DNA of 64,000 nucleotides. It comes from Mobula hypostoma. Lineage: Eukaryota. The position numbers and the translations under genes are program-made. A model generated the notes under the pieces. The model made no database searches. It was not told the origin of the DNA and saw nothing but the letters and a program-made list of their open reading frames with translations. The stretch covers positions 208,444,001 to 208,508,000 of the forward strand of contig NC_086098.1 in assembly GCF_963921235.1 (NCBI RefSeq), given 5' to 3'. This document shows, in pieces, positions 1 to 64,000 of this stretch (the stretch's first letter is position 1; each line of letters starts with the position of its first letter).

Positions 1-1609
1 CTAGAAAAATGTGAGTGATGAAATGTGAAATAGTTTTCCTTGAAAAGAAAGACAGATCTGAGACTTCCCTTATTATCAAAAATCAAAGAACTATGTAGAA
101 ACAGAAATATGAGTCCATGCAGAGGAATCACAGAAGGCATGAATGTCAAAAGTAGTTTTTATGACTAATTTATTACAGTCCAGAGAAACAGAATGGACTT
201 CCTGTTCCTTTAAACTGCTTTCCACATTGCCTATAACAAAACACTAAACACGTCACATACATAAACTACACAAATCCAATGAATGCAGGCTATTAAGGGT
301 TCTGCAGAAAAGTATTAATTGTACATTGAAATAAATTGCATTGAGCTAAAAAGGAGTTTCAGTAGGCAGGATGGCAGTATACTATAATTGTACAGAACTC
401 TGGTTAGACTGTGTTTAGATTACTACATTGTTAGGGCACAAGAATCCAAAGAATATACAAATATTATAGTAAGGTGGGTAGCATATTTAATACTCAATTA
501 TGGCCTAAAAGGATTCATTTATGAAAATAGATCACTCTAGCTCAAGTATCCTATATAGAATCATAGTAATTATTTAAGCAAGGTCATTTTTGACCTATTG
601 AGCCCACAACAGTTCTCTGCAATTTTAATGCAATTAGTTACTCCCCACAATCTTCTTTTCTCCTACAAATATCTACCCAATAATGCCCTTTTCAGAGTTT
701 CAATCAAACCTGCTTCACCACTTTCAGACAGTTATTCCACTTTCAGAAAGTTTATCATGACGGTCACCTTATTCTCTAGTTCTTGATCTTTCTAGCAATG
801 GAAACAACTATCCTTAACTCAATTTAGATCTCTGATAATTTTTTAACTATTTTAATTACATCACATCTCAATCTTCTCTGGTTCAAGAAAATGAGTCATA
901 GTTTATTATACCAAATACAGAATATTAAGTGATGATCAAATAGAGATGTTAAGGTAACTGATGGGGAAAAATCCTGAACACAAAGGCCTGACTTTCAGAC
1001 TTGTACAATTCAAAGGTGATGTTATTTATGAAGACAAGGGAAATTTTAATTTCTCTTACAATCAGTTTGAGCCCAAGTCCACTAAATATAACAAAACTTG
1101 GATATATTCTTGCTGGGTAGCTATGAAGCAACAGAACTTTAATTCATTCAAGAAGGCCAAAGTTAAATACTTCCATTCATATCAACTGCATTACAGATTG
1201 TCAAAAATATTATTGTGGACTGCATAAATTGTGTCAGTATATAGATTCTAGATACATAAATAAAATTCCACAGAAAGGTACAAATTGTGTATGGAAACAT
1301 TCTGCATTCACTTACAGTAAACAGGAAATTCCATTTCCAAAATGTTTAGTACAGTTGTAACATATTCACAAGCTATCCCTCTGAGTTGGCCTACATTCCT
1401 TCCTCAAACATCCTAGCAGGTTGGATGGTTATTGTCACATGTCTGTCTGTAGCAAATTGTTTCTGACTGCCACATTTACCATTATTACATATTAGAAAGT
1501 ATGTCTTTAGCTGTGAAGCAATAGGAACATTGTGAAAGCTTCATTATAAATTCAGGAGTATAGTCACTACCTCATAATTCTATGCCACGCACTACAAACA
1601 GCAGAAGCC

Positions 1610-1615
1610 TTTATT
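1610..1615 (-). promoter_or_regulatory. Candidate SPATA2 polyadenylation signal
   Basis: AATAAA on minus strand ~1 kb after the stop codon, followed by a GT-rich tract. Alternative AATAAA hexamers occur at ~1644 and ~2119. Confidence 0.35.
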
Positions 1616-2628
1616 GATTTTTGATCTGAGTTGAGTCAGATCTTTTATTCCTTATGCACACTTTCCATTAAGACAAAAGAAATCTGATAAGCTCCCAGTA
1701 ATGACAAGACGCAATATAAACACACCCCTAAGAGTCAGTGACTTTGCAAGCAGAACAAGTATAAAAATAACATCTTACAGTTACCTTAGTGTTAAGTGAT
1801 GTATTAAAGCCAATGCTGAAAGATCAATTGAACTTGACACAAGGTTATACTTAACAGAAGTTTAACTTGTTAAAATCAAAATGGCAAAAAATATGCATTG
1901 CGAATGGAACACATTAAATTTAGTTCAGTGTCAGAGATCTGGTGTACATGGCATTCCAGCTATGGAAAAAAGGTCTATGAACTTCACAATGTCTTTAAAA
2001 AGTGCTCTCAGTAATGTAAACACATAAAAGAATAATTCAGAGTATGTGTTTATCCAAGTTCATACACAATTCAACCTTGGGCTAAGACAAACCCTCAAAA
2101 TTTAGCAGTGCCAAATGTTTTATTCATATAAGCAGTCAAAAAATTATTTAAGTTTTCAACAAAAAAATTAGCCCAAAGCAAGATAGGGACGTCTTTCAGA
2201 AAACACACTTGTTCACCTATTGCAAGTAAAAAATAATTATGAAACACCATCACATTAGAAAAAGACAAAAGGAAAATTGCACATCAATACCAAGGCTTGT
2301 TTATATAAACATTTGACAGCTTTATGTTAAATCCAACATCAACTGTTCACCCTTTCACTTGTAGTTACAAATGGTTTTGCTCAAGATTCTAGAGTACCCT
2401 CTTCTGCATCGCTGGTATGAATTAAAGCAGCTTTTATGTACACATATCAGCCCTTGAAAAATATAGCAGCAGTTTAAATACCTTAAGGTGCATATTGTAG
2501 GACAAGAGATCACAGTGAGCAATTATATGTCAACAAAATTTTCATTCTACAATCTGCCAGCTTTCAATATATTCCTTGCATAGATTTTTCCAGGGCTGAT
2601 CATGCATCATTATTTCATATTATACAAT

Positions 2629-3873
2629 TTATCTGTATACAGAATAATTTTTACTAGATTTGAAACTGAGCTGGCTGTTGGGAAAGAAGTTGTGCGACTT
2701 ATTTTTGCTGCATAAATCCAAATGATAACCACTTTTACAATCATTACAGGAGACCTTAGAACAGTTCATACAAGTGAACTTTGCACCAGGTTTGTCACAA
2801 AATCCACAGCGCAATATATTGGTACTCTTGGAACTGGGTAAGTGCTCTTGATATGGTGATGTGGTACCATGTGCACATTTCTCTTTCAGTGCAGAAGTTG
2901 CAGACAGGTCAGTTTGAAAAGATGAAGAACGTGCTAAGATACTCAATGCTTTTGGATATTCATGTCTACAAGGGCACTGGCTACAAAGAACATTGTCACA
3001 TTTTTGGCAACTTGAGGTTCCACTAGATATTCCACACATTTGGCACTTCAATGCAACTGTGCTTGCTAAACTTTCTTTGGTAGTACGTGGAGTTTCATGG
3101 TACATAGCTCTTGCTTCATTACTTTTTATCAACCTTGTACTGTGACTGTTTGCTGTTTCTGTCCATCTTTGTGGTAAAGTGCTTCTGGGATCTTCAGCTG
3201 TGTAAAGATCCAAATCATCAAGTGTATGGTAAGGAGTGTTAAAATTGGATTCTGCTCTCCAGCTACCATTGGGAGATTGCAAGTATTCCTCTGAGCCGCC
3301 ACGAGGGGAACTTGACATAGCAAGAAGTGACGGAGTAGGACGAAAAATTTCATCAGTTATGTCATCAGAAGAATCATAAACTGTTTCCTTTTTACGATGT
3401 CCAGGTGTCAAATGAATTTTATTTAACTGCTTTTCCAAAGTTTCATCATTATCGACAGGTGAAGCTTTGTACATCAAGTGTTTCCCAAAATTGTTTGTTA
3501 ACCGTTCATTGTCTGATCGGCGGAAGTCCATTTGAACCATTGATGTATGCAAGCCTTCCATTGATCTTCGTTGTCTTTTCATGGCGTCAATGCAACCTCT
3601 CACATCATCTGTGCTGTTCTTACGTTCTTGCACTACATTAAGCTCTGAATAACCCCTCATTTTAATTTGTGAATAAATTTCAAGTAAATTCTCACACTCA
3701 ATTCCAGCCAAGAAAAGTTCAAAAGAAATGAATTTCACATGATTAGTGTTTACTTTGCTTTTCAGTTCATACATTTCCTTTTCATAGTCATATCCTATAA
3801 AATACAGGATATTAAATACATCATCTTCACACATTGCGGATTTGATATAGTAGACAAAATGCCCTGTAAAAGT
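2629..3873 (-). CDS. SPATA2: SPATA2 last coding exon (rest of PUB domain, HOIP-binding PIM, C-terminal Cys-rich/PHD-like zinc finger)
   Basis: Acceptor ttttctttctgttgtag|ACT at 3874/3873 extends the 401-aa ORF to TFTGHFVYYIKSAMCEDD..., in phase 0 with the upstream exon. Contains DDLDLYTAED (PIM-like DLYT) and RCGFCDKPGAKFTCMNCSKVSCNDC...H, ends ...SVYR*. Spliced product is 517 aa. Confidence 0.95.
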   Translation of the reverse strand, partial: TFTGHFVYYIKSAMCEDDVFNILYFIGYDYEKEMYELKSKVNTNHVKFISFELFLAGIECENLLEIYSQIKMRGYSELNVVQERKNSTDDVRGCIDAMKRQRRSMEGLHTSMVQMDFRRSDNERLTNNFGKHLMYKASPVDNDETLEKQLNKIHLTPGHRKKETVYDSSDDITDEIFRPTPSLLAMSSSPRGGSEEYLQSPNGSWRAESNFNTPYHTLDDLDLYTAEDPRSTLPQRWTETANSHSTRLIKSNEARAMYHETPRTTKESLASTVALKCQMCGISSGTSSCQKCDNVLCSQCPCRHEYPKALSILARSSSFQTDLSATSALKEKCAHGTTSPYQEHLPSSKSTNILRCGFCDKPGAKFTCMNCSKVSCNDCKSGYHLDLCSKNKSHNFFPNSQLSFKSSKNYSVYR

Positions 3874-4071
3874 CTACAACAGAAAGAAAAGTTGATGAAT
3901 CATATTCTTAATCACATTACAATTGTTAACTTTCCCTACAATCTACATAGTCATTTTCCTGTAGCTATACTAAGTTGGGAAGGCAAATTGATAAAACAGG
4001 CATTAACTAGGAACGTTTCAAACTTGAACTCAACTATGAATGTGGAAAATTGGTAAGTTATTAACAACTTA

Positions 4072-5676
4072 CAGTGCTTTGAAAAAGTATTCAGCCCCCA
4101 CAACTAGCTTCACATATTACTACCTCATTTTCTAACTTTAAAATATATTGAAGTAGGATTTTTGAGCTAATCTACAAAACATTGTGCATGATGTCAAATC
4201 AAATGAAAAATTCTAAAGCCTTTCAACAATTCACTAAAAATTAGAAACCCAAATTGTGAGGCTGAAAAAGTATTTTCATCCCCTTTGTAATTACCACACT
4301 AACTTCCTCAATAGCAATTTATTACCTGACCAACTCACCCAGGCCAGGTGGAGAAGGAGAGAGGGGCGAGGGGGGAGAGGAGAGAGAAACTTGCTGATGT
4401 AAAAAAATTGGGAGGATCATCTGTTTTCAATGATTTCATAAGAACAAATAACGACTCTCTGTGAGGACAAACAGTATGATAGATTTTCAACAGAACAAAC
4501 CAAAATGAAGTCAAAAGAGCATTCAAGACAAGTCAGGGAAATGATAATAGTGAAACACAAATCTGGGGAAAGGTACAAGACCATCTCAAAGGCACTGTAC
4601 ATACCTCAGAGCTCAGTGTAATCCATCATGAAAAAGTGGAAAAATATGAAGCCAGTCAGTCTGCCTAAATCAGGCTACCCCTCCAAACATAGTTGCTGGA
4701 GAAGAATGGCACTTGTGAGAGACAACTGTGACGCCAAGTCACTGAGCGAGCTGCAAGATGCAACTGGAGATGAAGCTCAAAGCTCCAGAATCTCTAGCAG
4801 AAAAAGAGTATTTATGGAAGAATGGCAAGGAGAAAGCCTGGCTTTAAGAAAAAGCATACCCATGCCTATAAAGACTTTTCAAAGCATCATTTAAAAGATG
4901 CTGTAAAGATGTGGAAGAAGGTCTTGTGGTTGGAAGAGACAAACGTGGAACTTTCTGGCCTCAAAACTAAGCAGAATGCATAACATAAATCTAATACTGC
5001 GCATCAGCCAGGGAACATCATCCCTGCGGTAAAATATGGTGGAAATAGCACCAAGCTATAGGGATGCTTTTCAGCAGGAGGGGCTATGAATCTAGTCAAG
5101 ACTGATGGGAAGATGAATGCTGCTAAATACAGAGATTCCAAACCTCTGACACAAAGCTTAAACTGGGGAGGAAATTCATCTTTCAGCAGGACAACTCAAA
5201 GCACACTGCCAGAGCAACTATGGAGTGTCTTCAAATTAAGAAAATTGATGTCCTTGAGTGGCCCAGTCAGAACCCTGACCTTAAACTGATCAAACTTCTC
5301 TGTCAAGACCTCAAGGTTGCTGTCCACTGCCGCTCCCCAACTAACCTGGCAAAGTGAAGAATGGGCATATCTTGTTCCATCACATTGTGCAAAGCTAATA
5401 GAGATCAATTCAAAAACACTACTGGCTGTAATAAGATATGAGAGGTGGATCAACTGAATACTGAGCAAAGAATAATAAATACTTTTGAACTGCTGACATT
5501 TCAGTTCTTGTATTTTTAGTTTTTTATGCTTTATCCCTGATTTTTGGGCTCTATTATGAAAAAGGAACATGTGACTCACTAATAAAAGTGCTCAGATAAA
5601 TTAATCAAAATCCCTGGTGTTAATACTCATTTATGTGAACAAAGGGTTAGGAGCTGAATACTTTTTCAAGGCACTG
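4072..5676 (+). mobile_element. Full-length but decayed Tc1/mariner DNA transposon in SPATA2 intron
   Basis: TA flanks at 4070-4071 and 5677-5678. 24-bp TIRs CAGTGC(T/C)TTGAAAAAGTATTCAGC with 1 mismatch. Frameshifted transposase pieces (GERYKTISKAL, KYGGNS..., EWPSQ...DL) at ~4505-5450. Confidence 0.92.
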
Positions 5677-6649
5677 TATGTTCCATAAAAACAAAGCAGG
5701 AATGCCTTTCCTACATTGAGGACATCTTGTTGCCAAAGTATAAATATACAGATAAAACATTTGCTCTAAAATGATAACACTCCATGCTGAGTAGGCACAT
5801 TTTTATGTCTGCCTAGGTTTCACCTGAGTGCTCCATTTTTCTCCCACATGCCAAAGATTTAATGATTGGTATGTTGAGTAGTTACTGTACATTGGCCCTA
5901 ATATAGATGCATCACAGAGAATCAGGGGAGCTGACAAAGATGCAAGAGGGAAAAATGGGTTTAGTATAAATGGATATGTAATGATTGGTGCGAATGAGGT
6001 CAGCTGAAGGGCCTGTTTTCATTCTTCTACAGTTACCGAGGGAATTAAATAATTTAAGCTCATTTTAAAACTCAGAACTTAATTCCACTATCCCCATAAC
6101 TCACAGGCCCCTCAGCTCCTTTTATAGTCTGACTATGAGATGACAATTGCTATTTCCTTAGTCTTTTCTTTGTTCTCTCAGCTCCTTTCTTCTGTTTTCT
6201 ATTTTTGTAACATTTAATGAGCGTAAGCAACAATTTTTATGCCTAACTCTTCATTTCCAAAGTACCTTCCGATCACAAAAGTATCAGGTCTGACACAGTG
6301 AAACAGGTGAATTTATTAAACTGCCATGCAACAGCTCAAAAAGGTGAATTTAAGATGTGTTCGTGTTTGAAAAGGACCATCAGATAGCCCAGAAAATTTG
6401 AAGGTCCTGCTCAGCAATATCACATCTCTAAAGGGTATTGTGCTGTAACACAGCCAATTCCAATTATTCCATTAATGCATTTTTATATATGTGCAGTGCA
6501 AGCAGAGCATCTTGTAATGCTGTGAGTATAGAGAGAGAAAGCCATTAAAAGGCATAATAGTGAATAAGAGAATATTAAATTTGAGTAGAACTTGTAATTA
6601 GGATGTGTTACAAATACAGCTTCATACAAAATAAACTGATACCTACAAA

Positions 6650-7826
6650 CTCAAACACGAGGAAATCTGCAGATGCTGGAAATTCAAGCAACACGCAGCA
6701 GGCCAGGCAGCATCTATAGGAAGAGGTACAGTCAACGTTTCGGGCCAAGACCCTTCATCAGGACTAACTGAAAGGAGAGGTAGTAAGAGATTTGAAAGTG
6801 GGAGGAGGAGAGGAAGATACAAAATGATAGGAGAAGACAGGAGGGGGAGGGATGGAGCTAAGAGCTGAAAAGTTGATTGGCAAAAGGGATATGAGAGGCT
6901 AGAGAAGAGAGAGGATCATGGGACGGGAGGCCTAGGATGAAAGAAAGGGGGGAGGGGGAATCCCAGAGGATGAGAGGGAGAGAGGGAGAAAAGAGTGAAA
7001 AAAAAGGGGAAGGAAAGAAAGAAAAGTAAGTAAGTAAATAAATAAATAAGGGATGGGGTACAAAGGGGAGGTGGGGCATTAATGGAAGTTAGAGGATTCA
7101 ATGTTCATGCCATCAGGTTGGAAGCAACCCAGACGGAATATAAGGTGTTGTTCCTCCAACCTGAGTGTGGCTTCATATTGACAGTAGAGGAGGCAATGGA
7201 GAGACATATCAGAATGGGAATGGGATGTGGAATTAATAATGGGTCCTGACGAAGGGTCTCGGCCTGAAACGTCGACTGCGCCTCTTCCTATAGATGCTGC
7301 CTGGCCTGCTGCGTTCACCAGCAACTTTGATGTATGTTGCTTGAATTTCCAGCATCTGCAGAATTCCTGTTGTTTGTGGAATTAAAATGTGTGGCCGCTG
7401 GGAGATCCTGCTTTCTCTGGCGGACACAGCGTAGGTGTTCAGCGAAACGACCTCCCAGCCTGCATTGGGTCTCGCCTATAGAAGGCCGCATTGGGAGCAC
7501 CGGACGCAGTATATCACCCCAGCCGACTCACAGGTGAAGTGTCGCCTCACCTGGAAGTACTGTCTGGGGCCCTGAATGGTGGTGAGGAAGTGTAAGGGCA
7601 TGTGTAGCACTTGTTCCACTTACAAGGATAAGTGCCGGGAGGGAGATCGGTGGGAAGGGATGGGGGGGGGGGAACGAATGGACAAAGGAGTCGCACAGGG
7701 AGCGATCCCTGCAGAAAGCAGAAAATGGGGGGGGGGGTGGAGAGAAGATGTGCTTAGTTGTGGGATCCCGTTGGAGGTGGCAGAAGTTACGGAAAAAGGA
7801 GGACATCTCCTTCGTCCTGGAATGAA
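6650..7826 (-). mobile_element. Penelope-like retroelement 3' fragment (GIY-YIG endonuclease remnant plus pseudo-LTR with hammerhead motif)
   Basis: Minus-strand ...IGETQCRLGGRFAEHLRCVR... and ...TLRLEEQHLIFRLGCFQPDGMNIE..., followed by a pyrimidine-rich pLTR with CTGATGA-stem-GAAACGTT at 6731-6764. Interrupted by a short pLTR insert at 7237-7374. Confidence 0.85.
7237..7374 (+). mobile_element. Short Penelope pLTR-derived insert with hammerhead core
   Basis: 11-bp TSD TGTGGAATTAA (7226-7236 / 7375-7385). Sequence is the reverse complement of the family seen at 6652-6764. Confidence 0.85.
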
Positions 7827-8069
7827 ATGATCTACAAGATCATTTTGGAGAACAGTGCAATAGTTCACCCAAAAAAAGACAGAATACTTGGATGAGAAAG
7901 AGCTGAAGAAAGGGTTAAGCCAAACTTAAGAGATAAAGGAATGAGCTTCTGACATTTTTCAGTGAAGATTAACCAATCTATCATGGTCAGGTAGGATGAT
8001 ACAACTGCAAACAATGATTCTCAGTGAAACTAAAGGGCAAATTAGTGGCAATAGTAGTTGTAGTGCAGA

Positions 8070-8450
8070 TAAACCTTTACATATTGGTACCAATGACATA
8101 GGTAGGAAAAGGAAGGAGGTCCTGAAAACAGACTACAGGGAGTTAAGAAGTAAGTTGAGAAGCACAACCTCAAAGGTAATAATCTCTGGATTACTGCCTG
8201 TGCCACGCAACAGTGGGTATAGGGATAGAGTGAGGTGGAGGATAAATGCATGGCTGAAGTGGCAATTCTGGACTAAACCTGAATCAATGAAGGATGATCG
8301 ACAGTTGTGGCAAGGCTTGAATGGCATCACCTCTTACAAAGTAAAATCAAGTAACATAGGTAAAAACAGGGCTTCGCTTCTAGATGAGCTCAGTACTTGC
8401 TATGCTTGCTTTGACTGTCAAAACATGAAGGAATCGTCACAAACCGTGCA
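8070..8450 (+). mobile_element. Adjacent CR1 ORF1 (esterase) fragment and Rex1/Babar fragment
   Basis: HIGTNDIGRKRKEVLKTDYRELR...ISGLLPVP (near-identical to 9247-9425), then WQGLNGITSYK...ASLLDELSTCYACF. Confidence 0.65.
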
Positions 8451-8499
8451 GGCACATGGATGTCAGCGAGTTAGACAGGTGGGAAGAATTTAAAAAGAA

Positions 8500-11400
8500 G
8501 ACAGCTTTATGGAGTGGGTGTCAGAGAAGTGGATGACAGAGTACAGGGGGAGTCAGAGTAGGAGGGCTTTGGCTCAACGGAGCTCTGACAATAATGGATC
8601 AAGGAGGGGTAAGTTACTTCCTGTTCTTAACAAATATGTCTGTGAGGCCGGTATTCTGTACCAGGTGTCGGATGTGGGATGTCCAGGAGACTCCCAGCCT
8701 CCCAGATAGCCACATCTGTGCCAGGTGCATCGAGCTGCAGCTCCTTAGGGACAGTGTTAGGGAACAGGCAATGCAGCTCGATGACCTTCATCTGGTCAGG
8801 GAAAGTGAAGAAGTGATAGAGGGGAGCTATAGGCAAGTAGTCACACCGGGGCCTTGGGAGACAGACAAGTGGGTAACAATCAGAAGAGGGAAGGGGAAGA
8901 GTCAGGTACTAGAGAGTAACTCTGTGGCTATCCACCTCAACCATAAGTACTCCTGTTTGAGTACTGTTTGGGGCGGGGGACGGACGGTTGACCTGGGAGA
9001 AGCAACAGCGGTCGTGCCTCTGGCATAGAGTCCGGCCCTGTGGCTCAGAAGGGTAGGGAAAGGAAGAGGAAGAGGATGGCAGCAGTGATACGGGACTCCA
9101 TAGTTAGGGGGTCAGACATGCGATTCTGTGGACGCAGGAAAGAAACACAGATGGTAGTTTGCCTCCCAGGTGCCAGGGTCTGGGATGCTTCTGATCGCAT
9201 CCACGATGTCCTGAAGTAGGAAGGTGAACAGCCAGAGGTCCTGGTACATATTGGTACCAATGACATAGGTAGGAAAATGGAGGAGGTCCTGAAAACAGAC
9301 TATAGGGAGTTAGGAAAGAAGCTGAGAAGCAGGACTGCAAAGGTAGTAATATCGGGATTACCGCCTGTGCCACACGACAGTGAATATAGGAATAGAGTGA
9401 GGTGGAGGATCTATGTGTGGCTGAGGGATTGGAGCAGGGGACAGGGGTTCTGGATCATTGGGACCTATTTTTGGGCAAGTGTGACCTGTACAAAAAGGTC
9501 AGGTTGCACTTGAATCGGAAGGGGGACCAATATCCAAGCAGGGAGGTTTGCTAAAGCTATTGGGGAGAGTTTAAACAATAACAGGGTTGCCATGGTGGGA
9601 GATTTTAATTTCCCCAATATTGACTGGCATCTCTCTAAAGCAAGGGGTTTTGATGGGGTGGTGTTTATTAGGTGTATTCAGGAAGATCTCCTGACACAAT
9701 ATGTGGATAAGCCTACAAGAGGAGAGGCTGTACTTGATCTGGTATTGAGAAATTAACCTGGTCAGGTGTCAGGTCTCAGTGGGAGAGCATGTTGGAGATA
9801 GTAATCACAATTCTATCTCCTTTACGATTGCATTAGAAAGGGATAGGAACAGACAAGTTAGGAAAGTGTTTAATTGGAGTGGAGGGAAATATGAAGCTAT
9901 CAGGCAGTTACTTGGAAGCATAAATTGGGAACAGATATTCTCAGGGAAGTGCAAGGTAGAAATGTGGCAAACGTTCAGGGGATATTTGTGTGACATTCTG
10001 CATAGGTACGTTCCAATGAGACAGGGAAAGGATGGTAGGAAACAGGAACCATGGTGTACAAAGGCTGTTGAAAATCCAGTCAAGAAGAAAAGAAAACCTT
10101 ACGAAAGGTTCAAAAAAAAACTAGGTAATGATAGAGATCAAGAAAATTATAAGGCTAGCAGGAAGGAGCTTAAGAATGAAATTAAGAGAGCCAGAAGGGG
10201 ACATGAGAAGGCCTTGGCAAGCAGGATTAAGGAAAACCCCAAAGCATTCTACAAGAATGTGAAGAGCAAGAGGATAAGATAAGTGTGTATGGAGATAGCA
10301 GAGGCACTTAATGAATACTTTGCTTCAGTGTTCACCACAGAAAAGGACCTTGGCTATTGTAGGGATAACACAGTGGACTGAAAAGCTTCAGCATTCAGAC
10401 ATTAAGAAAGAGGATATGCTGGAGCTTTTGGAAAGCATCAAGTTGGATAAGTCGCTGGGACTGGATGAGAAAAACTCCAAGCTACTGCGGGAGGCGAGGG
10501 AGATTACTGAGCCTCTGGCAATTATCTTTCTATGATCAATGGGGACGGAAGAGGTTCTGGAGGATTATCGGGTTGAAGACGTTGTTCCCGTATTCAAGAT
10601 AGGGAGTAGAGATAGCCCAGGAAATTATAGACCAGTGAGTCTTACTTCAGTGGTTGGTAAGTTGATGGAGAAGATCATGAGAGGCAGGATCTATGAACAT
10701 TCGGAGAGGCATAATATGATCAGGAATAGTCAGCATGGCTTTGTCAAAGGCAGGCCTTACGAGCCTGACTGAATTTTTTGAGGATGTGACTAAACACATT
10801 GATGAAGGTAGAGCAGTAGATGTAGTGTACAGTGGCATCGGAAAGTTTGGGCATCCCAGTCAAAATTTCTGTTACTGTGAATAGTTAAGTGAGTAGAAGA
10901 TGAACTGATCTCCAAAAGTCAAAGATGAAATATTCTTTTCAACATTTTAAGATTAGTATATTATTTTTGTTTTGTACAATTTTGTTGTACAAAAAGGAAA
11001 GGCGCACCATGCAAAAGTTTGGGCACCCCAAGAGATTTGAGCTCTCAGATAACTTTTACCAAGGTCTCAGACCTTAATTAGCTTCTTAGGGCTATGGCTT
11101 GTTCACAATCATCATTAGGAAAGCCCAGGTGATGCAAATTTCAAAGCTTTCTAAATACCCTGACTCCTCAAACCTTGTCCCAACAATCAGCAGCCATGGG
11201 CTCCTCTAAGAAGCTGCCTAGCACTCTGAAATTAAAATAAATGATGCCCACAAAGCAAAAGACTAAGAAGATAGCAAAGCGTTTTCAGGTAGCCATTTTC
11301 TCAGTTCATAATGTAATTAAGAAATGGCAGTTAACAGGAATGGTGGAGGTCAAGTTGAGGTCTGCAAGACCAAGAAAACTTTCCAAGAGAACTGCCCGTA

Positions 11401-13407
11401 GGATTGCTAGAAAGGCAAATCAACACCCCCATTTGACTGCAAAAGACCTTCAGGAAGATTTAGCAGACTCTGGAGTGGTGGTGCACTCTTCTACTGTGCA
11501 GTGACACCTGCACAAATATGACCTTCATGGAAGAGTCATCAGAAGAAAACCTTTCTCTCGTCCTCACCACAAAATTCAGCATCAGAAGTTTGCAAAGGAA
11601 CATCTAAACAAGCCTGATGCATTTTGGAAACAAGTCCTGTGGAGTGACGAACTTAAAATAGAACTTTTTGGCCGCAATGTTTGGAGAAAAAAAGGGCACA
11701 GAATTTCATGAAAAGAACACCTCTCCATCTGTTAAGCACGGGGGTGGATCGATCATGCTTTGGGCTTCTGTTGCAGCCAGTGGCACAGGGAACATTTCAC
11801 TGGTAGAGGGAAGAATGAATTCAATTAAATAACAGCAAATTCTGGAAGCAAACATCACACCATCTGTAATAAAAGCTGAAGATGAAAAGAGGATGGCTTC
11901 TACAACAGGATAATGATCCTAAACACACCTCAAAATCCACAATGGACTACCTCAAGAGGCGCAAGCTGAAGGTTTTGCCATGGCCCTCACAGTCCCCCGA
12001 CCTAAACATCATTGAAAATCTGTGGATAGACCTCAAAAGAGCAGTGCATGCAAGGTAGCCCAAGAGTCTCACAGAACTAGAAGCCTTTTGCAAGGAAGAA
12101 TGGGTGAAAATCCCCCAAACAAGAAGTGAAAGACTCTTAGCTGGCTACAGAAAGCATTTACAAGCTGTGATACTTGCCAGAGGGGGTATTACTAAATACT
12201 GACCATGCAGGGTGCCCAACTTTTGTTTTGGGCCCTTTTCCTTTTTCGTTATTTTGAAACTGTAAAAGATGGAAATAAAAAAGTAATCTTGCTTAAAATA
12301 TTAAAGAAATGTGTCATCTTTAACTTTATGCCTTTTGGAAATCAGGTCATCTTTTACTCGCTTAGCTATTCACAGTAACAGAAATTTTGACTGGGGTGCC
12401 CAAACTTTAGCATGCCATTGTATATGGTTTTCAGCAAGGCATTTGAGAAGGTACCCCATGCAAGGCTTATTGAGAGGGCTGTCAGAGGTTACAGCAGGAA
12501 ATCGATAGGATGCAAAACTGGGCTGAGAAGTAGTAGATGGAGTTCAACACAAATAACTGTGAGGTGGTTCACTTTGGTAGGTCAAATATGATGGCAGAAT
12601 ATAGTATTAATGGTAAGACTCTTGGCAGTGTGGAGGATCAGAGGGATCTTGGGGCCCAAGTCCATAGTACACTCAAAGCTGCTGCGCAGGATGACGACAT
12701 GGTTAAGAAGGCATACGGTGCATGGCCACCATCAACCGTGGGATTGCATTTAAGAGCCGAGAGGTAATGTTACAGCTATATAGGACCCTGGTCAGACCCC
12801 ATTTGGAGTTCTGGTCACCTCACTACAGGAAGGATGTGGAAACTACAGAAAGGATGCAGAGGAGATTTACAAGGATGTTGCTTGGATTGGGGAGCATGCC
12901 TTACGAAAATAGGTTGAGTGAACTCAGCCTTTTCTCCTTAGAACGGGGGAGGATGAGAGGTGACCTGGTATAGGTGTACAAGATGATGAGAGGCACTGAT
13001 CATGTCGAGAGTCAGAGGCTTTTTCCCCAGGGTTGAGGTGAAATGGCTAACCTGAGAGGGCACAGTCTTAAAGTGCTTCAAAGTCGGTATAGGGGTAACT
13101 TGCTGTTGTTGTTTTTTTTTAAAAAACACAGAGAGTGGCGAGTGCTTGGAATAGGCTGCCAGCGACGGTGGTGGAGGCAGGTACGATAGGGTCTTTTAAG
13201 GGACTCCTGGATAGATACATGGAGCTTTAAAAAATAGAGGGCTATGGGTAACCGTAGGTAATTTCTAAAGTAAAGATAGATAGATATATTTTATTGATCC
13301 CGAAGGAAATTGGGTTTCGTTACAGCCGCACCAACCAAGCACATGTCCGGCACAGCACTGTGGGCCAAAGGGCCTGTACTGTGCTGAAGGTTTTCTGGCG
13401 TTTCTAT
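8500..13407 (+). mobile_element. Near full-length, internally deleted CR1 LINE (ORF1 zinc finger + SGNH esterase; ORF2 APE/RT), interrupted by a Tc1 element
   Basis: FCTRCRMWD...HICARC, RDSIVRG, HIGTNDIG, VGDFNFPNIDW, PGNYRPVSLTSVVGKLME, AVDVV/Y..FSKAF, LYRTLVRPHLE, CR1 3' tail GGGCCAAAGGGCCTGTACTGTGCTG. Confidence 0.9.
10830..12420 (+). mobile_element. Tc1/mariner DNA transposon with long IR/DR-type inverted repeats
   Basis: TA duplication (10828-29 / 12421-22). Termini CAGTGGCATCGGAAAGTTTGGGCATCCCAGTCAAAATTTCTGTTACTGTGAATAG... match the reverse complement of 12290-12420. Inner repeat AAAGTTTGGGCACCC at ~11015 and ~12211. Transposase ~11196-12202 ([30 protein letters not shown]) with few stops/frameshifts. 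Confidence 0.95.
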
Positions 13408-14017
13408 AAAAAATTTTTATACTGTTTAACTGGACGATTATACAGCTGTTAAACAAAAAAACTCACAGCATAGAAACAGTGATGGGATGTTGAACTCTGC
13501 CATTCGTACATATACAAATCCTTGATCTATGTTTTTCTAGTTATGTTAACAAAGGGATATAGCAACAAAAGAAGAGGGATAGATCACTGGGAAATATAGA
13601 ATAAAAAAATCACTGGGATGGAAGACATGATTGAATAGGTCATATGAAATGAAATTAAAGGAAGGCAGTTTCACCAAAACGGACAATGGAAAGAAGCATC
13701 AGAGACAACCAGTATGTTCGACAGTGTCACAGGGCTTCAGTGGAGTAAGAAGAATGCTCTATGCACATGAAGTTGTCTTTTATGATTGAAGTGCATAATT
13801 CTAATCCTAAGAGAGATCAGAATACCCAGGGGTTTCAAACAAAGGCACGGAAAATCCGTGATGGATATTCGTTTTATCTAAGAGGTTAAAAGGGCTGATC
13901 TCAGGCAACAGTTTGTAGTGAACAGGAATGACCATAGGTTTTTCTGTGAAGACATGATACTTCAGGAACGAAAGAATTGTTTCACATTTTAGAAATATAT
14001 TTTCTTAATTTATTCAT

Positions 14018-14215
14018 GATAGCGTGGTGGTTAGCGTGTCACTTTACAGTGCCAGCGATCACCAATATTTAATTCCTGCTACAGCCTGTAAAGAGTTTGT
14101 ACATTTTCCCTGTGATCACATGGGTTTCCTCAGGGTGCTGCTGTTTCCTCACATGTTCCAAAGACGGTCAGGGTCAGTGAGTTGTGAGCATGCTATGTTG
14201 ACACCAGAAGTGTGG
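14018..14215 (+). mobile_element. V-SINE (HE1-like) copy
   Basis: tRNA-like head GTGGTTAGCG..., V-domain GGGTTTCCTCAGGGTGCTGCTGTTTCCTCACATGTTCCAAAGAC. A more decayed copy lies at ~5810-6030. Confidence 0.65.
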
Positions 14216-14665
14216 CGATACTTACAGACTGCCCAGCAGTTTTTTTTGTGTACATGTGACAACAAGCTAATCTTTAGATTTAGACATCACTGTATTCTCA
14301 ATTGCCCCTGAGGCAGCCAGATCAAGGTGGCAATTTGAGTCAAACGCACTGCTATAGGTTGGAGTTATAAGTGGACCATTATTATTATTATTATGGATGA
14401 GTTTGCCTTCTCTGATGAATAGAAACATAAAAAACCTACAGCACAATACAGGCCCTTGGTAACTAAATGTTTTTGTACCATTTCATAGCTTAATAGTCTG
14501 AATTACTTACATTAGCTTTTTATTCAAGTTTTTATATACTATAATTTAAAACCCAAAATAGCCATCGTGGCATTTGAATTTTTTTTAATGTAATTTGCAA
14601 TTACAGAATTTATCCTATAATTAACCTGTCAAAACTATTTAGTGGCATGAAGTTTAATACTGTAC

Positions 14666-14974
14666 CTTTATAGTTTTAAATTCCTTTTTCCAAGGATAAA
14701 GAAAGAGGTTAATGCAGAAGGTTTCCAGAACTCCAAAGGCAGTAAGGAGTGCATTTAAGCTTGATGTTTTGACCATCTTCAAGGAATTCTCCACAATATC
14801 ATAAAATCTGAATAACTTAAACCTTTCCGATGGCTCCTGGCGATACAAATCAAGTAAGGATGTAGCCATCTTCTTAAGGCTTGCATCCTCTACGAAATCA
14901 CTTTCACTTAATTTCAATTCACAAATCTGTATGTATTTCCGAAACAGCGAGTCTCTGATTTTACTTGGATCCAT
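14666..14974 (-). CDS. SPATA2: SPATA2 first coding exon (N-terminal PUB domain)
   Basis: MDPSKIRDSLFRKY...FLYPWKKEFKTIK, 309 nt, then donor AAG|GTACAG. A likely acceptor ttcatgttgcag at 15092/15091 makes the full exon ~14666-15091 with 5' UTR. Confidence 0.95.
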
Positions 14975-16038
14975 TAGGAGCCGCTTGTGTGATCTGAAGT
15001 TTCTTACAACTCATCCATGACTCAAGTTGTTCTCAGGCAAGGAGTGGATTCAATGTTATAATTCAAATACCAAGTATACTGATAGATCTACCTGCAACAT
15101 GAAGGGATAATGAATTAAAAAAATACACTGCATACTATCATTCCAGATCAACAAATTTAAACAGAAACTGGTAAATAAAACAGTTAATTGCACTTTATAA
15201 TGCAGACCATAAGATACAGGAACAGAATTAGGTCATTTAGCCCATGGATTCTGCTCTGCCATTTTATCATGGCTGACCCATTTTCCCTCTCACACTTTCT
15301 CCACATATCCCTTCATGGCCTGACCAATCAAGGATCATGACAGGAAATATCAACAAAAAATGAATTCTGCAGTTAAACTGCAATGCAGTTTTTTTTTTGT
15401 CAAATTTCAAATTCAGATGCAATATGCTTTTGTTCCTGGGGTCCAAATGTTGTAATTATCCAAAATTAAGGAAATTAGCACTTCTAAGAATCATCTATTA
15501 ATATTTTAAATTATAAACCGTGCCACACTTGACAGTAAAATAAGAATTGAGCTGAGTCATAACCACTATTGAAACTTAACATTTCTTAGATTCTAATACG
15601 TATCCAATCTGTTTGTATAACCAGTTATGAACTATGTATTTCTTAAGGTTTAATTTAATACCCTGAAAGTTAGACTTTGGGTCATGTACCATCATACATT
15701 TCACCACCCATAAAGTAAACACGAATTCTTAAAGACCTTAATAGTTCATATATCTTCCAAATGCACAACTGAAATAAAACAGTACTGAAGAGTTGTACAG
15801 AAGATGAATATATCAATTATAATCTCTTTAAATAGGAAGTATCACGCAGGTTTATCATCCTTCAAAACTCAAGGGGTGTTGTCAAAAACTAAACTAGCTA
15901 ATTACTGTTGGTTTTTGGTATCTACAGGTCCTTGGGTTGCATCTATTAAGCCACGACCCTAGGAAAGAGGTTTGACGTAATTGAAAAGGGTCACTTTAGA
16001 TAGAGCACTACTAGGTTAAACATACAAATGTATTCTAG

Positions 16039-16197
16039 CAACACACACAAAATGCTGGAGGAGTTCAGCAGGCCAGACAGCATCTATGGAAAACAGTACA
16101 GTCGACGTTTCAGACCAAGACCCTTCATCAGGACTGGAGAAAAAAGGTCAGAGTAAGAAGGTGGTGGGCCGGGGGGGAGAGAGAAGGTTGTGTTTGG
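16039..16197 (-). mobile_element. Short Penelope pLTR-derived insert with intact hammerhead core
   Basis: 13-bp TSD AAATGTATTCTAG (16026-16038 / 16198-16210). Minus-strand CAGTC-CTGATGA-AGGGTCTTGGTCT-GAAA-CGTC-GACTG. Confidence 0.85.
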
Positions 16198-16649
16198 AAA
16201 TGTATTCTAGATCATCTAAGTATTCCCAACAGCAAAAATAAGTTTAAAATTGATTCTGAATGCTGCTGTACTGTAGCATAAGTCTACCCTTCCTGTTGAT
16301 ACTGTTCACCACAACTGGATTCTTGGAACGACTGATTTTTAGCGTTTTCAACAGGTTAAATCCGAGCTGTTCTAATATCATGTTCGTCAAACAGTAGGGC
16401 TCGCTGTTTCGACATGGATTAAATGCCCCTATCTATTTAGAGTCCCCAAGATTAACATGATTTCATATTGAACGACTATATTATTTTTCGGCATCACACT
16501 ACAGTCCACAACATTTTTATCCAGACTTCTAAATTGCACTGCTTAGTTAAGTTGGTTGGCGGCTTTTTAAGTTTAAGAGACCAATTAGAGAGCAGAAATT
16601 CTCTTGCCCACAAGCAGAAATATAAGAGCAGCTACTGGAAGGCAACAAC

Positions 16650-17100
16650 CTCACGCAGAGTCACATCAATGTAACGCAGGCCCACTGCCATTTGAATCAC
16701 TGAAAGCTGTCCTCTAACGTGACGGCGCCATCTTTGCCTCAGCCATCATCACTTACTCCTCAGTTCGATTCATTCCTGTCTTACGCGTAACAATCGGCCC
16801 TTTTCTTCCGCCGCAGTAAGAATGCGTGTGTGATACCGATGCAGGTAACACGGTGCAGGCTCACCGATCAGTCACAGCCATTCGATTACCAACCGCTGGC
16901 AACAACACAGCAGACAAGTACCTGCACGCTCTCTAATTGGCTGGAAATCATTTCCGGCTTCGCGTGCTCGGAAGGAAACGCACAATGCGCCTGCGCACCG
17001 CGAGACCGGCGCAACCCCCCCTCCCCCCGAATTTACATGGACTGTTCAGCGCGCCTGCGTAAGAGGTGACCGTCCGAATGATCCTCCTGCACTTGCGCAC
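16650..17100 (-). promoter_or_regulatory. CpG-rich SPATA2 promoter / non-coding first exon region
   Basis: Local CpG enrichment. YY1 motif CGCCATCTT 16726-16734 (AAGATGGCG on minus), NRF1-type TGCGCCTGCGCA 16986-16997, CCAAT on minus ~16935, ETS-like TTCCGG/CGGAAG ~16952-16974. Candidate minus-strand donors GTAAGT (16756) and GTGAGC (16864). TSS not determinable. Confidence 0.65.
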
Positions 17101-17134
17101 ATCGTTTGCAAGGAATTCCTTAGAATTAAAAGTG

Positions 17135-18258
17135 CGAAATGGAAATATAGCCCTACGGCTCCAATATCTGATGTTCCTCCATGGCTCTTTACAATGCATA
17201 CAGTAGATAAAAACCTGCAACAACTTTTAAAAAAGAAGTCTAACTATGGAATCAAACAGATAGTACAAGAATATGTAGAATTGCATTTTAGAAATGAACT
17301 TGTAATATTTACGGATGGATCAAAAGACCCTAGATCTGGCCGCGCAGTCTATATTCCTCAGTGCAAAACTAGTATCAGGAAAAGAACATCAAATCATTTA
17401 TCAGTGTATACAACAGAATTAATGGCAGTATTGAGTGCATTATCTTGGATAGAAGAAAATAATATCAAAAAGGCTGTAACCTGTTCAGACAGTTTATCTG
17501 CATTAACCTCGATCAAATCAAGAAAATCAGAAAGTAGACAGGATATTTTATTGGAGATTCAATGCAAGTTACATACACTGACCAAAAATGGGGTAGAAGT
17601 AAGCTTTCTTTGGGTTCCTGCTCATTGTGGAGTGGAGGGTAATGAAAAGGTGAATAGCATAGCCAAACAGTCGCAGAAATTGTCTATAATAGAGGTCCAG
17701 ATCCCTCTTAGCAAAGCGGACGTCAAGAGCATTATAAAAACACGTATTGAGGAAACATGGCAGAAGCATTGGGATGAGAGTGAAACGGAGACAACTGTAC
17801 AAAATACAGAGGCAAGTCACATACAAAAGTTTGTCAAGTGGTGTAGAAAGACAGAAGTGATCATCAGTCGTTTGAGAATTGGACACACTAATCTTAATTA
17901 CACATTATACAAAATAGAGAAACATCCAACTGGGTTGTGTGAATACTGTAATCAACCAGAAACAGTTGAACATGTATTGATAAAATGTAAGAAGTATCAA
18001 AAAGAGTGAAGATGATAGGAGCACTTAAGATAAACAAAAAAACTGGGTATAGAAGATATTTTAAGTGGGAATTCAAGAGAAATACAGATCTGTATCATGA
18101 AGTATCTGAAAGACTCAGGTTTATTATATAGAATATAGGGAATGTAATTCTTTTCCCTTCTCCTGTTTATCCAACAATCCACACTCCAGTCTAGCAGGTG
18201 GCAGTAATGCACCTTAAAGCTGGTTTGCCAACCGCCATAAAACAACACAAGAAGAAGA
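17135..18258 (+). mobile_element. 5'-truncated I-group (Nimb-like) LINE: RNase H plus C-terminal zinc finger
   Basis: ORF 17194-18009 with FTDGSK, TELMAV, CSDSLSAL, WVPAHCGVEGNE, RLRIGH, CEYC...ETVEHVLIKC. 3' tail GGTGGCAGTAATGCACC...(GAA)n. 13-bp TSD AGAATTAA(A/G)AGTG at 17122-17134 / 18259-18271. Confidence 0.88.
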
Positions 18259-18402
18259 AGAATTAAGAGTGATACATATAGTCACTGTTAAGTTGATAAC
18301 TTGCATCTTAACGTGGTTTGATGAAGACCTCAAAATATTATTTTTACTGTAGAATCAGCCACTCCATTTGTACACAGCAATGAAGATGCTTCAGTCACCA
18401 TG

Positions 18403-18660
18403 ACATAGAACAGTGCAGCACAGGATTAGTAATTAGTAAACTAGTAGCTAACTAATCTCTTCTGCCTACACAATGTCCATATCCTTCCATTTTCCTCACA
18501 TTCATGTGTCTATCTAAGTGTCTCTTAAAACTCTTCAATGTTTCTGCATCTACCACAATTCCAGGCAGCGTATTCCAAGCATCTACCACGTTCTGTGTAA
18601 TAAAAAAAATCTTGCCCCTCACATCTCTTTTGAAATTACTTCCTCTCACCTTAAATGCGT
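18403..18660 (-). mobile_element. CR1 3' fragment
   Basis: RGSNFKRDVRGKIFFITQNVVDAWNTLP...FKRHLD, followed by the CR1 tail. Confidence 0.75.
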
Positions 18661-18704
18661 GCCTTCTTTACAAGCAAGCTGTCCTATTGTATCTTCATCG
18701 AAAG

Positions 18705-19272
18705 ATGTATGGGGTGTATGGGGTGTCAGGGAGGGGTAGCACCTCTGGTGGGGGAACATGTCGCGTCCTTCTCAGGGCAGTTAGTCCACCTTTGGTCCCC
18801 ACCTGGCACTCAGCTCTCACCTGTGACTCCCCGTAGCTGTTTGCATGCGACAGCGGCCACACCCCGGGCAATGGCTTCGACAAGCCGGCTAAATCAGGTG
18901 AGGGTAGCCGACGGATCTCAAACCCTCGGTGAGATAGGGAGTTGTCTATCCCAGCATGTGAAGACAGACTCCGGCGGATTGAGCGGACGAGACCAATGGA
19001 AAGTCCAATGGTCAAGAAGGCGGTCTCTGCAAGCGTCGTGGAACGTGCAGAGCAGGACAAGACACAGAAGACGTCCTGGTCATCCACTGCGCCTAGTCCC
19101 ATCTCCAGCCATCTAGACTCTGTCTTGCCACTGGATCCAGATGGGAATTGGGAAGAGAGAGTGAGGCTGACGCTGCGCAACTCTCCCTCACTTGAATCCA
19201 AATCACGCGCTAGTCTCGACACCATCATAATGGTGTCCAGGTCATCATTGACGTCAATGATGGACGAACAAC
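18705..19272 (+). mobile_element. Non-coding, bipartite RTE-like non-autonomous retroelement with a 5' HDV-like ribozyme fold
   Basis: 10-bp TSD TCATCGAAAG (18695-18704 / 19273-19282). GC-rich structured body, no credible protein, 3' hairpins and ACAAC tail. Family assignment is inferred. Confidence 0.7.
18711..18904 (+). ncRNA. Putative HDV-like self-cleaving ribozyme
   Basis: P1 GGGGTGT(18711-17)/ACACCCC(18859-65); P2 CTCTCACCTG(18814-23)/CAGGTGAGGG(18895-904); L3 TCCCCGT; P1.1 CC/GG; P4 TGGCTT/AAGCCG; J4/2 GCTAA with candidate catalytic C18889. P3 has one mismatch. Confidence 0.7.
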
Positions 19273-19454
19273 TCATCGAAAGTAATCTTTTCCCCAAAAT
19301 ACATACATTATTCATGAAATGTACATTAAATATTTGTCATTATCTTCATTCACTATACCAAGCAATTCAATACATTCCTTTGCAATATATCAATGTCACT
19401 AATACTTTCTCCTTAGGCACTGCATTAGTGAAACATTTGATTGCCTTTTACACC

Positions 19455-20870
19455 ATAAAACATAGGAGCAGAATTAGGCCATTCAGCCCATTGAGTCTGC
19501 TCCACAATTCCATCATGGCTGATCCTGGATTCCAGTCAACCCCATACACCTCCATTCTCACCATATCCTTTGATGCCCTGACCAATCAGGAAATGATCAA
19601 CTTCTGCCTTAAATATACACACAGACTTGGCCTCCACCACAGTCTGTGGCAGAGCTTTCCACAGATTTACTACTCTCTGACTAAAAAGCTTCTTCCTTAC
19701 TTCTGTACTAAAGGGTTGCCCCTCAATTTTGAGGTTGTGGCCTCTAGTTCTGGATACCCCCACCATAGGAAACATCCTCTCCACATCCACTCTATCTAGT
19801 CCTTTCAACATTAAGTAGGTTTCAATAAGATCACCCCCCCCCCAAACCCGCATTCTTCTAAATTCCAGTGATTACAGGCCCAAACCTGCCAAACGTTCTT
19901 CCTATGTTAAGCCGCCCTTCCTCATGAACCTTCTCTGGACTCTCTCCAATGACAACACGTCCATTCTGAGACATGGGGCCCAAAACTGTTGACAATACTC
20001 CTGAGTGCAAACTGACTGGTGTCTTATAAAGGCTCAACATTATCTCCTTGTTATTATATTTTATTCCCCTTGAATGCGAACATTGCATTTGCCTTCTTTA
20101 CCACAGATTCAGCCTGTAAATTGACCTTCTGGGAGTCTTGCACGAGGACTCAGAAGTCCTTCTGCATTTCTGATGTTTGAACCTTCTCCCCATTTAGATA
20201 ATAGTCCGCACTATTGTTCCTGTTACCAAAATGCATTATCATACATTTCCCAACACTACATTCCATCTGCCACTTTTTTGCCTATTCTTCCAATTTGCCT
20301 AAGTCCTGCTGCAATCGCATTGCTTCCTCAGCACTACCTACCCCTCCACCTATCTTGGTATTGTCCACAAACTTTCAATTCTATTATCCAAATCATTGAC
20401 AAACAATGTGAAAAGCAGCGATTCTAATACTGACCCCTGAGGAGCACCACTGGTCACTGGCAGACAACCAGAAAAGGCTGCTTTTATTTCCACTCGCTGC
20501 CTCCTGCCTGTCAGCCATTCCGCTATCCATGACGGTATCTTTCCTGTAATGCCACAGGGTTTCATCTTGTTAAGCAGCCTCATGTGTGGTAGCTAATCAA
20601 ACCAAGTAAATGACATCCACTTCTTCTCCTTTGTCCACACTGCTTGTTACTTCCTCGGAGAACTCTAACAGATTTGTCAGGCAAGATTTCCCTTCACAGA
20701 AACCATGCTGACTTTGGCTTACTTTATAATTAGTCTCCAAGTACCTCGAAACCTCATCCTTAATAATAAACTCCAACACTTTCCCAACCACAGAGGTTAG
20801 TCTAATTGGCCTATAATTTCCCTTCTTAAAGAGTGGAGTAACATTTTACAAGGTGTCCGTCGGTAGCAGG
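19455..20870 (-). mobile_element. Decayed CR1 LINE (RT and 3' end)
   Basis: VGKVLEFIIKD...SQHGFCEGKSCLTNLLEF, VTSGAPQGSVL, GDLIETY...FSQRVVNLW, CR1 tail near 19460. Confidence 0.88.
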
Positions 20871-22994
20871 ATCTGAGAGTGTGGTTTTCTCCATTCAGCA
20901 TTTTCAGTAGTATCACTAAGCTTCTGTGCTTCGCTTGACAACACTTTTGCACATTGGAATGTGCCCTTTCACAACATTCACCTGGAGACATCACCTTGCA
21001 CTGGAGGACCAAAAGGTTTCAGGCAGATCTAAATATGTCTTTCATTGAGTTGATTTTTATCTCGCTTTGGGACTTTAGGACCACCCTACAGAGCACAGAG
21101 TCTTGTGTTATTCAGCTGCTTCCAACGAACCTTAACAAAGTATCTCAACAAAGACCCCTGCATCCTTTTCCAAACCTTGGCCATAATGAACAATCCACAA
21201 AGAGGTGAACAGTGCCTTATCTACATTACATCCATCTTGAGGGCAGTTCGTGGTGGGACTGAGGCTCCTGCATGAAGGATCTGACTGAGAAGGCTCTTGT
21301 CATCACCAACCAAGTTTTGTAAGTTCCATATATGAGGCATTTTACCAACTGATTTTGACAATAGTGTTGGGCAGCTATCCCACTAGGTCCATTATCTTCT
21401 TCTACCACAGGGTGTCCAAGATATTCCATATGGACCACAACCTGATTGGCTTGTGATCTGCACAAACTTTAAGGGTCAGATTGTACAGCACAGTGCAACT
21501 GAACAGAATATTCCACCAGAAGGAAGTCAATCTCACACTTCACAACCCTGGGGACAAGTAGAACCTCAGCAATTAATGGCCCTTGAAGAATGCATACCTA
21601 TCTTGATGCAGCCACACATAACTGTGACCTTCAGGATGAGAGCTATATTTAGTTATGTTTTTACACTATTTTGAGATCTGTGTGCCACCTACTGACAGAT
21701 GACATCCATTTTGGATTTCCAGATGAAATGGAAAATAATTCACATGATTGCAGCAGTACAGGAGCATGGAGTGATCCACATGTGTGCTGTAAGCAGTAAT
21801 ACTATGAGAATTTCATAGCTGAAGACTGTCTTTGAGATGGAACACTGTTCTTAGATTCCCAACTTCTGCTTCACCTTGGCTCTAAACAATTCTCACTGCA
21901 AGCCCTCATTCCTTGAATCCAAATTTCTCAGCACCTTCCAGCAGTTGATGATCTGACTGATGGTGATGGGAACAGTCAATCTGTGGGACCAGCTTCCAAA
22001 GGTTATGTCCCAGCTTGTGCTTCAATTGACTGTGGCCCCTGAGGTCTGCTCAAAATGGTGGCAGATACCGATCAATCTGCAGAACGAGCAGAAGGCGGCA
22101 ATTTACCAACGTAGATGGTGAGTTTGAATTGAATGTTGGGATTGTCGCACCTCTTTTGTGGGTGCCTTTACTGATGGATTTGGCAAAAAGCACAGTGCAA
22201 CACCCAGGCAAGTTAGGGTACAGTGTTGCAGCCTTACACGATTCCATGTTTAGATTCTCTCCCCGAAGCCCATCTTGAAGACAATGTCTCTTGCGTGTCT
22301 GTTAAGTGGCTTTCTCCCAGTTCAAGCTGACCAGGCAGGTGTCTACCCTTCATCCACATCTTCGAAGGTGACCAGATCCCATGGTAGCATAGGACCATCA
22401 GATTTTATTGCTAGGTATAGCAAATGTCTGTTCTGGTGCACCTCCTACCTCAAGGCAGACTTGGCTTGATTGGCAGTAACTTGAATAGTATCATGTAATC
22501 CACATTCAACAGTGAGGTGGTCACCAATTTTTGATCTCCTTTCCACCTTCTGCTTATAGGTGAAAGTGATAATGTTCTTTGTCATTAATGCTGATTTGCT
22601 GCTAGATAGAAGCACAAGCACTCTAAATTGTAGCAATTTAGGGCCCATTCTATCTGAAGATCTGTTGTTTCCAGGAATTTTATTCTTATCAATGTAACAG
22701 ATAAAACTTGTAAGTGCTCTAGGACTGAAGGCTGATCCAGACTCTCCTGCTTGTTTTCACTTCAAACCTCCCAGACAGAGCTCAGGACATTCCAGGAGGT
22801 TATGCTGTCTGCACCTTCCCATTGCACAGACTATTATAGAAGGATTTGCAGAACCTCAGTATGTCCAACTCCGTGCACATATTAGGACATTAAGCTTAAG
22901 CCATCCTCTTCCTTAATTTGCAGACCACACTGGGAGCTCTGTGAATCTTTCAGACGGAATGCTCACTCATCTGTAAATAATCTTGGTGGACTCT

Positions 22995-23338
22995 GATGCA
23001 AAGAGACAGGAGCCTTAGGTCCCACACCATCGGGTTCAGGAACAGTTATTACCCTTCAACTATCAAGGCCCTGAACCAGCGAGGATACTTTTACTCTAAA
23101 CAGGTTCCGCAACCTATGGACTCACGTTCAAGGACTCTACAACTCAGTTCTCAGTATTATTTATTTGTTTTACTTGCACAGTTTGCCTCCTTTTTCACAT
23201 TGTTTGTCAGTGCTTGTGTGTATTTCTTTCATTACATTTCTCTCTTCTACTGTGAATGTCTGAAAGAAAATGAATCTCAAGTTAATATATGGTGAAATAT
23301 ACGTACGTACTTACATAATACATTTACTTTGAACTTTG
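22995..23338 (+). mobile_element. Rex1/Babar LINE 3' fragment
   Basis: RSLRSHTIGFRNSYYPSTIKALN, then a T-rich UTR ending in (ACTTTGA)2. Confidence 0.65.
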
Positions 23339-25010
23339 AGGTTTGGGCTTGCTTGTTCTTTACCCCTTGGACTTCCTCCTTCACATCCATCCCCAGCGAT
23401 TACAGCAGGAGTATATTCTCCATTGTTTATGGACAAAGCAATTCCCTCAAGTGCTGTCTTGCTGTCTAAACATACTGATGATGAATAACCTCGTGATGTT
23501 TGCCTTAATTGCTTCCCTCAGTGCATGGAAAAACAAAGAGGGGTTTTGTTGTTCCCACCCTCTGTGAGGCTTCCTATTTTCATGACAATCTTCAAGTGTT
23601 AAAATCTGTTATCTCCTCACCGTCTATCTCTTCTTCTGTAATATCCATTTTTGCATTGTTCATTCTTAATGCAAATATCCATATCATAGTCCTCTTCTAT
23701 GAAGATAAGTGCCACACCAGAAATTATAAGATACTACATTGATACGTCTTCCACCTTCACATTCAAGCCACTGCTTCAGTCCCTGATGGATACTATTATT
23801 TTATTATTGTCTTTCTCATTATATATTGATGAATCATCCTGATGTTTTCCTAGATTTTACCATCTGACATTTTCTCACAACTTTTACACATTATTGCTTG
23901 CAACCTTATTTATACAATTTAAAACGTAGAATGAATGGACATATTTTTCTGCCACAATTACGGTGTATTATGGGTGTTCACTGCCTTTGCACCCTGATAT
24001 TGAATTCAGGATTCTCATCAGTTAACCACAATATCCCAAAGTTGTTATTACTGATTCAGTATTTTCCAAAAGGCGCGTGGTAGCTGCACTACTGAAGTAA
24101 TCAGAGTACATGCAGCCAAACAGCACCTGTGGCCTAACTCATCCATGCCTACCTATGCTAAAACTATTTTCCAGCAATTGGCCTATATCCCTGTTTTTCT
24201 CTCCTATCCATGTACTTGTCCAAACAGTCTTTAAACACTGCTTTTCTGACAGCTTATTTTATCACCCTTTGCAAAAAAATTGCCCCCCAGGTTTCCTTAA
24301 ACTATTATTCCCCTCTCAGTCTAATCCCACAGCCTCTAGCTTTAGACTTCACTACCCATGGAAAACTTCCTAATCGCCAATTCAAAACAAAATATTTTCC
24401 ATTTTTAAATCCATTATATTTTAAATGTAGTATATTTTAGTTTCTATCATAATCTTAAATTTCAACCCTGTTTTTCACTGTGAAATTTGCTTCAGATATT
24501 GGATAAAAATAGTGCTTTGCGTTTTTCTGTCTGATCATTCTTCCACGTGATTAACCAGCTTAACAACATCAAAATTGCTTTTCCCCCAAGACGATCCAAA
24601 AATAGAATACCCAGTAATTGCAAATGAAATGCATTTTTTGAATAATTCAAATGACATTGTTGCTCTGAAGATGCCATTGGCTGACCTCGTTACCATGCAA
24701 ACGGCAGCATAAGAGTGAGAAACAGGGAAACTTACATTTAATAATAAAACAGACAAAAGTTGGTTCATTGTACACCTGCGGACAGGAAAAGAGACTGAAA
24801 TTAACGTGTGATCTACAATATGTCAGTGACGTACGTACCTCAAAAGGCCACCATCTGTAAAATGTGCACTTTTTTTGTCACAATTTACGAAATTGCCACC
24901 AGGTTGAAAATTAACACAATACAGTACAGAGATTTTCTGATTTTATTTTGCAGTTTTTATTTTATTTTTTAGGTTTTTTTTACCTTACTTAAAAGCAATG
25001 TTCGTCACTC

Positions 25011-26117
25011 AGGCATTTGATAAGGTTCCCCGTGCAAGGCTCATTCAGAAAGTAAGAGGCATGGGATCCAAGGAGACCTTGCTTTGTGGATCCAGAATTG
25101 GCTTGCCCACAGAAGGCAAAGAGTGATTGTAGATGCTTTGTATTCTGCATGGAGGTGGTGACCAGTGGCGTTCCACAAGGATATTTTCTGGGACGCCTCC
25201 CCTTTGTGATTTTTATAAATGACCTGGATGAGGAAGTAGAAGGGTGGGTTAGTAATTTTACTGATGACACAAAAGTTGGGGTGTTGTGGATAGCCTGGAG
25301 GGTTGTCCAGGACATTGATAGGATGCAGAACTGGGCTGAGAAGTGGCAGATGGACTTCAATCCAGACAAGTGTGCAGTGGTTCATTTTGAAGACAAAATA
25401 TAATATTAATGGTAAGACTCTTGGCAGTGTGGAGGACGTGAGAGATCTTGGGGTCCATGTCCAAAGGACACTCGAAGCTGTGGCACAGGTTGACAGTGTT
25501 AAGAAAGTGTATGGTGTGTTAACATTCATCAACCATGGGATTGAGTTCATGTTACAGCTTTATAAGACCTTGGTCAGACCCCACTTGGAGTGTTCACTTC
25601 TGGTCATCTCACTACAGGAAGGATATGGATACTATAGAAAGGGTGCAGAGGGGCTCTACAAGGATGTTGACTGGATTGGGGAGCGTACCTTGTGAGAACA
25701 GATTGAGTGAACTCGGCCTTTTCTCCTTGGAGTGACGGAGGATGAGAGGTGATCTGATAGAGGTGTATAAGATGATGAGGGTCATTGATCATGTGGATAG
25801 TCAGGGGCTTTTTCCCAGAGCTGAAATGGCTAACACAAGAGGACACAGTTTTAAGGTGCTTGGAAGTAGGTACCAGGGGATGTCAGGGTTCAGTTTTTCC
25901 ACAAAGAGAGTGGTGGGTGTGTGGAATGCACTGCTGCTGGTGCTGGTGGAAGTGGATACAATGGGGTCTTTTAAGATAGGTACATGGAGCTTAGAAAAAT
26001 AGAGGGCTATGCGCTGGGGAAATCCTAGGCAGTTTCTAGAGTAGGTTACATGCTCGGCACAACATTGTGGGCCGAAGGGCCTGTAGTGCGCTGTAGATTT
26101 CTATGTTCTATGTTCTA
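25011..26117 (+). mobile_element. CR1 LINE 3' portion ending ~400 bp upstream of the RNF114 ATG
   Basis: AFDKVP, VTSGVPQG, FTDDTKVG, LYKTLVRPHLE, RGDLIEVYK; tail (TTCTATG)n. Confidence 0.9.
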
Positions 26118-26379
26118 ACGCTTTCTTGTCATTGTTCAGGACAAGAAAAAAATGCAGTCCCTCTTCATTCAGGGCAAACAGCATGTTGGCAATTCAGTTA
26201 CTAAAAACACAATGGCTACTTTTAAAATAGGACTGAGTTATTTAGGGTGACATCTAAGTATGTTTGTTACAATCATGGACTCCCGAAGCTGGAACGTTCC
26301 CTTGCAAAAAGAGGTTGAATGCATACAGGAGGTGTTTGCTCTCATTCATCATATACGATCATATGAAATAACTCCTGAT

Positions 26380-26520
26380 CATTTGTAATCGATATTGTCC
26401 CCGTAGCTTGGCCGATTACAACTGCACGGTTTTGCTACTTTATCTCATGTGTTGAAGACCCGCTCCGCCTCCAGTTGACGTCTGCCATTTGCGGAAACAG
26501 ACCGCAGTAGAAATGGCGAT
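26380..26520 (+). promoter_or_regulatory. RNF114 proximal promoter
   Basis: CpG-containing stretch just before the ATG: GC-box-like CTCCGCCT, CRE-like TGACGTC, ETS-like GCGGAAA, and YY1-like AAATGGCG overlapping the start codon. Confidence 0.5.
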
Positions 26521-26640
26521 GAATTTTGAAGAGGACGCATCACGTCCTAATGAAACAGGAGGGGATGACAAAGAAGCTTTAACCTGCCCCGTTTGCTTAG
26601 AAATTTTTGAAAATCCAATGCGAATTGAATGTAACCATAT
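26513..26640 (+). CDS. RNF114: RNF114 exon 1 (start of C3HC4 RING)
   Basis: ATG in aaATGG context; MAMNFEEDASRPNETGGDDKEALTCPVCLEIFENPMRIECNH; donor AT|GTAAGT at 26641. 128 nt, not in the ORF track. Confidence 0.93.
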
Positions 26641-27299
26641 GTAAGTAACAATTTTATGTTTTTTTTCTCTTAAACACGTCTTGATTGGTAGCCAGCTTGG
26701 AGGTTCCTTTAAACTTGCCGAAATATATTTATCTGTGGGAGAAAATTAACGACAGTCTGCTTTCTTCAGTGGATCTTTAAAGCTAAAATATAACATTCAG
26801 TATGTTGCAGTGAGTGCGCTAATATGTCAGTATCGTTTTATGATCTATTAGGTTTACAAAGGATTCGGGGAACTGGAATTTCTTCTCTTTTTCTGTTTCC
26901 GCTCTGTAAATCCTAAGACAATATTATTTCTTCTTCTTCTTACAGAAACATCATTTAGTTACGGGTATACTAAATATTTAAAATTCGCTGCAGCCGGATC
27001 AATGATCTAGTTGATTTTGGTTTCGACGCATTTGAAACTATGGAATACTTCAATCGCATTTTCATTTTACCACGCAACATCCTGAAAGCTGGTGACTCAT
27101 TTTAGTGGCTGTATTTTGCATATAAGGCTATAAGTAGGACTTGATTTTTCGACATTTTATTTTTGGATCAGTTCTGGATTGTTCCTTGGAAAATTTGTGT
27201 ATATCTATTTTACTTTCACTTTCTGAGCTATCACGAGAGGCTGTTGGGTGGTTTTCTCTGGAGCGTCGGGACTCGGGAGTCTGAGGTGGAGATCTCTGA

Positions 27300-27471
27300 G
27301 CAGCACATATAAAATGCTGGAGGAACCCAGCAGGCCTGCCGAAGGGTTTCGGCCTGAAACGTCGACGGTACTCTTTTCCATAGACACTCCCTGACCTGCT
27401 GGAGTTCCTCCAGCATTTTGTGTGTGTGGCCCGGATTTCCAGCATCTGCAGATTTTCTCTTGTTTGTGATG
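27300..27471 (+). mobile_element. Penelope pLTR-derived partial fold-back insert inside a CR1 3' fragment (~27250-27780)
   Basis: 12-bp TSD GGAGATCTCTGA (27288-27299 / 27472-27483). Hammerhead core mutated (CTGCCGA). Confidence 0.8.
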
Positions 27472-28151
27472 GGAGATCTCTGATAGAGGTTTGCAAGATT
27501 ATGAGAGGCATAGGTAGGGTGGATAACCCTGTTTCGCAGGGTTGAAATGTCTAATACCAGAGAGCATAGATTGAATGTGGGGGGGGGGTTATTTCCAGGG
27601 GTCAACCATACCTGGTGTGGTGGGAGAGGCAAATATACTAGAGGCTTTTAAGAGATGTTTGGATATGCAGATGGAGGGATTAGTGTTTGGGTGCTTTTGA
27701 TTTGCTTTTTAGCTGGTTTGGCAAAACATTGTGGGCTGAATGGCCTATTCCTGTGCTGTACTGTTCTATATTCTATGTCACTTTCTGCTATTGAAACAAA
27801 ATTGGTAATGACAGGAACAGGTGGAATAATGTTAGATCCACCAACCTGTCCACACTATCTGGGCTAGATGTGGATTGACCCCACTGAGCCTCCAGTCTCT
27901 GGAGGTATTTAAACAGGTATAAGAAATCATCATGGGGCATTCTACTGAGGCGACACACCCTACTTTTTACAGTAGGTGGAGGTGGGAGTAGAACATTATC
28001 TGTTTCGGTATCCATGTATTTGCAGTCAGGAATGAAAATGGGCATGAGCAAAATTGCAATGCCTAAATAGAACAAATCGTGTTATCATTGGGGTAGGGGC
28101 TCACATACACCAGACCAATGCAGGTTTAAAGGTGAAACTTACAGAAAACAG

Positions 28152-28422
28152 TATGGTAGCATAGTGGCTGGAATAAAGCTTTACAGTACTAGCTATCCGG
28201 GTTCAATTCCTGCTGTTGTCTATAACGATTTTGTATGTTCTCCCCATGACTGCGTGGGTTTCCTCTGAATGCTGTAGTTTCCTCCCACAGTCCAAAGTCA
28301 TACTGGCTGAAAGGTTAATTGGTCATTGTAATTTGTCCCATGATTAGGTTAGGGTTGTTGAGTGGCACACCTTGAAGGGCTGGAAAGGCCTACACCATGC
28401 TGTATCTCAATAAATAAATAAA
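28152..28422 (+). mobile_element. V-SINE copy
   Basis: B-box GGTTCAATTCC, V-domain GCGTGGGTTTCCTCTGAATGCTGTAGTTTCCTCCCACAGTCCAAAG, (AAAT)n tail. Confidence 0.75.
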
Positions 28423-28894
28423 TCCTGTGTGACATTCTCATATCCCCTCACATGTTTTTTCTCATTTCCCAGTTTCTTTCTGTCGATATCTTCTGCCTCC
28501 TATACAAATCAGAATGCACCCTGTTCCAGAAAACCAAAATTTCTCTTCACCTCCCCACCTCACCATTTGTCCTTCATCCTGCCATCTCTCTTACTCTCTA
28601 TCCCTTTCCTTCCATCTCTTTTGCCAGTGAACTCTTCCCTCCAGCCCTCCTCTCTATCTACATTTCAACCTGACTTCCCTGGGTTTGTCCATCGAGCCCT
28701 TTGATTTATTGGTTCTTAAGATTATGTCTCAAAAGTAGTGGTGCCTTCTTCATGTCTTGCATTTATACAATTAATGCTATCCATTCTCCTTTGAATTGTT
28801 AATCTTTCGAAGATAATTTTGACTTTCATCGTCTACAATGCTATTTCGTGACTCACTTACTACTTGTATAGTTACTCAAAAAATACTTTTAACT

Positions 28895-29108
28895 AGCAAC
28901 ATACACAAAATGTTGGAATAACTCAGAAAGTCAGGCAACATCTACGAAGGGGACTAAGCAGTTGACATTCAGTCTGAGACCCTTCATCAGCACAGACCTG
29001 ATGAAGGGTCTAGGCCCAAAATGTTGGCTGTTTATTTCCCTCCATAGATGGTGCCTGACTTGTTGCACGTTCCTCAGAATTCCCAGAATCTGCAGAATCT
29101 CTTGCGTG
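28895..29108. mobile_element. Older Penelope pLTR fold-back with two degenerate hammerhead cores
   Basis: Imperfect inverted repeat centred on GACCCTTCATCAG-cacagac-CTGATGAAGGGTC (28978-29010). Ends ~100 bp before RNF114 exon 2. Confidence 0.7.
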
Positions 29109-29211
29109 TATATCCTTTTAATTGACATTTTGGTGCCATTATTGAATAACTGATTCTGATTGTACATTAACTTTTCAAACTCAAGTAAAATGCAATCTTG
29201 TTTATGTGTAG

Positions 29212-29362
29212 ATTTTGCAGCAATTGCCTATCTGCACTACAGAAGCCAAAAAAGCCGATTTGTGCTGTATGTCGCTTTCCTCTGAAAGGTGCAACTCGAG
29301 CTATTGAAATTGAGAGGAAATTAGAAGTAACTCTTACAAGCTGCAGTGGTTGTGGAACTCAG
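29212..29362 (+). CDS. RNF114: RNF114 exon 2 (rest of RING, start of C2HC finger)
   Basis: Acceptor tgtgtag|A; (I)FCSNCLSALQKPKKPICAVCR...SCSGCGTQ; donor CAG|GTCGGT. 151 nt, phase-compatible. Confidence 0.93.
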
Positions 29363-29929
29363 GTCGGTGTTGTCTTTTTCGATGGTTTCAACAGAGAGAC
29401 TGGATGAATTGATTACTCTGGTTCACTTTATTGACTTGTGCATTTAATATTTTGGAAGTAAATTATACCTCAGCGGGTTACAAGATGATTGTCATCCACT
29501 TTGAGTACAGGATATGTTTTCTCATCATAAGGCCTAAAAGATAATGACACCATTCGTTTTTACAGGATTAATTTTTAAAAATAACAGGCCATAACATGTG
29601 TGTCTGGATGCCTCTAACCATTTTATCCAAGAAGGGCTGGCAAACCCTCAAGAACCAGAGTCGTGTTTCACTAAAACTGAGCCACGCGGAAGCTATAACT
29701 GGGAAATGTATATTAAAAAAACTTCATTTACACAACAAACCTACATGAGAGGAGGAGAGAGAGAGAGAAAACCAAGAGCATCTCAGTCTCCCAGAACAAT
29801 GTTTTGTACCTTTTGAGCACAAAGATAAAAAATAAATGATTAACTGCAGTTTTAATTGCTATAATTAGCAACTTAACTTTAACATTTGTGTTTTAGTCAG
29901 GTAGATTTACAGTTATGTATTTATAATGG

Positions 29930-30687
29930 CAACACATCCCAACCAGCAGAACCCTTTTGAAATATTTACTGCGGTGTCTGTTCCAAAAGCCTCAGGGCAA
30001 ACTGCAGATACCCAAATACCTCTTTTGTAGCAGACATCCCACATCTCCCGGAAATTCCAGGAGTCTCCTGCATATTATTAGTGACTCCCTGATGCCCGCA
30101 AATTATATACAATGTCATGGAAATCAATTTTTTTGAGAGCGAGCGATAGAGCCCGAGAGAGAAAGCAAAAGAGAAAGCGCGAGAGCGACCATGAGAGAGA
30201 TCGAGAGCAAGCGAGAGAGGGGGGGACGGGGAGAGAGAGAGAGAGAAATAGGGAGAGAGCGCGAGAGCAAGCAAGCGAGAGCGCGCGAGCAAGAGAGAAA
30301 GCAAGCGAGAGAGAGAGAGAGAGAGAGTGAGCGAGAGCACGCCATGGGAGAGTGTTCCAAAAAAAGAAAGTATAAATCGTACTTCACCCCAGACTACCCT
30401 AAAGTGAACCCCTGTCTAATAGGGGTCAAAAATAATGACAGTGTTGCTCGCTGCGCTGTTTGCAACAGTAACTTTACTATTGCCCATGGTGGGTTAAGAC
30501 TGTAAAAGACATGTTGAGGTGAGTTTAACAGGTGTCATTTGTTCATTAGCTTAGCTAACGTTATTTAAACTAGCTGGCTGGCTGCTAAGGAGCTACTCTA
30601 TTGCAGACATCCCACCTCTCCCGGAAGTCTCCCGCAAATTGATGGTGCTACCTCCCTGAAATGAGTTTTTGCAGGGTGGGATGTCTG
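29930..30687 (+). mobile_element. Internally deleted hAT-like DNA transposon remnant with (GA)-rich tract
   Basis: Imperfect terminal inverted repeats (ACATCCCAACCAGCAGAA / TTTTGCAGGGTGGGATGT), subterminal repeats GCAGACATCCCAC.TCTCCCGGAA at ~30030 and ~30603, BED-finger-like MGECSKKRKYKSYF...ARCAVCNSNFTIAHGG. Confidence 0.55.
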
Positions 30688-31137
30688 TGATAGTAATGAA
30701 GGATGGCTAACCAGAAGGTTGAATGACAAAATAGATCTGTCCTGAACTGTGCCTTAAGTGGTAGAGATACATATTTAATACTGTGTTAATAGCAGGCACA
30801 GTCATCTATTATCTTTCTGTATTTAGTTTCAATGGGACTGTATCTGAATGCTCACACCCAATAATTGAGTTCACTAGCAAAAAGTATCAGAAGTTAAATT
30901 ATGTGTAGTTTTTTTCTCTGAAGGCTGATTCACATTTTAATTAATTTCATAACCTCAGAATGAGCCCTGGCAGCCTAAAGATTATTAAATGGCGAGTACC
31001 TTTTTTAAAGGGTTAGCAACTTTGCATCCACTGTCTCATGCATCAGTTCTGATTTCAAAAATAATGATGAAGAACGGCTCCAGTTCCTACGCTTAATTTG
31101 TTCCATTAATGATCCAAAGAAATAAGCAAATTATCAG

Positions 31138-31722
31138 GCAACACACATAAAAAATGCTGGTGAACGCAGCAAGCCAGGCAGCATCTATAGGAAGAGGTAC
31201 AATCGACGTTTCGGGCCGAGACCCTTCGTCAGGACTAACTGAAAGAAGAGATAGAAAGAGATTTGAAAGTGGGAGGGGGAGATCCGAAATGATAGGAGAA
31301 GACAGGAGGGGGGAGGGATGGAGCTAAGAGCTGGAAAGTTGATTGGCAAAAGGGATACGAGGCTGGAGAAGGGAGAGGATCATGGGATCCTCTGGGCTCC
31401 CCTCCCCCTTTCTTTCTCCCTAGGCCTCCCGTCTCATGATCCTGTCCCTTCTCCAGCCTCGTATCCCTTTTGCCAATCAACTTTCCAGCTCTTAGCTCCA
31501 TCCCTCCCCCTCCTGTCTTCTCCTATCATTTCGGATCTCCCCCTCCCACTTTAAAATCTCTTTCTATCTCTTCTTTCAGTTAGTCCTGACGAAGGGTCTC
31601 GGCCCGAAACGTCGATTGTACCTCTTCCTGTAGATGCTGCCTGGCCTGCTGCGTTCACCAGCATTTTTTATTTGTGTTGCTTGAATTTCCAGCATCTGCA
31701 GATTTCCTCGTGTTTGCGTAAC
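31138..31722. mobile_element. Young Penelope pLTR fold-back (two inverted copies, each with an intact hammerhead core)
   Basis: 11-bp TSD CAAATTATCAG (31127-31137 / 31723-31733). ~245-bp arms 31138-31384 and ~31436-31680 are near-perfect reverse complements. Confidence 0.9.
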
Positions 31723-32258
31723 CAAATTATCAGAATACTCTGTGATCCACACTTCTGCTTTTATCCATATCATGGCAAATATAAGAGAAATATAACCATT
31801 GTAAGTCCAAAGAAATGTATATAACTTTGTTTAAGCCACCACACTTATATTTTCTAGCCAAACAGCAAATTTGTTGAATTACCTTGGCCATTGAGCTGGT
31901 GTTCATTCCCATTCAAGAAAATTGCAGGTGATTTGTGTCTTTTGATGCAGTATTTTAAAAATACTTTCAGTGTGTTTGATTCATCTAGCACCTTGCACAT
32001 TGTCAGAATATATCCAGTACAGCTAATATAGTAGTTGTATAACCAGCAATAACTGCTTGAATTTACTGTAAATTTGCATTTATTGTAGATTTGGTATTTA
32101 GGTTTGCAAACTGACATAGTACAAAAGTATTATATGCAGCAGGATATGTCAATCTGAAGGTAGTGACATTCTTAGGTGATTTTTCCAGCATTCTTGCAGT
32201 TTAACTCTGTGACTGTTTTTTCTTTAATGTTATTATTTTTGTTTTCAAATTGATCCAG

Positions 32259-32365
32259 GTTTACATGAATAAGTTGCGATCCCATAATGCATCATGTCCA
32301 AAATATCAGGACTTTATTTCGGAGGGAGTGAAAGCATCCATGAAAGATCAGCATCCCAGTCTTAG
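32259..32365 (+). CDS. RNF114: RNF114 exon 3
   Basis: Acceptor gatccag|GTT; VYMNKLRSHNASCPKYQDFISEGVKASMKDQHPSL; donor AG|GTGACT. 107 nt. Confidence 0.92.
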
Positions 32366-33324
32366 GTGACTATTTTCAAGTATTATGGCTTCTTTTTCAT
32401 TCTAAGTCACGACTATTAAACTATAATCTTATTTTGTTCTGTTTTGTTTTTTCAGAGGCAATATTTTCAAGATAATTTAAGCAAATAGACTGCAGTATTT
32501 ATTAGACTGAATTTTATGTTTGTTGCTTGATTGTTGGGCAATTGTCTTTTCATTGTTTAAAGAGGCCAAGAGTCCTTATAGTTATAAAGAAGATGATCCA
32601 TTCAGTATTAAAATAGATTTTGCTTGTCATGAAAAACCGCACTTCCGACATGGTCTACACTAGCTGTGAGCCATTGGGATGGTAAAAGAGAATGGAAATT
32701 GCATTTAAGCAGGCATGGGATGCCAGTGAACATATTTGACCATCTCCATGCATTATTGTGTCAGGTGCACAGAGGAGCCAAAAAGAAAATCACAAGACTT
32801 CTATCCTTATGGCAAATAGCCTTGAGTTTAAGCAAAGTTTTTATATATAAAAATTATACTGTGCCTCATATAAGCATTGTGCTATGTCAAAAGTTCTGTT
32901 GAGGTACAGCATTGTTATTAACACAAATACTGATTAAATTGAAATATAGATGGTACTGCTGAGAATACATATGAAATTTCACTTAATGTATTGAACACAC
33001 TAGAACTGGAATTAGTTGGAATTCAGAGAGTGACATAATAATAAGAGACTGGGCGGAGGTTGCATTGGAGCCAAGTCTATGCACTTTTTTTAGATTCACA
33101 TCCAGGAATATAAAGCTGGGGTTATTCTGTGATTATTGAGTGGCACAAGGTGCTCTACCCATTTTCCACCCCTTCAGACAATAAAAGCATCTAATGCTCT
33201 AACTACTGCAGCAGTAGAAATCATTTAATTCTGTACAGGTTGTAAATGAAGACTATACTTTTCCTCTGGTGGATTTTGTTATATGGTTTTTATAACTACA
33301 TACATTTTGCCTTTTTTTTTATAG

Positions 33325-33436
33325 CATGCCCAATCGATTTACATTTACTTGTCCATTCTGCAATGCAAAAAACTTGGACCAAGATAGCTTGGTTGAACAT
33401 TGTATTTCAAGCCATACTGGAGAATATGCAAAACGG
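33325..33436 (+). CDS. RNF114: RNF114 exon 4 (first Di19-type C2H2 finger)
   Basis: Poly-T acceptor tttatag|C; (S)MPNRFTFTCPFCNAKNLDQDSLVEHCISSHTGEYAKR; donor CGG|GTAAGA. 112 nt. Confidence 0.92.
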
Positions 33437-33908
33437 GTAAGATTTAACAAAGAAAACTTATCGAATGGGTTGACCCAAGATACTTTATTGCTATAATATC
33501 GCTCTTCCTTGAAGAAACAATTTAATTTTGGAGTATATAGTTTAATTATAATATTCAAATTTAACACAAAACTGCCCTTAGCTTGAGGTATGATGTAATT
33601 GGTGGCAATATATTTGCCCTCTAAGTCACCATGATATGATAAACTATTTTTAAGTGTCTTTATCTAAATATTGATGATGATTGAGTTCAGTTTGTAAAAA
33701 CAAAAGTTACATTTTAATTGATTTAGTAAATGTAAGACATTTTTTTGTAATCAATTCACTCAGGATTATTTAGAGCTCAGATCTATCCTGTTCTTGATTT
33801 GACAGCTGAAAATTGAGTACAACATTGTAGTGCATTTTTTAAATCCATGCTCTTAAAGTATAATTTTTCCATTGGCTACATAAGAATCAATTTAATCCAT
33901 TTCATTTG

Positions 33909-34231
33909 TGAGCATGTGGCCAAGTGGTTAAGGCATTGAACTAGCAATCTGAAGGTCGTGAGTTCGATCCCCAGCTAAGGCAGCGTGTTGTGTCCTTGAG
34001 CAAGGCACTTAACCACACAGTGCTCTGCGACGACACCGGTGCCAAGCTGTATCGGCCCTAGTGCCCTTCCCTTGGACAACATTGGTGTCGTGGAGGGGGG
34101 AGACTTGCGGCATGAGCAACTGCCTGTCTTCCATACAACTTTTGCCCAGGCCTGCTCCCTGGAGAGTGAAGACTTTCCAGGTGCAGATCCATCGTCTCGC
34201 AAAACTAACGGATGCCTTTATTTATTTATTT
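33909..34231 (+). mobile_element. tRNA-derived CORE-type SINE
   Basis: A box TGGCCAAGTGG, B box GTTCGATCC, CORE-like GTGTCCTTGAGCAAGGCACTTAACC, (TTTA)n tail. Confidence 0.75.
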
Positions 34232-34340
34232 AATCCATTTCATACACATTTTATGCTGTATTTCACCCGTTCTAAATGTTGACAAGATTATTATTTCAGT
34301 TGTGCCTTTTGTGTTAATATACATAATTCAGTGCCTACAT

Positions 34341-36006
34341 GTAGAAACCATAGAAACTACAGCACAGAAACAGGCCTTTTGGCCCTACTTGGCTGTGCCG
34401 AACCATTTTCTGCCTAGTCCCACTGACCTGCACACGGACCATATCCCTCCATACACCTCCCATCCATGTATCTGTCCAATTTATTCTTAAATGTTAAAAA
34501 AGAACCCGCATTTACCACCTCGTCTGGCAGCTCATTCCATACTCCCACCACTCTCTGTGTGAAGAAGCCCCCCCTAATGTTCCCTTTAAACTTTTCTCCC
34601 CTCACCCTAAACCCATGTCCTCTGGTTTTTTTGTCCCCTTGCCTCAGTGGAAAAAGCCTGCTCGCATTCACTCTATCTATACCCATCATAATTTTATATA
34701 CCTCTATCAAATCTCCCCTCATTCTTCTATGCTCTAGGGAATAAAGTCCCAACCTATTCAACCTTTCTCTGTAACTGAGTTTCTCAAGTCCCGGCAACAT
34801 CCTTGTAAACCTTCTCTGCACTCTTTCAACCTTATTTATATCCTTCCTGTAATTTGGTGACCAAAACTGAACACAATACTCCAGATTCGGCCTCACCAAT
34901 GCCTTATACAACCTCATCATAACATTCCAGCTCTTATACTCAATACTTTGATTAATAAAGGCCAATGTACCAAAAGCTCTCTTTACGACCCTATCTACCT
35001 GTGACGCCACTTTTAGGGAATTTTGTATCTGTATTCCCAGATCCCTCTGTTCCACTGCACTCCTCAGTGCCTTACCATTAACCCTGTATGTTCTACGTTG
35101 GTTTGTCCTTCCAACGTGCAATACCTCACACTTGTCAGTATTAATCTCCATCTGCCATTTTTTCAGCCCATTTTTCCAGCTGGTCCAAGTCCCTCTGCAG
35201 GCTCTGAAAACCTTCCTCACTGTCTACTACACCTCCAATCTTTGTATCATCAGCAAACTTGCTGATCCAATTTACCACATTATCATCCAGATCATTGATA
35301 TAGATAACAAATAACAATGGACCCAGCACTGATCCCTGTGGCACACCACTAGTCACAGGCCTCCACTCAGAGAAGCAATTCTCTATCACCACTCTCTGGC
35401 TTCTTCCATCGAGCCAATGTCTAATCCAATTTACCACCTCTCCATGTATACCTAGCTACTGAATTTTCCTAACTAACCTCCCATGCGGGACCTTGTCAAA
35501 GGCCTTACTGAAGTCCATGTAGACAATATCCACTGCCTTCCCTTCATCCACTTTCCTGGTAACCTCCTCGAAAAACTCCAATAGATTGGTCAAACATGAC
35601 CTACCACGCACAAAGCCATGTTGACTCTCCCTAATAAGTCCCAGTCTATCCAAATGCTTGTAGATTCTGTCTCTTAGTACTCCCTCCAATAACTTACCTA
35701 CTACCGACGTTAAACTTACTGGCCTATAATTTCCCGGATTACTTTTCGATCCTTTTTTAAACAACAGAACAACTTGAGCCACTCTCCAATCCTCCGGCAC
35801 CTCACCTGTAGACAGCGACATTTTAAATATTTCTGCCAGGGCCCCTGCAATTTCAACACTAGTCTCTTTCAAGGTCCGAGGGAACACCCTGTCAGGTCCA
35901 AGGGAATTTATCCACTTTAATTTTCCTCAAGACAGCAAGGACCTCCTCCTTTTCGATCTGTACAGTTTCTATGATCTCACTACTTGTTTCCCTTAATTCC
36001 ATAGAC
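34341..36006 (-). mobile_element. Young 5'-truncated CR1 LINE (RT domain nearly intact)
   Basis: ORFs 35456-35887, 35141-35437 and 34414-35220 give GNYRPVSLTSVVGK, YMDFSKAFDKVPH, SGVPQGSVLGP, FADDTK, LYKALVRPNLEY with only about one stop and one frameshift. Confidence 0.95.
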
Positions 36007-36059
36007 TGTATGTTGAGCTAGTAGCTGTTCAGATAAAAATTAATGAAAAAATACAAAGC

Positions 36060-37882
36060 TGAGTATATAACAGAAGAGGTTTCCAGTTGGGATGAAAGTT
36101 TCCAAGGGTTATTATTGGTGCCCACATTTATAGTTCAGATTTACCTGGATTTGGGTGATGGATTGAATTTAATTTAAGGCAATAATGACCTTCAAAAGGT
36201 CTAAGACACTGGGCTACAACGTAATGTAGTGAAGTGGTATAGTTTAGTAAGGAGAATGGGAAAAGCATTATGTGATACCATTTTCTAGGATCTAAGAAAT
36301 ATGGGAATATTTGGGATGCACATGCACCTCATATTGCAGATACTGTTTAAGAGGTACACGGGATTGAGAATTTCTAAAGGGTATTTTGGTTACAGAAAGC
36401 ATGGAAATTGTGAAAAACCTTAATATAAAAGATTAGTCATGATACGTCTGGAGTATTGTGTGCAATGTTTGCTGTTGTACTCTTGAAAGAATGACAAGGC
36501 CTTAGAGGGTCTCTAGTGGAGACCTACCAGAATGATGGCAGGTTTTAGAAATTTTAGTTAGATAGGGGGAAAATATGAGTAACTGAGGTTGTTTTCCTTC
36601 ATGCAGAAAAGGATAGCAAAAGTTTGATAGAATTGCATCAGAATTTTTGGATTTAAAAATGGATTAAGAAGGAGAAACTTTCTGCCGGCAGATGGACACG
36701 ATCTTATTGAATAGCATAGCAAACTCCAAGGACGGAATGGCCTATTTCTCAATGGTTCTTGACGTGGATTTTAATTACTAATAGACATACAACTAGGTAA
36801 CTAGTTGATTAACCCAAGAATAATTTCTTGGCCCCATTAGTTGAAAACCTGGAAGAACGAACAATAATCAATGTTTCCAGATTTGTAGATAATACGAAAA
36901 TGGGTGTTTTGAGAGATGTACTGGGATTCTGCACTGGGGTATGGTTTGAGTGTGTGAGCAAAAGACTGACAAATGGAGTTTAACAGATAGAAGTGTGAGG
37001 TCATACATTATGGTAAGAATTAAAAGGCAGGTTATTATCTGGATTGAGAGAAGCTACAAGTGAGTGAAATACAGAGGAATCTAAATGTTCTGATAAGTTA
37101 ATTGTAAAAAGTTAGCAGACAGGTCCAACAAGTACTTGAGCCAAATGACACTCTGGTCTTTATTGCATAGAGGTTGGAGTTTAAAAATAAGAGAGGTATT
37201 GTTACAGTAGTATAGCTGGAATACTGTGCACATATTTAGTCCTCTTGCCTAAATGAAAAGATACGGTAACATTGGAAGCTGTACAGAAGGGATTCGCACT
37301 GCTAATTCCTGGGCTGTGAGGGTTGTCCTATCAAAAGAGTCTACAGTAAATAGCTTGGACCTGTATTCTTTGCAGTTAGAAGAATGAAGGGTGGCCTTAT
37401 TCACACATATGAGATCTTGTGTGTGATCTTATCGAGGAAACATATCCTTGCCAATATTCCAGCAGAATACTTATCTTTGCATGTCTCTAATTTTGCAGGA
37501 AATTGCTGGAAGTTAATCAACTTCAGTGTATTGGAACTTAAACTGATCCTTTGCTCTTCACACATCTTTGCAATTGACTTCTTTAAAGATCTCTGAAAAA
37601 GACTACTGTGCAATTCCTGTGTCTTTGGTTTTTGGTTAAGTTGAAAGGGGAAAGTTTAAAAAGGACCCAAGGAGAAATTTCCTCACCCAGAGGGTGGTGG
37701 GTAGACGGAACAAGGTGCTAGAGGAAGTTGTAAAGGTGGGTACAATTATAATGTTTGATATATCTTGGCAAGTATATGGATGGAAAAGGTTGTGAGGGAT
37801 ATGGGCCAAACATGGTATATGAGACTAGCATGGGTGAGTTGGGCTGAAGGGCCTGGTTGCCTGCTGTATAGCTACTATTGTG
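36060..37882 (+). mobile_element. Cluster of old CR1 fragments in RNF114 intron 4
   Basis: Degenerate FVDNTK, LEYC, GLYSLQLE, TQRVVG.WN motifs. The last CR1 tail (GGGCTGAAGGGCCTGGTTGCCTGCTGTATAGCTACTAT) ends ~20 nt before exon 5. Confidence 0.7.
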
Positions 37883-37899
37883 CTCTTATTTCTTCCAAG

Positions 37900-38007
37900 G
37901 TTTGCCCTATTTGCTCTTCCATGCCGTGGGGTGACCCAAACTTCAAAAGTGCAGACTTGATACAACATTTGAAAATTCGTCATAGATTTTCATATGACAC
38001 TTTTGTG
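37900..38007 (+). CDS. RNF114: RNF114 exon 5 (second C2H2 finger)
   Basis: Acceptor tcttccaag|GTT; [36 protein letters not shown]; donor GTG|GTATGT. 108 nt. Confidence 0.95.
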
Positions 38008-38643
38008 GTATGTACTTTCTAGTTTCAGATAACTTAGTGTAAATAATAATAAAGGAAAGCCTTCTTACGGTGAGCCACGTTTATAAGCCACTAATCTTGG
38101 TGAAATGTCTTGGCTGTGAGGGTCCCTTTACATTCAGGTGATACTTGTGCCATCCAAGGGTACACCTGGGAAATTGGTCATTTGGAGAGGCTGTAAACTC
38201 CAATGGAAGATTTGAGGCTGGAACGAAGGCTGGGAAGTGTTTGCCCTTCCCTTTGTAATAGAGATCAGAGGATATAATTGTGATCCCTTTTTGAGGTTGC
38301 TAATGATATATTTCTCATAACTTGGATTCTTTCTTTTTGAGATCCTTATGCTAATCAAAAATGCTCCGATGTGTCTCTGTAGCAGGAGATCTGGAATTTC
38401 CCATAGGAAGTTCCATGTGGATCCCTTAAGTGTAGCAGGTGTGGAGTATTATCTTTCCGAAACCTCACACTTCAGTACAGTGTAATACTTTTTCACAGTG
38501 CTGCACTTTAGGATACCACCTTTCAAAAGAAATGTTAGATAGAGATTCTGCCTGGCTTCTCAATGAACTAAGATAGTTAAACACTGATATTTTGCTGGAA
38601 TTTGTCCATTAATCAACAGCCTAACTAATGATGTAGATATCTA

Positions 38644-38748
38644 AACAGAAAATAATCCGCAGATGCTGGGATCAAAGCAACACTCACAACACGCTGGAGG
38701 AACTCAGTGAACTGCCCGACCTGCTGAGTTCCTCCAGCGTGTTGTGAG
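38644..38748. mobile_element. 105-bp Penelope pLTR-derived hairpin insert
   Basis: 15-bp TSD TGATGTAGATATCTA (38629-38643 / 38749-38763). Perfect 27-bp inverted repeat 38681-38707 / 38724-38750. Confidence 0.88.
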
Positions 38749-38829
38749 TGATGTAGATATCTAGTTGTTTGCTATATTCCTTACATAATTATAAATGCAG
38801 TTGAGAGGTACTTAATTGGTTTTAAACTA

Positions 38830-38921
38830 TTTGGGTGTAGTCCTGTGTGAATGGCACAATTTAAGCACAAGTTTCTTTGGGTGTGGTACTGTGTGAATGG
38901 CACAATTTAAACACAAGCTTG
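38830..38921 (+). repeat. 46-bp tandem duplication
   Basis: TTTGGGTGTAGTCCTGTGTGAATGGCACAATTTAAGCACAAGTTTC followed by TTTGGGTGTGGTACTGTGTGAATGGCACAATTTAAACACAAGCTTG. Confidence 0.85.
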
Positions 38922-39083
38922 TTTATAAATTGTTTTTAAATTAGATTTGGTTTTCATCTTGCCTTTCATCCAAAGAATTTCTCGAACCAAAGCCCTCATC
39001 AATAGCTGTGCGATCTGTACCTCTCAATAGCTACCAAGTTGTTAAGCAAATGATTGTATATAATATACTCTTTTTTTTTACAG

Positions 39084-39161
39084 GATTATAATGTGGATGA
39101 AGATGAAATGCTCCAGGAAGCCATTGAACTATCACTTCAAGATAGAAGTATGAGATATTAG
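39084..39161 (+). CDS. RNF114: RNF114 exon 6 (ubiquitin-interacting motif, stop)
   Basis: Acceptor tttttttttacag|GAT; DYNVDEDEMLQEAIELSLQDRSMRY*. Total CDS 684 nt = 227 aa. Confidence 0.93.
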   Translation, partial: DYNVDEDEMLQEAIELSLQDRSMRY

Positions 39162-39482
39162 GGAACTAATTTTTCTCATGAATTAACAGTTGAAGTTCAT
39201 CGAATGAGTACTGCTCTATAGGTTTTATATGTTATTAAATCTTTCCTGTGCACTTTTGATGATTCTTCAGTTACACGTAAAAATATGTTGGGGTGGGAAT
39301 TATATTAGCAGATCTAACATACTAAGGTACCCATTATATCAAATAAATATTTATCTGAAGGTTATTACAGCACTTTAATCTTTGATGTTTGGTAATGGAT
39401 ATAATTACTTTTGATTAAATCCCCATTATAATGCCTTGTAATTTGTATTAATGCCCAGCTTGAAATAGCTTTTGAAAAGATC

Positions 39483-39488
39483 AATAAA
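39483..39488 (+). promoter_or_regulatory. Candidate RNF114 polyadenylation signal
   Basis: AATAAA ~320 nt after the stop codon, followed by GT/T-rich sequence. Confidence 0.5.
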
Positions 39489-40199
39489 ATATTGGTTGGA
39501 TTTCAGGTATGGACTGAATTGGCTAATGCTTCTTTATTACTACTAATAAGTTAATGTTTTTTTCTATTTATATGTGTAAAATTCACTCTTCCATGACTTA
39601 ATTGGTACTTTTATAAAACATCTTCACTGGGACAATGTCAGCATCTGAGTAGAAAGAAATTTGTCATTCTATCCTCAGGAATGCAACACTACCATAGGAA
39701 TAAACAATGACAACTTCCAGTCCCACAGCCAAACCATGCCAGAACTTATGCACTGTTCAAACTTTCTCCTATTTATGCACATCTGAGTCTAATCTTTTAT
39801 TCTCCATTTCCTCAAGTGATAAGCTGATTTTTCACATAAATTTATTTACATTGATTTTCTCAAATACTCTCTTTCAGTGGTCTCCTCAAGTAAACGTGAT
39901 TTACTTCCATTTGGTTTTGTGGTGGCAGATGAGACCCACAGATGTTATTACCAGGGCCTCAATATCCCTTAATAACTAAGGTTCCTTAAACCTGTTAGCT
40001 TTGCCTTTCATTCAAACAAGAATATACAGATAATGTACTCTCAGTGTTTCTCTTTTGAAAGCTTCCCATTTAAGCAAGCATCTCTTTGCTGGTAAACAAC
40101 CTATCCCAATCCATGCCTGCCAGATCTGATGCTATCAAGATTGGTCTTATTCCAACTTAAGATCTCAACCAGAGGACCAATTCTCCATAATTATCTTGA

Positions 40200-42975
40200 A
40201 ACCTCCGAGTTCAGGGGTTCAGCACGGGTCTAACAACCCTGACTGGATCTTAGAAAATAGTTCTTCCACCAATGCCGACTGAGGAGGATTTCCTCAGAAA
40301 CGTCATTCCTTCCAGAACCCAAGTTTTAAACTGAATGTAATTGCCCTAAACAGCACAGCAGAGGGAGCTGGATGTAAGTGATTTTGAGCTCAGACTGTGA
40401 CTCCAGCTATGCATCACTAAATTGATGAGTAGCCTTTGGTTATCTCCACTTCATGGAGATACTGTTGTGTTCAGCACCACTGTCTGCATCTCTTCCCCCC
40501 CCCCCCCCGCCACCCGGGTGCAAATGTCAAAGACGCACTGGAAGAGCTACTGGGGCCTCTACAAAACCAGCTTTGGGATGGTCTCTTCATATTTGCAGGA
40601 GACTTAAATCAAGTTAACCTTTTTAAAATTTATTTAGGGATACAGCACAGAGTAGGCCCCTCAAGCTACACCACCCCAGCAACCCCACAACCCCGATTAA
40701 CCCTAACCTAATCACAGCACTATTTACAATGAATCACTAACATGCCTGATCTGCCTTTGGACTGTGGGAGGAAACTGGAGCACCCAGGGAAAACCCACAC
40801 ATAACTTGGAGAGGACGTACAGAGACTCCTTATAGAACGGTGTCATAGTTGAACTCGGAACTCTGGAATACTGTCACACTAATCACTAGCTGTGCTACTG
40901 TGGCACCAAGCCGGACATTTTACCCAGACTCCACCAATACCTCGTGATTGCCACAAGGGGAATAAACAGACCGGACCATGATTACACAAACAGACGTGGT
41001 ACTCATCGAAGTCACCCCACACCCTCATCCCTGGCCAGATGTTGGTAATGTTAATCCCAGCATACCAACTGCTGCTGAAAACGGGTAAACCAGTCAAGAG
41101 CACCATCACTATTTGGCTTAATGAAGCAATCTCTATGCTTCAGGACTGTTGAACAGACCAACTGGCAGATGTTCAAGGAGGTACTACAAACAGATTAGGC
41201 ACAGAGCTCAAGGAATAAGCTTCATCTGTCATCAGCTGCATCAGTAAGCGTGTAGACAACGTTGGTACTTCAAGAACATTCATCTCACGGCCCAACTTAA
41301 CTTAGGCATCAAGAGGGCAAAGAAAGCCTCTGCACAAAACAAAATATGAATGCTCTCCAGCGTATGTGGCCGGGCATCAAGGGAATTACAGACTACACAA
41401 GGCGAAGCAGCATCGACTGTACCAGTGATGCCTCCCTCCCTGACGCCCTAAACAACTTTTATGTGTGCTTCAAGGCACACAACACAATGCTGGCCGCAAA
41501 AACTATAACCCCTTCCTAGAGGAGCAGCCACTACCTTAAAAGCAGCAGACGTGAGAAGGACTCTGCAAAGAGCCAACACCCTTAAGGTGGCTGGGAGAGA
41601 CAACATCCCAGGCCGAGTACTCAGGGAACGTGCACACAAGCAACCTGACTGTTTCATGGGCATCTTCAACACTTCATTCATCTAGGCAGCTGTCCCCACA
41701 TGCTTCAAATCAGCCACCATCATCCCCATAGCAAAGAACTCCACACTTCTGAACTATCGCCCAGTGGCACTTATGGCAATCATGATAAAGTGCTTGAAAT
41801 AGCTGCTAATGGCACGCATCAAAATCTCCATTCATTCCACACTGGACATTCATCAATATGTTTACTGTTAGAATCACTCTACAGCAGATGCAGCTGGTCT
41901 GACACGCCTAGAAAAAAAGGACATATGTCAGAACGCTGTTTCTGGACACCTACTCCTACTCTTCGGTCTAAAAACATCTCCGTGCATCTGGGTGTTGGAC
42001 TTCCTTACCAACAGACCTCAGATAGTCGGGATGCACAACTGCTCCTCTCTCCCCATCATCCTCAACACGGGTGCCCCCAGGGCTGTGTGCCGAGCCCACT
42101 GCTGTACATGGCCTACAGAGAGGAGGTGGAAGAGCTTGAGGCCTAGTGCCAGGCAAAAGAACCTCTTCCTCAATGTCAACAAAGGAAATGTTTATCAACT
42201 TGAGGAGAACTCACACCACTCACCCCCTTGTTCATTGGCGGCTCAGCAATGAAAACTCCTGTGAGTGCACATCACACACGACCTCTCAGTCCCAGAACAC
42301 ACTATACACAATCAGGAAAGCTCACCATGCCTCAGCTTTCTGAGAAGGCTGAAGAGAACTGGACTTTGCACATCTATATTCATGTATACTCATTCTACAG
42401 GTGCACAGTGGAGAGCATCCTAACAAGCTGCATCACTGCCTGGTACGGAAACTGCACTGCGGCAGACAGGGAGGCTCTACAACGGGTAGTCAAGACTGCA
42501 CAACACATCACCAGCACCAGCTTACCCGCCATCGAGGACAAATATACAGAAAGGTGCCAGAAAAGGGCCAGTTACAGCACAAAGGATCCTATCCACTCTG
42601 CTCATGTACTGTTTGTTTGACTCCTATCAGTGAGGAGACTATGTAGCATCCTTGCCAGGACCACCAGGCTCAAAAATAGTTACTCTCCCCAAGCAGTAAG
42701 ACTGATCAACACCTAATCCTACTAGTTCAACTACTGACTTATTATTTCCCATTTGTCACCTTATGTACTTCCTGGTGTCACTTTATGGACATACAATCAA
42801 TCTATGTATATAAGCTGTTTTTATTTATATTTATTATGTATTTTTATTATAATTAATGTGTGCTTTTGTGGTTTTTTTTGTGTAGATCAGATCTGTAGTA
42901 ACAATTATTTCAGTCTCCTTACACTTGTGTGCAAGAAATGACATTAAACAATCATAGATCTTAAATCTTGAATGT
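40200..42975 (+). mobile_element. Decayed Rex1/Babar LINE, with a V-SINE nested on the minus strand at ~40625-40885
   Basis: FIFAGDLNQ, KVAGRDNIPGRVLRE, NTGAPQGCV, YRCTVESILTSCITAWYGNCTAADREALQRVVKTAQHIT, TTRLKNSYSPQAVRL. Left boundary approximate. Confidence 0.8.
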
Positions 42976-42997
42976 TCTCCCTTCCTGGAAGGGTAAT

Positions 42998-43262
42998 CAC
43001 AAAGACAAGAAAGTCTGCAGATGCTGGAAATCCAAAGCAAATCACACAAAATGCTGGAGGAACTGAGTAGGTCCGGCAGTATCTATAGAAAAGATTAAAC
43101 AGTTGACGTTTCGGGTCAAGACCCTTCTTCAGGACTGAGAAGGAAGGGGGTTGATACCAAAATAAAAAGGTGGGAGAGTGGAAACAGGTGCTAGCTGAGA
43201 GGTGATGAGTGAAGCCAGCTGGGTGGAAAAGGTCAAGGACTGGAGAAGGAAGAATCTGATAG
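42998..43262 (-). mobile_element. Penelope pLTR fragment with hammerhead core
   Basis: TCTGCAGATGCTGGAAATCC...TGCTGGAGGAACT family head. Minus-strand CTGAAGA-AGGGTCTTGACCC-GAAA-CGTC at 43102-43135. Confidence 0.8.
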
Positions 43263-44764
43263 GTTTTGACTGTTCCTCCACAGTTCCCTGTGGCAAAGAT
43301 GTCCAAATAAATCTCTGAATGCAGGAATTCTTCCTCATCTTAATTGGATAGCCCATATGCTAAGACCATTCACCTATAGTTCTGGACTCTCCTATTGGAG
43401 GAAAGATCCTCAAAGCTTTTACTTTGTCTGCTTTTATATGTAACATGTTCATTAAAGTTCACCTCTCAGTATTCAAAATTTCAGTGAGTAGGTTGTGAGC
43501 CTGTTTAACCTTTCCTGAAAAAACAGCCCGTCTAAACTCCAATGAAATATTCTTAATATGATCTCATCAACCAGTTTTGGTCTCCCATAACTTTATGTGT
43601 ACCCCACACAAATACTTAACAATACAATGGATTTTATATTTATATTTTGACTTCAACTGTAAATATAATGAAGTTTTGACTTTATAAATAAATCTGAAAT
43701 ATTTCAACTTCAATTATAAGATATTGGAGCAGAATTAGGCCATTTAGCCCATCATGTCTGCTCCACCATTTCATCATGGCTAATCCGTTTCCCTCTCGGC
43801 CCCAAACTTCTGCCTTCTTCCCGTATCCCTTCATGTCTGGAATAATTAAGAACTTATTCTCCTCTGCCTTAAATATAACCAACTGGCCTCCACAGCCATC
43901 TATGGCAACAAATTCCACAGATTCACCCCCCCCCCCGATAAAGAAATTCCTCCTCGTCTCTATTTTAAATGGACATCCTTTATTCTGAGGTTCTGTACTC
44001 TGGTCTTAGACTCCCCAAACATAGGAAATATCCTCTCCACATCTACCCTTTCAAGTCCTTACAACAATTGATAAATTTCAGTGAGATGACCCTCATTCTT
44101 GTGAATTCCAGTGAGTACAGGCCCAGAGCCATCAAATGCTCCTCATATGATAAGCCTTTCAATCCCAGAATCATGGCAGAATCTATTAATTCTTGAAAGA
44201 TAATTTATAATGCTTCCACAATCGCTTCAGCCACCTCTTTCAAAACCCTGGGGTGTGGACCATCCTGTCCAGGTGATTTATCTACCTTCAGACTTCTCAG
44301 TTTCCCAAGTACCTTCTCCCTAGTAATGGCAACTTCATTCACTTCTGCTGCTGACACTCTTGAACTTCCAATATACTGCTAGTGGCTTCCACAGTAAGGC
44401 TGATGCAAAATACTTATTCAGTTCGCCTGCTATTTCCTTCTTCCCCCATTACTACCTCTCCAGCATCATTTTTCAGTGGACCAGTATCTACTGTTACCTC
44501 TCTTTTACACTTTATATATCTGAAAAAAACTTTTAGTATCTTTAATATTATTGGCTCGCTTACCTTCATATTCCATCTTTTCCTTCTTTATGTCTTTTTA
44601 GTTGCCTTTCGGTTTTTTTTAAAGCTTCCCAATCCTCTAACTTCCGACTAATTTTTGCTCTATTATATGCCCTCTCTTTGGCTTTTATGATGGCTTTGAC
44701 TTCTCTTGTCAGCCATCGTGGCATCCACCTGCCTTTAGAATGCTTCTTCTTCTTTGGGATATAA

Positions 44765-45362
44765 ATATACTTGGTGCCAAAATTAAAGGAACTTTGAAGG
44801 AAATGTTTGCAATCTTCCAGCATGGATTTGAGCATCATTGAAGGTGTGGACCAAGTTGCATGCTTGTTATTTATTTAATAAACTGTGTGAAAAGTGACTA
44901 AGACGATCAAGTTTGGAACAAGAAAACTAAAGAAAGGTTAAACAAGTTGGGTCTTTATTCTTTGGAGCATAGAAGGTTGAGGGGGGACTTGATAGAGGTA
45001 TTTAAAATTATGAGGGGGATAGATATAGTTGATGTGGATAGGCTTTTTCCGTTGAGAGTGGGGGAGATTCAAACAAGAGGACATGAGTTGAGAGTTAAAG
45101 GGCAAAAGTTTAGGGGTAACACGAGGGGGAACTTCTTTACTCAGAGAGTGGTAGCTGTGTGGAACGAGCTTCCAGCAGAAGTGGTTGAGGCAGGTTCAAT
45201 GTTGTCATTTAAAGTTAAATTGGATAGCTATATGGACAGGAAAGGAATGGAGGGTTATGGGCTGAGTGCAGGTCAGTGGGACCAGGTGAGAGTAAGTATT
45301 CAGCACAGACTAGAAGGGCCAAGATGGCGTTTCTGTGCTGTAATTGTTATCTGGTTATATAT
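44765..45362 (+). mobile_element. Nested chimeric insert: ~160 bp unidentified sequence fused to a young CR1 3' end
   Basis: Host CR1 breaks at GGATATA (44757-44763) and resumes at GGATATA (45363-45369). ORF 44947-45465 GLYSLEHRRLRGDLIEVFK... Confidence 0.7.
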
Positions 45363-46449
45363 GGATATATCTGTCCTGTGCCTTCTGGATTGTTCCCATA
45401 AACTCCAACCATTGCTGATCTGCCATCATTCCTGCGAATGTTCCCTTCAAATCAACTTTGGCTAGATCCTCTCTCATGCCTCTATAATTTCCTTTACTCC
45501 ACTGTAATACGGATACAGCTGACTTTAACCTCTCCTTTTCAACTGCAAGTTTCTTAGTTCCACCCACAATGATTCTACACCTTCCAATCCAATGTCACCT
45601 CTTTCAATTGATTTAGTTTCAATGTTTACCAACTGTCCCACCTCATCTCCTCTGCATACCTGCTGGGCCTTTCAATACAATGTGTATCTCTGGAAGTTAA
45701 CCTCCCAGCTGTAATATTCTTTCAGCCACATTTCAGTGATGCCCACAATGTCATACATGCCAGTTTGTAGCTGGGTTACAAATTCATCTGCACTATTCTG
45801 TATACTGTGTACATTCAAATATAACATATTCACTCCTGTTATCATCACCATTTTCCATTTTATCTCCATTTTATATTTCAACTCATCCTGTTGACTGCAA
45901 TTTTGCCCTATCATCAGCCCTATCACTTCGGTTCCCAGCTTCCAGCCAAATTAGTTTAAAATCTCTTGAGCAGCTCCAGCAAACCTGCCTGCAAGGATAT
46001 TGGTCCTCCTCGGGTTCAGGAGTAATCCATCCCTTTTGTACAGGTTGTACCTTCCCTAGAAGCAATCGCAATGATCCATAAATCTGAACCCATTGCCCCT
46101 GTTCTTCAGCCATGCATTCACCTGCCAAATCATGCTATTCTTACCCTCACTGGCATGTGGCACAGGCAGCAATCTAGAGATTAGTACTGTGGAGGTTCTG
46201 CTTTTCTACTTTCTATCTAGCTCCCTAAAATCTCTCTTCAGGACCTCCTCATCTCATCTACCAATGTCATTGGTGCCAATATGTACCAAGACCTCTGGCT
46301 CTGGAGCCTCACCCTTGAGAATGCCACGGACCCAATTCGAGACATCCCTGACCCTGGCACCTGAGAAGCAACTGTGTGTCTCTATTGCACTCACAGAATC
46401 TTGTTCTTTCCCTCTAACTATGGAATCTCCTATCAACATTGCGGTCCTC

Positions 46450-46879
46450 CATCCTCGGAGCAACAAACTCCCTATCTTCAGCCAATATGTATGAAAAAAT
46501 GGCTGTATTATTTGGAATGGTGATTGCTAAGAAGTTAATCCTGCAAATGTGGAAAATGGACTCTGTGCCTACGTACGATCTGTGCCTGAGAGAACTGGCA
46601 AATACTTTACATTTGGAGAGACAAAGACTATGTAATGAGGACAGAAGGGACATCTTTGAAAGGATATGGGGCCCTGTATTGGACTTTCTTACGGGGTGAA
46701 GACTGAGGTTTTTTGGTGTGGTGCACCTCTGCTGTGTATGTTTACTTTTGCCTTTATATTTTTTTCCCTTTTGCTGCTCAATATTTAATTTGATTTTGTT
46801 ATGGTTGTGTTTTTTGTGGATGTGCTGTATTTTTTTGTTTGTTTGTTTGTAATAAATAAATAAAAATTAAATTTAAAAA
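46450..46879 (+). mobile_element. L1-type LINE 3' end nested in CR1 ORF1
   Basis: IAKKLILQMWK...LHLERQR...IFERIWGPVLDFL (fish L1 ORF2 C-terminus style), T-rich UTR, A-rich tail. 15-bp TSD AACATTGC(G/A)GTCCTC (46435-46449 / 46880-46894). Confidence 0.8.
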
Positions 46880-49584
46880 AACATTGCAGTCCTCTTCAAC
46901 TCTCTGCTCTTCTGAACCACAACAGCAGACTCAGCTCCAGAGACCCGGCCACTGTGACTCCACCTTGGTAGATTGTACCCCTCAATAGTACCTAAAGGGG
47001 AAAAGCCACAGGTGTGCTCTGCACTGGCTGTGCATTTTCTCTTCTTTTCCTGACTGCCACCCACCTACCAGTCTCCTGCAACCTAGGGGTGACTACCTCC
47101 CTGTAGTTCCTATCTATCACTTCCTGAGTCTCCTATATGAGTCTAAGTTCCTCGTGTGGCAGCTCCAGTTTCTTAACACATTCTCTGAGGAGCTGCAGTT
47201 CAGTGCACCTGCTGCAAATATGTTTATACAGGAGGCAGGAGATCTCCCAGAATTCCCACATCTCACACACCGAACAAAACACAGCCCCTGGAGCTATTCT
47301 CATTGCACTAACTGTGTCCTAACAGATGAGGAATGAGGAATAAAGAAGAAGAAACTTACAAGATACTTACCTCGCCCAAGCCTGAGCTTGCCAAAGCCAC
47401 TCCAACACTGGCCCACTCACACAATGGCCGCTCTGCTTGCCCCTGCCGTATCTTGTCCTTTCTAATGAACCTGTTCACTGATCAGGCTCAGTCCAACTCC
47501 AAAAACTGCCCTGAAGTACCGCCTTTTCAAGCTTCAATCACAGAAATGTGTGCAATTGCCTCATCCTCTTGTGCTCCTCATTATTTGGCATAGAATATTT
47601 AAAAATAATTAATTTTTTCTTCCTCATTTGCTGTATGTGAGAAATATTTAATATGTTAAGAACAGAAAAGACTGAGTCAGTTGAGTAAGTAGCACTTATG
47701 TAGAGACACTGGTCAGAAGAATTTCACCATATCTAGTATAAATTATGAACATGTTTTGAATTGCAGAGAAGGGGCAGGGTTGGGGAAAACAAAAGGAACG
47801 ACTGTAGAATGAGATCAAGCAAGACCAATTGACAGAGTACTAAATTCCAGATAACTGGTGATGATTTGTTTAGAGGAGGTGTAAATGGATGGAGGTGAAT
47901 GAGATTAGAGAATGTGGTGGTGGGGGTGGTTAAAACACATAGCATTTACGAGAACACTGAAACAAAAGCAAATGTTGGGAATATTTGATGAGTCAGGTAG
48001 CAATTGTGGAGTGAGGAAAAACAGAATTCATACAACATGTTGAGGCCTTTCGTCTAAATTGGCATGGTTGGTTACCTAAAATTGTTGCTGTTACTGTTGA
48101 GTTCTGAGGACTACAGATTAGATGGATGAAAAAAGACTGCTCCTCATTCTTTAGCCAGAGGCAGAGATCAGAGTAGGAATGGGGTAGAAAATCAAAGTGA
48201 TGGGAAACTGGAAACACAGGATCAGTAATATGATTTATTATGATTATTAATGTTATTAATAATGTTATTTACACCAACTGCAGTTGGTATTAGAGAACAT
48301 GGTCTCATGATTTTTCATGACATGTTCTCGACCTTTAAGGATACCTTTTATGGGCTCAATGGGAAGTCCTGTTGCTTTGAGTCTGATTGCAAATTTTAAA
48401 CCATGTTCAAGAACTGTATTAAATACCAGTAATGCATTTATCCAGATGCTGTCTTGAAAGTTTTGCCTTGCTTCATCATGATATAGAAACTAATCATGAT
48501 ATTTTCATCATTTTTATATGGGAGAATGTTTAATTGGACTATTGGGTTCATTAACAGCAAGATTACATTAATAGCTATTCAAACTGAAATTATGAATGGA
48601 GAGATGTTATACTAAATTTAACCAGCAGATGTCAGCCTTGGCAGTCTTTGAAATACAACCCTACAACCTGTAAAATGCATGCTTCACCATAAATTCTTAG
48701 AATTTTATTAAATAATCAATGTTGACATCCTAAAATTATTTTGTTAGTACAAGAAAATCTTCATCAATTAGTTCATTCTGTGAATGTCCCTAATATTGCA
48801 TTTCAAAAATATCTACCATAATCTGGATCCATAGTTATGGAAATAACTACCTACTTGCAAAACAATAGATTGGTTTATTTCAGTATTTCAGAATAACATT
48901 TCATTGGTTCAGTGCCTGGTATTCTGGAAAACATTTCATAACTTTAGAGGAATTCACATAGTATAATCTCAGATGAAAGTGAAGCCGGTTCTTCTTTCTA
49001 ACAACATACCAGTAACTCAGAATCCTGATTCACCGTAACAATGAAAAAGATGCTGAGCTCAGCACAGCACAGCAAGGCCCTACCTCAGGTACCAGTATTT
49101 GGTACTCCAATTGAATGGCCATTCTTTGCATGAGGGACTGAACACTGACTAAGGCTGGTTCTGTTCTTCCATTCAACTTCTCATAGAGCTCTAACATTGA
49201 TTGTGTATGAGAAATCTGGTTGCCATTTTCCCATATCACCACCCCAGTATTCCCCACCCCTTCCACACAGCCCAAATATTAATCTATAGAGCACAATTGG
49301 GTTTGAAACAAACAGTGAAGATACATGATAAAGAAAGCTGTGCAGAGGGAAACATTTAATGACAAAAAATTAATAGATTTAGTGAAGTGTCAAATTCATT
49401 GCAAGTGTATTTCAATACAAACAAATAAACTCATCCCCATTGAATCGAGAACAGTTAGAAGAAATGTACTAATGTACTTATAAATTGGTGAAACTAGGAA
49501 GGGCTGACCAAGAGAGTCACGAAAAGTGCTTAGTTCATTAAAATATCATGGAAAAGTACAAAAACATGTTGGATTTATACTCAA

Positions 49585-49865
49585 TTATTGAGATACAGTC
49601 CAGAATGGGCCCTTCTGGCCCTTCGAGCTGTACTGAGCAGCAATCCCAGATTTAGCCCTAGTTTAATCACAGGGCAACTTAAATCAATTACTGGTAAACT
49701 ACCAAAAAGTACATCTTTGGACTCTGGGAGGAAACTAGAGCAACCGGAGGAAACCCATGCGGTCACACAGAGGACGTACAGAGGCGGCAGGAACTGAACC
49801 GTCACTGATACTGTAAAACTTTGTACCATTGTACTAACCACCTAACCACTACACCAGCATACTGC
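49585..49865 (-). mobile_element. V-SINE copy
   Basis: Reverse complement of the V-domain: CTTTGGACTCTGGGAGGAAACTAGAGCAACCGGAGGAAACCCA. Another decayed copy at ~58185-58330 (+). Confidence 0.7.
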
Positions 49866-49895
49866 CCAGGTGTGTATATGTATATAGAGAGAGGG

Positions 49896-50023
49896 NNNNN
49901 NNNNNNNNNNNNNNNNNNNNNNNNNNNNNNNNNNNNNNNNNNNNNNNNNNNNNNNNNNNNNNNNNNNNNNNNNNNNNNNNNNNNNNNNNNNNNNNNNNNN
50001 NNNNNNNNNNNNNNNNNNNNNNN
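49896..50023. other. Assembly gap (128 N)
   Basis: Run of n preceded by a short (TA)/(GA) microsatellite start. Confidence 0.99.
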
Positions 50024-52359
50024 TATACAAATCTCCTTGTTAGGCTACAGTACAATACTGCACACAGTTCTTGGCCTCACACCACAAAACAGCATAATGG
50101 CCTTGAAGGAAGTATACCATAGCTTTATACCTGAGACCAAAAGACCATGAGGAAAGATTCCACGAATTAGGAATGAGTTTTCTGGAATTTAAGAAGCTGT
50201 GTAGTGAATTCATTAAAATTTTTCCAAGATACTGTACGAAAGAGAACCAATACTATTGGTAGACAGAAACTACTTTCGTTGATTGAGGAGTTGAGGAAAA
50301 GGGATTGTGGGCTGAAAATTAAAGTGAAAATCAAGAAGTTGATCCTGAAATGCACTTAAAAGTTTAGAACTTCCTTCCACAATTATACTATGTTAATTTA
50401 AATCTGATAACAGGTTTAGTTTAGATACGAAGTGAAAATAGTCATGTGAAGTTAAAGGTGAACCTTGATGGCAAAAGATGAGTCTCGATGGCATGTATTG
50501 TGCTGGTGCGCTAGGAGGTTGACCTTCGACGGCTGATTCTATCCTAGACTAAATACTGAAAATAATTTTGTTAACAAATGCAAAATACACAATTACCTTG
50601 GTCTTTTCAGTGTTATCAATTTTATTTTTGGAAACTACTTCGACCATAAATCGGCAAAAATGAGGGGGAAATCATTAAACATTTCCCTTTTAACTATTGT
50701 AACCCAAGACGATGTCTGAAAAAAATGTTGTTGCTCAATATGAATGTTATTCTAACCACAGAATTTTAAAAAATCGATGCGTTGCTCCATATTAAAGTGC
50801 TAATATTGCCCGCTTTCCAAATATGGGCAACATGCCTCGAAAGTGTCGCCGAAGGTGTCTGCAGACGCATGCCTTTTAAACATGTTTTGCTTTATGCTAC
50901 CATAGCGTCAAACTCTGTCATTAGCCGAATGGAAAACAAAGAGCTTCTCTAATATTTTTGCGTTGCTGATTCGATGAATCAGTGCGCAATCTCTTCAACC
51001 ATCTGCCCCGTAGGCAGGGACTTCCTCTGCACTTGTATCGACTCCCGTCCAAGAGCCCCCGACTCGGAATACTTTTCGCAGTCTGCACCTGTACTGAGAC
51101 GCCTGCCCTACCTGCCCTCACACCTGAATGACATCAACAGCGGAACGCCAGGCAGGTGCATCCTGTCCTGACACGTGGCTCGAAGCCTGAGGGGACAATG
51201 TCTGAGGAAATCTGAGTCACAAGCCAATGTTTTGTTTGCATGGATTTTGTTCTACGTGCCAGTGACTCCAAATAAGAATCAAGCTGTCTTTAAACAAGCA
51301 AGATGTGACTTGCATGGCATCCGTGGTATTGCGCGCATTTTGCTATTAGCACGCTGCAAATCGACAAGACTTTAGTTTGAACGACAAATGCACTGTCTTG
51401 AGTTCAGAATTCCGATTCCATGTTTTCAGGAAAGTGACTCCTTAAATTTTACAACGTATCACGTGAAATAAACTTCAGCGTTAGACTTTCGCGAACGGGG
51501 GCTTCATCCCAACAGATCAGCCTTAAAATAAAGAAAGGTCTTTCATCTATCACTTTATATTAACTGTGATAAAGTTTGGAACTCTGTTTCCAACCGTTAA
51601 ACATTAAGTAGTCGCAACATCTATCGAGTGTTTGAGATGCGTTTCAAAACGGAATAACCAACAAGTACCTGAGAATATTATATTTAACAGGGGATGTTTA
51701 TTTCTATTTGTATTCGAGTGAAGCCCAGTTACGCATCAGGATTCGCACTTGAGTTCTCTTCCTGCAAGAAGTGTCCTGTCTAACATAGGCGTCTTGTCTT
51801 TAGATCTGTAACTTTGTACAGCTGCCAGATGGAGGGAGGGGTGGAGGCGCAGTTACCCAACTCTCGGTGGAGTACCAGCGCTTAGTTTGTACGGGACGCG
51901 AAGGCACCATTCTCAGCCCGACGAGTTAATGGCGCTAGAATGAAGAGTATATTTGACAAAACTGACAAGATACACAGAACTGCAGTTCCGCTCCAAACTC
52001 AACAATTAGCCCAAGGCAGAAGGGTGGTTAATCCGCGGACCGATTTAAAGACAGACCACTTATCTCTTAACTCATTAAACGCTCCAAGGCTTAAATGGAA
52101 GAGATCCCTCAAAAATGTTTTTAAAGTATTTGCAGCTATTCTTTGCATCATTTGCTCCTATACAGGATCTATAAAGATGCACTTCACTTTTATTGAGTCT
52201 TACTGAAGTGCTTATCTGTAATACATTGTGGTGTGAGCAGCAATTTGAAACTCATTTACTCCTAAGCGGCTGTGAACCGTTGCCCTGGCGCACAACAATG
52301 GACTTCGATCGGTCTTTCTCGGGCAGTCTGTATAGTGAGATCCTCAGGTTTTAGAGCTT

Positions 52360-52632
52360 TGTACAGACACCTGTTGGAAGCAAATTCTGACGCCGAAGCC
52401 CCTCCTCGTCTCTCGCTTCCCCCTGGTGCCTCTATCCTATTGGACAGCAGTGGGACAAATGTGTGTTCTCTCTCCTCCTCCAACAGGCTCCAGAACCCAA
52501 TATTTACACCAGTTCGCGCACATTTTCCACAAGTGAACTCACTGCATTAAAAGGGAGGACGTTGTAGTTTCCGTCAAGGCAGTCGTTGTTTAAACTGGAC
52601 TTGGGAGTCTACAGGCAGCCCGCAATCTCAAG
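52360..52632 (+). promoter_or_regulatory. SNAI1 proximal promoter / 5' UTR
   Basis: E-box CACCTG 52368-52373, inverted CCAAT (ATTGG) ~52439, TATA-like TTAAAAG ~52548, CpG-rich. Confidence 0.55.
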
Positions 52633-52711
52633 ATGCCTAGGTCTTTTCTTATTAAGAAGCATTTCTCAACCAGTAAGAAACCCAATTACGGTGAACTGGA
52701 CAGTCAAACAG
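52633..52711 (+). CDS. SNAI1: SNAI1 exon 1 (SNAG domain)
   Basis: MPRSFLIKKHFSTSKKPNYGELDSQT; donor AG|GTAAGG. 79 nt. Confidence 0.96.
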
Positions 52712-52999
52712 GTAAGGGAAGACGCTACCCAGTATTAAGGGTGTCCATGACTGACGAGATAGGAAGGATAATTATCAAAGTCAGGATTAGTAAAAAAAAA
52801 TCGCTTAAGATTTGGCTTGAGGGCGTTGGGTAGCATCAATACTATTTGCACGTGTTTGCGGTTTCCGATAAATTAAGCGGTATTTTTGCTGGTGGCATGT
52901 ACGGGATAAATGTAGGACAGAAATTAGATTAACTGATGTGTGATGGCTTTTCTATGAACGGCCCTGAAATGTTTATGGATATTTCGCTCTGTCTTTCAG

Positions 53000-53536
53000 T
53001 GATCATCTCCCCGTTTCTTTATGAGAAGTACCCTGTCCCCGCCATCCCTCAGCCTGAAATCCTCAGCTCGGCCGCCTATTACCCCACCATCGTCTGGGAC
53101 ACAGGGTTGATCTCGAGCTTCTGTTCGGCTGATATCGAAGCCAACCTTTCAAGCAAGAAAATCGATTCGCCAACAGCGGACAACGTGAAACGACGCAAAT
53201 CTCACGATCTCGCATCCTTATCGAGCGAGGAAGAGGACGGGAAGACATCGGACCCTCCCAGTCCCGACTCCTCGGCGACAGAAGCAGAGAAATTTCAGTG
53301 CAATCAGTGCACCAAGTCCTACTCCACTTTTGCCGGACTGTCCAAGCACAAACAGCTACACTGCGAGGTCCAGGCCAGGAAATCCTTTAACTGCAAGTAC
53401 TGTGAGAAGGAGTATGTGAGTTTGGGAGCCCTGAAGATGCACATCAGGAGCCACACGCTTCCGTGTGTTTGCAAAATATGTGGCAAAGCTTTCTCCAGAC
53501 CCTGGCTGCTTCAGGGGCACATCCGCACACACACTG
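53000..53536 (+). CDS. SNAI1: SNAI1 exon 2 (Ser/Pro-rich region, zinc fingers 1-3)
   Basis: Acceptor gtctttcag|TG; [12 protein letters not shown]...IVWDTGL...[15 protein letters not shown]...[23 protein letters not shown]...QGHIRTHT; donor G|[21 protein letters not shown] motifs, absence of a SLUG box and synteny with RNF114 indicate SNAI1 rather than SNAI2. Confidence 0.95.
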
Positions 53537-54958
53537 GTGAGTAGAGGAACCTTCCCTGTTCATAGACTTTTAATCCGTGGGTCTGCAGTCCAAGTGGAAT
53601 TTTCTAAATCCTGCTCCTCCTAGTATCGCGTAGACTCGCTTACTCGATATTAGACCACGTTACAGTTGAAATATGTGTTAGCCTTGTCTTCTAAAGTCCC
53701 ATTCCGGGATATTTACCGCCGTTATAAAGAAATGTACGGTTATGCGCATGGGGGCCGGAAAATCTGCCCACAGTTCCCAATTTTAACATGCAGTTGAGAG
53801 AATATTTACCATTCCTACTTTACTTTTGTTCTACATAGTCGTTCTAATACGTGAAGGTAACTCGCTCTTCCTGAATGTTTATGTGCATAACATTTATCAC
53901 ATTCTGATATACAAGTTATTCTCTATTGAATCAGTACAAAAGGGACGCATGGTGCAATAAAGCCACCTTTCAGCCAAAACATTGTTGGTGGCTTTCCAGA
54001 CTGCGTTTTTGTTCCGTACATTGTCTCCACCAGCTAAAAGAGGATGTTCTTAGTGGGAAACAAAAAGACCCTGTTGTGATTCTTCGTTTCACCACTATTG
54101 CATTTACTTCTTTCTGAGTGGTGGTGTTGTCCTGCGAAGGGCCATGTATGTGAATGACTGACAGACATGGGGCAGGTGCATTGATGTAGCAGTGCAATTT
54201 GTACAGTGCACCTGTTACAGTGCACTGCAGGCACAGCTATAGGCTCCAGCTGTCACCTTTTGGACCATCAGTTTTAAATACAAGAATTATCACTTTTCAC
54301 AATGCAGCCTCTCCAGATCTATTTATCAGCCTTTGGCATGGGTTAGTTCTGACTTTGTTGTTGATTTCACACCTTCTTAAGTAACGCAAGTGCTCTCAAA
54401 GGAATTAATTAAAATTTTTAAAAAAAATTTTTGATTGTAAATTGTTTCTTAATCACAGTTGCTTTAGAAATCGATTTCTTAAAATTTAGCTGCAACATTT
54501 TCACCTTCACCTGTGGTTGGACCTTAGACTTCCTATGTGCAGCAGACTCAATATTGTTTTATTTGATAGCTGGTTCACCAATGTGCTGTTAAATTCTCTT
54601 TGCAAAACCATCTAGTATTTCACACAATCTAGCACATACTGAGAACAGGGCACTTTAAATCCCTGTTCTGTGTTTTTTAACAGTGTGAATATATTCCACT
54701 ATCTACTTCTTCTCTTTAACTTTGTGGCTGCACTGATCACATAGGATTTAACAGCATTTCAAAGCTTAATTGATTTGTTTTAACTTGTTTCGACTTTCAG
54801 CCTTTTCCATTTGAATAAAAAACTTAATTATAATCAGTAAATAGAGCTAAGATGTAATTAAAGTAAATGAGTCTTTACCGTATGTTGTTATAAGAGACAC
54901 TTGAAAGCACTAATTTCCTATGAAAATTCACCCAGATTTTTCTCCTCTGCTCTTTTAG

Positions 54959-55140
54959 GAGAGAAGCCTTTTTCCTGCCCTCATTGCAACAGAGCATTTG
55001 CAGATCGATCCAACCTCAGAGCCCATCTTCAGACTCATTCTGATGTGAAAAAGTACCAGTGCAAAAACTGCTCCAAGACTTTCTCCAGAATGTCTCTTCT
55101 TCACAAACACGAAGAAACAGGATGCTGTGCAGCTCGCTGA
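54959..55140 (+). CDS. SNAI1: SNAI1 exon 3 (zinc fingers 4-5, stop)
   Basis: Acceptor tcttttag|GA; [60 protein letters not shown]. Total CDS 798 nt = 265 aa. Confidence 0.96.
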
Positions 55141-55860
55141 GAAAGATGGTCATTTAACTTCTGTGTGCATTTCAGCCCATTGGTACAGACTGAATCTTCT
55201 TATGTTGGACTAATGCTGGTTTTTATTTATTTTGTGATTAGAACCTGAATATTAACATTCCACTTTTGTAAATCGCAGCTACCACCTTTTTTGGAGGGAG
55301 GACAGAACAAACTGGCTAAGGTGTCTCAAAATCATTTCAGTGTTTGATTCAGTATAAACCACCAAACAGGGAGATTTTTTTTATGGTGTAACTATGCAAT
55401 AAAATGGTAAATGAGGGCTGCTGACATAAAATGTTCTCAGTGGAACAATGAAGCCCTGCAATGTGTAAAGATTTGTGCAATGGGTTTAACAGACATGGCT
55501 TGCTATTTGAAACAAAATTCCTGTTTACAGGCAAGCTGTGTGCTGAAGCACCTGTTAATATGAACCTTAACAACTGCTTTTCAGTGGAAGTGTAACTAAT
55601 GGTAAGCAGTTGTCACATGCTACAATGCAGGGCTTAGATAAATGCCTGACTATTGACAGGTGTGTGCCAAAAGACTTTTTATGGCTATTGACAGGTGCCT
55701 GGTGAATGCATCTTTTTCTATACAGTGTACACAATCATCACAATATATATTTGTTTACATTACAAGGGTACACTGGTAATGCTCTTTGTATACTGTAATT
55801 TTTTACGTGACAGTTTTGTATTGCTAAGACTTTAACATGTACATTATATAAAGAATATGT

Positions 55861-55866
55861 AATAAA
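55861..55866 (+). promoter_or_regulatory. Candidate SNAI1 polyadenylation signal
   Basis: AATAAA at the end of an AU-rich ~720-nt 3' UTR, preceded by several TGTA motifs. Confidence 0.55.
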
Positions 55867-56419
55867 AATTTTTACATTCAATGGACTGTGAAATAATTCC
55901 TTGCCTGTAAAAAAAATATGAATCAACTATGTTAACTTTTTTGATAGTACCACAGTCAAGCTAGAATCAAATTAATTTTTTCTAATTTAATTTTTAGCAA
56001 CTAATACTATCATTATATTTCAGTGCTGTGCTGTTGAGTTTACTGCATTGATGATTAGAAAATCCAATATAGCTGCTAAGAAGATTGCAGTGACTAATTT
56101 CAATAGTTCCCATTGGAAAAGATTGAAGGGAATTTTTAAAAAAATCACTTTCTATTCTTCCCTATCTTCACTCTCCTCCTTCTCCAGCCCCAGAAGTAGC
56201 TCTGTCTTTAGTATCCTCTCTTTCCTCAGTCACAGAATAGCTGCATTGTATACCACCTTCCCTCAGGAATTCTGACACCCAATCCAATCTCACTCACCAT
56301 TAGACTCCCTTTAAGAAATAAGTTTCAGTCATTGCACCGAATTTCTTCCCCATCAGTTGTTTCTCTCACACCTCGAGGAAGTGTGAGTCGTAGTCATCAG
56401 AATAATGTTGCCTACTAAA

Positions 56420-56762
56420 TGATGAAAGGACTGGATAAGGAGGATGTTTCCTCCGGTGGGGGTATCCAGAACAAGAGGGCACAGTCTCAAAATTGAGCGG
56501 TGTCCTTTTAGAATAGAAGTAAGGAGGAATTTTTTTAGCCAAAGAGTTGTGACTCTGGAATGCTCTGCCACAGAGTGGCGGAGGCCAACTCTGTTAGCAT
56601 ATTCAAAGCGGAATTTGATAGATTCTTAATTGGTCGGTGCATAAAGGGATATGGTGAGAAGGCAGGTGTATGGAGTTGAATGGGATCTGGGATCAGCCAT
56701 AATGATGGAGTGGACCTGATGGGCTGAATGGCCTAATTCTGCTCCTATGTCGTATGGTCTAA
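56420..56762 (+). mobile_element. CR1 3' fragment
   Basis: MFPPVGVSRTRGHSLKIE...RRNFFSQRVV and tail GGGCTGAATGGCCTAATTCTGCTCCTATGTCGTATGGTCT. Confidence 0.85.
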
Positions 56763-59442
56763 TGTAATTACACCCAAAAATACTACCTCTCTTATCAAAC
56801 CATTTTACCCATTATTTGATTTAAACTAAATACTCATGTCAGTGCATGTTTCTGTAGGCCCTCCAAATCCTATTAAAGCACCAAACTATCACCTGTGGTA
56901 CTGGAGACAGACACCATTTAATAATGGAGTTGGTGTGCACACAAAAACATCCTTGAATTATGCAGAATGGGTAGCCATTTTGGGCTGCTTGCTGATTTGA
57001 TGTCAATACTGCAGCTCCTCTCTCTAACCAACGTCTGCTTTTAGCTAAATCCTCACACTGTCTAAAATGATCGTCTACTACTTGCAATTAGCTGCTGATA
57101 AATTTCTTTTCTAGCTCCTGCTAGTGTATTGTGCTCTAAATTGTTTCCAATGTCTACTGGGCCTAATGTGAATGAAGGCTTAAATAAATCAGTTGAGATG
57201 ACCTTCTGCGTACTACACCATCTCACTATCTGGCAGGAGAGTTCTTGCCATTTGCTTTACGGTGAATAATATATGAGATGGAGATGCAAAAAGAGGAGGG
57301 GAAAGAAACAGAAACCCGAACAGTCACTCGGGCTGCTCATGAAGATACCTACTGACTAACAACCCCGTAATCACCAACAGTTTTATGGCTTTCCTTCCGC
57401 CTGTCACGTTGCAATAGTGATGGTCATTCCAACTTAACCTTTCTAAAGCCAACAATTACTTTGACCATTGCTAGAGCCTAATTTCTCCTATGCTTTGATA
57501 TTTCTAAGATGGAATAGTGTTGGAATATGATTTTAAGCAGCCTCAAGCCTGGAGACCCTGGGGCTTTATCTGATCTCAGCTATGGCTGTAGTAGCTTGTG
57601 CAAACTTGACTGCCAGGTGCTGGGCAGGGCACTGCTATCTAAACTGCTGAGTTCCTCCAGCACTTTGTGTGTCATTATAGAAAGATAAATGCTGTTTCCT
57701 GACAGGACTGCAAATCTAAGCTCCATGGAGCTACTGCTGGTGGCTCAGAAGTCCTAATAAACTTTTGGAGGACCAATCTATGGGGTGCTGCGATACTCTA
57801 CAAATCAGTTGACGCATTGAAAAGAGCTGCAATCCAAAACTGTATGACAGCAAGTGCTTGAGTGATGTAGATCCAAATTTTCAAGACAGGGGTCTGAGCC
57901 TGCACTCTGGCACTCAAACTGCTCCTACAAGAGACCGCCTGTTTATTGTCCTTTCTACCTACTGTGCCTGAAAGCCGCCAGCCTAATGTCTCAGTATGTG
58001 CAGAAGTTGTCTCATTCTACCTAGTGACAGCAGCTGTGATCATGGAGTTATGCAACACCTTGTCTTTGTCATCACTGCCTATTTTGTGCCCCAGCTACCT
58101 GCTCTGGCTGCGGTTGGATTCCTGAAAGGACAAAGGCTAGGAGAAGGTGGGTTCTGATGATTGTAAGTCAGAAAACATTGTGAACTTAACCTCTCTGTGT
58201 GGAGTTTCCATATTCTTACTGTAACTCTGTGGGTGACCCCCAGGTGATCAGAGTATTCCAGTTTCCTCCTACATCCCAAAGACATGCTGATTGGTCGCTT
58301 AATTGGGATTGTAAATTGCCCCTAGTATAGAGGTGTGGTAGGAGAATTAGGGTGAAGTTGATAGGCATGTAGGAGGGAGGAGTGAATGGGCTACATGGGA
58401 ATAAGTGAGGGAATTGGTTTGATGGAACTGCTCTGTGATCCCTAACAAAATGCGTAGAAACACTGCAGCCAATGTCCCTACGATATTATTTTAAAAATAC
58501 CTATAAGATTATAAAATTATAAAACATTGATTAATGTTGCCCAGAAAATTAAAACAATTCCTGCTCTTGTTTGACAAATATTATTTTCAACTGAGAGGAC
58601 AGAGAATGTTTGTGTTATCAGTTCATTTCAAAGCTATACTTTGTGGTTTATAAATAGCTCCACCACTTTCCTAGTTGGCAAACTCCTCACAAAGAGGTGG
58701 GCTGCATTGAATAGGCCAGAGTGATTTTGTGTCTCTTCATATTCTGTATTGACAAAAGACTGGGCAGGTTCACCTGATTTCCTGATGAATGGTTTTGTAT
58801 TAAATCACCTAAACCCAGTAAAATAAATGGGTTATTGGATACCTGGCAGATTCCTTTCTACGATTGTGGCAGTTGCTATACGTCGTTGCTTGCTAAATGC
58901 AAAAAGATCTGCATTTTTACATAGTCACACTCATCACACTCATTCTTCAATGTACATGGAAATTAATTTCATGGCTTCAACTTTTCAAAAATTGTGCTCC
59001 AAGTGTACAATAATATAATTTAATAGAAAAGAAAAAACAAAAAGGGCATATTCTAAACCCAACTCTCTGATGAATGCATATAAGTTGAAAAGGTATGTTT
59101 CTCCACTCTTTATTGGACCTCCGATACCGAGCATCAGTCTTCTCCACATTTGCTCTACTATCTGTATATCTCTCTTGCCTTGGTGATCAGATCAGTATCC
59201 AAGGCTTGGTCTGATGACACAACACAATTTACTCATGACCTTCTCTATAACTGTTCATCATCCAATCCCTTTTACCGCTGCTCTGCAATACTTGGAAGGG
59301 TTACAAAAGGCATCTGCTAAGACTTGAATGTTGCTTTGTCCTTAGTTGTTTTGCCGCACATTGAGTACATGTCATCTATTCCTGATTCTTATGTTTTCAT
59401 GTAAAGCTATAGTGGTTTGCTTTCATTTATTAACTCTGGATG

Positions 59443-61516
59443 TGTCAGGCCTGCACAGGCAGGCACCTCCCAGTCTCCAGCCAGCCAAAGGGATCACCTA
59501 CAATTTATTATCACCTCATCACCTGCAGCCTATTTAAACCCAGCTCTTATCCACAGTCGTTGTTCACCCATCAAACTAGCCAGCCTCCATCAGTTGCTCC
59601 TAGTCTTCATTTACCTTGTTACCTATTGTGTTTAGTATCTGTTCTTTCTTGTTTCGTGGCCCCTCCTGGCTTATTGTTTTGCAGATTATTATTAAAGTTA
59701 CTGTTCATCGCTGAATCATCTCCACTGCTCTATTTTTGGGTTAAGCCTCCTCAACATTTCCTGCCAGGATGGGTAAACCAATGATTGACCCAGCAGAATT
59801 TGCTCACCTAAAGGAATGCTCACCAATACAAACACATAATCCTGAAGCAGCCGAAAACCATTGACCATCTACTCGTCACTCTCAACCAACTCTCTGTCTC
59901 AGTCAACCTCCTTCCTTGAAGCCCCAGATTCCGATGCCCGAACACATCGATGGATCCCCAACTCAATGCCTCAACCTCCTGCCCCAGTGTGTTTTCTACG
60001 TCAGGCTCCAGCCAGCTCTGCATTCTATGGACTGAGCCAAGATTGCCATCTCCCTCCTGACTGAGTGAGCTTTGACCTCAGCCACCAATAACTGGTATGA
60101 TAAAACCACCATTTGGAATAAATATGAGGAATTCACCGTTGAGATGTGTTGGGTTTTCGGCCACCCAGGTATTGGAAGAGAAGCAGTGAATTGGATACTT
60201 CACCTGCATCAAGGTTCATATTTGGTGCCAGAGTACCCCATGGAATTGAAGACCCTTGCAGCTGGAATGCAGAAGCACTGATGGCCCATTTTCATCAAGG
60301 CCTCTCAAAGTGGAGTGCAGCTGGGAAGCCTCATCACTCTGGCCGTCTGCATGGACAAACATCCTCTGGAATGAACCTCCAGATCACCAGCCAGAACCCC
60401 AGTTCCATTCCCAGAACTATTTCAGATTGCAGGACTCTCATCTCCAGAACCAATACAAATAGAGAGAGCATCAGCGGAGGTCCAACTCGTGTGCTTATTG
60501 TGAAGTAGCCGATCACCTACGCATCAAATACCCACTGCGTCCAGGAAACATCACCATCTTGTAGAGACGCGGAGCCTTCTACCTGGTAAATGCCCCCTCG
60601 GGCTACTCATTCCAGCACCATACCCCAACTCACACTCTCTGTCCTCCTCCACACCCTGACGGTTTTACGTGAACAGGAGGCTCTGGTGGATCTGGCCAGC
60701 ACGCAACTTTCTGGACTGGACGCTGTGTGTGCATCTTGGATTCCATACTGAGCCTATTTTTCACCCCTTCTGCATTATGGGTGTCTCTTGGGGTCGGGGA
60801 TGGTCAGAGTGTGCACACAGCCTGTGCACATGGGCATCAGAGAGAACCGTGAATTTCTCTTTATCAACTTACCCAACCCTCCTCTCATCTTGAGTTGCCT
60901 CTGGCTCTCCACTCACAATCCCCACCCAGTTCACTGCTGTTTGGGCCTTGGATGGGGGTGGGGGGGGGGGATGGAAGCAATGGCTGATGGGAAACTTCCT
61001 GATCTGGCCTGATGACCAGAACCTCATATCCATACAATAGACCCACCAAATCAACCCATGTCAGGCTCACCGGGCCATCTTCTTCAAGTAATTTAACTTC
61101 ATCATTTCCTACCAACCCAGCTCCGAGAACACTAAGGTGGATGCCTTGTCACGACAGTTCAACCTTCAGCCTATCATTGCATCCTTGCAAATCCTTGCAA
61201 TGATTGTATTGGTTATTGAGAAGCAGATCTGCCAGGCACTCCAGTGGGCCCACTCCTCACCACTCTTCGGCCATCCAGGAGCACAATGGACTCATGACCT
61301 CATCCACTGTCCTTGTTCACCTATCGAACCAGCCAGCCTCAACTAGTTGCTCCTAGCCTTCAGTTACCTTGTAGTCTGGGGTGGTTAGTATCTGTTCTCT
61401 CTTGTATTGTGGGCCCTTGTGGCTTGTTATATTTCAGTCTATTATTACATTACAAAAATCACTGAATTGTCTCCGTTGGTCTGCTTTTGTGTTAAGCTCC
61501 TCTACGTTTCCTGGCA
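59443..61516 (+). mobile_element. Internally deleted Gypsy (Sushi/chromovirus-like) LTR retrotransposon
   Basis: 5' LTR TG...CA 59443-59766, partial 3' LTR ~61300-61516, GGATG on both outer flanks. Gag (LHQGS..VPEY..ELKTLAA, WNAEALMAHFHQGLS), protease-like ALVD, RNase H end (FNFIISYQPSSENTKVDALSR), integrase start (LQWAHSSPLFGHPG). Confidence 0.85.
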
Positions 61517-62544
61517 GGATGTGCATTGACTCTTTGAGACCAAATTTAATAAATTATCTATAACAGTGCCACAGTGATATGAAAGCATTCATTGATAATT
61601 TCAACCTTAAAATTCACAAATTCTTTTCCTCAATGGATGGTGGAAGAAGATCTTCTAAGGTAGAGGAGAAGAGATTCTTAATACACAAGGGAGTGAAAGA
61701 TCACTGCAGGTAGAAGGGAATGCAGAGGTAAGGTTATAAGCAGATCAGCCATGATCTCATTCAAAGGCGGAACATGCTCAAAGGGCCAAATGGCCTATTC
61801 AAGCTTCCAATTTGTATGCTCGTATATTCCAAGTACTTTTCTTCACCAGCACAATCGCAATTGAATAGATCGCGAGTGCAGTATTTTATGCAATTATGCA
61901 GAAAGATATTCTTGCATTTTTAGCTACACTGGATATTTAATTTACTATTGCTCATGTTTCCCTTGGGTAATTCAAATGCTTTTTTTAATAAGTAACTTTT
62001 GAAAATGTCTATACACAACAGCATGTTTGTCAAATATAATAACCCATGTATTTTCAAATGTCAATTTATTTTTCTTATTATGTTGGAAGTTTTGTCTGTA
62101 ATCATCATAATATTAACTGGACTGCAGTCCCACATTTAGCACTTGCTCCAGTTTCTTGAATTTGAGTTATCATCTGTATTACTCTAGTGTCTTTGAAGGA
62201 TTTGTCAGAAAGACCATTATATATGGTTTTCTTGCCAATGGACATTGAGGGGCTGGGCTTGCCATAATAGCCGCTCAGATTTATCTCTGACAAACTGATT
62301 GGGACTAAAAATTGGTGACAACTTAACATTTTGTAAATGTTAAAAAGTAAAAGAAATGATATAATTGATCCTGTGAATGAAGCTGAAATGCCCCATTGAT
62401 TAAATATGTATTATATGAAGAAATGGTACTGTTGGAAAAAGTTACTTTCTTTGGAAGATTATGGGAAAAGCCTTTAACTCTACTTCCTTCACAGCAGAGC
62501 TACTAGGACTTGATGTTTCAATCCCTATGGTAAGCCGGCATTCT

Positions 62545-63006
62545 CGATGTTGGCAGTGGGCTTGAAGTGGTGACAAGGAGGGAGGGTATGTACATCATCT
62601 GGGTCATCAGGTGGGCACCCTCCTTCTTTGACGTTTCGTTGATAAGCCTACGATGTCTCCAGAGGGCTCACTGGTCCTACCTAACGTCCCAGATACACCC
62701 CCCTCAGTTCCATACTGCCCTGTCTTCATCTTGCAGCCCAGTTGTTGTCTTTCCTTTTAATCCAAATCCAATTGCTGCTTTCTTCTGCTACATTTAACAA
62801 GGACTTGATTGCTTGTTGGAGGGAGTGACCCCTCACCCCCATCTTCTTCAATAGACTGGTTGTAGATGTAGCTACGAATCCCCTGCATCCCACTTCTACA
62901 GGGAAAATCTTAGTCTTCCAGCCATTCTGGGCAGCTTCAGTTGCCAGTTCAGAGTACTTGGTCTTTTTCCTCTCATAAGCTTCTTCGACACCATCTTCCC
63001 ATGGTA
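62545..63006 (-). mobile_element. Hero/R2-group (restriction-like endonuclease) non-LTR 3' fragment
   Basis: Minus-strand translation PWEDGVEEAYERKKTKYSELATEAAQNGWKTKIFPVEVGCRGF...AEESSNWIWIKRK. Confidence 0.75.
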
Positions 63007-64000
63007 AACCTTAGGTACATCCTTTCCTACTTGGTTGCTTTTGTGGACCTCCAGTCTCTTAAATAATTTCTCTTCTCTGCACTTTTACTTTTTGTTTTGA
63101 TACTAATTATATTCCTGAGAAATGCACAAACTTCAAAATAAAGTTCACCTATTCGGCTCATAGTAGCCCTTACCCTCCTCCTCACTTGATTAACCTTTCA
63201 TTAAGTTCATGTTTCCATTTATACTCAGTGGCCACTTTATTAGCTACACAAGCTGATAAATTTTAAACATTTTCTTGTCCCAGATAACAGAAAATCCCTT
63301 GAATTGCTGGTGGTCTGCAGTTTGAATGAAATTCATTTGTTTGAACAGTTGTTGTTGATGTCCTTAACAAAGGACTTGATAAAATTATCATCATTCACAG
63401 TCGAAGACAATGCAAACTAACATAGATTTGAGCTAATATAATTATCGAACAGGTTTATCTCCTCTTAATTAGTTTACTTCTAATGGCTGTGAACCATATC
63501 AAGTCAATCTAAATAAAACCAAGTGATAAGCACAAAATCAGTCAGAGTAATAAAGGCTGGTGGAAGCAGAGAGAATAGTTAAATATCAAATAGTCATCCA
63601 ATTAATAAACACACAGGTTCAGCTTACAAAACACTGCTACATGATTTTTTCAACTAAGGGAAATTATCTCAACCAGATGAATGTTAAAATCTTTTAGTGT
63701 GAATCTTTCATTCATGATAATAAGATCACTCCTTCTTATTTATCTTGTGGCACAAATTGTGGGTCTTAGTCATTAATGAATAATTAATAGTGTAAACAGC
63801 AATGATATTCATTTATTCCAAAGCTGATCTTCTTGTGGAAGGAATTTAAATTTGAACTTTCTTTAAAAAAGCCTAGTTCTCTATTCCCATCTGTTCTTAA
63901 AGTCCCATTTCGATGTTGATCCTTCCATTGTCCCTAGTTTTTGGGAATCAAGGACTGATAAATATTCTTGTTAATATTTATCAAAGTTCTTTCCTACTAT

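Follow-up and report, generated by a model that had tools for sequence, protein, structure and literature searches.

We estimate a probability of about 0.8 that positions 18711–18904 form an HDV-like ribozyme at the head of an internally deleted, 562-nt derivative of an APE+RT LINE of cartilaginous fishes. The element occupies 18711–19272 on the plus strand of the window, as we call the whole 64,000-nt stretch of DNA that was analyzed, and a self-search of the window identified it as the sole copy of its family there. In the sequences compared, the fold is encoded, conserved and backed by covariation, and the copies have their 5′ ends at the predicted cut site. The features of the insertion and of the proposed ribozyme, all on the plus strand, are as follows.

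18695–18704, plus strand: left target-site duplication (TSD) TCATCGAAAG, a 10-mer identical to 19273–19282
18705–18710, plus strand: probable filler ATGTAT, 6 nt between the left TSD and G18711
18711–18717, plus strand: P1 5′ strand GGGGUGU, pairing with ACACCCC at 18859–18865; predicted cleavage 5′ of G18711
18718–18813, plus strand: structured J1/2 domain of 96 nt, a long irregular hairpin in RNAalifold and single-sequence folds
18814–18823, plus strand: P2 5′ strand CUCUCACCUG, pairing with CAGGUGAGGG at 18895–18904
18825–18827, plus strand: P3 5′ strand GAC (family consensus GGC), pairing with GCC at 18856–18858
18828–18834, plus strand: L3 core UCCCCGU, in which C18829 and C18830 are the P1.1 partners
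18836–18854, plus strand: extra hairpin GCUGU/ACAGC of 19 nt, between L3 and the P3 3′ strand
18856–18858, plus strand: P3 3′ strand GCC
18859–18865, plus strand: P1 3′ strand ACACCCC
18866–18867, plus strand: P1.1 3′ strand GG, opposite C18829 and C18830 and followed by GCAA(Y)
18872–18887, plus strand: P4 hairpin UGGCUU-CGAC-AAGCCG, with the stem 18872–18877 paired to 18882–18887; consensus C at 18872
18888–18894, plus strand: J4/2 GCUAAAU (consensus GCUAAAC), with the candidate general acid C18889
18895–18904, plus strand: P2 3′ strand CAGGUGAGGG
18905–19215, plus strand: body from the LINE 5′ untranslated region, 73–77% identical to LINE 5′ ends
19213–19262, plus strand: two 3′ hairpins, one formed by GACACCAU...AUGGUGUC and the other a perfect palindrome, CAUCAUUGAC/GUCAAUGAUG, seen as inverted self-matches
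19263–19272, plus strand: 3′ end of the element, GACGAACAAC, lacking poly(A); the loose ends of family copies follow 19272
19273–19282, plus strand: right TSD TCATCGAAAG, the identical 10-mer

The fold in the window copy and in its family

Every helix named in the first-pass annotation was found at its coordinates in a scripted pairing check of the sequence, and the strands of P1, P2, P3, P1.1 and P4 follow one another in the canonical order of the nested double pseudoknot. The J1/2 domain is closed by a stem of 10 bp, two of them G·U, between 18721–18730 and 18802–18811, and the 5′ arm of this hairpin is a second copy of GGGGUGU. P3 of the window copy contains a mismatch, A18826×C18857, which had been guessed to be copy-specific. 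The family bears out this guess: G is read at 18826 in approximately 99% of the family depth, in each of three organisms, and in all 11 of the other fetched copies, nine of which have GGC. Because G18826 is the family consensus, the A-C mismatch is private to the window copy. The consensus change A18826G restores P3 to GGC/GCC, and a second one, T18872C, converts the first P4 pair from U·G to C-G. With a mismatch in the middle of a 3-bp P3, the window copy itself is probably a crippled, dead insertion.

Further copies were collected by comparing the sense and antisense frames of the element with predicted proteins and then fetching the contigs that encode them. A conserved 26-nt pattern gave four further loci in the metagenome collection and no match in genome_contigs or viral_contigs; an earlier pattern, made up of L3 and its hairpin, had no match in the metagenome collection. 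The resulting alignment, A4, holds 12 distinct copies, the window copy and 11 others, and pairs were counted in it with a custom script. Of the pair cells proposed for the 12 copies, 89% hold a standard pair, as compared with 34–50% when the 3′ partners are slid by 1–3 columns. Double changes were seen at 10 pairs and in 15 cells (shuffle means 4.9 and 6.2), values that were reached in 3 and 0 of 1000 shuffles, respectively. Because the 12 sequences are related, the shuffle figures overstate the significance, and a better case is made by the slid controls and by the fact that the changes arose independently. The compensatory changes are listed here.

P1 pair 2: G-C to U-A, in L010
P1 pair 5: U-A to G-C, in L011 and L013
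P4 pair 2: G-C to C-G, in L006, L007, L009 and L012
L3 hairpin pair 1: G-C to A-U, in L002
L3 hairpin pair 2: C-G to U-A, in L007
J1/2 closing stem, 18726–18806: U·G to G·U, C-G and U-A

Covariation across copies had been put forward as the check on P1, P2 and P4. It was observed for P1 and P4, both of which show compensatory changes, and not for P2, which is invariant in the undecayed copies. P2, P3 and P1.1 thus show conservation and no covariation in the 12 copies; their mismatches fall in visibly decayed copies (L007, L008 and L003), and both C-G pairs of P1.1 form in 9 of 12. Two elaborations that the annotation had described also held up in the alignment. The long J1/2, claimed to be structured, folds into a hairpin with a covarying closing stem, and the hairpin inserted in L3 is present in 12/12 copies, with two compensatory changes in its stem.

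The strands of the core are the best-conserved part of the 5′ 500 nt (0.89–0.94, versus 0.75–0.80 elsewhere), and J4/2 is the most conserved segment of all (0.94). U18828, C18829, G18833 and the loop CAUG (18844–18847) are invariant in A4, and the family pattern of L3 is UCC-NN-G-W. Ten of the 12 copies retain the candidate catalytic C18889; it is replaced by U in L003 and deleted in the decayed L008. A G is present at +1, and its partner at 18865 is C in 12/12 copies, with no G·U wobble.

Two departures from the common pattern were observed among the copies. In L009, L010, L011 and L013, CAGGU and GAGGG of the P2 3′ strand are separated by a one-base bulge (A, U or C); it is absent from most other copies, including the window copy, and two of its four carriers are intact LINEs. 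The other is a diverged copy, L003 125–400, found in identical form in three metagenome samples, one from JGI and two from ENA (it is the same as L004 and L005). In this copy the catalytic C is changed to U, P4 is broken and 3–4 nt are inserted after P1; probably it is dead, and the three samples share one common organism from which it comes.

The element family is very abundant. Contigs of at least eight organisms contain words sampled from the element, and thousands of contigs per run match it when the contigs of three organisms are aligned to it; the raw-read DNA run X21 contributed no aligned sequence. The family boundaries, at 18710 and 19272, are evident from loose ends whose flanks are unrelated. 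Loose-end consensus sequences after 18865–18867 revealed a second subfamily, in which CCGCUUCGACAGGCGG in P4 corresponds to the change of the second pair from G-C to C-G. The prediction that the 5′ ends of copies cluster at G18711 agreed with the data of four runs, in which the family loose ends peak at 18709–18712 and the flanks are AT-rich and unrelated. The counts at these four positions were 30, 67, 61 and 30 in run X1 and 35, 101, 64 and 36 in run X6, and the flank agreement at the 5′ loose ends was approximately 0.4. The contigs of the RNA-like run X18 include copies with upstream flanks, an observation that proves nothing either way.

A probable short derivative of a LINE

Three of the fetched LINEs, each approximately 4 kb long, have intact ORFs with Exo_endo_phos and RVT_1 domains: L010 (1109 aa), L009 (1092 aa) and L012 (1096 aa). 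L002 is a decayed LINE among the fetched copies. All three intact LINEs carry the same ribozyme-like head, including the L3 hairpin, and the head is common to L010 and L012, the proteins of which are 52% identical. Positions 5–510 of the element align to the 5′ ends of L002, L009 and L010 with 73–77% identity. At the other extremity, L010 ends in ...GGACGAACA as the element does, and L009 and L012 end nearly so. The remainder of the 57-nt tail of the element aligns weakly to the ends of the fetched LINEs, among which the true partner subfamily is not represented. The shared LINE head and the GGACGAACA terminus indicate that the element is probably a short, internally deleted LINE derivative, non-coding and SIDE-like, of an APE+RT LINE.

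The LINEs have a single ORF of approximately 1,100 aa, a 3′ UTR of approximately 40 nt and no poly(A), an architecture that looks RTE-like, and the protein atlas places the LINE protein in generic APE+RT clusters only. The 64-kb window contains no partner LINE of the element. RT fragments of other LINE families are found in it at 35288–35854 (minus strand) and at 10500–10754, and these are 27–31% identical to the ORF of L010.

The annotation had called the element non-coding. In the window copy, a frame of 132 aa (18718–19116, plus strand) starts from an AUG at +8 of the RNA that cleavage is predicted to release, and an antisense frame spans the entire element (18707–19270, minus strand, 188 aa; the full ORF, of 206 aa, extends over 18695–19315). 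Neither frame has a match in Pfam. The frame that matches the 132-aa ORF is interrupted by many stops in L010, L009 and L012, the three intact LINEs; to judge from this comparison, it is not a conserved ORF. The non-coding assignment is thus upheld, and we rejected an element-encoded protein for the same two reasons, namely the Pfam result for both frames and the breaks in the plus-strand frame. Relatives of the antisense frame appear as 52 matches among protein representatives, and the best named matches come from Mobula birostris and M. hypostoma, where the entries read "uncharacterized protein"; the host lineage would accordingly be a ray or a near relative. Most likely these entries are an annotation artefact, that is, spurious gene models on the repeat.

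The spacing of 6 nt that had been claimed between the left TSD and the cut site, 18710/18711, is taken up by ATGTAT. The homology of the other copies begins at G18711, and their sequences upstream of it are unlike one another; ATGTAT is probably junction filler or a non-templated addition and not an inherited sequence. The 5′ junctions of R2 carry similar additions, and ATGTAT in the window copy is consistent with the junction variation described there (PMC3774820). The 3′ terminus of the element, ...GGACGAACAAC, has no poly(A) and is preceded by the two hairpins; the terminal motif GACGAACAAC is probably the recognition site of the LINE reverse transcriptase.

The register of P1 and alternative readings

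The 5′ end holds two copies of the unit (UGUAU)GGGG, so that the assignment of P1 to the first GGGGUGU had to be weighed against its assignment to the second (18720–18726). In the latter case the cut would lie between 18719 and 18720, and the first repeat would be junction filler. The relaxed descriptor used below allows both registers, and the first GGGGUGU is absent from L006, L009 and L013, which have the second repeat only. The starts of L007 and L008 are irregular and G-rich. By analogy with R2 (PMC3774820), we read the missing first repeat and the irregular starts as 5′ truncation or junction variation. The pairing itself speaks for the first repeat: the P1 changes in L010 and L011 match that copy alone and are compensatory with it, whereas the second copy covaries with 18802–18811. 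It follows that the first repeat is P1 and that the second closes J1/2, as the annotation had assigned them. The ends of the copies point the same way, in that 7/12 begin at the first repeat and the best-supported loose ends are those at 18709–18712, with no peak listed at 18719/20 in the same four runs. Given the covariation and the positions of the loose ends, we rejected a P1 on the second repeat, which we consider very unlikely.

With P1 on the first repeat, the question is whether the fold might be a chance match in a G+C-rich repeat, or a conserved structure that does not cut. A relaxed HDV descriptor found 5 loci in the window as compared with a mean of 5.65 in dinucleotide shuffles, and the nested MFE had a z of 0.09 against shuffles, a score that is uninformative for a pseudoknot. 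Both figures are what a chance match would give. Because the relaxed descriptor did no better than shuffles, the bare HDV topology is no evidence, and the case for a non-chance origin of the predicted fold rests on comparative data, namely family conservation and covariation. A strict descriptor (P2 of at least 10 bp, P4 of at least 6 bp and L3 U-CC-NN-G), which was chosen post hoc, returned this site alone in the window and nothing in 60 shuffles. The conservation of the family in at least eight organisms, the covariation in the 12 fetched copies and the repair of the sole mismatch by the consensus effectively refute a chance match, to which we give next to no weight. Another alternative is that the head is a structured 5′ leader conserved for a different role, such as that of an internal promoter, of an RNP assembly platform or of an IRES-like element; transcription would then start at G18711, and the likeness to HDV would be coincidental. 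A fixed transcription start would likewise give a defined 5′ end at G1, the cut-site pair is G1-C in place of G·U, and Rfam models of the HDV type gave no match at the gathering score or at E values up to 10 (window and five loci), a miss that the two large insertions may explain. Moreover, in Pr77 of L1Tc the same 77 nt are both promoter and ribozyme (PMC3383444), so that the head of the ray element could have a promoter role as well. Such a leader would not be expected, however, to have all five HDV helices in the correct order, or to keep those single-stranded positions that are important in HDV (the U...CC...G of L3, the GG and the C of J4/2), and P1, for which a promoter would have no use, covaries. 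We therefore regard a leader that does not cut as unlikely and favor the ribozyme.

A further site found by the relaxed descriptor, at 38830–38925 of the window, consists of two adjacent units of approximately 50 bp (TTTGGGTGT.GT.CTGTGTGAATGGCACAATTTAA.CACAAG). It looks like a short tandem duplication and not like a ribozyme.

Proposed mechanism and relation to known elements

In the mechanism that we propose, the element would be transcribed within a longer host or read-through transcript, in which the head would fold into P1, the structured J1/2, P2, P3, L3 with its extra hairpin, P1.1 and P4. The cut 5′ of G18711 would then be made by C18889 of J4/2 and a Mg2+ ion held at the U18828/G18833 pair of L3; a role of the L3 U/G pair in Mg2+ binding has been described (PMC13635239). 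The cleavage would release an RNA that has the first base of the element as its own first base. The LINE protein would recognize the 3′ hairpins and the GGACGAACA tail and copy the RNA by target-primed reverse transcription, and the insertion would leave a 10-bp TSD and a few filler bases at the 5′ junction. We infer catalysis, co-transcription, the lack of a promoter belonging to the element and recognition of the tail by the reverse transcriptase, and, by analogy, the dependence of the predicted cleavage on Mg2+ and C18889.

The loop of the L3 hairpin contains an invariant CAUG, which lies inside the self-complementary GCAUGC; in the intact LINE L010 the bases on both sides of it are changed, and the resulting ACAUGU remains self-complementary. 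One could envision the hairpin as a kissing-loop or protein-binding module, which might couple the RNA to the LINE RNA or RNP for mobilization in trans or gate the folding of the ribozyme. We think that this is rather unlikely. A simpler reading is that the G-C pair (A-U in L010) extends the stem around a CAUG tetraloop.

HDV-like ribozyme heads are known from insect and trypanosome retrotransposons. Ribozyme-headed LINEs with non-autonomous derivatives are established (PMC6765202, PMC3774820, PMC3414825), and ribozyme-headed, internally deleted elements, as well as filler bases at 5′ junctions, have been described (PMC3414825, PMC3383444, PMC3774820). The ribozymes of R2, RTE, Baggins and L1Tc, like the predicted one of the ray element, have an extreme 5′ position, and their predicted cut is at the first base of the element (PMC3774820, PMC6765202). 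Common to this type and the ray element are, in addition, a large and variable J1/2, filler bases at the 5′ junctions, and the U-CC-..-G of L3, the GG of P1.1 and the C of J4/2. The ray element differs in that it resides in a cartilaginous fish, has a hairpin between L3 and the P3 3′ strand, closes J1/2 with a duplicate of the P1 strand and has a G-C pair, not G·U, at the cut site. The R2 SIDEs of Drosophila and NARTc of Trypanosoma cruzi are of the same design as the one proposed here, with the ribozyme-bearing 5′ end of a LINE joined to its 3′ end; these elements are non-autonomous, are mobilized in trans and have variable 5′ junctions (PMC3414825, PMC3383444). Whereas R2 SIDEs have been termed rare examples (PMC3414825), the ray family is present at very high copy number in several species. 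Its insertions are dispersed and not rDNA-specific, again in contrast to R2 SIDEs.

HDV itself has similar strand motifs. L3 is UCCUCGC in HDV and UCCCCGU here, and GGGCAAC after P1 and GGCUAA before P2 are close to HDV. Both HDV and CPEB3 have a G·U wobble at the cut-site base of P1. In contrast to these two, the ray element has a 96-nt insert in J1/2, a 19-nt hairpin in L3, a G1-C pair and a short P4, and its J4/2 is approximately 2 nt longer than that of HDV. The literature searched described no elasmobranch family of such elements and no helix inserted in L3.

The core that defines HDV-like ribozymes is very compact, and what is found here is a conserved, covarying hairpin grafted into L3 beside the putative metal-binding U/G pair. 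Activity of the RNA would mean that a helix can be accommodated at this point of the catalytic loop, and the hairpin would also explain why motif and covariance-model searches have missed the family. With this family, LINEs that are processed by a ribozyme, and the internally deleted elements that parasitize them, would be known from a cartilaginous fish as well, and here the short derivative has reached a very high copy number.
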